Below, one piece after another: positions 1-64,000 of a DNA stretch of 64,000 nucleotides. The stretch is taken from NCBI GenBank assembly GCA_951406725.2, contig OX597827.1, forward strand, positions 34,720,001 through 34,784,000, written 5' to 3'. The notes under the pieces are model-generated. The model saw only the letters and a program-made list of their open reading frames with translations, had not been told where the DNA came from and did no database searches. The position numbers and the translations under genes are program-made. This DNA is from Octopus vulgaris. Lineage: Eukaryota. Numbering within the stretch: position 1 is the stretch's first letter; every line of letters starts with the position of its first letter.

Positions 1-128
1 TATATATATGTGTGTATATACATGTATATATATGTATATATATGTGTGTATATACATGTATATATATATATATGTATATATATGTGTGTATATATATATA
101 TATGTATATATATGTGTGTATATATATA

Positions 129-181
<53 letters not shown>

Positions 182-226
182 TTATATATATATATGTATA
201 TATATATATTTTTATATATTTATATA

Positions 227-281
<55 letters not shown>

Positions 282-397
282 TTATATATATTTATATATA
301 TATATGTATATATATATATCTATATATATGTATATATATATATATTTATATATATGTATATATATATGTGTGTGTGTGTGTGTTATATATATATATA

Positions 398-441
<44 letters not shown>

Positions 442-876
442 TATATATATACATACATACACATTTACACACATATATGTATATATTCATACACATATAT
501 ACATATATATATATATATATGTATATATGCATAGATATATATATACATACAAATATATATATACACATATATATACAAATATATATACACACACATATAT
601 ATATATACAAACATATATATACATGCGTACATACATAATATATACATATATAATACATACATACATAATACATACATATATCTATATATGCATATATACA
701 TATATGCATACATACGTAATTACATATATATATATACATGCATACTTACATATATATATACATACATACATACAAACACACACATATATATATGTGTCTA
801 TATATTTCCATATTGCACATACAGACACTTTATATATATGTATGTATATTATATATATATATATATATATACTTTT

Positions 877-925
<49 letters not shown>

Positions 926-1105
926 GTATGCATTATATTTATAGATATGTATATATATTTTACATATATGTATATACATATTTTACATATATGTATTATA
1001 TATATGTATACACACTAACACATACATATATTTTTTGTTTTTTTATCTCGCCTCACACACACACATACACACACGCACACGCACACACTCACACATACAC
1101 ACACA
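1..1105. repeat. Compound (TA)n/(TG)n/(CA)n microsatellite
   Basis: Nearly pure dinucleotide sequence; the YIYI/THTH ORFs here are artefacts. Confidence 0.98.
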
Positions 1106-1278
1106 TCTGTTGCGTTACCAACCTTGTCTCCACTCTTTTGCCTTTAAAAACCCACTTTGCTCTCGTTATCGTAAACATCCGCCTTTCACCATGTGTAACT
1201 CCTAAACACCAGTCTTTTTTTTTCTCTATCCCCGTTGCCCGCTCTGGGATCTTTCTTTCCTCTCTCTTCCTTCTTTAT

Positions 1279-1313
1279 GTTTCCGACGAAGAGCTCCGCT
1301 CGAAACGTCATAC
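1279..1313 (+). ncRNA. Minimal type I hammerhead ribozyme-like motif in a Penelope-like tail fragment (~1110-1410)
   Basis: GTTT-CCGACGA-A-GAGC(TCC)GCTC-GAAAC-GTC-ATAC; same motif on the minus strand at 60978-61012. Confidence 0.6.
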
Positions 1314-1422
1314 CTCCCTGCTTCCATTTCCTGAGCGCCTATTAATAATAATACTGTAATTGTTCCATTGTTGTTGTTTTTTTGTTTCCCGTTTGGATTA
1401 AAATTATACATATATATATATA

Positions 1423-2057
1423 CTAGCAGTATTGCCCGGCGTTGCTCGGGTTTGTAAGGGAAATAACTATATAAGCATTTTTAGAGAGTTATAGCCAAAA
1501 AATAGCAAAAAATGCATTAAAAATGGAAAAAATATGATGGTAAATTTTTTTTAAATCGTTGACTCATCGTAGACATTTTTAGAGAGTTACTTCCCTTATA
1601 TAATAGCGAAAAAATGCATTAAAATGGAAAAAAAACGATGGTAAATTTTTTTAAAATCGTAGACTCATGTAGACGCTTTCTTAGCCATTTCTGTTTTGGT
1701 GTCTTCAAGCCATGAAGTCGTTGTTCTAAAAGAACACTGGTCTCCTTGACAACGCATTACGACGTTGATTTCCTTACACTCCCTTCCCCACAGGTGCAGG
1801 TGTGAGCGTGGACGCCAACTCCGCCGCCATCGACACACGAAAAATTATGCATTAAAATGGAATAAAAAATGATGTTAAATTATTTTTAAAATCGTAGACT
1901 CATCGTAGACGCGCGCTAATACTCAGACGGGCTCGATATGAATCACGACTATAAGCTACCCGAATTTGGTTAAACTGCACCGCAAAATGTGGGAGTAGTT
2001 AGGAATCTAAATCGAAGGGGACAGACACTCACACAACTACAGTTTTATATATATAGA
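1423..2057 (-). mobile_element. Non-autonomous Helitron, family A, copy 1
   Basis: Minus strand starts TCTATATATATAAAA and ends with a CCCGAGCAACGCCGGG hairpin followed by CTAG; five related copies in the window. Confidence 0.8.
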
Positions 2058-2124
2058 TATACATAGCGCAGTAGTGGTGAGATGTGACAGCAAAGAAAAG
2101 CATACATTCACTCTCTGCATGCAA

Positions 2125-2470
2125 TTAGACTCGGAAAGTTCGTGAGGAACCCATTGACCCAATTTGCTGACTTTTCCGATAGCACACAGGTCTCAATGAA
2201 TGGTTGAATGACCAAATCCAAGCTTCTCTGCTAGTTCCTCAACAGTTACGATGAGATTTTGTTCCACCAGGGTTTTCAGGATGTCCTTGTCGAGTTCTAC
2301 AGATCTTTCAGGATGAGGCTCGTCTTCTAGGCTGTAGTTTATGGCTCGGGATTTCTGGAACCACCATTGACACTGCCTTACGCTTATTGTCCAATCCCCA
2401 TATACTGCATTAATATTTCTTGTACTTTGCACACATTTATATTCTGTTATTCTTTTATATGTTTCAGCCT
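2125..2470 (-). pseudogene. Mariner transposase N-terminal fragment (copy 1)
   Basis: RNINAVYG...VRQCQWWFQK...SLEDEPHPERS...TVEELAEKLG helix-turn-helix region, followed downstream by GKVSKLGQWVPHELSE (mariner WVPHEL motif). Confidence 0.9.
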
Positions 2471-2725
2471 TGAGGTTGTGGCCATGCTGGATCATGTGTG
2501 TGTGTGTGTGTGTGTGTGTGTCTATCTGTGTGTCTGTATGTATATATGTATATGTATGTGTGTGAACAATAATATTTTCAACAGATGTGTTGCAAATGTA
2601 TCTGATTGTTCTCAAGCTTCAATACTGTGTGTGTGTGTATGTGTGTGTGTGTATGTATGTATGTATATGTATGTATGTATGTATATGTATGTATGTATGT
2701 ATGTGTGTATGTATGTGTGTGTGTA

Positions 2726-2774
<49 letters not shown>

Positions 2775-3260
2775 ATGTATGTATGTATGTATGTATGAGT
2801 GTATGTTTACTTTATTACTAATTACTCTCTTCCAAGAACATTTTCACTCACTCTTAGCTCTTAGCTTCCCATACATTTTACTCATCTATCTATCAGCGTC
2901 ATAGACAGAATACTTTCACTTTAGTCTTCCTCAAATCACTGTCGCTATTTACTTTCATTTTATTCGTTGCCCACTCTGTGTGTGCGTTTGCGTGTGGTGT
3001 AAACCAGACTAAGAAAAGCATTTGACACACACACCAGAATGTGAGTTTTCTGTAAATTTTGCTTAATTGGAGTTTAAATTTTAAAAACTGGACCTGGCAT
3101 GACGCGATGCATTGTACTCTTAAAAATGCCAAGTAAATTGTAATTGAAGAAATCCTATATCGTAGATTTGTATAACTCCCAAAGGGAGGCAGATAAAATC
3201 TGCCTTTTATAATAAGAGATATATATATATATATGTATGTATATACATATATGCACATAT

Positions 3261-3299
<39 letters not shown>

Positions 3300-3302
<3 letters not shown>

Positions 3303-3935
3303 CAGTATCGCCCGGCGTTGCTCGGGTTTGTAAGGGAAATAACTATATAAGCATTTTTAGAGAGTTATAGCCAAAAAATAGCAAAAAATGCATTAAAAAT
3401 GGAAAAAATATGATGGTAATTTTTTTTAAAAATCGTTGACTCATCGTAGACATTTTTAGAGAGTTACTTCCCTTATATAATAGCGAAAAAATGCATTAAA
3501 ATGGAAAAAAAACGATGGTAAATTTTTTTTTAAATCGTAGACTCATGTAGACGCTTTCTTAGCCATTTCTGTTTTGGTGTCTTCAAGCCATGAAGTCGTT
3601 GTTCTAAAAGAACACTGGTCTCCTTGACAACGCATTACGACGTTGGTTTCCTTACACTCCCTTCCCCACAGGTGCAGGTGTGAGCGTGGACGCCAACTCC
3701 GCCGCCATCGACACACGAAAAATTATGCATTAAAATGGAATAAAAAATGATGTTAAATTATTTTTAAAATCGTAGACTCATCGTAGACGCGCGCTAATAT
3801 TCAGACGGGCTCGATATGAATCACGACTACAAGCTACCCGAATTTGGTTAAACTGTACCGCAAAATGTGGGAGTAGTTAGGAATCTAAATCGAAGGGGAC
3901 AGACACTCACACAACTACAGTTTTATATATATAGA
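3300..3935 (-). mobile_element. Non-autonomous Helitron, family A, copy 2
   Basis: Near-identical to 1423-2057; terminal CTAG eroded into the (TA)n tract. Confidence 0.8.
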
Positions 3936-4002
3936 TATACATAGCGCAGTAGTGGTGAGATATGACAGCAAAGAAAAGCATACATTCACTCTCTGCATGC
4001 AA

Positions 4003-4345
4003 TTAGACTCGGAAAGTTCGTGAGGAACCCATTGACCCAATTTGCTGACTTTTCCGATAGCACACAGGTGTCAATGAATGGTTGAATGACCAAATCCAAG
4101 CTTCTCTGCTAGTTCCTCAACAGTTACGATGAGATTTTGTTCCACCAGGGTTTTCAGGATGTCCTTGTCGAGTTCTACAGATCTTTCAGGATGAGGCTCG
4201 TCTTCTAGGCTGTAGTTTATGGCTCGGGATTTCTGGAACCACCATTGACACTGCCTTACGCTTATTGTCCAATCCCCATATACTGCATTAATATTTCTTG
4301 TACTTTGCACACATTTATATTCTGTTATTCTTTTATATGTTTCAG
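4003..4345 (-). pseudogene. Mariner transposase N-terminal fragment (copy 2)
   Basis: Same peptide as 2125-2470. Confidence 0.9.
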
Positions 4346-5122
4346 CCTTGAGGTTGTGGCCATGCTGGATCATGTGTGTGTGTGTGTGTGTGTGTGTCTA
4401 TCTGTCTGTCTGTATGTATGTATATATGTATGTGTGTGAACAATAATAGTTTCAACAGATGTGTTGCAAATGTATCTGATTGTTCTCAAGCTTCAATACT
4501 GTGTGTGTGTGTATGTGTGTGTGTGTATGTATGTATGTATGTATATGTATGTATGTATGTATGTATATGTATGTATGTGTGTGTGTATGTATGTGTGTGT
4601 GTATGTGTGTGTGTGTATGTATGTATGTATGTATGTATGTATGTATGTATGTATGTATGTATGTATGTATGTATGAGTGTATGTTTACTTTATTACTAAT
4701 TACTCTCTTCCAAGAACATTTTCACTCACTCTTAGCTCTTAGCTTCCCATACATTTTACTCATGTATCTATCATCGTCATAGACAGAATACTTTCACTTT
4801 AGTCTTCCTCAAATCACTCTGTCCGCTATTTACTTTCATTTTATTCGTTGCCCACTGTGTGTGTGCGTTTGCGTGTGGTGTAAACCAGACTAAGAAAAGC
4901 ATTTGACACACACACCAGAATGTGAGTTTTCTGTAAATTTTGCTTAATTGGAGTTTAAATTTTAAAAACTGGACCTGGCATGACGCGATGCATTGTACTC
5001 TTAAAAATGCCAGGTAAATTGTAATTGAAGAAATCCTATATTGTAGATTTGTATAACTCCCAAAGGGAGGCAGATAAAATCTGCCTTTTATAATAAGAGA
5101 TATATATGTATATATATATGTA

Positions 5123-5758
5123 CTAGCAGTATCGCCCGGCGTTGCTCGGGTTTGTAAGGGAAATAACTATATAAGCATTTTTAGAGAGTTATAGCCAAAA
5201 AATAGCAAAAAATGCATTAAAAATGGAAAAAATATGATGGTAAATTTTTTTTAAATCGTTGACTCATCGTAGACATTTTTAGAGAGTTACTTCCCTTATA
5301 TAATAGCGAAAAAATGCATTAAAATGGAAAAAAAACGATGGTAAATTTTTTTTTAAATCGTAGACTCATGTAGACGCTTTCTTAGCCATTTCTGTTTTGG
5401 TGTCTTCAAGCCATGAAGTCGTTGTTCTAAAAGAACACTGGTCTCCTTGACAACGCATTACGACGTTGATTTCCTTACACTCCCTTCCCCACAGGTGCAG
5501 GTGTGAGCGTGGACGCCAACTCCGCCGCCATCGACACACGAAAAATTATGCATTAAAATGGAATAAAAAATGATGTTAAATTATTTTTAAAATCGTAGAC
5601 TCATCGTAGACGCGCGCTAATATTCAGACGGGCTCGATATGAATCACGACTATAAGCTACCCGAATTTGGTTAAACTGTACCGCAAAATGTGGGAGTAGT
5701 TAGGAATCTAAATCGAAGGGGACAGACACTCACACAACTACAGTTTTATATATATAGA
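5123..5758 (-). mobile_element. Non-autonomous Helitron, family A, copy 3
   Basis: Near-identical to 1423-2057. Confidence 0.8.
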
Positions 5759-5825
5759 TATACATAGCGCAGTAGTGGTGAGATATGACAGCAAAGAAAA
5801 GCATACATTCACTCTCTGCATGCAA

Positions 5826-6170
5826 TTAGACTCGGAAAGTTCATGAGGAACCCATTGACCCAATTTGCTGACTTTTCCGATAGCACACAGGTGTCAATGA
5901 ATGGTTGAATGACCAAATCCAAGCTTCTCTGCTAGTTCCTCAACAGTTACGATGATATTTTGTTCCACCAGGGTTTTCAGGATGTCCTTGTCGAGTTCTA
6001 CAGATCTTTCCGGATGAGGCTCGTCTTCTAGGCTGTAGTTTATGGCTCGGGATTTCTGGAACCACCATTGACACTGCCTTACGCTTATTGTCCAATCCCC
6101 ATATACTGCATTAATATTTCTTGTACTTTGCACACATTTATATTCTGTTATTCTTTTATATGTTTCAGCC
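5826..6170 (-). pseudogene. Mariner transposase N-terminal fragment (copy 3)
   Basis: Same peptide as 2125-2470 with an L>I change. Confidence 0.9.
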
Positions 6171-6444
6171 TTGAGGTTGTGGCCATGCTGGATCATGTGT
6201 GTGTGTGTGTGTGTGTGTGTCTATCTGTCTGTCTGTCTGTATGTATATATGTATATGTATGTGTGTGAACAATAATATTTTCAACAGATGTGTTGCAAAT
6301 GTATCTGATTGTTCTCAAGCTTCAATACTGTGTGTGTGTGTATGTGTGTGTGTGTATGTATGTATGTATATGTATGTATGTATATGTATGTATGTATGTA
6401 TGTGTGTATGTATGTATGTGTGTGTGTATGTATGTGTGTGTGTA

Positions 6445-6479
<35 letters not shown>

Positions 6480-6930
6480 ATGTATGTATGTATGTATGTA
6501 TGTATGAGTGTATGTTTACTTTATTACTAATTACTCTCTTCCAAGAACATTTTCACTCACTCTTAGCTCTTAGCTTCCCATACATTTTACTCATATATCT
6601 ATCAGCGTCATAGACAGAATACTTTCACTTTAGTCTTCCTCAAATCACTCTGTCGCTATTTACTTTCATTTTATTCGTTGCCCACTGTGTGTGTGCGTTT
6701 GCGTGTGGTGTAAACCAGACTAAGAAAAGCATTTGACACACACACCAGAATGTGAGTTTTCTGTAAATTTTGCTTAATTGGAGTTTAAATTTTAAAAACT
6801 GGACCTGGCATGACGCGATGCATTGTACTCTCAAAAATGCCAGGTAAATTGTAATTGAAGAAATCCTATATTGTAGATTTGTATAACTCCCAAAGGGAGG
6901 CAGATAAAATCTGCCTTTTATAATAAGAGA

Positions 6931-7384
<454 letters not shown>

Positions 7385-7449
7385 ACATTGACAGAATGAG
7401 ATAAAAATCCAAGGCTGTGAAAGATTTTAGAACATTCATAAAGAGAAAG

Positions 7450-7495
7450 TCTTACAGCTATTTCTGTGATATTTTATATATCCTTTCATTGGAGA
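7450..7495 (-). ncRNA. Degenerate hammerhead-like motif
   Basis: Minus strand: TCT-CCAATGA-AAG-GATAT(ATAAA)ATATC-ACA-GAAAT-AGCT-GTA-AGA; helix I TCT/AGA, near-palindromic helix III, mutated core. Confidence 0.4.
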
Positions 7496-7954
7496 TGATG
7501 CGAGAAAATCAAAAAGCAATACCTATTCTAGATAAGATATGAAATAGAGAGTGAAGTGGAGGAATGAAAATGGGTGTGAGATAAGCAGGGATATTGTATC
7601 TCCTCATTCGCATAATCACCGAATCTGGAGCTTAATTATAGTCTGTCCATAGCACTTATTCAGCATTACCTGACACCTTTGGGTCTTCTTGATACCGTTA
7701 CCTCTCCTAACCTATATATATATATATACATATATATCAATATAATATCAATAGAATGAGTATTAAGCTTGTTCGACTAAAGGCGGTGCTCCAGCATGGC
7801 AGCAGTCAAATGCCTGAAACAAGTAAAAGAATAAATGAATATTTCATATACATGCATACATACACACACACACATACACACACAGAGGTATACATACAAA
7901 CACGCACACACAATGTGTCCATATATACAGAGACTCACATATACATATATATAT

Positions 7955-8170
7955 TCTTTTACTTGTTTCAGTAATTTCAGTGTGGCCGTGCTGGAGTACC
8001 GCCTTAAAGGTTCTTTTAGTCAAAGAAATCGACCCCAGGACGTCTTCCTTTTAAGCCTAGTACTTATCCTATTGGTCTCTTTTGCTGAACCAATAAGTTG
8101 TGGGACATAAACACACCAGCATCAGTTGTCAAGCAAAGGTGGCTGGACAAACACAGATACAAAGTCACAC
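7955..8170 (-). mobile_element. SINE family B, 3' half
   Basis: Reverse complement of the SINE tail seen at 62780-62960. Confidence 0.85.
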
Positions 8171-8187
8171 ACATTTATATATATAAA

Positions 8188-8699
8188 CTAGCAGTATCGC
8201 CCGGCGTTGCTCGGGTTTGTAAGGGAAATAACTATATAAGCATTTTTAGAGAGTTACTTCCCTTATAGATGCCAATTCGGGCTTTCTTAGCCATTTCTGT
8301 TTTGGTGTCTTCAAGCCATGAAGTCGATGTTCTAAAAGAACGCTGGTCTCCTTGACAACGCTTTACGACGTTGATTTCCTTACACTCCCTTCCCCACAGC
8401 TTCACGAGGGAGGGAAGAAGGGGAGAAGCAAACAGGTGCAGGTGTGACCATGGACGCCAACTCCGCCGCCATCGACACACGAAAAATTATGCATTAAAAT
8501 GGAATAAAAAATGATGTTAAATTATTTTAAAAATCGTAGACTCATTATAGACGCGCGCTAATACTCAGACGGGCTCGATATGAATCACGACTATAAGATA
8601 CCCGAATTTGGTTAAACTGCACCGCAAAATGTGGGAGTAGTTAGGAATCTAAATCGAAGGGGACAGACACTCACACAACTACAGTTTTATATATATAGA
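8188..8699 (-). mobile_element. Non-autonomous Helitron, family A, copy 4 (internal variant)
   Basis: Same termini as copy 1 with different internal segments. Confidence 0.8.
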
Positions 8700-8703
8700 T
8701 ATA

Positions 8704-10849
8704 TCTATTATATAAAAGTCATTGTCTGTGTGTTCGTGTGCTATTTATAGACTCGAAAATTACTGGACTGATCCTAATGAAATTTGGAACACAGATCCAA
8801 GCCTAGGGGGAAGGGTAATGCCGTATGTTTCATACAATTTTGAAGGGGCAGAAAGGGGTAAGAACCCACCATGAATTCGGAGTTTTATGAAATTTGAACC
8901 ATAGGTATTAGAAATAAATAAAAAAATATATCCAAAATGTCCATTTCTTTGGATGATTCTTAGACCTCCTAATTTTAGTCATTTTTCATGGATCAAAATT
9001 ACAGAATGGATCCTTATGATATTTGGAACTTAAATTCAATGCAAAATGGCAGGTATAATGCAGTATGTTGAGTTTGAATTTGAGGAGAACCCCCACCCCA
9101 TAAAAATTCATAAATTTCCAATGTTGAAATTTCAGCCATAGGTTACTGACACAAATCAAGGAGTATTCCCAAAGTTTTCACTTCTCATGAGGATTCTAAG
9201 ACCCCCCCATATTCTAAGACTCCCATATTTTAGTAATTTTTTTATGATCCAAAACAAGATAAAAAGTACTGAATGGATCTTCATGAAATTTAGAAATTAT
9301 ATTCTATGCATAAGGACAGATGTAATGCAGCATATGTTTGAAAGTGAGGGGGCATAATTAAGGCCATAACCCCCATGAAAATTCATATATTTTTGCTGTT
9401 GATGAAATTTTAACCATAGATATAAGACACAAATGAAGTAATATTCTTAAAGTTTAAACTTCATTGGAGGTTTGTAAGACACCTTAATGGGGGCTTAACC
9501 CCCACAATTTAGTCATTTTTTCCTAAGTCAAGACAAATAGAATTGTCGTCTTGGAAGCTGTAGAGTCACCTGAGGATACAAGATGAACGTTATTTGTAAT
9601 TCAATGGTACAACAGTGTAAGAGTTTGCTTTGAGATATACTTAGATTGTGATTTCTGCAAGGTGGTGCATAAATTGTGAAGTAAAGGAGAGGCATCTTTG
9701 TCTCCACTGATTCAGTTGCAAAGTGTTATTTTGAGTAAAATTATTTGGTTGCAACCTCCTTTGAGTCTTTATTATCACTTGGTTAGAGATAGTCCCCAGA
9801 TGGTACCTATTTCTTTACTATCCACAAGGGGCTAAACACAGAGGGGACAAACAAGGACAGACACATGGATTAAGTTGATTACATCGACCCCAGTGCGTAA
9901 CTGGTACTTATTTAATTGACCCCGAAAGGATGAAAGGCAAAGTCGGCCTCGGCGGAATTTGAACTCAGAATGTAGCGGCAGACGAAATACTGCTAGCATT
10001 TCACCCGGCATGCTAACGTTTCTACCAGCTTGCCCCAGATGGTACCATTGATTCCAAGGCCTTTCCAGATAAGTGATTGCTCATTCAAAGAGATTTATTG
10101 GTTGCAAATTTATTCTGTTCAGTTACCTATCGGCATAGTGATCATTGGTAAACTCCAGAGGTGACACTTTCATTTCCCCTTAGCCCTCACGTCACACAGT
10201 TGTTAAAGTTTATTTGAGTTGGGTCACACTCTTCCAATTTCACTGGATCCGTAATGCATCTTGCGGCTGTGCTGGTTACCTGTATGGTGAGGAATCCAAC
10301 ATTGAGGAGTGGTAACAACTAGGGTAGGGTAGCTGACTGCTTATTGTGATCATTCATATTTTGGTTTCCTCTAGCTTTGCTCTCTTTTACAAACCCAATG
10401 AACATTCATATATTTCTGATTTCAAATAAATTTGAACAATAGATATGAGACACAAATTAAAAAAAGATTCTCAACAATTCAACTTCTCTGGTTGACTTTA
10501 AGACCCCATAATAGGGACCTTAACATCAACTTCTCTAGTTGACTTTAAGACTCCCTAATAGGGGCCTTAACTCCCACATTTTAGTGCCTCAAGTGCTCCA
10601 TTTTTAAGGAGCAAAATCCTTTGGGTTTTATAAGATTTAGATTTTGGAATCTGGGCATAAAGATAAGTAGTGAGATAAATATGTCATGATAAAAAATTTT
10701 GGTAGGGTGAGTAAAGAGGGAAAGAACATCCATTAAAATTCTTAATCTCCAATTTTGATGAAATTTGAATCATAGGTATTCCAGTTCATTAGATTAAACT
10801 ATAAAAGAAAAGTCTATTTCTTCAAATCCATATGACTGGTATCTCTGCT

Positions 10850-10850
<1 letters not shown>
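8704..10850 (+). mobile_element. Helitron-like non-autonomous element, family B
   Basis: Starts TCTATTATATAAAAG; colinear with 47900-50062, which ends in a hairpin plus CTAG; 3' end degraded in this copy. Confidence 0.65.
9808..10032 (-). mobile_element. tRNA-derived SINE family A with 14-bp TSD
   Basis: TSD CCCCAGATGGTACC at 9794-9807 and 10033-10046; B-box GTTCAAATT on the minus strand; empty site in the paralogous element at ~49310. Confidence 0.92.
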
Positions 10851-10899
<49 letters not shown>

Positions 10900-10986
10900 T
10901 TTATTTTACCTTTCTTATGGAAAGCGTATTCATTTCACATGTCTAGATAATTTACTTTATATATTATTATTTATGGTACATACGTG

Positions 10987-11042
<56 letters not shown>

Positions 11043-11086
11043 TATATACATACATACATACATACATGTGAGTGTGTGTGTATATG

Positions 11087-11117
<31 letters not shown>

Positions 11118-11206
11118 GTATGTGTGTGAGTGTATATATTGATATATACGTATATTTAGATATATATGTACATATATATATATATATATATCTGTTTATA
11201 GATATA

Positions 11207-11257
<51 letters not shown>

Positions 11258-12467
11258 ATATGTATATATGTATATGTATATATATATATCTATCTATCTA
11301 TATATATATAGATATGTGTGTGTATGTGTTTTTATATATGCATATATCATATCTATATAAGGGAGGATGTGTGTGTGTGTGTACATGATTGTAATTTATG
11401 CACATCCACAAATTAGCACGCATGTTGCTCAAATTTTTGGAGAACATTTGTCAACTCCCTATCTGGGTTTTATCAACTTATTTTTACCCCAAGGCACCCG
11501 TGGTTAGCATAAATATCTATTTTCAGACATAGCTTTTAGCCACGAAAAATATCATCCTTAGCTTTTTTGCCAGCGTCTAACAAAAAAAAAATAAGATAAA
11601 GAAAAGTGGAAGAAGGAGGCAGAGAGTTTCAGGGGAAAGACAAAGTGAGAGGGGGAGAGAGAGAGAGAGTAAGTTATGACGTTCATAAAAAATAAAATGT
11701 AAAATGTTTTGTTTTTTTGTTTTTGAAAGGCACACTATATTTTATCATCATCATTTATCATCCGCTTTCAATGCTAGCATGGGTTGGACGGTTCAACTGG
11801 GGTCTGTGAAGCCAGAAGGCTGCATCAGGCCCAGTCTGATCTGGCAGTGTTTCTACGGCTGGATGCCCTTCCTAACAATCATAGTATATATACTTTCTCA
11901 CACAACAATTACAATATATTTATTTTAAATCGTTCATCTTTCTCCTCCCCTCTCTCTCTCACACACATTACTTTGGGTGCAAAAGAGTTTTGTTTTTAGT
12001 TTTACACAGAGTAAAAAAGTGTTTTGTTAACAATCCATTTATTTAACAACAAAGAAACAAAGAGGTGAGTAACAATTTGTCAGCGAATTACACAATATAA
12101 ATGGGTACAATTTGCGAAGCTTCCACCACACCCCACTCCGTTTCACGAACCACAAAAAGGGTTTTGAGGCCAGAGTAGTTGATTCCACGCAAAAAAACCT
12201 GATTTTTTTCTTAGTGAAAATCGTGTGAGTGTTAATCTACAAATTTAATAACATTTTTTCCATTCATTTCTGTTTATGAACATGTATGCGTGCACAAAAC
12301 ATGCAATAGGTGTACGTACGTACGTGTGTGTATGTGTGTTCGTGTCTGTTGCCCATATATATTTATATTATATTATATATATATATATATAATATATAGA
12401 CACATTTTCTGTGCCCTTTAGGTATTTGCAAAGGGAAGCCATCCCTTCCTCATAAGCCTTAGTGATA

Positions 12468-12513
12468 CGCACCGGACCGCGGTTTCGAGATTATTGTCTC
12501 TTATCAACGGGCG
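12468..12513 (-). ncRNA. Type I hammerhead ribozyme motif (U3-A8 variant)
   Basis: CGCCCG-TTGATAA-GAGA(CAATAA)TCTC-GAAAC-CGCG-GTC-CGGTGCG; three helices, palindromic helix III (ACCGCGGT), GUC cleavage triplet. Confidence 0.75.
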
Positions 12514-12640
12514 GTAACCACCAGGTCACGATGGAAGGCAAGGCTTACTTTGCAATTCGAAATCAGTGGCAGACGTCACTAGAAAAACTCTTATATATTT
12601 GCAAAGCAAGCCTTGCCTTCCATCGTGACCTGGTGGTTAC

Positions 12641-12686
12641 CGCCCGTTGATAAGAGACAATAATCTCGAAACCGCAGTCCAGTGCG
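12641..12686 (+). ncRNA. Type I hammerhead motif, second arm (two G>A changes)
   Basis: CGCCCG-TTGATAA-GAGA(CAATAA)TCTC-GAAAC-CGCA-GTC-CAGTGCG. Confidence 0.65.
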
Positions 12687-13617
12687 TATCACTAAGGCTT
12701 ATGAGGAAGGGATGGCTATATAATATATATAATATGTATATATATAATATAACTAATTTCAACGGATTTCGCCCAAATTTGACATCTATATTACTTAGTT
12801 TGGTTTGAAATAAAGAACTTGATTAGCTTAATAATCGTAACTTAATCCTGGGCAAGGCTGGGTTATACTGCTAGTATATATATATATATATATATTTATA
12901 TATGTATGTACCTATACAGAGGTAAGACACATTCTTGTTTGTTTCTTGTCAAAGCTTGTCCTTCTGTCCTTCTCTCTTCCTCCTTTACTCTCTCGTTGTT
13001 CACACTTGACCATTGGCCATCTTTCTTTTCCTAACTTGAGTTTCTTTCTTTCCTTTCAATCAGCTACAGAGATAAAGCACTTTCTTGTCTGTCTTTTACC
13101 AAAGCTTGTTCCTCCAGCGTTCGCCAACTCACCTCGTTATGGCTTAGCAACCCTTACTGTTTGTTTTCACTGTCCTGTTTTTGTTAAAGACTTTGACCCT
13201 CTGTAAATCCCAAATTTTATTTAATTTGCTTTGCGGGAACAACTGTTTTGATGAAAGCACTTCTTGTCATAATTGCTTGAAATGTGGAGTATATAAAACT
13301 GCTGACAACTGATGAAAGGTCATTCTTTATGTTACTTGTCTCGTTTTCCATTTGTTTCTTTTGTTGTTTGCAAAAACAGTTCCTATTCCATGTTTTTGTA
13401 TTTCATGTTGTTAACGTTCTATATATATATATATATATGCATATGTATACACATATATGCATATGTGTATACATATATAAGTATGTACATATATGTACGT
13501 ATATATGCATATATATATATTATTTATACTATTATATATACATATATATGTATATATATGTATATACATACATATATAGATATGCATATATACATGTATA
13601 TATATATATATATATGT

Positions 13618-14245
13618 ATATCATCATTGTTTAACGTCCGCTTTCCATGCTAGCATGGGTTGGACGGTTCAACTGGGGTCTGGGAAGCCCGAAGGCTGCA
13701 CCAGGCCAGTCAGATCTGGCAGTGTTTCTACAGCTGGATGCCCTTCCTAACGCCAACCACTCCGAGAGTGTAGTGGGTGATTTTATGTGTCACCGACACA
13801 GGTGCCAGACGAGGCTGGCGAACGGCCACGCTCAGATGGTCTTTTTTACGTGCCACCGGCACGGAGGCCAGTCAATGCGGTACTGGCTACGGCCACATTC
13901 GGATGGTTTTCATATGTGCCACCGGCACTGGTACCACAAAACTACAAATTCCATTAATGTTCATCGAGTTTGCTTTTGATTTTGTCCATTTTGTCCATTT
14001 TCACTTACCTGAACAAGTCTTCACAAGTAGAGTTATGTGTCCCAAGAAGGAAGGTATGCATAGGTGGACTGACTACGTCCCAGGTAGGGACCGTGGGTTA
14101 TGGCCTCACTTGTCCAGCTGGGTTTTCTCGCGCACAGCATACTTCCAAAGGTCTCGGTCTCTGGTCATTTCCTCGGTGAGACCTAAAGAGCGAAGGTCGT
14201 TCTTCACCACCTTGTTCCAGGTTTTCCTGGGTCTGCCTCTTCCAC
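13618..14245 (-). mobile_element. RTE-clade LINE 3' end
   Basis: [37 protein letters not shown] (typical RTE ORF C-terminus), 3' UTR and (GAT)n tail; related tails at 11745, 17897, 19938 and 24895. Confidence 0.85.
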
Positions 14246-14629
14246 ATATATATACATATATATATATATATGTATATATACATGTATATATATGTGTATA
14301 TACATATATATATGCATATATATATATATATATATATACATACACACACACACACACATACAAACTTCCATCTTAATCTGCTATAAATAGCAGTAAAATG
14401 GCCTTCAAATTCTATGTTGGAAAAGAACATGACTGTTGCTGAGGTTAAAAAAACCCAGTTATTTATGGTGGGAATATTTTTGATTACAGATTTGCTAACT
14501 CAGAACTGATTTGGTAATTTTAGTATCAAGTCAATTCAAGAATAAACTATATTGTTTTAAAAACAAATTGTTTTGTGAACTAACTGCAAAAATGTTTTAA
14601 TCGTTAAAGTTTTAATGTCTAATGAACTG

Positions 14630-14650
14630 TTTCTTTTGCTATTTTGCAGG
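14630..14650 (+). promoter_or_regulatory. Splice acceptor of the ZNF coding exon
   Basis: Pyrimidine tract TTCTTTTGCTATTTTGCAG|G, 118 nt upstream of the ATG; in-frame TAA 9 nt before the ATG. Confidence 0.7.
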
Positions 14651-14767
14651 ATCGGTTATTATCAATGTTAGTATGAACTGAAAATTAAGGACATTCAGAG
14701 CCGTTTAACATTCATACCTGGAAATAAGGAAAAGAAAGTATTTTCTGGCTTACATCCATAAGAAGAC

Positions 14768-15310
14768 ATGTATTCAACACAATCTAACATGTATCCTGTT
14801 GGGCAGCAGTTTATGTGTGATATCTGCGGTCGTGCTTTTTCACTCTATGACCAGCTGAAGTTGCACAAACGTTCCCATACCACTGATAACAAGATGTACA
14901 ACTGTGAGGTGTGCAAAAAATCATTCACACAGAAAATCAACTTGAAGAACCATGCCCGAACTCACACTGGAGAAAAACCATTTTCATGCCCAACATGTTC
15001 GAAATCCTTCAGTCAACGTGGCAACCTGAAAATACACCAACGTTCTCACACAGGTGAAAGGCCTTTCCATTGTCACCTTTGTCCCAAAGCCTTTAGTCAG
15101 AAGGGAAACCTAAAAACACATGTTCGAACTCATGTCAACAAGCGTGTTTTCACCTGTGAAACATGTGGTAAAGTCTTTACCCATAAGTCATTGCTTCAGT
15201 GTCATGAAAAGGCTCACATGTTTGAAAGAATGTCAAATATCTCTGATGTCTACACACCAAACAACAGTGCTGTTTTTGACTTGAACAATCCAGCTAGACC
15301 CATGCACTAA
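14768..15310 (+). CDS. C2H2 zinc finger protein, 5 fingers, 180 aa
   Basis: Five CxxC-x12-HxxxH motifs with TGEKPF/TGERPF linkers in an uninterrupted ORF. Confidence 0.95.
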   Translation: MYSTQSNMYPVGQQFMCDICGRAFSLYDQLKLHKRSHTTDNKMYNCEVCKKSFTQKINLKNHARTHTGEKPFSCPTCSKSFSQRGNLKIHQRSHTGERPFHCHLCPKAFSQKGNLKTHVRTHVNKRVFTCETCGKVFTHKSLLQCHEKAHMFERMSNISDVYTPNNSAVFDLNNPARPMH

Positions 15311-15689
15311 GGTGTTGCTATTGCAATGTTTCTAATGTGGATTCTTCATAGCAACCATTCCTACATGATTCTGCACACAGCTTGATGTAGACATCAGTTT
15401 AATTCAAAATTGGTTTTATCCTTTTTCCCATGTTGCTCAATGTAACCACTTAGGTTCATTCTAATAACTTCCTTTATTTCATGCATGATAGATTTCAAAG
15501 AACTCCAAATGTGTTTGTGACAAAACAACTCATGTGCCAAAGTTTCTGTATTTTATTTACTGTGAATTCTTGTTGGTTAAATTTAATTCATCAAAAGAAA
15601 TTTTCTGTTGTGAATTTTTTAAATATTTTTTACCCTTCTTTTAACAATATAGATGTGTGTTTCCACATGTATTGAAAATTGATGACTAA

Positions 15690-16235
15690 ACAAAATAATG
15701 ATTTCAAGTTTTGGTACAGGGCCAACAATTTCAGGGGAAGTTGATTACATCGTCCCCAGTACTTAACTGGTATTTATTTTATTGGCCCTGAAAGGATAAG
15801 TCAACCTCAGTGGAATTTTGAACCAAGAACGTAAAGATGGATGAAATGCTACTAAGCATTTTGCCCAGCATGCTAACAATTCTGCCAGTTCACCGCCTTA
15901 CTGGACAAAATCCTAGGAAGACGAACTATTATCATTAAAGTAGGGAATCTGCCCTAGTCCTCCTAGGTGTACTGAAATATGTTGAGTGTTACATTTTACT
16001 CCTATAAACATTTTTTTTTCTTTGCACTATTGGCACAAGGCCTGAAATGTTTTTGGTGGGAAGGGGCTAGTCGAATACATCACCCCCAGTATTTAACTGG
16101 TACTTATATTATCAACCACAAAAGAATGAATGGCAATGTTTATGCCGTTAGTATTTGGACTCAGAACATAATTCTGGAAGAAATTCTGCTAAGTATTTCA
16201 TCCAGCATGCTCAAGATTCTGCCAACTCACCACCT
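15690..16235 (-). mobile_element. Two diverged SINE family A-related copies
   Basis: CCCCAGTA..AACTGGTA..GAAAGGAT..TTTGAAC pattern twice (15690-15900, 16010-16235). Confidence 0.75.
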
Positions 16236-16698
16236 ATAAACATTGAGAACACTATAACAATATTAAGTGCTGGTCATGTTGTAAAGCTAATTTTAATAAC
16301 ATTTATGGGTAAATCTTGGATATTTTGAGAAGTTGACATGTGTCATAAAGACAGTGTCAAGGCATCTTTAGAAGACATTGTTTTTGTTAGATGTTCAAAC
16401 ATTGTTGAAACAAGACATGAGATTCGATATGTTGTGTCATCATTGTCCTCCTCCTCTTCCTCATCATCATTGTTTAGCATCTTCTTTTCTATGCATGCAT
16501 GGATAAAACAAAATTTTATAAAGGTAGATTTTCAACAACTGGATGCTCTTCTAGTTACCAACTCTTGCCTGTTTCCAGTCAAAGTAATATTTCCACATGA
16601 CCAGACTTATTTTTCATAGAAGAACAGAAATAAACAACATTGCATGTATGATGGTGATGCCTGCCTGTTTGCAAGCATTGTGTGATATCAAGACATGG

Positions 16699-16735
<37 letters not shown>

Positions 16736-16746
16736 TTTTTCTTTAA

Positions 16747-16967
16747 CCCTTTCGTTACCAACCCGGCTGAAACCGGCTCTGGCTCTTTAGTACAAATGTC
16801 TTGTTTTCATAAGTTTTTAATTCAAATCTTCCACCAAATCTTGGTTAAAATTTATGTTCCTAACACTAGCTTAATGATAATGAAGTTATTTTACTAAATT
16901 CTTTGTTATATTTAAAGTAATTGAAAGAAACACAGAGCATCTCAAAATAAATACAGTAATGAAAGGG
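16747..16967. mobile_element. piggyBac-like MITE
   Basis: TTAA on both sides; TIRs CCCTTTCGTTAC / GTAATGAAAGGG. Confidence 0.88.
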
Positions 16968-16971
16968 TTAA

Positions 16972-17122
16972 GTTTCTGTCTGCTGATCCACTCACAAAGC
17001 CTTTGTCAGCCTGGCACTGTTGTAGAAAATACATGTCCAAGGTGGCACACAGTGGAATTGAAACTGAAACCACATGATTGGGAAACAAGCTTCTTAACTA
17101 CACAGTTATTCCTACACCTGTA
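16972..17122 (-). mobile_element. SINE family B 5' part, interrupted by the MITE
   Basis: Reverse complement of the SINE B head. Confidence 0.75.
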
Positions 17123-17849
17123 GTCTAAGAATATATTGTTTATCTCAGCAAGGCTTCAAAAATTCTTAAAAGTGTGTGTGTATATCCAAGTGTCAGTATG
17201 AGTATTTTATAATAGTATGTATAGAGATGTGTGTGTGTGATCTCAAAATATCCAAGACATATAAATGATATTAAAATCAGCTTTGCAGTGTGACCAGCAC
17301 TTATTAATGTTGTAAGTGTATTATATGTCAGTAGTTCATCTTTCTGCTCTTAATCTTTGTTTATCTCTCTCACTCTGTGTGCGTGCGTGCGGTGCGTGCA
17401 TGTGTGTGTTTGTGTGTATGTGAAGGCAGGTATTTGATTCCTGAATTAGATGCTTTGCTGTGTCTTTGAGCAAGGTATTTCATTTAATAGTGCTTCAGTC
17501 TTTTCAACTGTAAATGAGTACCAGTGGAATGCTGGTGCAGACCTCTCTCTTCCTCCAGCTGTCACAATCTTCATATTCTACAGGGTAAAAGCATGGCAGG
17601 GTTGAAAGGGTGCTTATGTCTTCTTGTAACTACAAAGGTACTTTAGACAGTTAGTGAAAGTATGGCACATGATGCCAAGTCATACTTACGTGTGAGTGAC
17701 AGGTATATATATTTATAGATATATATATATGAATTGATTAGATAGAAGTCGTGAAGTGAGAGAATAGATGTTTATTCCATTGCTTGGCAGCTATTTTATA
17801 ATCTGTGTTAGTTACTTAAGTGATGCTACATCATCATTATATATATAAG

Positions 17850-17898
<49 letters not shown>

Positions 17899-18147
17899 TC
17901 CTCATCATCATCGTTTAACGTCCGCTTTCCATGCTAGCATGGGTTGGACGATTTTGACTGAGGGCTGGCGAACCAGATGGCTGCACCAGGCTCCAGTCTA
18001 GATTTGGCAGGGTTTCTACAGCTGGATGCCCTTCCTAACGCCGACCACTCCGAGTGTGTAGTGGGTGGTTTTATGTGCCACTGGCACAGGGGCCAATCAG
18101 GCGGTACTGGCAACGACCTCGCTCGAATCCTTTTTTACATGCCACCA

Positions 18148-18196
<49 letters not shown>

Positions 18197-18289
18197 TATA
18201 TGCCTATGTACATATATATATATGTATGTATACACACACATACACACGCACTGTCATCTAAATTACACAAAAATCAAATTAACATTGAC

Positions 18290-19045
18290 ATCTCATTTTA
18301 ACAGATATATTTACTAAAAGTACATAAAAATGTTTTGAAATACTTGCGAGTTGCCATTAGCTTCAACCACAGCCTCCAGATAACTTCAGAATCTCCTGCA
18401 ACTCTTCTGGATGGTCTCCTTGTTTAAGTTGATGAATGTTGCCATAATCCTTGCCTTCAATTCAAGAAGTTTTGTTGGTCTCTTGCTCAGCTGTACCCCA
18501 TTCAATAATCAAGGTAGTTGCAGTCTGGGGAGTTAGGTGGCCAGATGTTAGGGGTGATGTGGTTGCAGAAATTGTCTGACAGTCATGACTGGATTCTCCT
18601 GCTTGTGTGGCATGGTGCAGAATCCTGTTGCCAGACGTAGGCTTTCAGCAGCCACCCTTTTGACCCAAGGCAGCACCACCTCCTCCAGGCACTTGATGTA
18701 AACCTCCGTGTTGAGTCTGAAGTCATGTGGAAAAATGAATGGAGGCATAATGTTGCTATCACTATTTATTACTCCAAACACCATGATGCTGATTGTTATT
18801 ATCCTCAGATAGACGCCCAAATACTCTGAAATGTTCATATAAGACCTTTTTGCATGAATGGTAAGCAGTACAGCATGTCGTTTCCAAATTTCTTGCAGAG
18901 TGAATTGCATCATGGTGCTGTTTTTTCTCAGAGATGGTGCCCAACTGACCCTACTGTGCTGTGTAGTCAACAAAATCAAAAACAAATAATGTGCATACAT
19001 GGAATTAAAAATATAAAATGGCGACAATTTACCCATCACACTCTG
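18290..19045 (-). mobile_element. Internally deleted maT (DD37D)-like Tc1/mariner element
   Basis: Colinear with 42775-44069; IMVFGVINSDSNIMPPFIFPH, YIKCLEEVVLPWVK and WPPNSPDCNYLDY motifs; TIR plus TA at 19045. Confidence 0.88.
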
Positions 19046-19379
19046 TATACGCACACACACGCACACTCATAAATATAATTTTGTGGTAACATAATGAATA
19101 GACTACACTTCCAAATATTTCATGATAAGTTAAAACAACAGACTGTTCTAAATAGAGAATAATTTTATTGTGTAATCACAGAAAATTGATGTATTTGCCT
19201 GTTTTCAGTCTTTACAAATACTAGAATTATCATATAAGGAGTGCACTAATGAAGTGAGAACAGTAGATTAAAATGAATTAAAAAAAAAAAGAATACTATA
19301 AGATAAATACAATTAAATAAAAAAAAATAATGATAAAATAAGAAAAAAGTTATCATAAAGGTGCTTTGTGATAAGATAA

Positions 19380-19521
19380 CTGTGTGATAAGAAGCTTACT
19401 TCTCAGCCACAATAGTTCTGAGTTCAGTCCCATCACATGGCACCTTGGGTACGTGTCTTCTGCGCCTTAGAGCAGCCAAAGCCTTGTGAGTAGATCTGGT
19501 ATACAAAAACTGAAAAGAAGC

Positions 19522-19552
<31 letters not shown>

Positions 19553-19765
19553 GTGTGTGTATCTTTGTGACTGTGTTTGTCCCCTCACTACTGCTTGACA
19601 ACCAGTGCTGGTGTGTTTATGTCCCTGTAACTGAGCAGTTCAGCTAGAGGGACAGATAGAATAAGTACTAGGCTTCAAAAGTAAGTTCTAGGGTCGATTT
19701 GTTTGACCCTTCAAGGCAATGTCCCATCATAGCTGCAGTCAAATGACTGAAACAAGTAAAAGATG
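19380..19765 (+). mobile_element. SINE family B (diverged)
   Basis: Head, internal (CA)/(GT) repeat and CAAATGACTGAAACAAGTAAAAG tail. Confidence 0.85.
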
Positions 19766-20177
19766 AAGATTTGGCTGACCATCCTGCAGTATCTGCATGA
19801 ATAAACTGTATGATAAAAAGAAAGAGTCTAAGATAAATGCAGTAGAGTTTGTCGGTTTAACTTGCCATGAAATATTCTGAAGTGTAGTATGCTTCTTATG
19901 TTACAGCACAGTATTGTGTGTGTGAGTGTGTATATGTATCATCATGATCATTTAATGTCCACTTTCCATGCTGGCATGGGTTAGATGGTTTGACTGAATA
20001 CTGGTCAGCCAAAGTGCTGTACCAGGTTCTGATTTGATTTGGCAAGGTTACTATGGCTGGATGCCCTTCCTAATGCCAACCACTCTGAGAGTGTAGTGGG
20101 TGCTTTTTACATGCCACCAGCTTATATGCATGTATGTATATATGTATATATATATGTGTGTGTGTGTGTATAGATAT

Positions 20178-20401
20178 AAATACAAAAATGGGACAAGAAT
20201 GCAAAACATCCAGACAGACGATACAAAGAAAACAAGGGCGGGTCATTCGGAGTTTTCCTTCCTCAGTTGAGTTCCAGATTATCTTTGCAATTTCAGCTGG
20301 TTATACTCGAGATTGCTCCAATCTGGCCAGCCCCAAGGAAAAACTAAGCTAAGTGCATTAGATTCCTTGGAAGAAAGCAGTGAATGTATATGAAAACAAG
20401 G

Positions 20402-20403
<2 letters not shown>
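20178..20403 (-). mobile_element. Fragment of the repeat that is tandem at 32178-33330 (possibly Penelope-like)
   Basis: High identity to 32178-32445 and 32941-33200; flanked by (TA)n. Confidence 0.6.
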
Positions 20404-20449
<46 letters not shown>

Positions 20450-20517
20450 TACATACACATGTCTGTATATATATATATATATATATATACATACACACAC
20501 ACACATACATACACATG

Positions 20518-20564
<47 letters not shown>

Positions 20565-20621
20565 GTATTATATGCATATATGTGTGCATTTGTATATATG
20601 TATATTTCTGTATATGTATGT

Positions 20622-21256
20622 AAGAGAGAGGACTGCACAGGTATGGTCAAGTGATGCATATGGATGAGGACAGCTGTGTGAAGTGCAACACCCAAAAGCG
20701 GAGGGAACTTGTGGTAGACCCAAGAAGCGGAGGTAGACCCAAGAAGACATGGGATGAGATGGTGAAGCACAACCCTTGAATGTTGAGCTTCACAGAGACA
20801 AGGACAAGCGACTGAGGCCTCTGGAGATATTCCATGCTTTAGAAGACTTGGCAAGCCAAGTGAGATTATAGTCATGGCTGATATCAGTGTTGCATAACTG
20901 GTCTATTTAAAAGCACCCTTCAATCGTTGGCTGATATGCTGTGCTTGTGAAGACCTGTTGAACTGAGTGAAATCGTAGTTGTGGCCAATACCGGTGGCGC
21001 CTGACTGGCACCCATGCTGGTGGCACATAAAAAGTACCAATAGAGCATAGCCAATGCCAGTGCTGCCTGACTAGTTCCTGTGCCAGTGGCACATAATAAG
21101 CACCTACTACACTCTCAGAGCAGTTGGTGTTAGAAAGGGCATCCAGCTGTCGAAACCTTGCCAGATCAGATTGGAGCCTGGTGCAGCCTACCGGCCTGCC
21201 AGTTGATCTGCCCAACCCATACCAGCATTGAAAGTAGACGTTAAATGACGATGATG
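20622..21256 (+). mobile_element. RTE-clade LINE 3' end (diverged)
   Basis: GTCGRPKK / RPKKTWDEMVKHN remnants plus the same 3' UTR and tail as 13618-14245. Confidence 0.8.
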
Positions 21257-21284
21257 TATCTATCTATCTATCTATCTATCTAAT

Positions 21285-21341
<57 letters not shown>

Positions 21342-21662
21342 GGATGTGTGTATTTTCCCCTTGTTTACAATTAACATAGAAAAAATAAATAAACAGTTAC
21401 CAGGACAGCAAAAAATCACACAAGTAACAAGGACATAGCACCCTGTTCGTAAAGGTAGAAACTCCATGTTGATGTGAAATGTTTTGTATAATATATATAA
21501 ATAAATAAATGGAGTTATACAAGAATTTTAATAACACCTGCGTTTAACTCCATATATATATACACATATATATGTCTATATATATGTGTGTGTGTATGCA
21601 TGTATATATATATGTGTGTGTGTATATACATGTATGTATATGTATATATATATATATAAATA

Positions 21663-21707
<45 letters not shown>

Positions 21708-22950
21708 ATATATATAATATCTATATGTATATTTGTTTGTATACATGTAACGGTTGATGTAGTGTTACTTATGTAACTAATAAAGATTATGAAACAGCTG
21801 TCAACTAATGGAATAAACACTTATTTTCTGACTTCTCTTATCTGATCGATTTTTATACAGTTGTAGTGAAGGAAGAATGTAGAGATCTCTCTCATGAGAG
21901 CAATGAAATCCTAGATTAGGAAGATTTTAAAGAAAATGAAATACACAATGGAGATGTCAACACTGTTGCTTTAAAAGATAGGTAAGAATAAAATGGTGGA
22001 GTATAAAATGAATGGATGTGTGGGATACAAAACAAGGACAAACTCTCAGCATACAGTGAAAATCTTAAAGAAAAATGCTGTCATTTGTTGGATGTATCTG
22101 GAAGAAAAAATGAGAATGAAGATCCTGTCTAATGTTAACTGGAAGCATGTGGATCAATGGAGAGTAAGAAAACTCAAAGAAAGTGTTGAACAGGAAATTG
22201 CAATTTTACTCGCTGCGGAGTAGTAAGAACTAGTAAAAGTAGTTGATACTAAATAAAAAAGATACAAACTATGAACAATCAAAATGTAAACAGATCTGTG
22301 TCCCAACAGGATGGGTGACAACTGAAAAATACAAATACTATACGATAATGAAAGCCTGACTTGTTATACATGGTTATAAGGAAGAGTCAAAATAATCTAA
22401 CAACATATTCTCCAATATGCAACTTTAAAGATGCGTGGTTAGTTATGTTATCTACAACAATTATGAATTGGCGAGTGAAGAAGGCTTTTAATTTTACATC
22501 AGCATATTTTTGTAGGATGATATACAAAAGAGAGAGGTGTTCCTTAAGCTCCCTTCTGATAGAACAGATTTTTTTTTGTTATGAGAGAATGGGTGGAAGA
22601 ATAACTGTGAATAACAGAGGGAAGAGTGTTGGGGTGGAGGGAGTTAAGGAGGAATCAAGGGAAAGAGCAAAGAAAAATAATGCAGACTGAGCCACTGACC
22701 CATTGATTAAGCATCTTTGACCAGGCCATATTAGAGCATGTAGTGATGAAATACAAATTATTTTTACACTTTAGATGGTAGATCTTAAGGGACCTGAAAT
22801 CCTCTTCCCTTAGACATGACAGTAATCCCACCCACACCCTAATCATAAAATCTTAGTTGTACAGTGGGGTCTCTAAATACGAGCATAATCTGTTCTGGAC
22901 CATGTTTGTTAACCAAATTGTTTATTACATGAGTAATTGAAATGCATATA

Positions 22951-23855
22951 CGAAGGTTGGCTGAAAAGTTCATAGGCTGACCAAGATACCCTCAAGAAGC
23001 TTCCATCCTGTTGGTCAAAAATGTCAACAGCAACTATGAGTTCATCATCACTGTACTACTGGTTCCCAGCCAAGTGTCTTTTCATGTTGGGGGAAGAGAT
23101 GATAGCCAGATGGGGCCAAATTAGAAGAATAGGGAGGATGATCAACCAGTTCAAAGGCATAGTCCTGTATAGCAGCCATTGAAACTAAGGACTTGTGTGC
23201 TGGAGCATTATCCTGATGAAAAAAGACCCTTTTCATCAGTTTTCCTGGGTGTTTGGTGTTGATAGCCTGTTGTAATTGCTTCAGCAAGTTAGCATAGTAC
23301 TCTCCATTGATGGCAGGGTCCTTTTGAAGATAGTCAGTATACACAATACCTTTTGCATCTCAAAAAACTGATGTCATCACCTTCTCTGCAGATGAAACAA
23401 CCCTGACTTTCTATGGACCAGTTGAAGAGGAGTGTTTCGACTTCATGAATTGTCTCTTTGTCTCTGGTTCAAAGTAATGAATGCAACACTCATCCTGGGT
23501 CAGGAAATGGTCAAGGAAACCAGCTGGATATGCCTCAAATAATATCAGATTTTCCTTGGTGTGCTTTTGATTAGATGAGCAGAAACTTTCAGTCATGCTA
23601 AGTTCATTGTGCAGAGTATTCTCAGCTCCCACGTGGTATATGCTGATAGTATTGGCCATTTTGATTTATAGTCCTTCATCACTATGTGATGAACATGATT
23701 AATGTTTTCCTTAGAGGTGGCAGTTGCAGAACATCCAGACCTCGGGTCATCTTCAAGATTCTCCTTTCCCCTCCTAAATTTAGCTGCCCACTTTTGCATT
23801 GTTGATAAATGCTGGAGCATCATCCCCTAATGTAAAAACCATGTCAGCTGATTTC
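22951..23855 (-). mobile_element. Mariner (DD34D-type) relic
   Basis: WAAKFRRG..LEDDPRSG, LTQDECCIHYFEPETKRQ, FHQDNAPAHKS and HPPYSSNLAPSGYHLFP across frameshifts; probable TIR TA|CGAAGGTTGGCTGAAAAGTT. Confidence 0.92.
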
Positions 23856-24014
23856 TAACTGTGGAGGGAACCTGGGCAAGAGATAGACCCAGGAAAACAT
23901 GGGAAGAGGTGGTGAAGTATCTTTGGATGTTGGGTCACAGAGGCGATGACAAGAGACTGTAGCCGTTGATGATTTGCTGTGCCAAGTGAAATCACAGTTG
24001 TGGTCAGTGCTGGA

Positions 24015-24334
24015 TTGCTGAGACCCCCTTCAGTCATGACTGACCATGGGATTGCACCTAGGAAGTTACCCTCCCAGGCACAAGTCTGGGCAAGGTTGTT
24101 TATGGAAGACCAGCACTCGCCCATGCATATCGGCCTCTCCTCTCCACGCCACCAGTGTTATCCAAGCTTGGCACCTGTGATGTTGTAACTCATTTCTACA
24201 GCTGAGTGAACTGGAGCAACGTGAAATAAAGTGTCTTGCTCAAGAACACAACATACAGCCCGGTCCGGGATTCGAACTCACAACCTCACAATTCTAAGTT
24301 CAATGCTCTAACCACCGAGCTATGCGCCTTCACA
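24015..24334 (-). mobile_element. tRNA-derived SINE family C nested in an RTE tail (23855-24530)
   Basis: A-box TAGCTCGGTGG, B-box GTTCGAATCC, core GTTCTTGAGCAAGACACTTT; related copy at 51710-51955. Confidence 0.8.
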
Positions 24335-26001
24335 GTGGCCAGTGCCAGAGACATGTAAATAGCATCAACTACACCCTATGAAGTGGTTGGTGTTAGCAAG
24401 AGCATCCAGCCATCAAAATCAAGCCAAAACAGACTGGAGCCTGGGGCAGCTCTCTGGCTTGCCAGTTGCAGTCAAACCATCTAACCCATGCCAATGTGAA
24501 AAATAAATGCTAAATGGTGATGATAATGAGTACACTATAACATATACATGCAGTCAATATATCTGGTACACTATAATGACAGATGTAAACTACATCAAGT
24601 GGGAGAATCTGTAGTATGCCATTACATAGTCTGCTAATGAAAGAGAACAAAACGTTGAAGAAGATAATTTGGAATGGATATTAAATCAACAGTTCCACCT
24701 GGCAATCTCCTTAAAGCAACATATTCCTCACACCCACCTTTCTGTGTGTTGTATCTATGTATTTACGAAAGTATGTATGCAGCATTGAGTGTATATGACA
24801 GCTGTATTAATGTTTTCATCCCATTGCCACTGCTGTTCTTACCCATCAAACCCAAGCCAACAATGAAAAACAGATATAAAATTATGTTGATATAAACTGA
24901 TCATCATAATAATTTCAAGTATGGGTTGGACAATTTGGTAGGAGCCAATTGGCTGAAGGACCATATCTTGCTCCAGCATCTCAGTTTTGGCATGGTTTAT
25001 ATGGTTAGATGCCCTTCCTAAAACCAAAAGCTTTATTGAGTGTACAAGGTACTTTTTGCATGGCACCAGTACTAAATGAGGAGTAGACACGAGTAAAGGG
25101 CTAGAGCAGAACAGGTTTGTTGTAGTAGAGGAGCTGCAAGACTACTCACATTTGAGGAGGGAGGATGAGAATGATTGAGTGGAGAGGGAAAGTGACAAAA
25201 AACATAGTGGTGATAAGGCATCAAGATAGATCTTCAAGGTACAAAGTGGGTAGGGATGAGTGGTGCAGAGGGACAGGGAGTGAATGGAGAGTAGGAGATG
25301 CAAAGCAGATCAGTAGAAAAGAAATGATGATACTGTAAATAGGACAAGAGATGACATGCTGTTGGGTAGGTTGTAAGAGTGAATGCGGAGGAGATAGGCA
25401 GGTGTAGAGTATGAAAAGGGGGAGATATATGGTGGTGGCGGATGAATCTGGCAGACCAGTGTGTGATGGGGTGGGGGTGATCAATGAAATTAAGGGCAGA
25501 GAGAACAGTATTAATGGATAAAGGATGGATAACAAATGAAGTGGTTCTGAGTACTAAGAAATGTGGCATAAAAGGTGTAGATATAGGGAGGTGATTGGTG
25601 TTTTGAGAAAGGAAAATAGGTGAAGGGCCCAGTTGTATTTATATATATATATACACATACGGCTCTACCTGAATTCAGTTACACTGAGGTAAGCAGGTAT
25701 TCTTGAGAGCTGTACACATATACACATGCTTCCCAACCCCAACCTTGTGGCCCCACTGCGAAGTGCCTTGAGGAAAGTGTTTTCTACTATAGTCTTGAGC
25801 TGACAAAAGCCTTTGTCAGTGAATTTGGTAGGCAGAAACTAAAAGTCTGTTTTCTGTATCCATGTGTGTGTGAAAGTGCTTGCACCTCCTAGACACTCAC
25901 ACATATTTGACAGTGGAAGGGGAAAATACGAACAAGCAAGCATACAAGATATAACAGAGAAACAAATATACAAACTAAATATGAATTGTAATTTTTAAAA
26001 T

Positions 26002-26007
26002 TTTATT
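26002..26007 (-). promoter_or_regulatory. Candidate polyadenylation signal of the polyQ ZNF gene
   Basis: AATAAA ~45 nt after the stop codon, followed by T/GT-rich sequence. Confidence 0.4.
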
Positions 26008-26050
26008 TTCATTGTAATTTTTGAAATGATAAAGGAAAAATGAAGTTATG

Positions 26051-28231
26051 TCAAAGGTCATGTGCTGAATTTGAAGTAATTATTGGAGTTGTTGTAGTGA
26101 AAATCTGTGCTGCTGCACTAGGGTGCATTTGTATGGTTGGAATCACTTGTGCATTTGTTGGGTACATCTGAATTGTGGGAAAAACCTGAGTTGATGGAAA
26201 AATCTGGGCTGCCATTGTATAGAGATCAGAATCAGGTAACGTCATATGTTGAGCAAGTTGAGCATGTGGAAGTGTTGTTTGTGTATCCAGATTGAGATTT
26301 ATCTGCTGTGGCTGAGCTGAGGTTGGCTGTGTCAGGGGGACACCTGTTGCTATGGCGACAGTCTGAGGATGTTGTATTTGTTGTTGGGCAGCTTGGATGT
26401 TAAATAAGTGAAGATCTTGTGCTTTCACAATGTTAATAGTTTGTAGTGGAGCTGCACTCTCTTGAGTTGATGGTTGTGAAGCTGCACTCTCTTGAGCAGT
26501 TGGTTGTGAAGCTGCACTATCTTGAGTAGTTGGTTGTGAAGCTTCACTTTCTTGAATCTGTTGTGCAGTTGAGTCTGTTTCTGTCTTTACTTCTTGTTCT
26601 GGCTGCTCTTGGAGAAGATTTTCAGTGTTTTCTTGTTGTTGTTGTTGCTGCTGCTGCTGTTGTTGTTGTAATGGAACACAGCTTAATTTTCGTTCTCCTT
26701 TGTTTGCTTTTTTATGCCTTTCCAAGTGATCGTTGCGGGCAAAGGCATAACCACATCTTTCACATTTGTAAGGTCGCTCACCAGAATGGATTTTACTGTG
26801 TACTTTCAAATGTGACCTCTGAGAAAAAGACTTTTGGCAAAGGTCACACTGAAATAACTTTTCCCCAAGATGTGTTCGTTTGTGTCGTTTTAATTTACTA
26901 TTAGCTGAGAATGCCTTGCTGCACGTACTGCAGACAAATGGAAGCACTGCGTTGTGAATTTGCTTGTGTAAATTGGTGTGCGAACGCTGAGAGAAAGCTT
27001 TCCAGCAGACATCACAATCAAGAGGATTCATTTCACTCATCAGTTCCTTCATTTTATCATTCTGAGAAGCAGAGTCCTTGTCAAGTATGCTTGAAGATGA
27101 CGATGATGATGATGCACTCTCGGTCAAATGCTTCTCACTAGTGTGTATGCGTTGGTTGTGCACTTTTAAATGTGAGCGTTGGCTGAAAGACTTACCACAC
27201 GTTTTGCAATCAAATGGCTTTAGAGCCTTGTGTATCCGCTCATGCACACTTGCATCTTTGTGCAGCGTGAAAGCTTTCCAGCAGTCTTTACAATCAAATG
27301 GGTTTGATCCATTGAGCTCATATGCTGCCATCCAGTGGTTAGCACTGGCATCAGAGCAGCTGCTGTTCTTTCTGTCTGTTAAGGAAACAGTTCTGGAGCT
27401 GTCTTCTCGGTTGGGAGTCTTTAGTGTGTTATGGATTTTTAAGTGTCGGGCAAGATTACTACTTCTAGAGAACGTGTGTCCGCATATGTTGCACCTATAC
27501 GGTTGTCCACCTGTATGAATTGTTTCATGTTCCTTCAGGTGGAACTTCTGGGAAAACTCCTTTCCACAGACTTTACATGTAAACTTTGTAGAATTGCTAT
27601 CAGGGATCTTATTATCCTCTTCTCTTGTCATAACAACAGATGCTGGAGAATCACTGGAAGTTACACTCTGAGATTGCTGCAGTACTGTTGTCAGAAGTAC
27701 TTGCTGATGTTGTTGTTGCTGTAGTTGTAATTGGTGTTGTTGCTGCATTTGTTGTTGTTTTTGTTGTAGTAGCTCCTCCTCCTCCTCTTCTTCGGCTTGC
27801 TTTTGTTGTTGAAGTTGAATTTGAAGCTCCTGTTGTTGTTGCTGCAACTGCTGTTGTTGTTGTTCCAACAGCTGCTGCTGCTGTTGCTGTTCCAACAACT
27901 GCTGCTGTTGTTGCTGTTGTTGTTCCAACAACTGCTGCTGTTGTTGTTGCTGTTGCAGTTGCTGCTGCTGTTCTTCTTGGTTTGGTTGATGCTGCAACAA
28001 TAGAATATGTTGTGGTTGTTGCTCTTGCTGTTGTTGTTGTTGCTGTTGTTGTTGCAGCAGAAACGTTGGCTGCACAGGGTGGTGGGTGCTGCTGTGTTTC
28101 TCCAATAGCTCATACTGGCTGAACGTCTGTGCACACAAACTGCAACAGTATGCTGCCCCCAGCTTTGTCAGTGCATCGGCAACCAACACAATGGGAAGAC
28201 CCTCATTCGATACTTGGATAACTTGATTCAT
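26051..28231 (-). CDS. PolyQ-rich C2H2 zinc finger protein, 9 fingers (last one atypical), ~726 aa
   Basis: Uninterrupted ORF; first ATG at 28231 (the track start 28303 is TTG, with in-frame stops just upstream); fingers grouped 1+2+2+4; two polyQ tracts. Confidence 0.93.
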   Translation of the reverse strand: MNQVIQVSNEGLPIVLVADALTKLGAAYCCSLCAQTFSQYELLEKHSSTHHPVQPTFLLQQQQQQQQQQEQQPQHILLLQHQPNQEEQQQQLQQQQQQQQLLEQQQQQQQQLLEQQQQQQLLEQQQQQLQQQQQELQIQLQQQKQAEEEEEEELLQQKQQQMQQQHQLQLQQQQHQQVLLTTVLQQSQSVTSSDSPASVVMTREEDNKIPDSNSTKFTCKVCGKEFSQKFHLKEHETIHTGGQPYRCNICGHTFSRSSNLARHLKIHNTLKTPNREDSSRTVSLTDRKNSSCSDASANHWMAAYELNGSNPFDCKDCWKAFTLHKDASVHERIHKALKPFDCKTCGKSFSQRSHLKVHNQRIHTSEKHLTESASSSSSSSSILDKDSASQNDKMKELMSEMNPLDCDVCWKAFSQRSHTNLHKQIHNAVLPFVCSTCSKAFSANSKLKRHKRTHLGEKLFQCDLCQKSFSQRSHLKVHSKIHSGERPYKCERCGYAFARNDHLERHKKANKGERKLSCVPLQQQQQQQQQQQQENTENLLQEQPEQEVKTETDSTAQQIQESEASQPTTQDSAASQPTAQESAASQPSTQESAAPLQTINIVKAQDLHLFNIQAAQQQIQHPQTVAIATGVPLTQPTSAQPQQINLNLDTQTTLPHAQLAQHMTLPDSDLYTMAAQIFPSTQVFPTIQMYPTNAQVIPTIQMHPSAAAQIFTTTTPIITSNSAHDL

Positions 28232-29076
28232 CCTTGATGCTGTTGATGATAATGATGATGATGTACTTACTACTAATGTTGTTGCTGTTCTTGATACTGA
28301 CAAGGGTGGTTGTTTACGTTGTTGTTACTAATGAAGATGATACAGTTTGCGGTATTAATTAAGATTCGTTGCTGCTATAAATGCTTTCTTGATGGGGTTT
28401 TTGTTGCAGTTATTGTTGCTGTCGAGTTACCAGAGAGCTGTCATAATTGAAGTTGTTTCTGTTGCTGTTGTTACCAGAGTTGAAAATCAAGCCAATGAAG
28501 AATCCTCTATGAGGTCACTCAACCTGCTTGAAATAGCAGCCAGATATCTCACAAATCACACTCTGTCTTAGAAAAAAACACTTTTGATAATGGAATCTTG
28601 GTTTCCTTATACATAACAAAAAAAAAAATGAGATGGTTACAGTTGGAATATTTTTGACTGAAGGTGGTTGTAGGTTTCTCAGATCAGGGCTGCCCCGGGG
28701 TTAAACAATACTTGTTTAGATATAGCTTGTATTTGTTCATGTTAATGATGTTCAGTATTGTTAACATTATGTACTGGTTATGGTGGTAATGGTTATTGTC
28801 GGTATTGCTTATGTGGTAGTTGCATCACATTTACTGTTATGTATTCTCTGTGTTGTTGTTGTTGCTCTTTAAGTTTCATGTTACTAATGACAACTGCTGT
28901 TGTTGGTGGTGGTGGTGGTGTATTGGATGAAGCTTCAGACAGACAAGGCAGCTTGGACCATTATTTAATGATTGTTTAAAAGACAGAGAAATAAAAATGA
29001 TCGGGGTGGCGATGATTGAGATACTGTCATAGGTGACCGGATGGATTCATACCCTTGTTCTTCCTTTCATTTCAAA

Positions 29077-29100
29077 TCTGAAAACCATGAAAAAAAGACA
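29077..29100 (-). promoter_or_regulatory. Candidate splice acceptor for the polyQ ZNF exon
   Basis: Minus strand CTTTTTTTCATGGTTTTCAG|ATT at the boundary between repeat-free and repeat-rich DNA. Confidence 0.5.
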
Positions 29101-29275
29101 ACTGAAATATTACAACATTAGCATTACATATTTCCATTAGACATTAAGACAACAAGAACATAGATAAAACATGTTGGTATGCGCGTGTGTGTGCGTACAT
29201 ATGTGTGTGTGCATGCGCTTGTGTGTGTCCTACATATGCCAGTATAGAAAATGGAGATTAAATGATGATGATGGT

Positions 29276-29341
<66 letters not shown>

Positions 29342-29439
29342 TACACACACACGTATATATATACCCACACAAACACGTATATATACATACACATATACAC
29401 ACATATAAATACATATATGTAAACTATATATATATAAAG

Positions 29440-29484
<45 letters not shown>

Positions 29485-29485
<1 letters not shown>

Positions 29486-30150
29486 TTAGCACTCTACTGT
29501 ATGGAAGTGAGACTTGGACGCTATACACACGCCAAGAGCGTCGCCTAAATATCTTTCACCTGCGCTGCCTCCGGAAAATCCTCTGCATCAAATGGCAGAA
29601 TCATATCCCCAACAAAGATGTTCTCAGGCAAGCAGGAATACCAAGCATATTTGCACTCCTCACACAAAGACGTATGAGATGGCTTGGGCATGTTAGCCGT
29701 ATGAAAGATGGCAGAATCCCCAAGGACATACTCTACGGAGAGCTTGCTAGGGGTACTAGGTCTGTGGGTAGACCGTTCTTACGTTACAAGGATGTTTGCA
29801 AAAGGGACAAGAAGGCCTGCAACATCAATATTAGCAGTTGGGAGGCAGTTGCCGGTAACCGTGGAGAATGGCGACGTACTGTAAAAGAGGGAATACAAAG
29901 AAGTGACAGAGAGAGAGAGAGAGGAGAAATGGAAAGACAAGAAAAGACGTCAACAAGAAACTATGGCATTACAACCAGCCAGGAACAGTCTTCGCTACAT
30001 TTGCAGTACCTGCCAGAGGGAGTGTTTGTCCAGGATAGGACTACACAGCCACAGCAGGAAATGTATCAGGACATGAAATGTAAAAGCCGGACTAGACTAC
30101 TTTATACGCAACTCCATTGTCTCCCGAGACAAAAAGGATGCCAACAACAT
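29485..30150 (+). mobile_element. RTE/BovB-like LINE 3' fragment
   Basis: [60 protein letters not shown]; frameshift at (GA)n, then [23 protein letters not shown]; (CAA) tail. Confidence 0.93.
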
Positions 30151-30169
30151 ACATGCATATATATGTATA

Positions 30170-30527
30170 CTAGCAGTATCGCCCGGCGTTGCTCGGGTTT
30201 GTAAGGGAAATAACTATAAAGCATTTTTAGAGAGTTATAGCCAAAAAATTGGGAAAAAAATGATGGTAAATTTTTTTTGAGTTAAAAAGGTCGAGTTGCG
30301 TCCCCTAGACCATCTGTGGTTTGTGTTTCTGATTGTCGACCCCATGTCGAATTTATCGATCTTTTTTAGGAAGTGGGGGAACTTTTCAATATTTTCGCTG
30401 CGTTAGTTTTGAATTATGACATTGGGCTATGTGTGTGTCAAGTTTCATCAGAATCGGTTGAAAGCCGTGGTCAGTGTGAGGGTACAACCTGACAGACACA
30501 CAGACAAACTGCCGTTTATATATAGAG
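30170..30527 (-). mobile_element. Helitron sharing the family A 3' end
   Basis: Same CTAG/hairpin terminus as family A with a different 5' half. Confidence 0.75.
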
Positions 30528-30774
30528 AGATTTATAGGTACAGGAGTGGCTGTGTGGTAAGTACCTTCCTTACCAACAACATGGTTCCAGGTTCAGTCTC
30601 ACTGCGTGGAATCATCCTTTGACATAGACTGTTTATTGTTTGGCTTTTATATTACTCTTGACACCCAGAGCAGGTTAGTGTGTATATCAGGTTCTCCAAA
30701 GCACATGAAGCTGCTTTTCACTGTGAAACGTTGTCCTTGTTTATATATACATATATTTATATATATACATATAC

Positions 30775-30821
<47 letters not shown>

Positions 30822-30887
30822 TACATATATAAATATACATACATATGTATATATATACGTATATATATATATACATACATACACATC

Positions 30888-30933
<46 letters not shown>

Positions 30934-30980
30934 CACATAGATGTGTATGTATGTATATATATATACATATATATATATAT

Positions 30981-31715
30981 CAAGACATCAGACTTGCCAA
31001 TGACATCTTGGTCTCGCGCCATTTCTGCTCTATCGGTCGCTCATTACAACACCTGTCTGTGTTCGGATTGTCCTTGCACAGGGGCCATCTGGACTCCCAT
31101 CTTCGCCGTGAGCAGGGACTAATCTTCTCTCTTTGTTCCTCTCCTCCCGTCTTCATGTAACCCTCCTCTTCTCCTCTCACACCTACATCCTCCCACCCAC
31201 TTCTCCTCATTCCTACCCACCTCCCTTCATTGTCACCCACTCCCTCGTTACCCCACCGTTACACATTCCAACCCCACCATCCCATCCCACCCACCTCATC
31301 CTTTAGACCCCACACCACATACACTAGCACTGACCACTTCCCAGCACCCACACTAACACTGACCACTTCCCAGCACTTACACCATCATCCACACACATGC
31401 AGATGTCAAGGTCACCAGCTCCCTTGCCCACATACATACACATTCTCACATAAACACACATGCACCTTTGTTTTGGGATCACCACTGATTTATTATCTCC
31501 CCTTCTTCCTAGGTCTCCTGTGTGACCCCTCTGTCCAGCATTCGCCATGATAGATTGCTAGCCATTGAGCCTTTTTGTATTTTCTCTCCCTGTTTATTTC
31601 TGTGTTCCTTTCGGCCAAAGAGCGTAGGCTCAAAACGTAAAAGACCTTCTCACTTCCCGAGCATTAAACTAATACATGTTTCTTTCTTACACATGTGTCT
31701 TTTTTTTTTTTGCAA
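30981..31715 (+). mobile_element. Penelope-like element 3' fragment
   Basis: [21 protein letters not shown]...[10 protein letters not shown] resembles the C-terminus of a PLE GIY-YIG endonuclease; degenerate hammerhead motif at 31608-31643. Confidence 0.7.
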
Positions 31716-31805
31716 ATTCTCACTCTATATATGTATATATACATATATGTACATATACATATATATATATATGTATATATAAATATACATATATATATAT
31801 ACATG

Positions 31806-31855
<50 letters not shown>

Positions 31856-31934
31856 TATATACATATATGTGTGTATATATATATATATATACAGATAAAT
31901 ACATATATATGTATATATACATATACACATACTC

Positions 31935-32034
31935 TATTTAAAAGCAGCAGAAAATATAACAAAAACTCTTACTCAGAGTTTCAGGTTCTTGTTCATTAGA
32001 CAGGTTTTGTTATATTTTCTGCTGCTTTTGAATA
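31935..32034 (-). ncRNA. Hairpin enclosing a decayed hammerhead motif
   Basis: ~30-bp inverted arms around CTAATGA-ACAAGAACCT-GAAAC-TCTGA-GTA; homologous to 60039-60091. Confidence 0.5.
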
Positions 32035-32136
32035 AAGCATATTACTCTGCCTCTGGTATTGGAGTACTCTTTTTTCCATCTTGTTTCACATGTATGTGCT
32101 TACTCCGGTACATATACATATATATAATATATATAT

Positions 32137-32174
<38 letters not shown>

Positions 32175-32177
32175 ATA

Positions 32178-33330
32178 AAAAATACAAAATGGGACAAGAA
32201 TGCAAAACATCCAAACAGTTAGGTGATGCAAAAAAGGGACAACAAAACATCCAGATAAACGATACAAAGAAAACAAGGATGGGTCATTTGGAGTTTTCTT
32301 TCCTCAGTCGAGTTCCAGATTATCTATGCAATTTCGACAGGTTATACTCGAGATTGCTTCAATCTGGCCAGCCCCAAGGAAAAACTAAGCTAAGAGCATA
32401 AGATTCCTTGGAAGAAAGTAGTGAATGTATGTGAAAACAAGGACAGAAAAAAACAAAAAAAAAAAAACGGAGAATGTTACACAAATACAAAAAACGGCAT
32501 AACAACAGGTGTCTTTCAACTAAGGACGAATTAAATTAAGCTGGTGTGTGTGGAAATAAAGCCTTATGGGAGGGATACAAGATTTCAGAAGCACAGGGAG
32601 GCATATAGATGTTGCACGGATAATGGCCGAACCAAGAAAGAAAGAGCAGGCTTGGTCAAACACTGGTCACGTGGGGAGAGAAGAGGTAGAGACAGAGGGA
32701 CAGAAGAATTGAGGGGCGAGAAAATATGACAGGGACACAGTGAAGTGAAAAGAGGAGAGAAAGTGAGCAGGAAGAGAAGGCAGGGAAATGTGAGAGAGGG
32801 GAAACAAAAGAACGAAGAGTGGAATGAATGAATAAGCGTGAAAGGGCTGATAGAAAGAAAGAATAGGGTCAGACAAGATTTAGATAAATATATTCCTACA
32901 GGTAAGAGACCAAAGTGTACATACACTGCTATATATATATAAATACAAAATGGGACAAGAATGTAAAACATCCAGTTAGGTGATACAAAAAAGGGACAAC
33001 AAAACATCCAGATAGACAATACAAAGAAAACAAGGATGGGTCATTCGGAGTTTTCTTTCCTCAGTTGAGTTCCAGATTATCTTTGCAATTTCGGTTGGTT
33101 ATACTCGAGATTGCTCCAATCTGGCCAGCCCCAAGGAAAAACTAAGCTAAGAGCATTAGATTCCTTGGAAGAAATAGCGAATGTATATGAAAACAAGGAT
33201 GAAAAAAAAAATGGAGAATGTTACACAAATACAAAAAACAGGATATAAGAACAAGTGTCTTTCGACTAAGGATGAATTAAATTAAGCTGGCATGTGTGGA
33301 AGTAAAGCTTTACGGCAGGGATATATAGAT
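32178..33330 (-). mobile_element. Partial tandem direct repeat resembling a Penelope pseudo-LTR arrangement
   Basis: 32178-32585 is repeated at 32941-33330; both copies start next to (TA)n. Confidence 0.6.
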
Positions 33331-33582
33331 TTCATTACTTCATTTTTAGGCTTCAAATAGGAGTTGCTTGGGTGGCTTTGTGGGCATTGACCTCAGTAAG
33401 GTATAACCTTGTATTTATTATGGGGGTTTCAATCCCTTCTTGAAATTATGAAGGGTTATATATTTTATCTTTATCTGTCCTTAGACTGTGGCCATGCTGG
33501 GGCAGCATGAATTTTCATTGAATGAAGCAGGCATTGAAATTGCTACCATGAACTAGTCTCTTACTCTATGATATTTGGCACA

Positions 33583-33787
33583 AAGGTGGCGAGCTAGCAG
33601 AAATGTTAGCACGCAGGGCAAAGTGCTTAACAGTATTTCGTCTGCCATTACATTCTGAGTTCAAATTCCGCTGAGGTCGACTTTGTCTTTCATGCTTTCG
33701 GGGTCGATAAATTAAGTATCAGTAATCAATTTAATCCCTTTGTCTGTCCCCTCTATGTTTAGCCCCTTGTGGGCAATAAAGAAATAA
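33583..33787 (+). mobile_element. SINE family A
   Basis: AGGTGGCGAGCTAGCAGAAATGTTAGC head, GTTCAAATTCC B-box, GGCAATAAAGAAATA tail. Confidence 0.88.
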
Positions 33788-33869
33788 CAATGTCACCATA
33801 ATTGAGACCCCAACAACCTAAGGTAAAATATAAGTATTTATACAGATCTGATTATGATGAATAGGTACA

Positions 33870-34765
33870 GAACAAGTTGGCTAACACCATGATGACTATT
33901 CAAATGCAAGTAGAAGTTATGGATATGATACAAAGAATGCAAAAAGATCAAGGCTCTTGGAGTTCTGCACTGCAAATGGCCTAACCATTTGCAACACTAA
34001 CTTTAGAAAATCAGTCATGCAATGTATCAGAGTGCTGACCAGATGTTATATGCAGGTGACCTTGTCCTTTAAGTGGAATCTCTAGTAGAATAAAAACAGA
34101 AATTCTAAGAGTGGAATCAATACCTGAAATCAAAGGGGTCAACTTAGCAAAAACAAAAATTTCAGTAATCAGGAAAACAGACAGGACTCTACTTCCATCA
34201 GGGAAATAGCCTTGCTTGATAATTAGAAAAGGAGCAGTAGAAGTTCCATATGATGTACACATTGCAAACAAGAGGTGCAATGGTAACACAGCTGGTTAAC
34301 AGAGAGAATAAACTTTGTATGTGGAAGATGCTTAAGAGCAATAAAGTATGAGAGCACAGGAAAAAGATTTTCTTAAATACCCAGGAGGATACTTAGGTAT
34401 AACAGATGGCTTCTGTTACCTAGGTGAGCTAATTAACAGTAGAGGAGGATGTTCTGAAAGTAGAGAAGCCTAAAAGAAGTTCCTTTCTAAGAGTAAAAGG
34501 CAGATTGTATGATACTTGTGTACCAATAGCACTGCTTCATAGTAATGAGACAGAGGTACTAAATGCAGAAGACTTGCAAAAACTAGAAAAAAGCAAAGCT
34601 AGCTTGCTCTGCTGGATGCACATCAGTATGCACCAATAATGAAATACAATAATGAAGACATGTTGAGAGAAAAATTGGGAATAAAAAGAATCAAATATAG
34701 TGTGCAGAAGAGATGAACATGTGATGCATATCAATGAGGACAACTATATAAAGAAGTGCCAATCA
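33870..34765 (+). pseudogene. Highly degraded RTE-like reverse transcriptase fragment
   Basis: Remnants FCYLGELINSRGGCSES and GRLYDTCVPIALLHSNET with many stops. Confidence 0.6.
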
Positions 34766-35494
34766 CTTTATGTGGATGGAAAAGTGGTTGATCTCTAGGT
34801 TTTGAGCTTTACAGAAATGATTGATAACATGAGATTCTTGAGAAGATCCACCCATCAAGTCAAAACTAAAGCTATGGAAGCATAATGTATAAACAGTATG
34901 GGTGTGTATGTGCATAGGTGGGGGGAAACTTACCCAATTTATACCTGTCAAGCCTTTCCAACAATTCTTCAACCCCTCTCCTAATTACTACAGCAATTAA
35001 ATGAGAACAGAAGTACATATTTTATCATCCTTTTCTCTGCTACTGGTTATCTCTCCCACTACCCAGAACCACTTCTTTTGATATCCATCCCTCATTCTTA
35101 ACATCATCCCCTTTCCATTCACATTTTCCATCAATCAAGCTTTCTATTGGTAGTTATCTCCCTCTTCCCTCAACCACTTCCTGTTGAGTCATCTCTATGT
35201 ATCTCTGACCACCTTTACTCTTATCAGCCTTTCACTCACTTCCCAAACACACTCTTGCAACTTACCCACCTACCTCTCATCCTTCTATCTACTGTATTAT
35301 TATTATTATTATTATTATTATGGCAGAATCACTAGCATGCAGGGCAAAATGCTTAGTGGCATTTTGTCCATTTTTATGTTCTGAGTTCAAATTTCGCAGA
35401 GATTGACCATCCTTTTTCAAGACTGCAGCTCAGCATAGCTGCAGTCTAATGACTCAAACAAGGGAAAAAGAATATATATATATATATATATGTG

Positions 35495-35906
35495 GGATCT
35501 TTTCGGTTTGAACGGCAGTTTTTTCTAGCGGTGTCATATGAAATTGTCACCCATAATTATGACCCTAGAATAGTTCTATTGCATTTCAATCTGTTTTAGG
35601 GTTAGGGGTGGGGGGAAGGGTATCTTTTTTTCTTCACAAATGTAAATAAACCCAATCTGTTTCTTAAACGAGGGACATATTCATACGGCACAGAATGTTT
35701 TTTTACCTTAATAGACGTCAGTGATTGGTTGAAATTGCAGAAATTGAAGAAAAACAACAACAAATATCTTACAAACTATAGAATTTTCTCAATAAAGCCA
35801 AGAGAAAAAGATGTTTTATAAACACATTCTACCAGTATACGAAGTTTAAAATTTTTTAGTTACCTAGAAATTATGTTAAAAACTGCCGTTCAAACCGAAA
35901 AGAGCC
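35495..35906. mobile_element. Merlin-like MITE, copy 1
   Basis: 28-bp TIRs GGATCTTTTCGGTTTGAACGGCAGTTTT; perfect 8-bp TSD TATATGTG. Confidence 0.85.
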
Positions 35907-36394
35907 TATATGTGTATGTATGTATATGACATTTCTCTCCATAAAATTCACTTACACAGTGATTTTAGTGTGTCTGGAGCTTTAATAAGAGTGGGTTTGA
36001 CCCTGAAACTAACTGGTTGGGGTGCAAACTTCTCAAACACCCAACTATGCCTTTACCTACCATGTATACCTTTCATTTTATGTTTGCTTATTACAAAAAT
36101 ATATTATTGAGGTACATGTTTGCACATATATACATCAATATATATAGGGTTTGTTAGCTATTTAAGAATCATGAGAAGATTAAACTTTAACTAAATATCC
36201 TCCCTTTTTCAGCCCAAATTTGGAAGCTTTGAATCTAACACAGATGATGAAAAAGCATGAGGTTCTTATTACCAACAACAATGATTCTAAGATTGTAGTC
36301 TTCTTAAATGTTGTCAGGTCCTTCACGTTTAAGATTAGCAAAGAGCTCTTGGCCCCTGGTGGGAATGTGTCTTCTGTGGCCAAAAGAAAAAGAC

Positions 36395-37190
36395 ATTCTT
36401 AATAGTCAGACATTTTCAGAAAAGTTGAGTTTATCCAACAAGACCAGGACATCATCAAGAATCCTGACATGTCAATGAGGGTCATTGCTAATGATCTTCA
36501 TGTGTCAGAGTCAATGTTTAGATTTGTGGTGCATGAAGACATCAAGTACCAATCCTATGATATGAGAATAGGGCAGTTCATGTCCAATAAGGCCTGGGAT
36601 AACCGTGTGATATAATCAAAGCACTCGCTGAACTAACTCAAGCACCCTGAGGAGCCTGGAGCCTAACATGGTGTAGTTCTTCTCAGATGAAAAGAATTTG
36701 TCAAAAATCAAAAAGGGAACAGAAAAAAATAACAGATGGCTCTGCATCACTCTCAATGAAGTCCCCATTGTTATGCACACTAAGTTTCCATTGTCTGCAA
36801 TATCTTTGGGATCGTGAGCAACGAGGGCCACGTAATGTTCACCCACTTTTTCCCACAGGTCTTAGGGTCAATGTGGCAACCTACATTGAGACAATTGCCA
36901 AGCCCTGAATGGAGAGAGTTGCTCAGGCGAATCTGTGTATGTTCTAACAAGATTCTGCTCTCTCTCTCTCTCCATCTCACACTGCCTTGCATGACCCAGG
37001 AGTGCATGGGCCTCACAGCTATCATGATTTAAGCCACCGCTTGAATACTACGTCAGGGATGTCGTTGAGAGGGAGACCAACAAGCATGTCCACACGACTC
37101 GTTCATGTCTGCTATTGGGAACATTATGGCCAACATGAACAAAGATCACCTGACCAATGCATTTAGTCATTTGTCAGAAGCTGTATCGAG
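36395..37190 (+). pseudogene. Degraded maT-like transposase
   Basis: SMRVIANDLHVSE..VVHEDIKYQSY, FFSDEK and VVERETNK remnants homologous to 43190-43810. Confidence 0.75.
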
Positions 37191-38864
37191 TAATCCTTCA
37201 GTTTAATATAAAATTAATTTTATAGGTACTTTCACACACACACACATGCATGCTTGCATCCTGGTTCATCGTAGCACAAACAATTATAAAAGTAGTAATA
37301 GTTGATTATCATTATTATTTAAAGACATATGCGTATGAATACACGTATGTGTATTTGTGTACAATTGAAAATATGTGTGCACGCATATCTTACATATGTA
37401 TTTTTGTACATGATAGGTATACAGTATATATTATGTAGGAAAATTGTAAGTATCAGACAGTTTACATGCAAGAATATGTGTGGTATATTGGTATGCATTA
37501 AGTATGTGAAAACACGAAATCCTCTGTTTATACCTATAGTTTTTTTTTTCATATAATATGCATGTACGTGCATAAGATATGTGCACGCATATAGCATTTT
37601 ATGCATATATTTCTAATGCTATATGTATATGATTAAAAATGCTTGTAGGTATATGTGCGCTTATGAACTCGCGTTCGTTGTGAGCGCGCGTACATGCATG
37701 CGCACACGTTCGCGCACGCGGAGGTACATAGAATAGTACTGACTGAGACAAATTCTGCTCCTTGCTATAAGTTAGCATTCTAATGAAACCTGCTGAAAGA
37801 AAATTGTAGTAAAAGTCACCTGCTGATCCTATTGTACAGTTGGAAGAGTCCGGCATTATGAATGCAGTCAACATGAAGAAATCTTGACGAATTCGCAAAT
37901 CCATTAACAACATGAGATTTTCTTAACAACAAAGAAGCGGTGTAGCCGGTTTTTATGTTCCTTTGTAATAAATATCCCGTTTTCTACTTTTTCTGTATCT
38001 GCTAATGTTAATTCAGCACAAAAGATATAAAGTAAATTGATTGTAATGATACTCTGCTGTCATTTCACGGTTGAATCTTTCTAAAACCATAGAAACACTC
38101 CCGCAAAAACTTGTCCTCGCAACCCACTGATAGCTGCTTCTTTTGGCAACTGCATCTTTACTGCATAACTAAAATGGCATCTCAAAGACTAGCTTTCCGG
38201 AGCCGGGAAATGTTTCAGTTTTGAGAGAGATGCTGACTTGGCCCTGACTGTATTTGTGTTTCCACTCCTGAGATTGTACTCATTTCAACATCGGAAATTT
38301 TCAGTAATAAATTGTCAAACGAGGGGTGGGGGACGACAGCAAGAACTAAATAAGGAAAACACGAGGCAAATAAGGGGATTTACTTTATTTTCCTGCAAAC
38401 AAGTCGAATTTTTCAGATCAAGTTTACAGCCAAAAGTAGTAGGTCGATTTATACACCAAAATAACTTTGGAGGACCAAACCATGCAAAATGCAACAGGAT
38501 TTGGAAAAATAGTGACGCTGTTTGAATGTTTACATTTCATAATTTACACTATTATACTATTTCGACTAGTATGCCGGAAAATACGGAATATGGAAGAGTC
38601 AGTATCATAAAGTTCCGAGAGGGTTGGATAGATGTTAACGGTAGAAAATCTAGAGATAGTAAGAGACATTTAGCTGAATATGGTAGAAATTTGGCTATCA
38701 CAGAGAGAGCAGTATAGTCAGTAGGACAATGAGAGGCAGGATGTTCTGCGGGGTTGGAGACCATTGTAGTAATGGGAGAAGTGACAGGAAAGAGGTCTGG
38801 CCTTGAGCTAGTGATTTTAGTCTTGATAAGGGAAGAAAAACATTGTAAAGCTGACTGCAGTTTC

Positions 38865-38906
<42 letters not shown>

Positions 38907-38927
38907 ACCGAAAAAATCTGTCTCTCT

Positions 38928-39347
38928 GGATCTTTTCGGTTTGAACGGCAGTTTTTAACATAATTTCTAGGTAACTAAAAAATTTTAAACTTCGTATACT
39001 GGTAAAATGTGTTTATAAAACATCAATTTCTCTTGGCTTTATTGAGAAAATTCTATAGTTTGTAAGATATTTGTTGTTTTTTTTCTTCAATTTCTGCAAT
39101 TTCAACCAATCAATTACGTCTATTGAGGTAAAAAAACATACTGTGCCGTATGAATATGTCCCTCGTTTAAGAAACAGATTGGGTTTGTTTACATTTGTGA
39201 AGAAAAAAAGATACCCTTCCCCCACCCCTAACTAACACTAACCCTAAAACAGATTGAAATGCAATAGATCGACACTAGGGTCATAATTATGGGTGACAAT
39301 TTCATATGACACCGCTAGAAAAACTGCCGTTCAAACCGAAAAGATCC
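38928..39347. mobile_element. Merlin-like MITE, copy 2 (opposite orientation)
   Basis: Same TIRs; TSD GTCTCTCT/GTTTCTCT; reverse complement of 35495-35906. Confidence 0.85.
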
Positions 39348-39749
39348 GTTTCTCTACATGAATTCTGTGACTGAGTCAACAACCACCGCCTGTGTCTCGT
39401 GTCCGAACTAAAATTTTCTACAGTTTTGCTTCTGTTGCCCGTATTTGATCGTCACAAGACTTAAGAGTCAATTCTCACAACTCCATTGATTTTGTGACAA
39501 TCAGTTTAGCGTGTTAATGGTGAAGCATGTCTTCAGACATTCTGTCGTTTCTAATGACAAGATATTTCAATACGACTGGAACTTCGAAGACCTACTGCAG
39601 CTTTCTGCCTTCCTATTCATTAATTTCACATTTTCCATTTTATCCACTGGTGAGAACTTGGTATATTAAGCCACATTTAATCTGGTAATCTGAGCTCCTT
39701 GCTGTTGTTAATGTATGATTAATGACCGTACCCTTTCATCTTGTCAAAA

Positions 39750-40005
39750 TACAGCGCATAGCAGTCATCAGCGAATACATTCCATTCCTTGATGCTGATT
39801 GCAAAGTGAAAGAAACGTTCTATGCACAGCTGCACTTTATCTTTTCCAACATTTGAAAAGAAGACTAGGTCATCGTTCTGGGAATTTTAACACTAGGGCA
39901 TGGCGAGATCAAAAGTTTTGGAAGGGTTCAATTGCGAAATGATTCTGGAAATGTCAACTCTAACTGAACTCTTTCAACGAAATGTGTTGAACATGACTTT
40001 AGAAT
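39750..40005 (+). pseudogene. Degraded LINE (RTE) AP-endonuclease fragment
   Basis: VISEYIP..KETFYAQL..VIVLG..GNVNSN remnants. Confidence 0.5.
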
Positions 40006-40007
40006 CA

Positions 40008-40196
40008 CCAGGCGTGGCTGTGTGGTAAGTAGCTTGCTTACCAACCACATGGTCCCGGGTTCAGTCCCATTGCGTGGCACCTTGGGCAGGTGTCTTCTAC
40101 TATAACCTCGGGCCGACCAAAGCCTTGTGAGTGGATTTGGTAGACGGAAACTGAAAGAAGCCCGTCGTATACACACACACACACACATATATGTAT

Positions 40197-40243
<47 letters not shown>

Positions 40244-40446
40244 CGTTTGCATATTTGTGTATATTTGTGTTTGTGTGTTTATACCCCCACGATTGATTGG
40301 CAACTGATGTTGCGCTGTTTACATTCCCATGGATTTGCAGTTCAGCAAAATACACTGTTAGAATAAGTACTAGGCTTACAAAGAATAAATCCTGTAGTTG
40401 ATTTTTTCCAGCATGGCCGCAGTCACATGACTGAAACAAGTAAAAC
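40008..40446 (+). mobile_element. SINE family B
   Basis: GGCGTGGCTGTGTGGTAAG head, GGTTCAGTCCC B-box-like motif, internal microsatellite, conserved tail. Confidence 0.9.
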
Positions 40447-41594
40447 AATAATAAAACTATGCCATTTTAATCCCGAGCAAGGCCGGGTATCTCTGCTCGT
40501 AAAAGAATAAAGGAATACCTTTTTTTTCTATCGGACAATAACTACAAGATTACTTAGCAATATTCGAGTTTTAAACATTGGCATTTGGTCGATGAAATTA
40601 TTGTGAAGTTTCCTGACCCGAAAGATTTGCTCTACTGTCGTTGGAACTGTCAAGTGATGGATTTATAACGAAGACGGTTAATGAAGATAATGTTGGAATG
40701 AGATATATACAACTTGAGATTGAAACTGAATTGGTAAGCGACGTTTTATTTTCCGTTATAAAATACAATGATTGCCATACATGAATTCGCATAACAGCTT
40801 ATTACAAAGATGTGTAAGAGAACTTCGTGGTTAGGCTGGACTGTTGATGTTGTAGACATAGTTGACGTACTGTTTGGTGGTGTGCAGAGGCAGTTGTTGC
40901 TCTGTTGGTCGCGTGATGTTCAGCAATGATGTAGATAGAGTTTCGGTGGAGATGAAAACGGAGACTGGCTGGTGTTAGATACATCGTTGTTGGAGACAAG
41001 TTGCGTTTGTGGTCAGTGGTGAGTGCCAAAGACCTAAAACAGTCGTGAACTGCCGTGCTTATCGGGAATAATGGGCTCCTCCAAGATGCTGGTGATTAAT
41101 TTCCTGCGTAAGGAAAAATAAACTGTTGTGCAACTCAATCATCATTGAATGACATTATCCACAATACGTATATATTGTGGATGTTTTTCCAAAGGAAAAG
41201 TCGCCGACTTGGGCCGATACAACTTGGCGCCAGGGACGTCACAGACATTGCTATTAGAATGGAAAGAGTTCGAACAAATACTGCAAGGCATCCTGCCCGA
41301 CCCTCTAACGGGTCCGTCATTCCACTGCCATGGTTGGTATTTTTTTTATATCGACACTGAAAAATGAAAGACAAAGCTGAGCACAAGGAGTCAGAATACC
41401 GCGTGGCATCACATCTAACGCTTTAACGACATTTTGTCGCTTTGTATACTGAATTCAATACATAAATTTGCATATATTTGCATTTTGATAATGATCAAGC
41501 GAAACCAGTAGAATTTTTTATTTGTTTATTATAGTTTTAGTCAAACGTACTAATTTAAAAAATTTTTTATTAATAACTATCCTTCAAGATAGTG

Positions 41595-41930
41595 GTGGTG
41601 CAGTTAAGAAGCTCGCTTTGCAACTACGTAGTATCGGGTTCAGTCCCACTTCGTAGAACCATAGGTAAGTGTCTTCTACCATAGCCCTGGAATATATGTG
41701 GAAGCCTGTTGTGTGTGTGTGTGTATGAATGTGTGTGTGTCTGTGTTTATCTCCCACCACCGCTTGACAACTGGTATTGTTTTGATTTCGTCCTCTTAAC
41801 TTAGCGGTTTGACAGACCGACCAAATAAATACCAAACTTAAAAATAAGTACTAGGGTAGATTTGTTTGACTAAACCGTTCAAGGCCAAGCATGGCCGCAG
41901 TCCAATCACTGAAACAAGTAAAATAAAAGA
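41595..41930 (+). mobile_element. SINE family B (diverged)
   Basis: Same architecture as 40008-40446. Confidence 0.8.
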
Positions 41931-42774
41931 CAGAAAGTTATATAACTAATAAAAGCAACATTTTACATTTTTCCTAGAAATAATTTCGAAATATTATTTA
42001 CTCGATCTCTTTTCACCTATTATCGTATCTGTGGTACTATATCGTATTTGCCTATGAGTAAAATTATATTACATTATTGAAATATTATCCAATATTTCTG
42101 GAAATTAGAAATCCGGGCGAAATGCTTAGTGGCATTTCATCAGTCTTTACGTTCTGAGTTCAAATTCCGCTTTACCTTTCATCTTTTCGGAGTCGATTTA
42201 ATTGATTTAGCCCCTTTCCCAAATCTCTTGGCCTTATGCCAAAATTTGGAACCAATATTTTCAGGAAATATTTCATGTAAATGGATTAATATTGGTCCTT
42301 TAACTTTTTCTGTAAGTGAAAAGTTTCTACTTTCAAATATAATTTCTGAAGCATGACACAAAATGGAGGTAAGAACGAATGCATATTGTACAAATATATT
42401 CGGTTTGGCACACTTAACGACAAATTGCCTTAAATCATTATCTTTTTAGTAATGTGGCCCACCTGATGATGAGTCGTGCCTCGAGTAGCCAGCTTTTCAA
42501 AGAAAGGTTGCCCATGCCTGATATAGCTCATTGTTGAAGTCTGCATCCTGATAGATAGATCGTTGGGGGAAAATGCTTTCGAGCATTTTTTCTTCCGGTT
42601 ATGTTCAAATCCCGTCCAAGTCCAACTATAAACATTTTTGTAAGTTTCTTTTATTGATTTTTATGTTTTTAATAAAATTTCTTGAACGTGGTTGAAAAGG
42701 GATGTAGGTGCTATTGTAAGCACTGGCTTCCTTGCTTCCCTGAGATCACGCCCCTGGTACGAACATTATATATA

Positions 42775-44069
42775 TCCGATGGGTAAATTGTCGCATTTTA
42801 TACTTCTAACTTCGCGCATGCACATTGTTTTTGATTTTGTCAACTACACAGTAGAGTAGGGTCAGTTGGGTGCTGTCTGTGAGAATGCCAAGCAGTACAG
42901 CATGTCGTTTCCAGATTTCTGACAGAGTGAATTGCGTCATGGTGCTGTCTTTCTCACAGACAGCACCATGACGCAATTCACTCTGTCAGAAATCTGGAAA
43001 CGACATGCTGTACTGCTTGGCATTCGCACTGGGAGCGCCAATACGAACATTTCAGAGTGTTTTGGTGTCAATCTGAGGACAGTGCAGAGGATTCGAAAAG
43101 AGTTGGATGGTACAGCAGCTCGGAAAATACATAAGAAAAGAACTCCTGAATTTGTTGGTGAGATCCAGGCCATGATTGATAACGATCCCTCGAAGTCAAT
43201 CAGGTCCATCACCAGGGACACGGGAGTGTCTGAGTTTCTTATCAGGCAGGTCGTGCATGAAGACATTTGGTATTCCTCATACAAGATGAGAAAGGGCCAA
43301 TTTTTAGCCCAAGCCATCAAAGACAAGAGGAAAGACCGCGCTCCGAAGCTTTTGAACAAACTAAAGCATCCCCTCCAACCGAACATGCTTTGGTTTTTCT
43401 CAGACGAGAAAAGTTTCTGCCAGGATCAGATGGTGAACACATACAACAACCGTAGCTAGCCGTGTCCCCAAAACATGTACCAAGAGTGATAAAAATCAAA
43501 CATCCAGTCAACATCATGGTGTTTGGTGCGATAACTAGTGATGGCGACGTTATGCCTCCATTCATAATTCCACACAGCCTCAGATTCAACAGGGAGGCCT
43601 ACATCAAGTGCCTGGAAGAGGTAGTGCTGCCTTGGGTCAAGAGAGTGGCTGCTGGAAGACCCTATGTCTGGCAACAGGACTCTGTCATGGCTGTCAGACA
43701 ATTTCTGCGACCACATCACCCCTAACACCTGGCCACATAACTCCCCAGACTGCAACCCCCTTGATTATCATGTGTGGGGCATAGTTGCGTGAGAGACCAA
43801 CAAAACTCCATGTAACACCAAAGATGAACTGAAGGCAAGGATTATGGCAGCATTCATCAACTGGAACAAGATCGTCCAGAAGAGTTGCAGAAGATTCCGA
43901 AGTCGTCTGGAGGTCATGGTTGAAGCCAATGGAAAATTTATTGAATAAATTTACTCTTTAGTATTTCAAGATATTTTTCATAATTTAGGTAAATATATCT
44001 GTTAAAAGAGACATCAATGTTATTTTCATTTTTGCGGAATTTAGACGACAATTTATTCATCGCAGCCTG
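42775..44069 (+). mobile_element. Near full-length maT (DD37D)-like element, inactivated
   Basis: WFFSDEK, VWQQDS and WPHNSPDCNPLDYHVWG give a D-D-D triad; partial TIR CGATG..TAAATTGTCG at both ends; stop codon and deletions. Confidence 0.92.
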
Positions 44070-44379
44070 TATATCGTCAATAGTTCATATATCCGAAAAA
44101 GAAGCACACTCTAAAGCAGTGTCTGCCAAACTTTTTTACCTTACGACACACTGGGCAAAGAGAAATTATGTCGCGGCACACCAAATAAAAATCCCGACAA
44201 AATTGAATATACTTTATTAGTATGAATAAAAACAAATAGTAACAATAAAATAGCATTATTTTATGAACATATAATATATATATGTAAATGTATATTTGTA
44301 TGTATATATAGGTATTATAACAAAATAATAATGTTTTTAGTGAGGAGGATGCAACTAATTTTGTCAAAACTCGGCTCTA

Positions 44380-46369
44380 AATTAGATCAACAAATACGTA
44401 ACTCCTCATCTACCATCTGTAATTGTTTCCGTTTCTTCTTGACTTCATTTCCATAAGCGCAGAGATACTTAATTCGCAAAGATACGATGATCCAAAGGGC
44501 AACAGAGATTTAAACGGCTGTAGTAGCTAACCGAGGATATTGGCTCCAAAGCGAAATCCAAAATTCTGATAATTCTTATTTCTTTATTGCCCACAAGGAG
44601 TTAAACATAGAGGGGACAAACAAGGACAGACAAACGGATTAAGTTGATTATATCGACCCCAGTGCGTAACTGGTACTTAATTTATCGACCCCGAAAGGAT
44701 GAAAGGAAAAGTCGACCTCGGCGGAATTTGAACTCAGAACGTAGCGGCAGACGAAATACCGCAAAGCATTTCGCCCGGCGTGCTAACGTTTCTGCCAGCT
44801 CGCCGCCTTCTGATAATTCTAACACAGAATATGAGGCTTTGTGCACAGGATCGTTTTTCAAGTCTATTAAAATTTTCTTCTGTTAATGTTAATGGCAGGT
44901 GTGTACTGTTGCATCTTGCAAAAGGATTGATGACCCACTCGTACATTTCATAATCAAGTGATGGAAAATACTTAGAAAATTATAGAGAGAGGTTTTCTAT
45001 CTTCTGCACTTCTGACAAAATTTTAGATTTGTTTGGAAAAGCCTCTGCGCCTAGGAAGTAATCAATCTGCGAATTTTTAACTTCCCTTATCCACAATTCT
45101 AACTTGTCGGTGAAAAACTTTAATTTGCCTGTAATTGTAATAATATTTTCGTTCACTCCTTGCAGACTCAAAATTAAAACGTTCAACTTCTCAAAAAGAT
45201 ATTTGAGGAAAGCTACTTCCAGCCGCAAATCATCATTGTTAAGAAGTTCAAATCCAGAATTTTCAGCATCGAAGAAACTTATTTCAGTTCGCAAAGAGAT
45301 ACATCGAGAGAGCACTTTTTTCTTTCGAGAGCCATCGCTCTTCTGTATGAAGCAGTAAACACTTAAAATCAGAATCCATAGTTTCAAACAGGGAATCAAA
45401 AAGTCTGCACCGTAGGGAATGCGATTTTATGTAATTCATCACTTTAACAACGTTGTCCATCGTCTTCAGGAGACCAGCAGGTAGAGATTTGGACACCAAA
45501 ACTTCGCGGTGAATTATGCAATGTACAATTTTAACATGTGAATTTTTTTGTAATACATGAGCGACGAAGCCTTTTTTTTCGACCCTGCATGGAAGAAGCG
45601 CCATCAATGCAAACACCAATACAAGTTTACCACTGCATCCCTCTCAATACGACATTTTGGTTTACCAGGTTAAAGACATCTTCTCCTGTCATTCTTTCCT
45701 TAAAAAAAAAACTGACTTATGATTTTACCACCTCTGATGATTCGCAGAAATGACATTAGTTGAGTTTTATCTGTACTTTTATCGATTTGTAAGGTCCACA
45801 AGTTTTCGAATTCATTTTTTTTGCTTCAGTGAAATGTTCCCGGAGCTCATCAGCAACGTCTTGTGAAATGACTTGAATTTTACGAGAAATTGTGTGAACA
45901 GGCAAAAGATTTGTTTGTTGGCTTCATCACTAATCATTGTACAACGGCGATCTCCAAGGCTGTAGAATAATGTTTTCAGCATCAGAATGTGACTTTTTTC
46001 TTCTTTGCCAAAAGCTGGACAGTTTTGTAACTAGTGATTTGAGCTTTCTCGGGAATTGATAGAAATTTCTTCGGCCTTCTTGATTGAATTTTAAAATTAT
46101 TTCTTAGCATCTGAAAGTATTTTTTTGGTTTGCCTTATGTTATGGATGATTTGTTATTAAATGACGTTGAAGTTTACTGGGAACAATCACTTCATTTGAG
46201 AGTGTTGTTAAACAAATCGTACAAAAAGAAACCGGATAATATAAAGCCATATTGGATTTAATTTTCATTATATTTTCGTTTTGGTGAAGTGGACTTTATA
46301 TTCTAGTATTCGTCTTGTTTGCTATGACTCTTTTTCATTTTTCTGAGGTCTCAATAAAAATTTGTCCAT
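44380..46369 (-). pseudogene. Buster/Charlie hAT transposase pseudogene
   Basis: CTICL..PSKLQRHLITNHP, GVCIDGASSMQG, HCIIHREVLVSK, LLLHTEERWLSK, LSLQG and LLPFGSSYLCE motifs with frameshifts. Confidence 0.92.
44577..44807 (-). mobile_element. Full-length SINE family A with 13-bp TSD
   Basis: TSD TTCTGATAATTCT on both sides; inserted into the hAT transposase. Confidence 0.93.
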
Positions 46370-46424
46370 GTTTCAATCTAAAACTAAAAATCGATTAAAA
46401 TTAACATAAAATGATTTATGTAAA

Positions 46425-46855
46425 TCTATATATATAAAACTGAGAATGTGTGTCTGTCTGTCTGTGTGAATCCCTAAAACTTGAGAACTACACAATCAAT
46501 TTCATTCAAATTTTACACATGCCTTACTTAGGGTCCATGTAGTGTCATGGGCAAAAAAATTCTAACTTCTTGCCTAGGGCGAGCCCACAGCAATATCATA
46601 TCTTCTCCACTATTTCAGTATTACGTGTTAAAAGTGAAACAAAAACATCTCTCTATTGTAATTTCAGATACTTTCACTTTAATACTGAAACTATAAAAGT
46701 CAAACTATTATATAAGAGGGATGAACCATTAACAGTGGACATCCATTTTGCTAGAAGATCCGCTATGGTCTTATATGCTACACCACTGGTTTTCAATTCA
46801 TATCAATCAAATTAATATTCAATTTCTCACCCTTATTATTTTAAATTTAAATTTA
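46425..46855 (+). mobile_element. Helitron-like 5' fragment
   Basis: TCTATATATATAAAACTG start followed by (GTCT)n, similar to the family A 5' end. Confidence 0.6.
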
Positions 46856-47082
46856 AACCCAGGACCATGTGTTTTGGAACGAAGTTTGTTACCACACAGC
46901 CACACCTGCACCTATGTATGTGTGTATAGCTGTATATGTATACATTTATTTCTATACATATAGATGTATATGCATACATGTATATGTGTAGATGTATATA
47001 TATACATAGAGATGTACATGAAATATGTACACATATATATTCACATATATACACCCATACATGCATACACACACATACATAC

Positions 47083-47482
47083 ATAGGTGCAGGTGTGGCT
47101 GTATGGTAACAAACTTCGTTCCAAAACACATGGTCCTGGGTTCAGTCCCACTGTGTGGTGACTTAGCATGTGACTTCTGCTATAGCCTCAGACCAACCAA
47201 AGCCTTGTCAGCGGATTTTGTAGACAGAAACTGAAAGAAACCAATCGTATATATATGTATGTATATATGTAAGTCTCTGTGTGTGTCTTTGTGTTTCTCC
47301 CTCATCACTGCCTCACAACTGGTGTTCGTTTATTTACATCCCCATAACTTACTGGTTTCACAAGAAGAAACTGATAGAATAAGTATCAGGCTTATCAAAA
47401 TAAAAAAAACCCCACTAGGCAGTATCTCATATTTTTGTTTGCAGTTACAATTTATCTTTGTATACATACATACATACATACA

Positions 47483-47515
<33 letters not shown>

Positions 47516-47770
47516 GGATTTCGTAGACAGAAACTTAAAGAAATCAATCGTATACATATATATACATGTATGTATATATTTAAGTGTATGTGTGTAACTT
47601 TGTTTCTGTGTTTCACCCTCATCACTGCTTCACAACTGCTGTTCGTTTATTTACCTCCCCATAACTTACTGGTTTCACAAGAAGAAACTAATAGAATAAG
47701 TACCAAGCTTATCAACATTAAAAAAGCACTACGCTGTGTCTCATATTTTTGTTTGCCCACTCAGTTGTAT
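47083..47770 (+). mobile_element. SINE family B with tandem duplication of its body
   Basis: 47213-47460 is repeated at 47515-47770. Confidence 0.8.
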
Positions 47771-47801
47771 CTATCAATTTATCTTTGTGTGTGTGTGTGT
47801 G

Positions 47802-47870
<69 letters not shown>

Positions 47871-47899
47871 CATGTATGTATATTTGTACATTCATATTT

Positions 47900-50062
47900 A
47901 TTATATCAAAGACAATGTCTTTATGTGTTCGTGTATTACTTATACATTCGAAAACTGCTGCACCGATCATAATGAAATTTGGAACACAAAATTCAAGCCT
48001 GGGGAGAAGGATAATACTGTGTGTTTCATACAATTTCATGGACCAAAATTACTGAATAGATCCTTATGATATTTGAAACTTAGATTCAATGCATAAGGGC
48101 GGGTATAATGCAATATGTTTGGTTTGAATTTCAGATGGCTTAAAAGGGGCAGAACCCCCCATGAAAATTCATAAATTTTCGATATTGAAGAAATTTCAAT
48201 CATGGGTAATTGACACACATCATGAAGTATTCTCAAAATTTCCACTTCAAATGAGGATTCTAGGACACCCTAATGGGGGCCTTAACTCCCAAATTTTAGT
48301 CATTTCTTTTATGATCCAAAACTAAGTCAAAAGTACTGAATGGATCTTTACGAAATTTGGAAATTATATTTTATGCATAAAGGCAACAACCCCCATGACA
48401 ATTCATATATTTTTGCGGTTGATGAAATTTTAACCAAAGGTATTGTCATTTTATCTAAGCAAAGACGAATAGTTGTACTCTTCGAAGCTGTAGGGTCATC
48501 CGAGCATAGAAGATGAGCAATGGTACAACAGTGTAAGAGTTTGCTTTGACATACACTTAGATTGTGATTTCTGCTTCACAAGCCTAGGGAGAAGGGTAAT
48601 ACTGTGTGTTTCATACAATTTATATATCTTGCTGTTGAAGAAATTTTAACCATAGATATTAGATACAAATGAAGTAATATTTATAAAATTTCATCTTCTT
48701 ACAAGTTAGAAATACCCCTTCATGGGGACTTAACATCCGCAATTTTGTCATTTATCTAAGCAAAGACGAATAGTTGTACTCTTAGAAGCTGTGGGGTCAT
48801 CCGAGCATAGAAGATGAGCAATGGTACAACAGTGTAAGAGTTTGCTTTGACATACACTTAGATTGTGATTTCTGCTTCACAAGCCTAGGGAGAAGGGTAA
48901 TACTGTGTGTTTCATACAATTTATATATCTTGCTGTTGAAGAAATTTTAACCATAGATATTAGATACAAATGAAGTAATATTTATAAAATTTCATCTTCT
49001 TACAAGTTAGAAATACCCCTTCATGGGGACTTAACATCCGCAATTTTGTCATTTATCTAAGCAAAGACGAATAGTTGTACTCTTAGAAGCTGTGGGGTCA
49101 TCCGAGCATAGAAGATGCGCAATGGTACAACAGTGTAAGAATTTGCTTTGACATACACTTACATTGTGATTTCTGCAATGTGTTGCATAAATTGTCAAGT
49201 AAATGAGAGGCATCTTTGCCTCCACTGATTCAGTTGCAAAGTGTTGAGTAAAGTTATTTGATTGCAGATCTCCTTTCAGTCTTTTTATTAACACTGGATC
49301 ACACATAGTCCCCACATGGTAACATTGATTTCATGGCCTTCCCAGATGAGTGACTGGTTATTCAAAGATATTTATAGATTGTATATTTATTCTGTCCAGT
49401 TACGTATCAGTATAGTGGTCATTTGCAAACTCCAACTTTCATTTCGCCTTAGCCCTCACGTCACACGGTTGTTAATGTTTATTTCAGTTGGGTCACGCCC
49501 TTCCAATTGCTATAGATTCGTAATGCATCTTACGGCTGTGCCTGTCACCTTGATGGTGAGGAATACTACATTGGGAGTGGTAAAGACTAGGGTACTGTAG
49601 CTGACTGCTTATTGTGATCATTCGTCTTTTGGTTTCCTGTAGCTTTGCTCTCTTTTACAAACCCAGTGAACATATATTTTCTATTTCAAAGAAATTCAAA
49701 CAATAGATATAAGACCCAAGTTAAAAAGATTCTCAGCAATTCAACTTCTCTGGTTGACATTAAGATGCCCACCCCAACTCTCACATTTTAGAGCTCCATG
49801 ACCTCCATTTTTCAGGAGCAAAATCCTTTTAACAGGTTCTATAAGACTGGAATTTGGGAATATGCGCATAAAAATCAGTAGTATGGAATACATGTGGCAC
49901 GATTACAATTTTGCTTGGGTGTGTAACGAGGGAAATAACCCTCATCTGCAATTTTGATGAAATTCGAAACATAGGTATTTCAATTCATTACAGAAAATAT
50001 AACAGAAAAGTCAAATTCCTCAACTGTATGTAACTCGGGCAACGTCAGGTTACTATGCTAGT
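47900..50062 (+). mobile_element. Helitron-like family B copy with an internal ~301-bp tandem repeat
   Basis: Homologous to 8704-10850; ends CTCGGGCAACGTCAGG..GCTAG-T; repeat units start at ~48443, 48745 and 49046. Confidence 0.75.
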
Positions 50063-50149
50063 TATAAATTAATAAAAAATTAAAAACTACTAGGACTACT
50101 AAACAATTTACTTACAAACAATCCCGGTTTAAAAGCTGAAATATAATAC

Positions 50150-50791
50150 ATTCTTTTCCACTCTAGGTACAAGGCCCCAAATTTTAGGGGATAGGGCCAT
50201 TCGATTAGATCGACCCCAGTACGCAACTGGTACTTAATTTATCGACCCCGAAAGGATGAAAGGCAAAGTCGACCTCGGCTGAATTTGAACTCAGAACGAA
50301 ACGGCAGACGAAACACCGGTAAGCATTTTGCTAACGCTTCTGCCAATTCGCCGCCTTAGAAATGTAATAGATTTATTTCTTTATTGCCCACAGTAGGGCT
50401 AAACATAGAAGGGACAAACAAGGACAGACAAAGGAACTAAGTCGAATACATCGAGCCCAGTGCGTAACAGGTACTTACTTAATCGACCTCGAAAGGATGA
50501 AAGGCTAAGTCGACCTCGGTGGAATTTGAACTCAGAACGTAGTGGCAGACGAAATACCTTTTTCTTTATTACCCACAAGGGGCTAAACACAGAGAGGACA
50601 AACAAGGACAGACAAACGGATTAAGTCAATTATATCGACCCCAGTGCGTAACTGGTACTTAATTTATCGACCCCGAAAGGATGAAAGGAAAAGTCGACCT
50701 CGGCGGAATTTGAACTCAGAACGTAACGACAGACGAAATACCGCTAAGCATTTCGCCCGGCGCGCTAACGTTTCTGCCAGCTCGCCGCCTC
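50150..50791 (-). mobile_element. Three tandem SINE family A-related copies
   Basis: 50150-50357, 50373-50558 (5'-truncated) and 50560-50791. Confidence 0.9.
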
Positions 50792-51390
50792 ATAAATGTG
50801 ATATATTGTAGCAAAACTGTTATTCGTCATGTAACTTAAATTAATTCATATTTACCGTATTTTACTATTTATATAAGTAATTTATATTAACGCTCGAACT
50901 TTGCGAAAGATTTTGGATCGTTGTTACCCGAAAATCCCGAAAATATTTTTCGCGGCACTCCAAGAATTTCTCGCGGCTCACAGTTCGGCAAACACTGTTC
51001 TTAGAGCAGTAATATATTTTTTAGGAAGTCGTCTATACTGCTAAGCGCTTTATAGGTGCGAAACCAATGGTCGCTCTACGACTGGCAATGGCGTGGTTGT
51101 CTGGCAAGAAGGTTGCTTCCCAACCACATGGTCCCGGGTTCAGTCCCACGGCAGGATACCTTGAGCAAGTGTCTTCTACTATAGCCTCGAGCCAACCAAA
51201 GCTTTGTGAGTGGAAAGAAGCCCGTCGTATATATAGTAGGCTTAGAGTTGTATATTTTATTTTGTTCATTTAAAAAACATTGTACAATTTTAGTCCCGTA
51301 AATGCTCATAATGTTTGCCCTGAACATTGACATGCTTCACTGTCCTGTAAAAATAAAAATATACAACTGTTAGCCTACTTTTGCATCACC

Positions 51391-51473
<83 letters not shown>

Positions 51474-51981
51474 TTTGTGCATGTGTTTGTCCCCGCAACC
51501 ATCGCTTGACAACTGATGTGTTTGCGTCCCCGTAACTTAGCGGTTCAGCAAAAGAACCGATAGAATAAGTACTAGGCTTACAAAGAATAAGTCCTGGAGT
51601 CGATTGTTTCAGCTAAAAACATTTCAAGGCGGTGCTCCAACATGGCCGCAGTCAAAATGACTGAAAAAGAAAAAGGATATATTTGTGCGCGCGCGCGCGC
51701 GTGTGTATAGGTGAACGCGCATGGTTTACGGCTCACAATCGTTAGGTCGTGTGTTCAATTCTCGGCGGTGCGATGTGTCCTTGAGCAAGACAATTTATTT
51801 CATGTTGCTCCAGTCCACTCGGCTGGCACTGTATTTCAAAGGGCCAACCTTGACACATTCTGTCATGCTGGAATCTCCCTGAGAGCTATGTTAAGGGTAC
51901 ACGTGTCTGTGAAATGTTCAGCTGCTTTCACGTTAATTTTACGAGCAGGTTGTTTCGTTATATATATATATATAGAGAGAG

Positions 51982-52316
51982 AGAAAATAGTAAAAAGTGA
52001 AAAAACTACAGAAGGCTTGTTTTAAAAGGTTAAAAAATATATTTGAGTCATTATGTCAGAAGAATGTTATAAAATTTTTTCATACGGTGACATAGTTTTT
52101 GAAGAAATTACCGGTTCCAGGAACTCTTTTTTACACTTCATAACGAAGACATAACACGATATTTTGAGAAATTTGACACGAAACCGGTAATTTCTTCAAA
52201 AACTATGTCACCGTATGAAAAAATTTTATAACATTCTTCTGACATAATGACTCAAATATATTTTTTAACCTTTTAAAACAAGCCTTCTGTAGTTTTTTCA
52301 CTTTTGACTATTTTCT
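51982..52316. repeat. Fold-back element with 135-bp inverted arms and a hammerhead-like motif at the inner boundary
   Basis: 51982-52116 and 52182-52316 are reverse complements with one mismatch. Confidence 0.95.
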
Positions 52317-52357
52317 ATATATTCAACCACGTGCTTTCACACACCGACTTTCTCACC

Positions 52358-52438
<81 letters not shown>

Positions 52439-52634
52439 GCAAGGACCGAAAGCCTTCAAAGGGATGTCAAACATCCAAGTCTGCCGGTACAGTCCAAGTA
52501 AAGAATATATATAAAAATATATATATTCAGTATTTGCAAAAACAGTAACTGAAATATAAAGAAAGGAAAAAAAATTCTAAGTGTAGACGAACTTTAATTC
52601 AATTCAATTCCAAGTTGGTACAGAATATACATTC

Positions 52635-52719
52635 TTCAAATTGTTTCGGAGTCTAATTAATTCCAAAGACAAAAACGAACAATTCTTCATGAAATGAAAA
52701 TTAGATTCCTCATCAGGAA
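52635..52719 (-). ncRNA. Hammerhead-like motif with long helix II
   Basis: TTC-CTGATGA-GGAATCTAATT..AATTAGACTCC-GAAAC-AA-TTT-GAA; canonical core, helix III imperfect. Confidence 0.5.
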
Positions 52720-52819
52720 TTACATACTGGTATGAGTGATAACAACCAACAAAAATATATTAATACCTTTCGTAGCCCAGACGTGAACAAATAAATGAAA
52801 GATAACAAGAACGCCAGAC

Positions 52820-53545
52820 GGTTTAGTCGAACAAATCGACTCAAGTACTTATTTGTAAGCCTTGTACCTATTATATTGGTCTCTTTTGCTGGCTGCTAAC
52901 TTAAGGGGACGTAAACAAACTAACACTGGTTGCCAATGGGTGATGGGAGACACACATACACACACACGCACACGATGGGCATCCACCAAGTTGCAGTACA
53001 CCAAATTCATTCACAAGACATCGGTCTGCCTGGAGCTATAGTAGAAGATACCTGCCCAAGATGCCGCGCTGTGGGACTGAACTCGAAACAGCATGGTTGT
53101 TAACCACGCAGCCATTATGTCTCTCTTTTCTCTTTTACTTGTTTCAGTCATTTGACTGCGGCCATGCTGGAGCACCGCCTTTAATCGAGCAACTCGACCC
53201 CGGGACTTATTCTTTTGTAAGCCCAGTACTTATTCTATCGGTCTCTTTTGCTGAACCGCTATGTAACGGGGACATAAACACACCAGCATCGGTTGTCAAG
53301 CAATGCTAGGGGGGACAAACACAGACACACAAACACACACACGCATACATATATATATATATATGTATATACATATATACGACGGGCTTCTTTCAGTTTC
53401 CGTCTACCAAAGCCACTCATAAGGCTTTGGTCGGCCCGAGGCTATAGTAGAAGACACTTGCCCAAAGTCCCACGCAGTGGGACTGAACGCGGAACCATGT
53501 GGCTGGTAAACAAGCTACTTACCACACAGCCACTCCTGCGCCATT
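52820..53545 (-). mobile_element. Two SINE family B copies (one diverged, one full-length)
   Basis: 52820-53115 and 53128-53542 are reverse complements of SINE B. Confidence 0.88.
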
Positions 53546-53757
53546 ATGTGTGTGTTTCTATGAGAAAACTAGTTTTATTTATTATTTTTTTTCACACCTG
53601 AGCAGGAAAGATAATTATGGGAATTAATCAAAGCAGTGGCACAACCAGTCATGGCTGGTTGCCCAGTAATTAGCTACTGTAACATTAGATGAATCATTCA
53701 TGTGACCGACACCATGAGGAGTGACTCTCTACAGTTACAGACTTCATAGATAACTAC

Positions 53758-53759
<2 letters not shown>

Positions 53760-53833
<74 letters not shown>
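53760..53833. repeat. (CT)n microsatellite
   Basis: Direct inspection. Confidence 0.98.
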
Positions 53834-53835
<2 letters not shown>

Positions 53836-55419
53836 ACACACATACACGCAAGCGCGCGCATACGCACAGTCTCTGTCTCTCTTTCTCCCCAACACACATT
53901 CTCTTCCTTTCTCACACATGTATTTGTGTCTGCATCTGTGTGCGCATGTGTGGTGTTGAGTGGTCATGACGTGTGTGTTCTGTATGTATGTCATATGCAT
54001 AGTGTGTGTGTATGTGGTATGGAAAGTGGCGGGATGAAATCTGTGCTGTTAGTGATGTGTACGGATGTGATGTAGCGTGTGATGTTTAGCCCCAGGTCAA
54101 TCCAGATCCTGCTGACGTCTGATCAAAGGCATTCCAGCCATGACAATTCCATTTCATTTTCATCCATATAGTATTGAGTTCTACATAACTCAGTGTATCT
54201 TCCCCTTAATATGAAAGTCGAGGGTGATTTGAGGGAGTTTTGGCTGATATTTCTTGTAGGCCGAACAACCACATAAAGGTTTACATGTTGGCTCGTAGTG
54301 TTATTGGTGGAGGTGTTGGTGTTGGTGGTGGTAGTGGTAGTGGTGGTGGGAGTGATTGTGGCGGTAGCGGATGTATGGTTATATAGTGACTGTAATGTTG
54401 ATAGTGGCGGTGGTGCTGGTGGTTCAGCAGTCATAAATGAAGCATCTTCAACAGTTTTGCGTAGAGTACCTTCAATAGTCCGGAGTGGTTGGCAGCCACC
54501 TACGTTGTAAACTACGTATTCTGGTTACTCATTACATGTTACCTCATTTACCACTCACTGATTCATTCAACACTGGTTTGGAATAACACGTACATTCAAA
54601 ATTGCGAATCATGTTGCGCGTATCACGGACTAATTTATTATAACATGGATCGGTGATCGGTCGAAAATTCTGCTTCTACCGCAAAAATGCGCCTCAATCA
54701 CAATGCATAGCTACCCAGAATGCGCTGACTATTGCTTGTGTTTACACGAATGTGCTAGTACTCATCAACGTGCGACCGGTGAACAGAAAAAAATGCTAAG
54801 GCGCCTGATCCCCCAAAATGACTGAGACGGGTATATTCTCCACAGGAAAAAGTAGAAATGATCAAGAAAATATGTAATAATGAAGGCTTCGCTGCTGTAG
54901 GCCGCGAGTTTGGTATCAATAAATTTACCATTCCTTCCATTTCCAATGTACACGGAGATAATTCAGTTATCACTGTGCTTTTTTCCGCCCCCTTTACCGG
55001 CCTATCGTGATAAATGAGAATAGATGTATTGAAGTATCACTTCACTTTGTTGCGCTCAGTTTCGGTTTCTAATTTTAACAGAAAGATCTAAACATTTGGG
55101 ATTTCGTCCGATAGCAAACGATGCTGTTAGCGAAGTTCAGATCAGTTAGGGTCACCGAACCAACCCTTTTAGGTTTCCTAAGTGTAATTGTGAATTTCAG
55201 CTCCTCATGGTTGCCAAAATCTTGCCGGGGGGGGGGGGTGCATTTTAAAACTATGATGAAAATAAAGAGCACCGAAGCGTCGACTTGTATAGCTGACTTC
55301 AAGTGCCTGGGGTCATTTAAAACGGACTCTGAGAGGGACAACAAGGTGAGTAGAGTCTTTGGTTGGACAGTACTCATTGACATAAAAATATCTGCATTAT
55401 TAACACGTGCAATTATAAG

Positions 55420-55575
55420 GCATGGACGTATTTGACAGTTGTCCGGGGGCCTCGCTGGTCTAGGGGCCCAATTCTGATCTTTGTATTCTGTTGCTTGCAG
55501 TCAGTAAATAAATACCACAGGGCCCAATGTAGTGATTTGCTCGGGGGCCTATAACACTGCTAAGACGACCCTGCC
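55420..55575. mobile_element. Possible degraded hAT-type MITE
   Basis: Right end TAAGACGACCCTG, internal GGGGCC repeats; left TIR poorly conserved. Confidence 0.35.
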
Positions 55576-55629
55576 ATCAACTCCCTCCAGACAACTCAAG
55601 AAGAGAATCTTAATATCATCAGTCGAAAT

Positions 55630-57314
55630 AAGGCACCGAGCTGGCAGACTCGATAGCTCAGCGGTTAAAAATGCTTCGAGGCATTTCGTCTGTCTTTATG
55701 TTCCAAGTTCAAATTCCGCCGAAGTTGACACATCCTTTCATCCTTTCAGGGTTGATAAAATAAATACCAATTGAGCACTGGAATCGATGTTATCGACTGT
55801 CCCCATCTGAAACTGTTGGCTTTGTGCCAAAATTTGAAACCAATATTATCAGTCGAAACGATTGTCTTTTTCCGGTGTAAAAGTTATTCCATCACAAGAC
55901 CAAGGTTAAGTCTATTTACAGCCGCTACACTTGGATGGTCCAGTTGGTTTTCGACCATAACTGGATATGGAAAATGACCGATTAAGATCTCTATGGTGAT
56001 CTCCTTTTGGCGAAAGTTGCCCGCCGGCCAAGAATCGATCCATAAAGAGATAAACCTTGGACGTCCTTCCGAAACCTTCGCCAAGACCCTGATGGGAGGA
56101 CAGTGCCACCGCAAATAGTGAGGACATAAAAGAAAAATGATGATATAACAGGGTATCAAGAGTGTCGGTTGGAAGTACAAGATGTAGTCAATTGTTGTTG
56201 ATGATGATGATGATGATGATGATGATATTACTGCTACTGATAGTGGTGTTGGTGGCGGTGGTAGTGATGATGATGATGACGACGATGACGATAGCAAAGT
56301 AAAAAGATCAATGCACAAACGCCCACTCCCATCATATAATGATAGTTTATAGCTTAGGCACAAATCTTGAGATGGGGCGGGGGCTAGTCGTTGTCATCAA
56401 CCTCAGTACTTGACTAGTATTTTATTTTATCGACCCCGAAAGGATAATAGGTAAAATTGACATCGGCAGGATTTAAATTCAGAACGTAGAAATCTGTAAT
56501 AACCAACATTTTCTTCGGCGTTCATCTTCATCTGCCAATCCATCACAACAATGGTTGATGCTGTTTAGCCACGATCGAGCAGACTTGTGACGAAAGGCAT
56601 TCCAGCTGCTAAACATCCCGTCCTTTTTATGTGTAACAGATTCGAGGTAATATTATCCACATAGATTTCCTTATAGCATAGGCCATAAATATTGGGCGTA
56701 GAACGGAGGGTATAATCAAAGCACTTTATTTTATAAACCTCAGTAAAGTTAGACTTAATAGTTGAACTCAGAACGTTCACAATGTAACTAAATGTAGCGA
56801 AGTATTTTGTCCGGCGCTTTAACTATTCTGCTAAACCACCAATAATAATGGTTTCAAATTTTGGCACAAGGCCTGCATATACGGAGGAAGGTTTAAGTCG
56901 AATACATCGATCCCAGTACTCAACTGGTACTTATTTTATCGACCCCGAAAGGATAAAAGGTAAAGTCAACTTCTGCGGAATTTGAACTCAGAACGTACGG
57001 ACGAAATGCTGCTAAGCATTATGCTCAGCGTGCTAACGATTCTGCCAACTCGCCACCCTGTAAACACCACCAGTAATAGCAATAATTTTTTTTTGTTTTA
57101 AAGGCACAAGGCATGAAATTTGCGGAGACGGGACTAGTCGATAACGTCGACCCCAGTGTTTCACTGGTACTTATTTTACTTCGAAAGGATGAAAGACAAA
57201 GTCGACCTTGGCGGAATTTGAACTGAGATCGTAAAGACAGACGAGATGCCGCCATGCATTTCGCTCGGCGTGCTAACGATTCTGCCAGTCCGCTGGCCTT
57301 AAAACACCACCACC

Positions 57315-57403
<89 letters not shown>

Positions 57404-57550
57404 AAGGTCAGAAATTGGGGGAGGGTATAGTAGATTACATCAGTATTATTATTCAACTAATACGTAATTTTATCGATCCCAGAAGGATGAAGGAAAAAAA
57501 ATTGAACACTGTGAGATTTGAACGCAGAATGTAAAGAACCGGAACATATG
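55630..57550. mobile_element. Cluster of SINE family A-related copies
   Basis: One plus-strand copy (55630-55845) and about five minus-strand copies (56350-57550); (TAA)n at 57316-57400. Confidence 0.8.
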
Positions 57551-57742
57551 CTACAATGCATTTCCAGCCTTCACCAAACCCCACACCACCCAACGCTCAA
57601 ATGATTATGCCAACATTTCTTTTGCATAATTATTTCTAATTTAGGTATATATATATATATATATTTTTTTTATTTTATAGAAGGAGCTATGTATTGAGTA
57701 CCTTATTTACTGTGGTTAACCCCGATTCAACCCGGGACCTAC

Positions 57743-57810
<68 letters not shown>

Positions 57811-58341
57811 CAAATTAGTACCCAAATTAGAAATAATTAAAAAAAATTATCTCGTTCGGCTTAACAGCCCTTCTTGTTTGTGTTACTGTTATTCTCCTTA
57901 TCCTGTCTTTTACTGTTTATATTTTGTACTGTCGTTACTGTCTTGTTTTTGTTACCATTTTTACACCTCCGCAAAAAAATCTCAAATTTTATTTAATTTG
58001 ATTTTCGCGGGAAGGATTGTTTCATTAAAGTCATGTATCGCCTTGACCTTCGAAACGTAGAGTAGATGAAACAAAGGCGACTGAAGAAGGGGAATTTTCC
58101 TTGTTTTGTATGTCCTGTACTCTATTTTTTCGTTGTTTAAGAAAAATGACCATTTCCTTGGTTTTGTGTTTATGTTTTCGTTTCTCATTGTGTTCCACGG
58201 TTTTTTGGTGTCCTGTACCCATGTATGCATGTATATATACATGTAGAGGTAGGTACGTACATATATGTATGTATATATGCATATGTTTTATTTATTTATT
58301 AATTTATTAATTTATTATATATATGTATATATATATATATA

Positions 58342-59958
58342 CAGTTGCAGCCAAAATGTTCAGAACGGCATTGTTTTCGTCAGAAAAGTAGGTATAAGTT
58401 TTTATCAAAGTTGTTTTATTTTCTATAATTTTCACAGACAATAAATACAATATTAATTGTTATTGTCTGAGATTTTGGTGTAATTTGAGAAGATAATACA
58501 AATACAAAAGTTATGGATGATTTAGTGATTTACTGCAAAACCCATGGCGGCCAAAATGATCAGAACGGTTGCTTTTACTCCGTGTTATAGTATATTTAAC
58601 CGGTGAACTCTAATGTTTTGAATTTGTTTACCTGACGGTTCGTTTACTAAACATTAGTAAGAGTATCTGCAGTGTACTTTGTTAATATAATGCCACTTAC
58701 TCCGTTACCAATTCGTCTGCAGATTATTAAGCTTCGAAAGAAGGATAATTTAAGTATTGGGTCTATTGCAAAGATTCTTAACAAGTCAAAAAGTGTTGCT
58801 CACTGTATTCTTAAGGTCTACGATGATTGTGGTTCGTGTGAAGCAAGAAAGTCTACAGGTAGGCCAAGAAAAACTACCAAGAGAGAAGATCGTGCTATGG
58901 TAAAGTTGGTTAAAAAGGACGGATTTAAAACTGCTGCTGCTGTTTCTCTGGAAATAAGCATTGTACTGAAGAAAACTTTATTTCGAAAAACTGTGTCTCG
59001 TCGTTTAGTTGAACATGACCTACAAGCAAGAGCACCTGCAGTGAATCCACTGATCATCTCCAGGAATAAAAAGTGTCATCTTACCTTTGCAACCGAACAT
59101 GTGTTGTGGTCTCAAGAAAAATGGCAAACGGTGCATTTCCGTGATGAATCTAAGTTTATGTTATTTGGCTCAAATGGGAAAAGTAGGTGAAAAATTGTTG
59201 CCTAAATGCCTTAAGACTAGTGTTAAATTCGGTGGAGGAAATGTCATGGTTTGGGGGATGATATCTGGAGATGGTGTGGGGCCCTTTTGTGTGATTACAT
59301 GGTAAGGTAAATGCAGGAGTTTATAAACAACTTGTAAAAGATCATGTCTTGCCTGTGCTGAGAAATTCAACTAAGCGATCACCCATATTCATGCAGGACA
59401 ATGCCCCATGTCACAAGGCTAAGGTGGTCATGAACTTTCTCAAGGCTGAAAAGATTATTGTTATGGATTAGCCTGCTCAAAGCCCAGATCTTAATCCTAT
59501 TGAAAATGTGTGGAATATTCTAGGAGAACGTTCGAAAGCCAGAAATCCTAAAACAACCGAGCAATTATGGACTGCCCTTCAGGAAGAATGGAATAAGATC
59601 ACCCAGCAAGAAATTGAAAATTTAATTTCCTCATGCAGTCGAAGATGTCAAAGTGTGATTGAAGCTAAAGGGCTTCACACTAAATATTAAATAATTACAG
59701 TATTCTCTGTCATTTTTGATTAATTTGTTATTTTTTTCAACCGTTCTGATCATTTTGGCCGCCATAGGTTTTGCAGTAAATCACTAAATCATCCATAACT
59801 TTTGTTTTATCCTCTCAAATTACACCAAAATCTCAGACAATAACAATTAAAATCGTATTTATTGTCTGTGAAAATTATAGAATATAAAACAACTTTGATA
59901 AAAACTTATACTTACTTTTCTGACGAAAACAATACCGTTCTGAACATTTTGGCCGCAA

Positions 59959-59961
<3 letters not shown>
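58342..59961 (+). mobile_element. Tc1-like (DD34E) element with long IR/DR TIRs, inactivated
   Basis: TA-flanked; ~225-bp TIRs, each with outer and inner GCCAAAATG(T/A)TCAGAACGG repeats; GRPRKTT, HFRDESKF, VMVWG, QDNAPCH and SPDLNPIENVW motifs; frameshifts and TGG>TAG at 59469. Confidence 0.96.
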
Positions 59962-60013
<52 letters not shown>

Positions 60014-60038
60014 CTTTATTTAAAAGCAGCAGAAATAT

Positions 60039-60091
60039 AACAAAAGCTGTTACTCAGTGTTTCACGTTCCCGTTCGTCGGACAGTTTTGTT
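60039..60091 (-). ncRNA. Type I hammerhead ribozyme motif
   Basis: AACAAAACTGT-CCGACGA-ACG(GGAA)CGT-GAAAC-ACTGA-GTA-ACAG(C)TTTTGTT; 11-bp helix I with one bulge. Confidence 0.72.
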
Positions 60092-60371
60092 AACAATAGT
60101 GTTCCCTTCATCATTATAAGCAGTCATCACATTCTATTAAAATGTCTTATTGATGGGTTTGCTTTCTTTCTTTCCCTGATGAGATGATTGCAATGTTTTA
60201 CACCATTCCATTCCTACTGGAATAATACCAATGTTGTCTTCGAAACATATGTCTGAAGTAAAAGAATATGAATATGAATAAAACTTGCGTTTAACTCGCC
60301 ATGTTGAATCGCTAGCTTCTGCACGCATTTTTTTTCACTCCTTGTTTCTCTCCGTGTTTCTTTTCTGTGTA

Positions 60372-60409
60372 TCTTTTTGTTGAAGAGCGTAGGCTCGAAA
60401 CGTAAAAGA
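60372..60409 (+). ncRNA. Hammerhead-like motif with variant core
   Basis: TCTTT-TTGTTGA-A-GAGC(GTAG)GCTC-GAAAC-GTA-AAAGA. Confidence 0.5.
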
Positions 60410-60505
60410 CTTGTTTTATTTCTATTCCTGAGCGCCATACTAATACAATTGTTTGTTTGTACTCCACCTGCCTTCGTCATTTGTTTATTTTCATAAAGCT
60501 TCCCG

Positions 60506-60546
<41 letters not shown>

Positions 60547-60785
60547 ATTCTCTTGTCGTGAACGACATATGAAGTTTTTGTAAAATAAATTGTTACTCAC
60601 ATTCTATGGACAGGAATGGGTCTCTTGAGGCCTGTTATTGCCTTGCAAACCTTTTGGCAAATGAAACAAGTTGAGGCCTCATTTTGCTTGAGTGTCTGTG
60701 GATCATATCCTATGTACTTTCTTGAGCGGGCGGTGAGACCTGCTTTGTTTCATACCACAAACACACACACGCACGCATACACACT

Positions 60786-60850
<65 letters not shown>

Positions 60851-60977
60851 ATGTGTATATATATATATATATATAAAGTTAATCCAAACAAGAAATCACA
60901 AAAAAAAAAACAGCAACGCGAGGACGTGGAACAAATATAGTATTATTGGACACTCAGGAAAGAAAGAAAGAAGGAGG

Positions 60978-61012
60978 GTTTAACGTTTCGAGCGGAGCTC
61001 TTCGTCGGAAAC
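60978..61012 (-). ncRNA. Minimal type I hammerhead motif
   Basis: GTTT-CCGACGA-A-GAGC(TCC)GCTC-GAAAC-GTT-AAAC; helix I GTTT/AAAC. Confidence 0.65.
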
Positions 61013-61045
61013 ATAGGAGAAGGGAAGACAGAGGAAAAAAAATCG

Positions 61046-61114
<69 letters not shown>

Positions 61115-62328
61115 AACTATTCAGTTCACCTTGATGATCTCACTTCCATTTCTTAATATATAATTAGTCTAAGATAACTTTACAAAATATATTTAACCAA
61201 ATAGGAACGAATATACCATACTGGTTTTAGTCTAACACCCATAAATGATTAAAAAACTTCATTGCAAACTTAGAATTAAATTCTTTTTTTTTATAATGTT
61301 CTCTAATACTAAGTAGCATTAATCCTATGTCCCTAGGGAAACTATTTGGTTCATCTTGATTATCTTACTCCCATTTCTTAATATATAATTAACCTAAGAT
61401 ACTTTTACCTAACTAATTAACTTTTATCCGCAGGTGGTAATTTTATTTCCAATAGATCCTATATTTTAATTCATTAATATCAACCCATTATCCATGAAAT
61501 TTGAATAATTTACTCTTCTAAATTACCTCTCTTCATATTATAAAATATAACCTATGAATATCTTCCTTCTTTGATTTTCCCTCTTCCATCTTTCTTAGTA
61601 TATATTTTGACCCCTAATATGTTCACTTGATTAATAAGTCTTTTTTCCCCAGTTAATAAGTACTATGCCTACTCATAATAAGTGATAGTCTCTTTCTCCA
61701 AATTTGAATAAATTTTAGATTTATATTTTTTCCTTTATTCTAACGTGTCAAAGTACTTGGAACTTATAGACCAACTGTTGTGTTGATATGCATAGGGTTT
61801 GTAAGGTCTCTGCATTCTCTGTGAATGTTATTGTGACCATTTGACTTTGGCCTAGTTCTAACGCTGAATCTGTTCATCAAATAGTAGTAATTGGCATTTA
61901 GTTGTGACAATGCTGTCTTCTACGTAAATTCCTTATATGGAGCTATGACATCCCCTTTACCCCATTTCTATAATTAGAAAATCCTTATTGTTTCTTTTCA
62001 TTTGTTCTTCCCTCTCAGAACATTACAGTAGTCTGGACAACTGAATCTTAGTCAGTCAGTTGATGGGCTCCACTACCTCAAATGTTCTTAAAATTTAAAT
62101 CCACATCTTTGTCTATGTATCTACCTTCTCTATAATGTTGGCACTTGATATGAAAATTTTTGAATTAATGGAAAACCTCTATAATTGGCTGATGAGTGCT
62201 CAGCATTTTAAAACTGTTGTAATACTTACAACATTTAATAAAATGATGTAGTACCAAACGATCGTACCAAACTACCGGAGTCATTCTTGTTGCTTATTTT
62301 GCTTATATATATATATATATATATATGT

Positions 62329-62406
<78 letters not shown>

Positions 62407-62506
62407 TTATATATACATACATTTATATAAGCATACATATATATATACATACATATATCTACATATATATACGTACATACATATACACACACACATATAT
62501 ATACGT

Positions 62507-62664
62507 AGGAGTGGCTGTGTGGTAAGTAATTTGCATACTAACCACATGGCCCCAGGTTCAGTCCCATTGCGTGGCACCTTGGGCAACTGTCTTCCACTAT
62601 AACCTCGGGCCGACCAAAGCCTTGTGGGTAGATTTAGTTGACGGAACTGAAAGAAACCCGTCGC

Positions 62665-62737
<73 letters not shown>

Positions 62738-62960
62738 TGTGCGCGTGTGTGTGTGTGTGTGTGTGTGTGTTTGCGTTTATCCCCCACCAACGCTTGACAA
62801 CTGATATTGGTGTGTTTACGACCCCGTAACTGAGCAGTTCGGCAAAAGAGACCGATAGAATAAGTACTAGGCTTACAAAGAATAACTCCTGGGGTCGATT
62901 TGTTCGACTAAAGGTGTTGCACAAGCATGGCCACAGTCAAATGACTGAAACAAATAAAGG
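62507..62960 (+). mobile_element. SINE family B, full length
   Basis: AGGAGTGGCTGTGTGGTAAG head, internal (TG)n, tail ending CAAATGACTGAAACAA. Confidence 0.92.
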
Positions 62961-63022
62961 AATATATATATACATACGTATATATATATACATATATATA
63001 TACATACATTTATATATACATA

Positions 63023-63053
<31 letters not shown>

Positions 63054-63169
63054 AATCATATATACATGCATGTATCTACATATAAATATATATATACATA
63101 CATATATATATACATACATATATATACACATATATATATATATAGATACATATATATACCTATATATTC

Positions 63170-63235
<66 letters not shown>

Positions 63236-63255
63236 GTGTGTGTATGTATATATAT

Positions 63256-63654
63256 GAGTAACAAAGAAGTACAGGTATCAATTCATTACGGCCGTTTCCA
63301 ACGATTTTAATTGATTAATGAAAACATTAGATCATCGTAAAGAAACCATTTTCTTCAAATGAATTCATGGTCTCCAAGCATAAAGGTTATTAAACGTAGT
63401 TAACAAATTCACGGAGTTAAAATATTTGCATTGATCCTGCTATCATTCAGCTGGTAGAATGATAGCAGGATCAATGTAAATATTTAAACTCCGTGAATTT
63501 GTTAACTATGTTGAATTCAACTTTATGTTTGAAGATCATGAATTCATCTGACAAAAACGGTTGCTTTACAATGATGTAATGTTCCCTAAAATCGATTAAA
63601 GGAGTCGTTGGAAACAGGCGTAATGAATTGACACCTGTACCCTCTTTGTTACTC
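63256..63654. mobile_element. Fully palindromic MITE, Sola-like
   Basis: ~195-bp imperfect arms around the 8-nt loop AGCTGGTA; GAG...CTC termini flanked by ATAT. Confidence 0.7.
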
Positions 63655-64000
63655 ATATTTTATTCACCTATCCTGGAATCTGCGCTTTGTAAATATTATA
63701 GACAGTATTTTTAATATATAGTACATGTCTGAGGAGCTAAGAGCGGATTTCTTCACTCAGCTGGGTCTTATTATTTGCACACACTGCAAGAATATCACGT
63801 GGCTGGCACTTATGCACCATATCTGGTATTCACTTAATATTGTTGCGTATGCAAGTTTCTTCTACTATAGCCTCGGGGACAGCGATTATATAGCACCTGA
63901 AGAGATAAAACTGGATGCCATTATACAGGTAAACTTGTGCCAGGTCGCTCTTGAGCGTAACTGGTAACATGTAACCCATTACAACCTGTCGCATGGTCGG

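What the first reader, a model, noticed from the sequence alone, without database searches (positions are those of the whole stretch)
60039..60091. Best-formed single hammerhead: long helix I, GNRA-capped helix II and GUA site
The minus strand reads AACAAAACUGU-CCGACGA-ACG(GGAA)CGU-GAAAC(ACUGA)GUA^ACAG(C)UUUUGUU. All core positions are present apart from U4>C, and cleavage is predicted between 60051 and 60050. The same CCGACGA core appears in the 1279/60978 family, which has different helices, so the variant seems tolerated or selected.
Basis: partly seen in the sequence, partly recalled or inferred. Interest (0 to 1): 0.7.

Follow-up and report, generated by a model that had tools for sequence, protein, structure and literature searches.

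The report
Jumping-gene hammerhead with altered core
This is the tail of one decayed copy of an abundant animal jumping gene, and its self-cutting RNA motif has an unusual core letter shared by most of the family, so it likely cuts slowly and only as a pair; this copy is a damaged example, not the best one.

Summary
The motif and its coordinates are real. It is the 3' terminal hammerhead of a high-copy Penelope-like retroelement: 1,939 exact copies of the core 22-mer occur in this genome, ending in (TA)n. Longer copies carry a reverse transcriptase and endonuclease with Hydra-clade motifs. It is not a 'best-formed single' ribozyme. The family's helix III is a palindrome (ACUC-N-GAGU), the published dimer type, and this copy has a rare substitution that breaks it (3,205 genomic copies have U there, 69 do not). 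U4>C is the family's master state (89 of 100 listed copies; reversions are at CpG-decay level), whereas all 26 published Hydra rows I saw have U4. U4C is known from a viroid as a strongly slowing change. Copies do not start at the predicted cut (4 of 72); 37 of 72 start at the foot of helix I. Head-to-head pairs have one short and one long end (33 of 35). Cleavage is untested, and RNA-seq could not decide it. The scan has already noted this C4 family or close kin on other DNA. Verdict: a new variant of a known kind, of modest interest.

The parts
60039..60091 (-). Type I hammerhead motif of Penelope-like family A: helix I 4+7 bp, core CCGACGA (U4C), 3-bp helix II with GGAA loop, short helix III, GUA site; predicted cut 60051/60050
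   Evidence: 1,939 exact genomic copies of the core 22-mer, control 0
60052..60060 (-). Helix III region. Family form is the palindrome ACUC-N-GAGU (dimer type); this copy has A instead of U at 60058
   Evidence: 3,205 T against 69 non-T, 34 of them A by hand count
60014..60098 (-). 5'-truncated fragment of family A. It begins just upstream of helix I (5' limit approximate) and stops at the family's 'short' 3' end, without the ~70-nt tail
59962..60013 (.). (TA)n microsatellite at the 3' end of the fragment (insertion target)
60103..60290 (+). 3' fragment of a second Penelope-like family (C), joined head-to-head to the family A fragment with no microsatellite between. It has a canonical CUGAUGA core at 60176, a long helix II and an ACAUAUGU palindrome; predicted cut after 60253. 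Right limit approximate
60296..60506 (+). 3' end of a third high-copy family (B) with a hammerhead-like motif at 60377; most copies read CUGUUGA (A6U)
60507..60541 (.). (TA)n microsatellite closing the composite insertion
60978..61015 (-). Hammerhead motif of family D (CCGACGA core at 61008, GAG/CUC helix II, no loop III); another copy has its core at 1283 on +. Limits approximate
   Evidence: 12,417 matches to the degenerate 24-mer, control 0

Best explanation
The stretch is the 3' terminal hammerhead motif of a truncated, mutated copy of a high-copy Penelope-like retroelement, most likely of the Hydra clade, whose ribozyme would cut only slowly and only as a dimer or with help from the element's protein. 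Shown: family membership, copy number, (TA)n targets, two fixed 3' ends, linkage to an RT-endonuclease ORF, C4 as the master state, the palindromic helix III and its loss in this copy. Inferred from published Penelope work: the element's protein nicks (TA)n and starts reverse transcription at one of two sites downstream of the ribozyme, on uncut RNA, which gives short and long ends and head-to-head pairs. Inferred: two hammerheads in a tandem transcript pair through ACUC-N-GAGU to form the active helix III, and U4C lowers the rate further. This particular copy is predicted to be nearly inert, as monomer and as dimer.
For: Copy number: 1,939 exact 22-mers and 2,704 allowing CpG transitions, controls 0. 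Ends cluster at +67 and +138 from the core and run into microsatellite. Pairs: 33 of 35 head-to-head pairs have one short and one long end, p=4e-8 against 0.5, the tail pattern described in PMC8557442 (passages) and PMC11167929 (parts 1-2 of 4). ORF linkage: 15 of 30 loci found with the endonuclease DNA carry the hammerhead downstream on the same strand within the DNA held, and L139 has one on each side of the ORF, 3.17 kb apart. Protein motifs in those 30 loci: CxCx5C 17, CxxC..EK 25, CxH 29, YRDDG 6, DKT 2, RWK/R 1, Y[VI]GET 0; these fit the Hydra definition (section 11). Relatives: 263 longer proteins at E<=1e-20, mostly ~700 aa; one is named 'Reverse transcriptase domain' and one has a weak RVT_1 hit. 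Published Hydra hammerheads share the layout, e.g. Hydra-2_aMil with stem I ctgt/acag and stem III actc-g-gagt-a (File S2). In 201 fetched copies the only helix III position with no majority above 70% is the unpaired centre of the palindrome. Only 4 of 72 copies start within 2 nt of the cut, in line with uncut RNA as template (PMC11167929).
Against: No cleavage assay. No tree against published Hydra proteins was built; similarity to them was judged by motif and by eye. Pfam gave no relevant hit for the family's own 6 ORF fragments, and PDB gave none. I saw no intact full-length ORF. Outer helix I covariation is weak: 5 of 13 TCACAA-type 5' arms have the matching TGTGA 3' arm, against 3 of 80 AACAAAA-type arms. 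The 201-copy sample was collected with family patterns, so it overstates conservation. G5 and G8 decay at CpG rates (16 and 12 of 201), so single copies show no sign of selection.
Confidence: 0.75

Rival explanations
1. The family's ribozyme no longer cuts. The fold is kept as a structural element: a binding site for the element's protein, or a place where reverse transcription stops and two new strands join.
For: 37 of 72 copies anchored only on their 3' end begin 31-50 nt upstream of the cut, at the foot of helix I. Of copies reaching that stretch 77% stop there, against 23% in the 20 nt before (Fisher p=1e-8) and 27% in the 20 nt after (p=0.003). In RNA reads of a related species, depth rises sharply and most strand-switch joints fall at the same place. 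A neighbouring family reads CUGUUGA (A6U). Catalytic mutants did not affect insertion of an anole PLE in vitro (PMC11167929). U4C considerably lowers activity in vitro (PMC3088659).
Against: All other core positions, the GUA site and the palindromic helix III are unchanged in a subfamily that is only 76-85% alike over the terminal ~70-110 nt, which fits kept catalysis. The viroid U4C variant stayed active enough in vivo. The pile of 5' ends may come from microhomology at a self-complementary TTAA, from endonuclease nicking there, or from a short transcript.
Confidence: 0.2
2. One reading: an efficient single (monomeric) hammerhead at this locus, with U4C compensated by the long helix I and the GNRA loop.
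For: Helix I has 11 bp, the loop is GGAA, and all core bases but U4 are present. The fold can be drawn with a 2-bp helix III.
Against: The active fold is about 3.1 kcal/mol above the ensemble, and C4 opens a competing pairing (P=0.55) that removes helix II. Helix III is of the dimer type and mutated here. A single minimal PLE hammerhead showed no detectable cleavage in vitro (PMC4209133).
Confidence: 0.05
3. Chance resemblance to a hammerhead within an AT-rich repeat.
For: No Rfam hit; the fold is no more stable than shuffles.
Against: 0 descriptor hits in 200 shuffles. Position and layout match published Hydra hammerheads.
Confidence: 0.01

Closest known systems
Hammerheads of Hydra-clade Penelope-like elements, e.g. 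Hydra-2_aMil and Hydra-2_aJap (Craig et al. 2021, PMC8557442; seen: passages, section 11, supplement parts 1-2 of 59 and search hits)
   Same: 3' position behind an RT-endonuclease ORF, (TA)n targets, inner stem I CUGU/ACAG, stem III ACUC-N-GAGU, A17, an extra base after A9; protein motifs DKT, CxCx5C, CxxC and CxH.
   Different: All 26 Hydra rows in File S2 have U4 (ctga); this family has C4. Helix II opens with A-U and is only 3 bp. The one octopus Hydra family listed (Hydra-1_oBim) has a different, canonical hammerhead.
Minimal and palindromic-helix-III type I hammerheads of metazoan PLEs (Cervera and de la Pena 2014, PMC4209133; seen: parts 1-2 of 4 and supplement search, one supplement file not searchable)
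   Same: Unstable palindromic helix III, dimer logic, dispersed truncated copies, pairs on opposite strands.
   Different: The reported core variant is U3-A8; I saw no U4C in the text read. G10.1-C11.1 is highly conserved there but is A-U here.
Viroid U4C hammerhead (Ambros and Flores 1998, seen only as cited in Perreault et al. 2011, PMC3088659; passages and section 8)
   Same: The same core change.
   Different: A variant of a plant viroid, against the master state of a retroelement family with thousands of genomic copies.
PAc Poseidon element of the anole (Frangieh et al. 2024, PMC11167929; parts 1-2 of 4)
   Same: Two RT start sites that give short and long ends; no RNA-seq ends at the cut site; copies span the cut site.
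   Different: Another clade, canonical core, hammerhead overlapping the ORF start; cleavage there was tested and needs the protein.

Membership tests
Type I hammerhead ribozyme | Three-helix junction with core CUGANGA / GAAA / UH | tested here: not met
   All present except U4, which is C. A natural U4C variant is accepted as a hammerhead in PMC3088659, so this marks a variant.
Type I hammerhead ribozyme | Helices I and II can pair around the core | tested here: met
   11 bp and 3 bp, though helix II is a minority fold in this copy (P=0.15).
Type I hammerhead ribozyme | Site-specific self-cleavage giving 2',3'-cyclic phosphate and 5'-OH | not testable with these tools
   RNA-seq showed no end pile, but neither did the canonical-core control.
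Type I hammerhead ribozyme | Match to an Rfam hammerhead model at gathering score | tested here: not met
   0 hits in the window; a weaker E-value scan was not run.
Dimer-type PLE hammerhead | Palindromic short helix III | tested here: met
   Met for the family (3,205 of 3,274); broken in the window copy.
Penelope-like element (EN+) | Single ORF with RT and C-terminal GIY-YIG-type endonuclease upstream of the terminal repeat | tested here: met
   Fragments cover residues 86-711 of a 713-aa relative; no intact copy seen; the endonuclease is called from motifs, not from a profile hit.
Penelope-like element (EN+) | pLTR/tandem layout, inverted 5'-truncated partner, optional tail | tested here: met
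   L139 has flanking hammerheads; 35 head-to-head pairs, 33 with one tail.
Hydra clade | DKT in place of DKG, and RWK motif | tested here: met
   DKT in 2 and RWK/R in 1 of 30 loci; most loci do not reach the N-terminus.
Hydra clade | CxCx5C linker; CxxC and CxH around the conserved E and N; no CCHH-type endonuclease | tested here: met
   17, 25 and 29 of 30; Y[VI]GET, a recalled proxy for other clades, 0 of 30.
Hydra clade | (TA)n insertion preference | tested here: met
Hydra clade | Generally under 3 kb | tested here: inconclusive
   One unit measures 3.17 kb; the stop-to-hammerhead distance runs from about 0.1 to 1.3 kb among copies.
Hydra clade | Phylogenetic placement of RT with published Hydra proteins | not tested
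Non-LTR retrozyme | Short non-coding tandem units of a few hundred nt (definition partly recalled) | tested here: not met
   Copies extend with variable 5' truncation into a coding element.

The most novel reading that the evidence does not exclude
In this lineage, Hydra-clade elements have turned the hammerhead from a cutter into a structural signal. Several very abundant families spread with crippled cores (U4C in families A and D, A6U in family B). The foot of helix I, not the cut site, sets where reverse transcription ends and where the two new strands of one insertion are joined head to head, at times using RNAs of different families.
Probability: 0.2. Interest if true: 0.6.

Novelty: new variant of a known kind. 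Interest (0 to 1): 0.3.

Why it matters
Why Penelope-like elements keep a hammerhead is an open question; in vitro work found cleavage dispensable for insertion. A family that spread to thousands of copies with a core change known to slow cleavage, beside canonical-core families in the same genome, is a natural test set. CUGANGA-based searches would miss such families, so hammerhead counts in animal genomes may be too low. The locus itself is an ordinary decayed copy and a poor choice for the assay.

Tried and rejected
Rfam gathering scan: 0 hits. Pfam on 6 own ORF fragments: nothing relevant; PDB sequence search: 0. I first took the protein for Neptune clade from recall and dropped this after reading the Hydra definition; my second note still says Neptune and gives one UTR length. 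Run search: no RNA holder listed. Raw RNA reads of a related species gave no place where many molecules begin or end on family A, but none on canonical family C either, so the test says nothing on cleavage. An endonuclease fragment near an older-subfamily copy (L240) is a separate insertion, so it cannot date C4. Mixed-family head-to-head joints: 5 of 117 family A ends had family B or D within 420 nt, all separated by microsatellite, so the direct A/C joint in the window found no second example. An origin of C4 and C7 by antisense A-to-I editing was considered and not pursued, for lack of evidence. Lunse et al. 2017 (dimer-cleaving PLE hammerhead variants) and Ambros and Flores 1998 are not held; the first may already list U4C variants. 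Literature searches found U4C only in PMC3088659 and no paper on 5' ends piling at helix I. The bioRxiv retrozyme paper was seen as passages only, with supplements closed.

Full report
Observation. The minus strand of 60091-60039 reads as reported. It has helix I (4 + 7 bp, bulged C), core CCGACGA, a 3-bp helix II with a GGAA loop, GAAAC, ACUGA and GUA, with the predicted cut at 60051/60050. A descriptor gives 2 hits in the window and 0 in 200 shuffles. Rfam finds nothing at gathering level. The lowest-energy fold pairs the core's CCG with CGG instead of forming helix II.

Context. The window lies in a 2.8-Gb animal genome; that it is a cephalopod is my guess from recall, not a tool result. 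The 22-mer from core to GAAAC has 1,939 exact copies, control 0. Copies run into microsatellite at two main points, about 67 and 138 nt from the core; the window copy has the short end at 60014. Many copies stand head to head. Among the pairs in 100 loci taken by position from pattern lists, 33 of 35 have one short and one long end (p=4e-8). This is the tail and inverted-partner layout described for Penelope-like elements (PMC8557442 passages), explained in vitro by two RT start sites (PMC11167929).

Parent element. Walking upstream, copies extend by variable lengths to more than 1.5 kb and reach an ORF end. Of 30 loci found with that DNA, 15 show the hammerhead downstream on the same strand within the DNA held, 0.1 to 1.3 kb behind the stop. 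L139 has a hammerhead on both sides of the ORF. The fragments match a 713-aa relative over residues 86-711 at mostly 40-60% identity. They carry CxCx5C (17 of 30), CxxC..EK (25), CxH (29), YRDDG (6), DKT (2) and RWK/R (1). These are the Hydra-clade marks in section 11 of PMC8557442. Pfam does not recognise the fragments; one relative has a weak RVT_1 hit below the cut-off. No tree was built, and I saw no intact ORF.

Helix III. Published Hydra hammerheads have the same layout, several with ACUC-N-GAGU (File S2). In this genome 3,205 copies have U at 15.3 and 69 have another base; the window copy is one of the 69. The centre base varies freely (T 131, C 55, A 14, G 1 of 201), as expected for the unpaired middle of an intermolecular duplex. 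Predicted self-duplex energy is -7.4 to -7.9 kcal/mol for five family-type copies and -4.8 for the window copy. The active monomer fold is predicted at 0.3-1.8% in all six copies. Single minimal PLE hammerheads showed no cleavage, and dimers only low cleavage, in PMC4209133. So 'best-formed single hammerhead' is wrong on both counts.

U4C. Of 2,704 matches allowing four CpG transitions, the first 100 listed show T at position 4 in 11, against 6, 7 and 7 at the other three CpG sites (hand count). C4 is therefore the master state, and canonical-looking copies are best read as decay. A divergent subfamily, 76-85% alike over the terminal stretch, has C4 in 14 of 16. Family D (12,417 matches) has C4 in 75 and T4 in 25 of 100 listed, but T7 in only 3 (hand count), so there C4 is common but not fixed. 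All 26 Hydra rows in File S2 have U4. The one U4C report I found is a viroid variant with much lower activity in vitro but enough in vivo (PMC3088659; search). Lunse et al. 2017 could not be read and may bear on novelty.

Where copies begin. In 72 copies anchored only on a 32-mer downstream of the cut (from the first 70 or so of 880 matches), 4 begin within 2 nt of the cut and 37 begin 31-50 nt upstream, at the foot of helix I; only 11 reach further. The stop rate there is 77%, against 23% before and 27% after. The window copy begins in this zone. RNA reads of a related species show a depth step and strand-switch joints at the same place. Thus the inserted DNA was copied from uncut RNA, and something at the foot of helix I ends the copy. 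It may be a structure-driven RT stop, joining through the self-complementary TTAA, nicking by the endonuclease, or a short transcript; I could not tell these apart. RNA-seq showed no end pile at the cut for family A or for the canonical control family C, so it is uninformative on cleavage.

Neighbours. The fragment is joined head to head, with no microsatellite between, to a family C fragment that has a canonical hammerhead (core at 60176), which runs into a family B end with an A6U-type core. The whole lies between two (TA)n tracts. The C-B join recurs once elsewhere (L002, 90% alike). A second direct A-to-other-family joint was not found among 117 ends.

Verdict. A known kind of element and ribozyme with a family-wide core variant that I did not find in print for Penelope-like elements. 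The scan's own notes record the same or close families on other DNA, which is not independent support. The locus is an ordinary decayed copy. Interest 0.3. The boldest reading, a hammerhead kept as a structural signal rather than a cutter, has about 0.2 probability.

Noticed in passing
window 60164-60262 (+): Canonical-core hammerhead of another Penelope-like family (C): CUGAUGA, long helix II, perfect ACAUAUGU palindrome. High-copy (2,254 first-look candidates); an endonuclease lies upstream in some copies. Not mentioned in the finding.
   Followed up: partly
window 60296-60506 (+); L002-L030: Family B hammerhead-like end whose usual core is CUGUUGA (A6U), with CUGUAGA and CUGUCGA variants: a second family-wide core change.
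   Followed up: partly
window 1283 (+) and 61008 (-): Family D, at least 12,417 copies, mixes C4 (75 of 100) and U4 (25 of 100) cores, more U4 than decay at the next CpG would give.
   Followed up: partly
window 60014-60506: Composite insertion between two (TA)n tracts: the A short end is head to head with C, and C runs into B. The C-B join also occurs in L002.
   Followed up: partly
L106:1593-1600, reads of a related species: About 60% of reads have U at position 7, while G5>A at about 20% points to C4 in that species too.
   Followed up: no
window 26051-28303 (-): 750-codon open frame that includes glutamine-rich low-complexity repeats; probably a large host exon.
   Followed up: no
window 1476-5375: Three copies of a unit of about 1.85 kb, each with a 101-bp doublet.
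   Followed up: no
window 48443-49176 and 50376-50742: 301-bp tandem repeat (2.4 copies, 98% alike) and a 184-bp doublet.
   Followed up: no
L125:1397-1975 (+); L136:280-741 (-): Mariner-like and pogo/Tigger-like transposase fragments (names from recall) near family copies.
   Followed up: no
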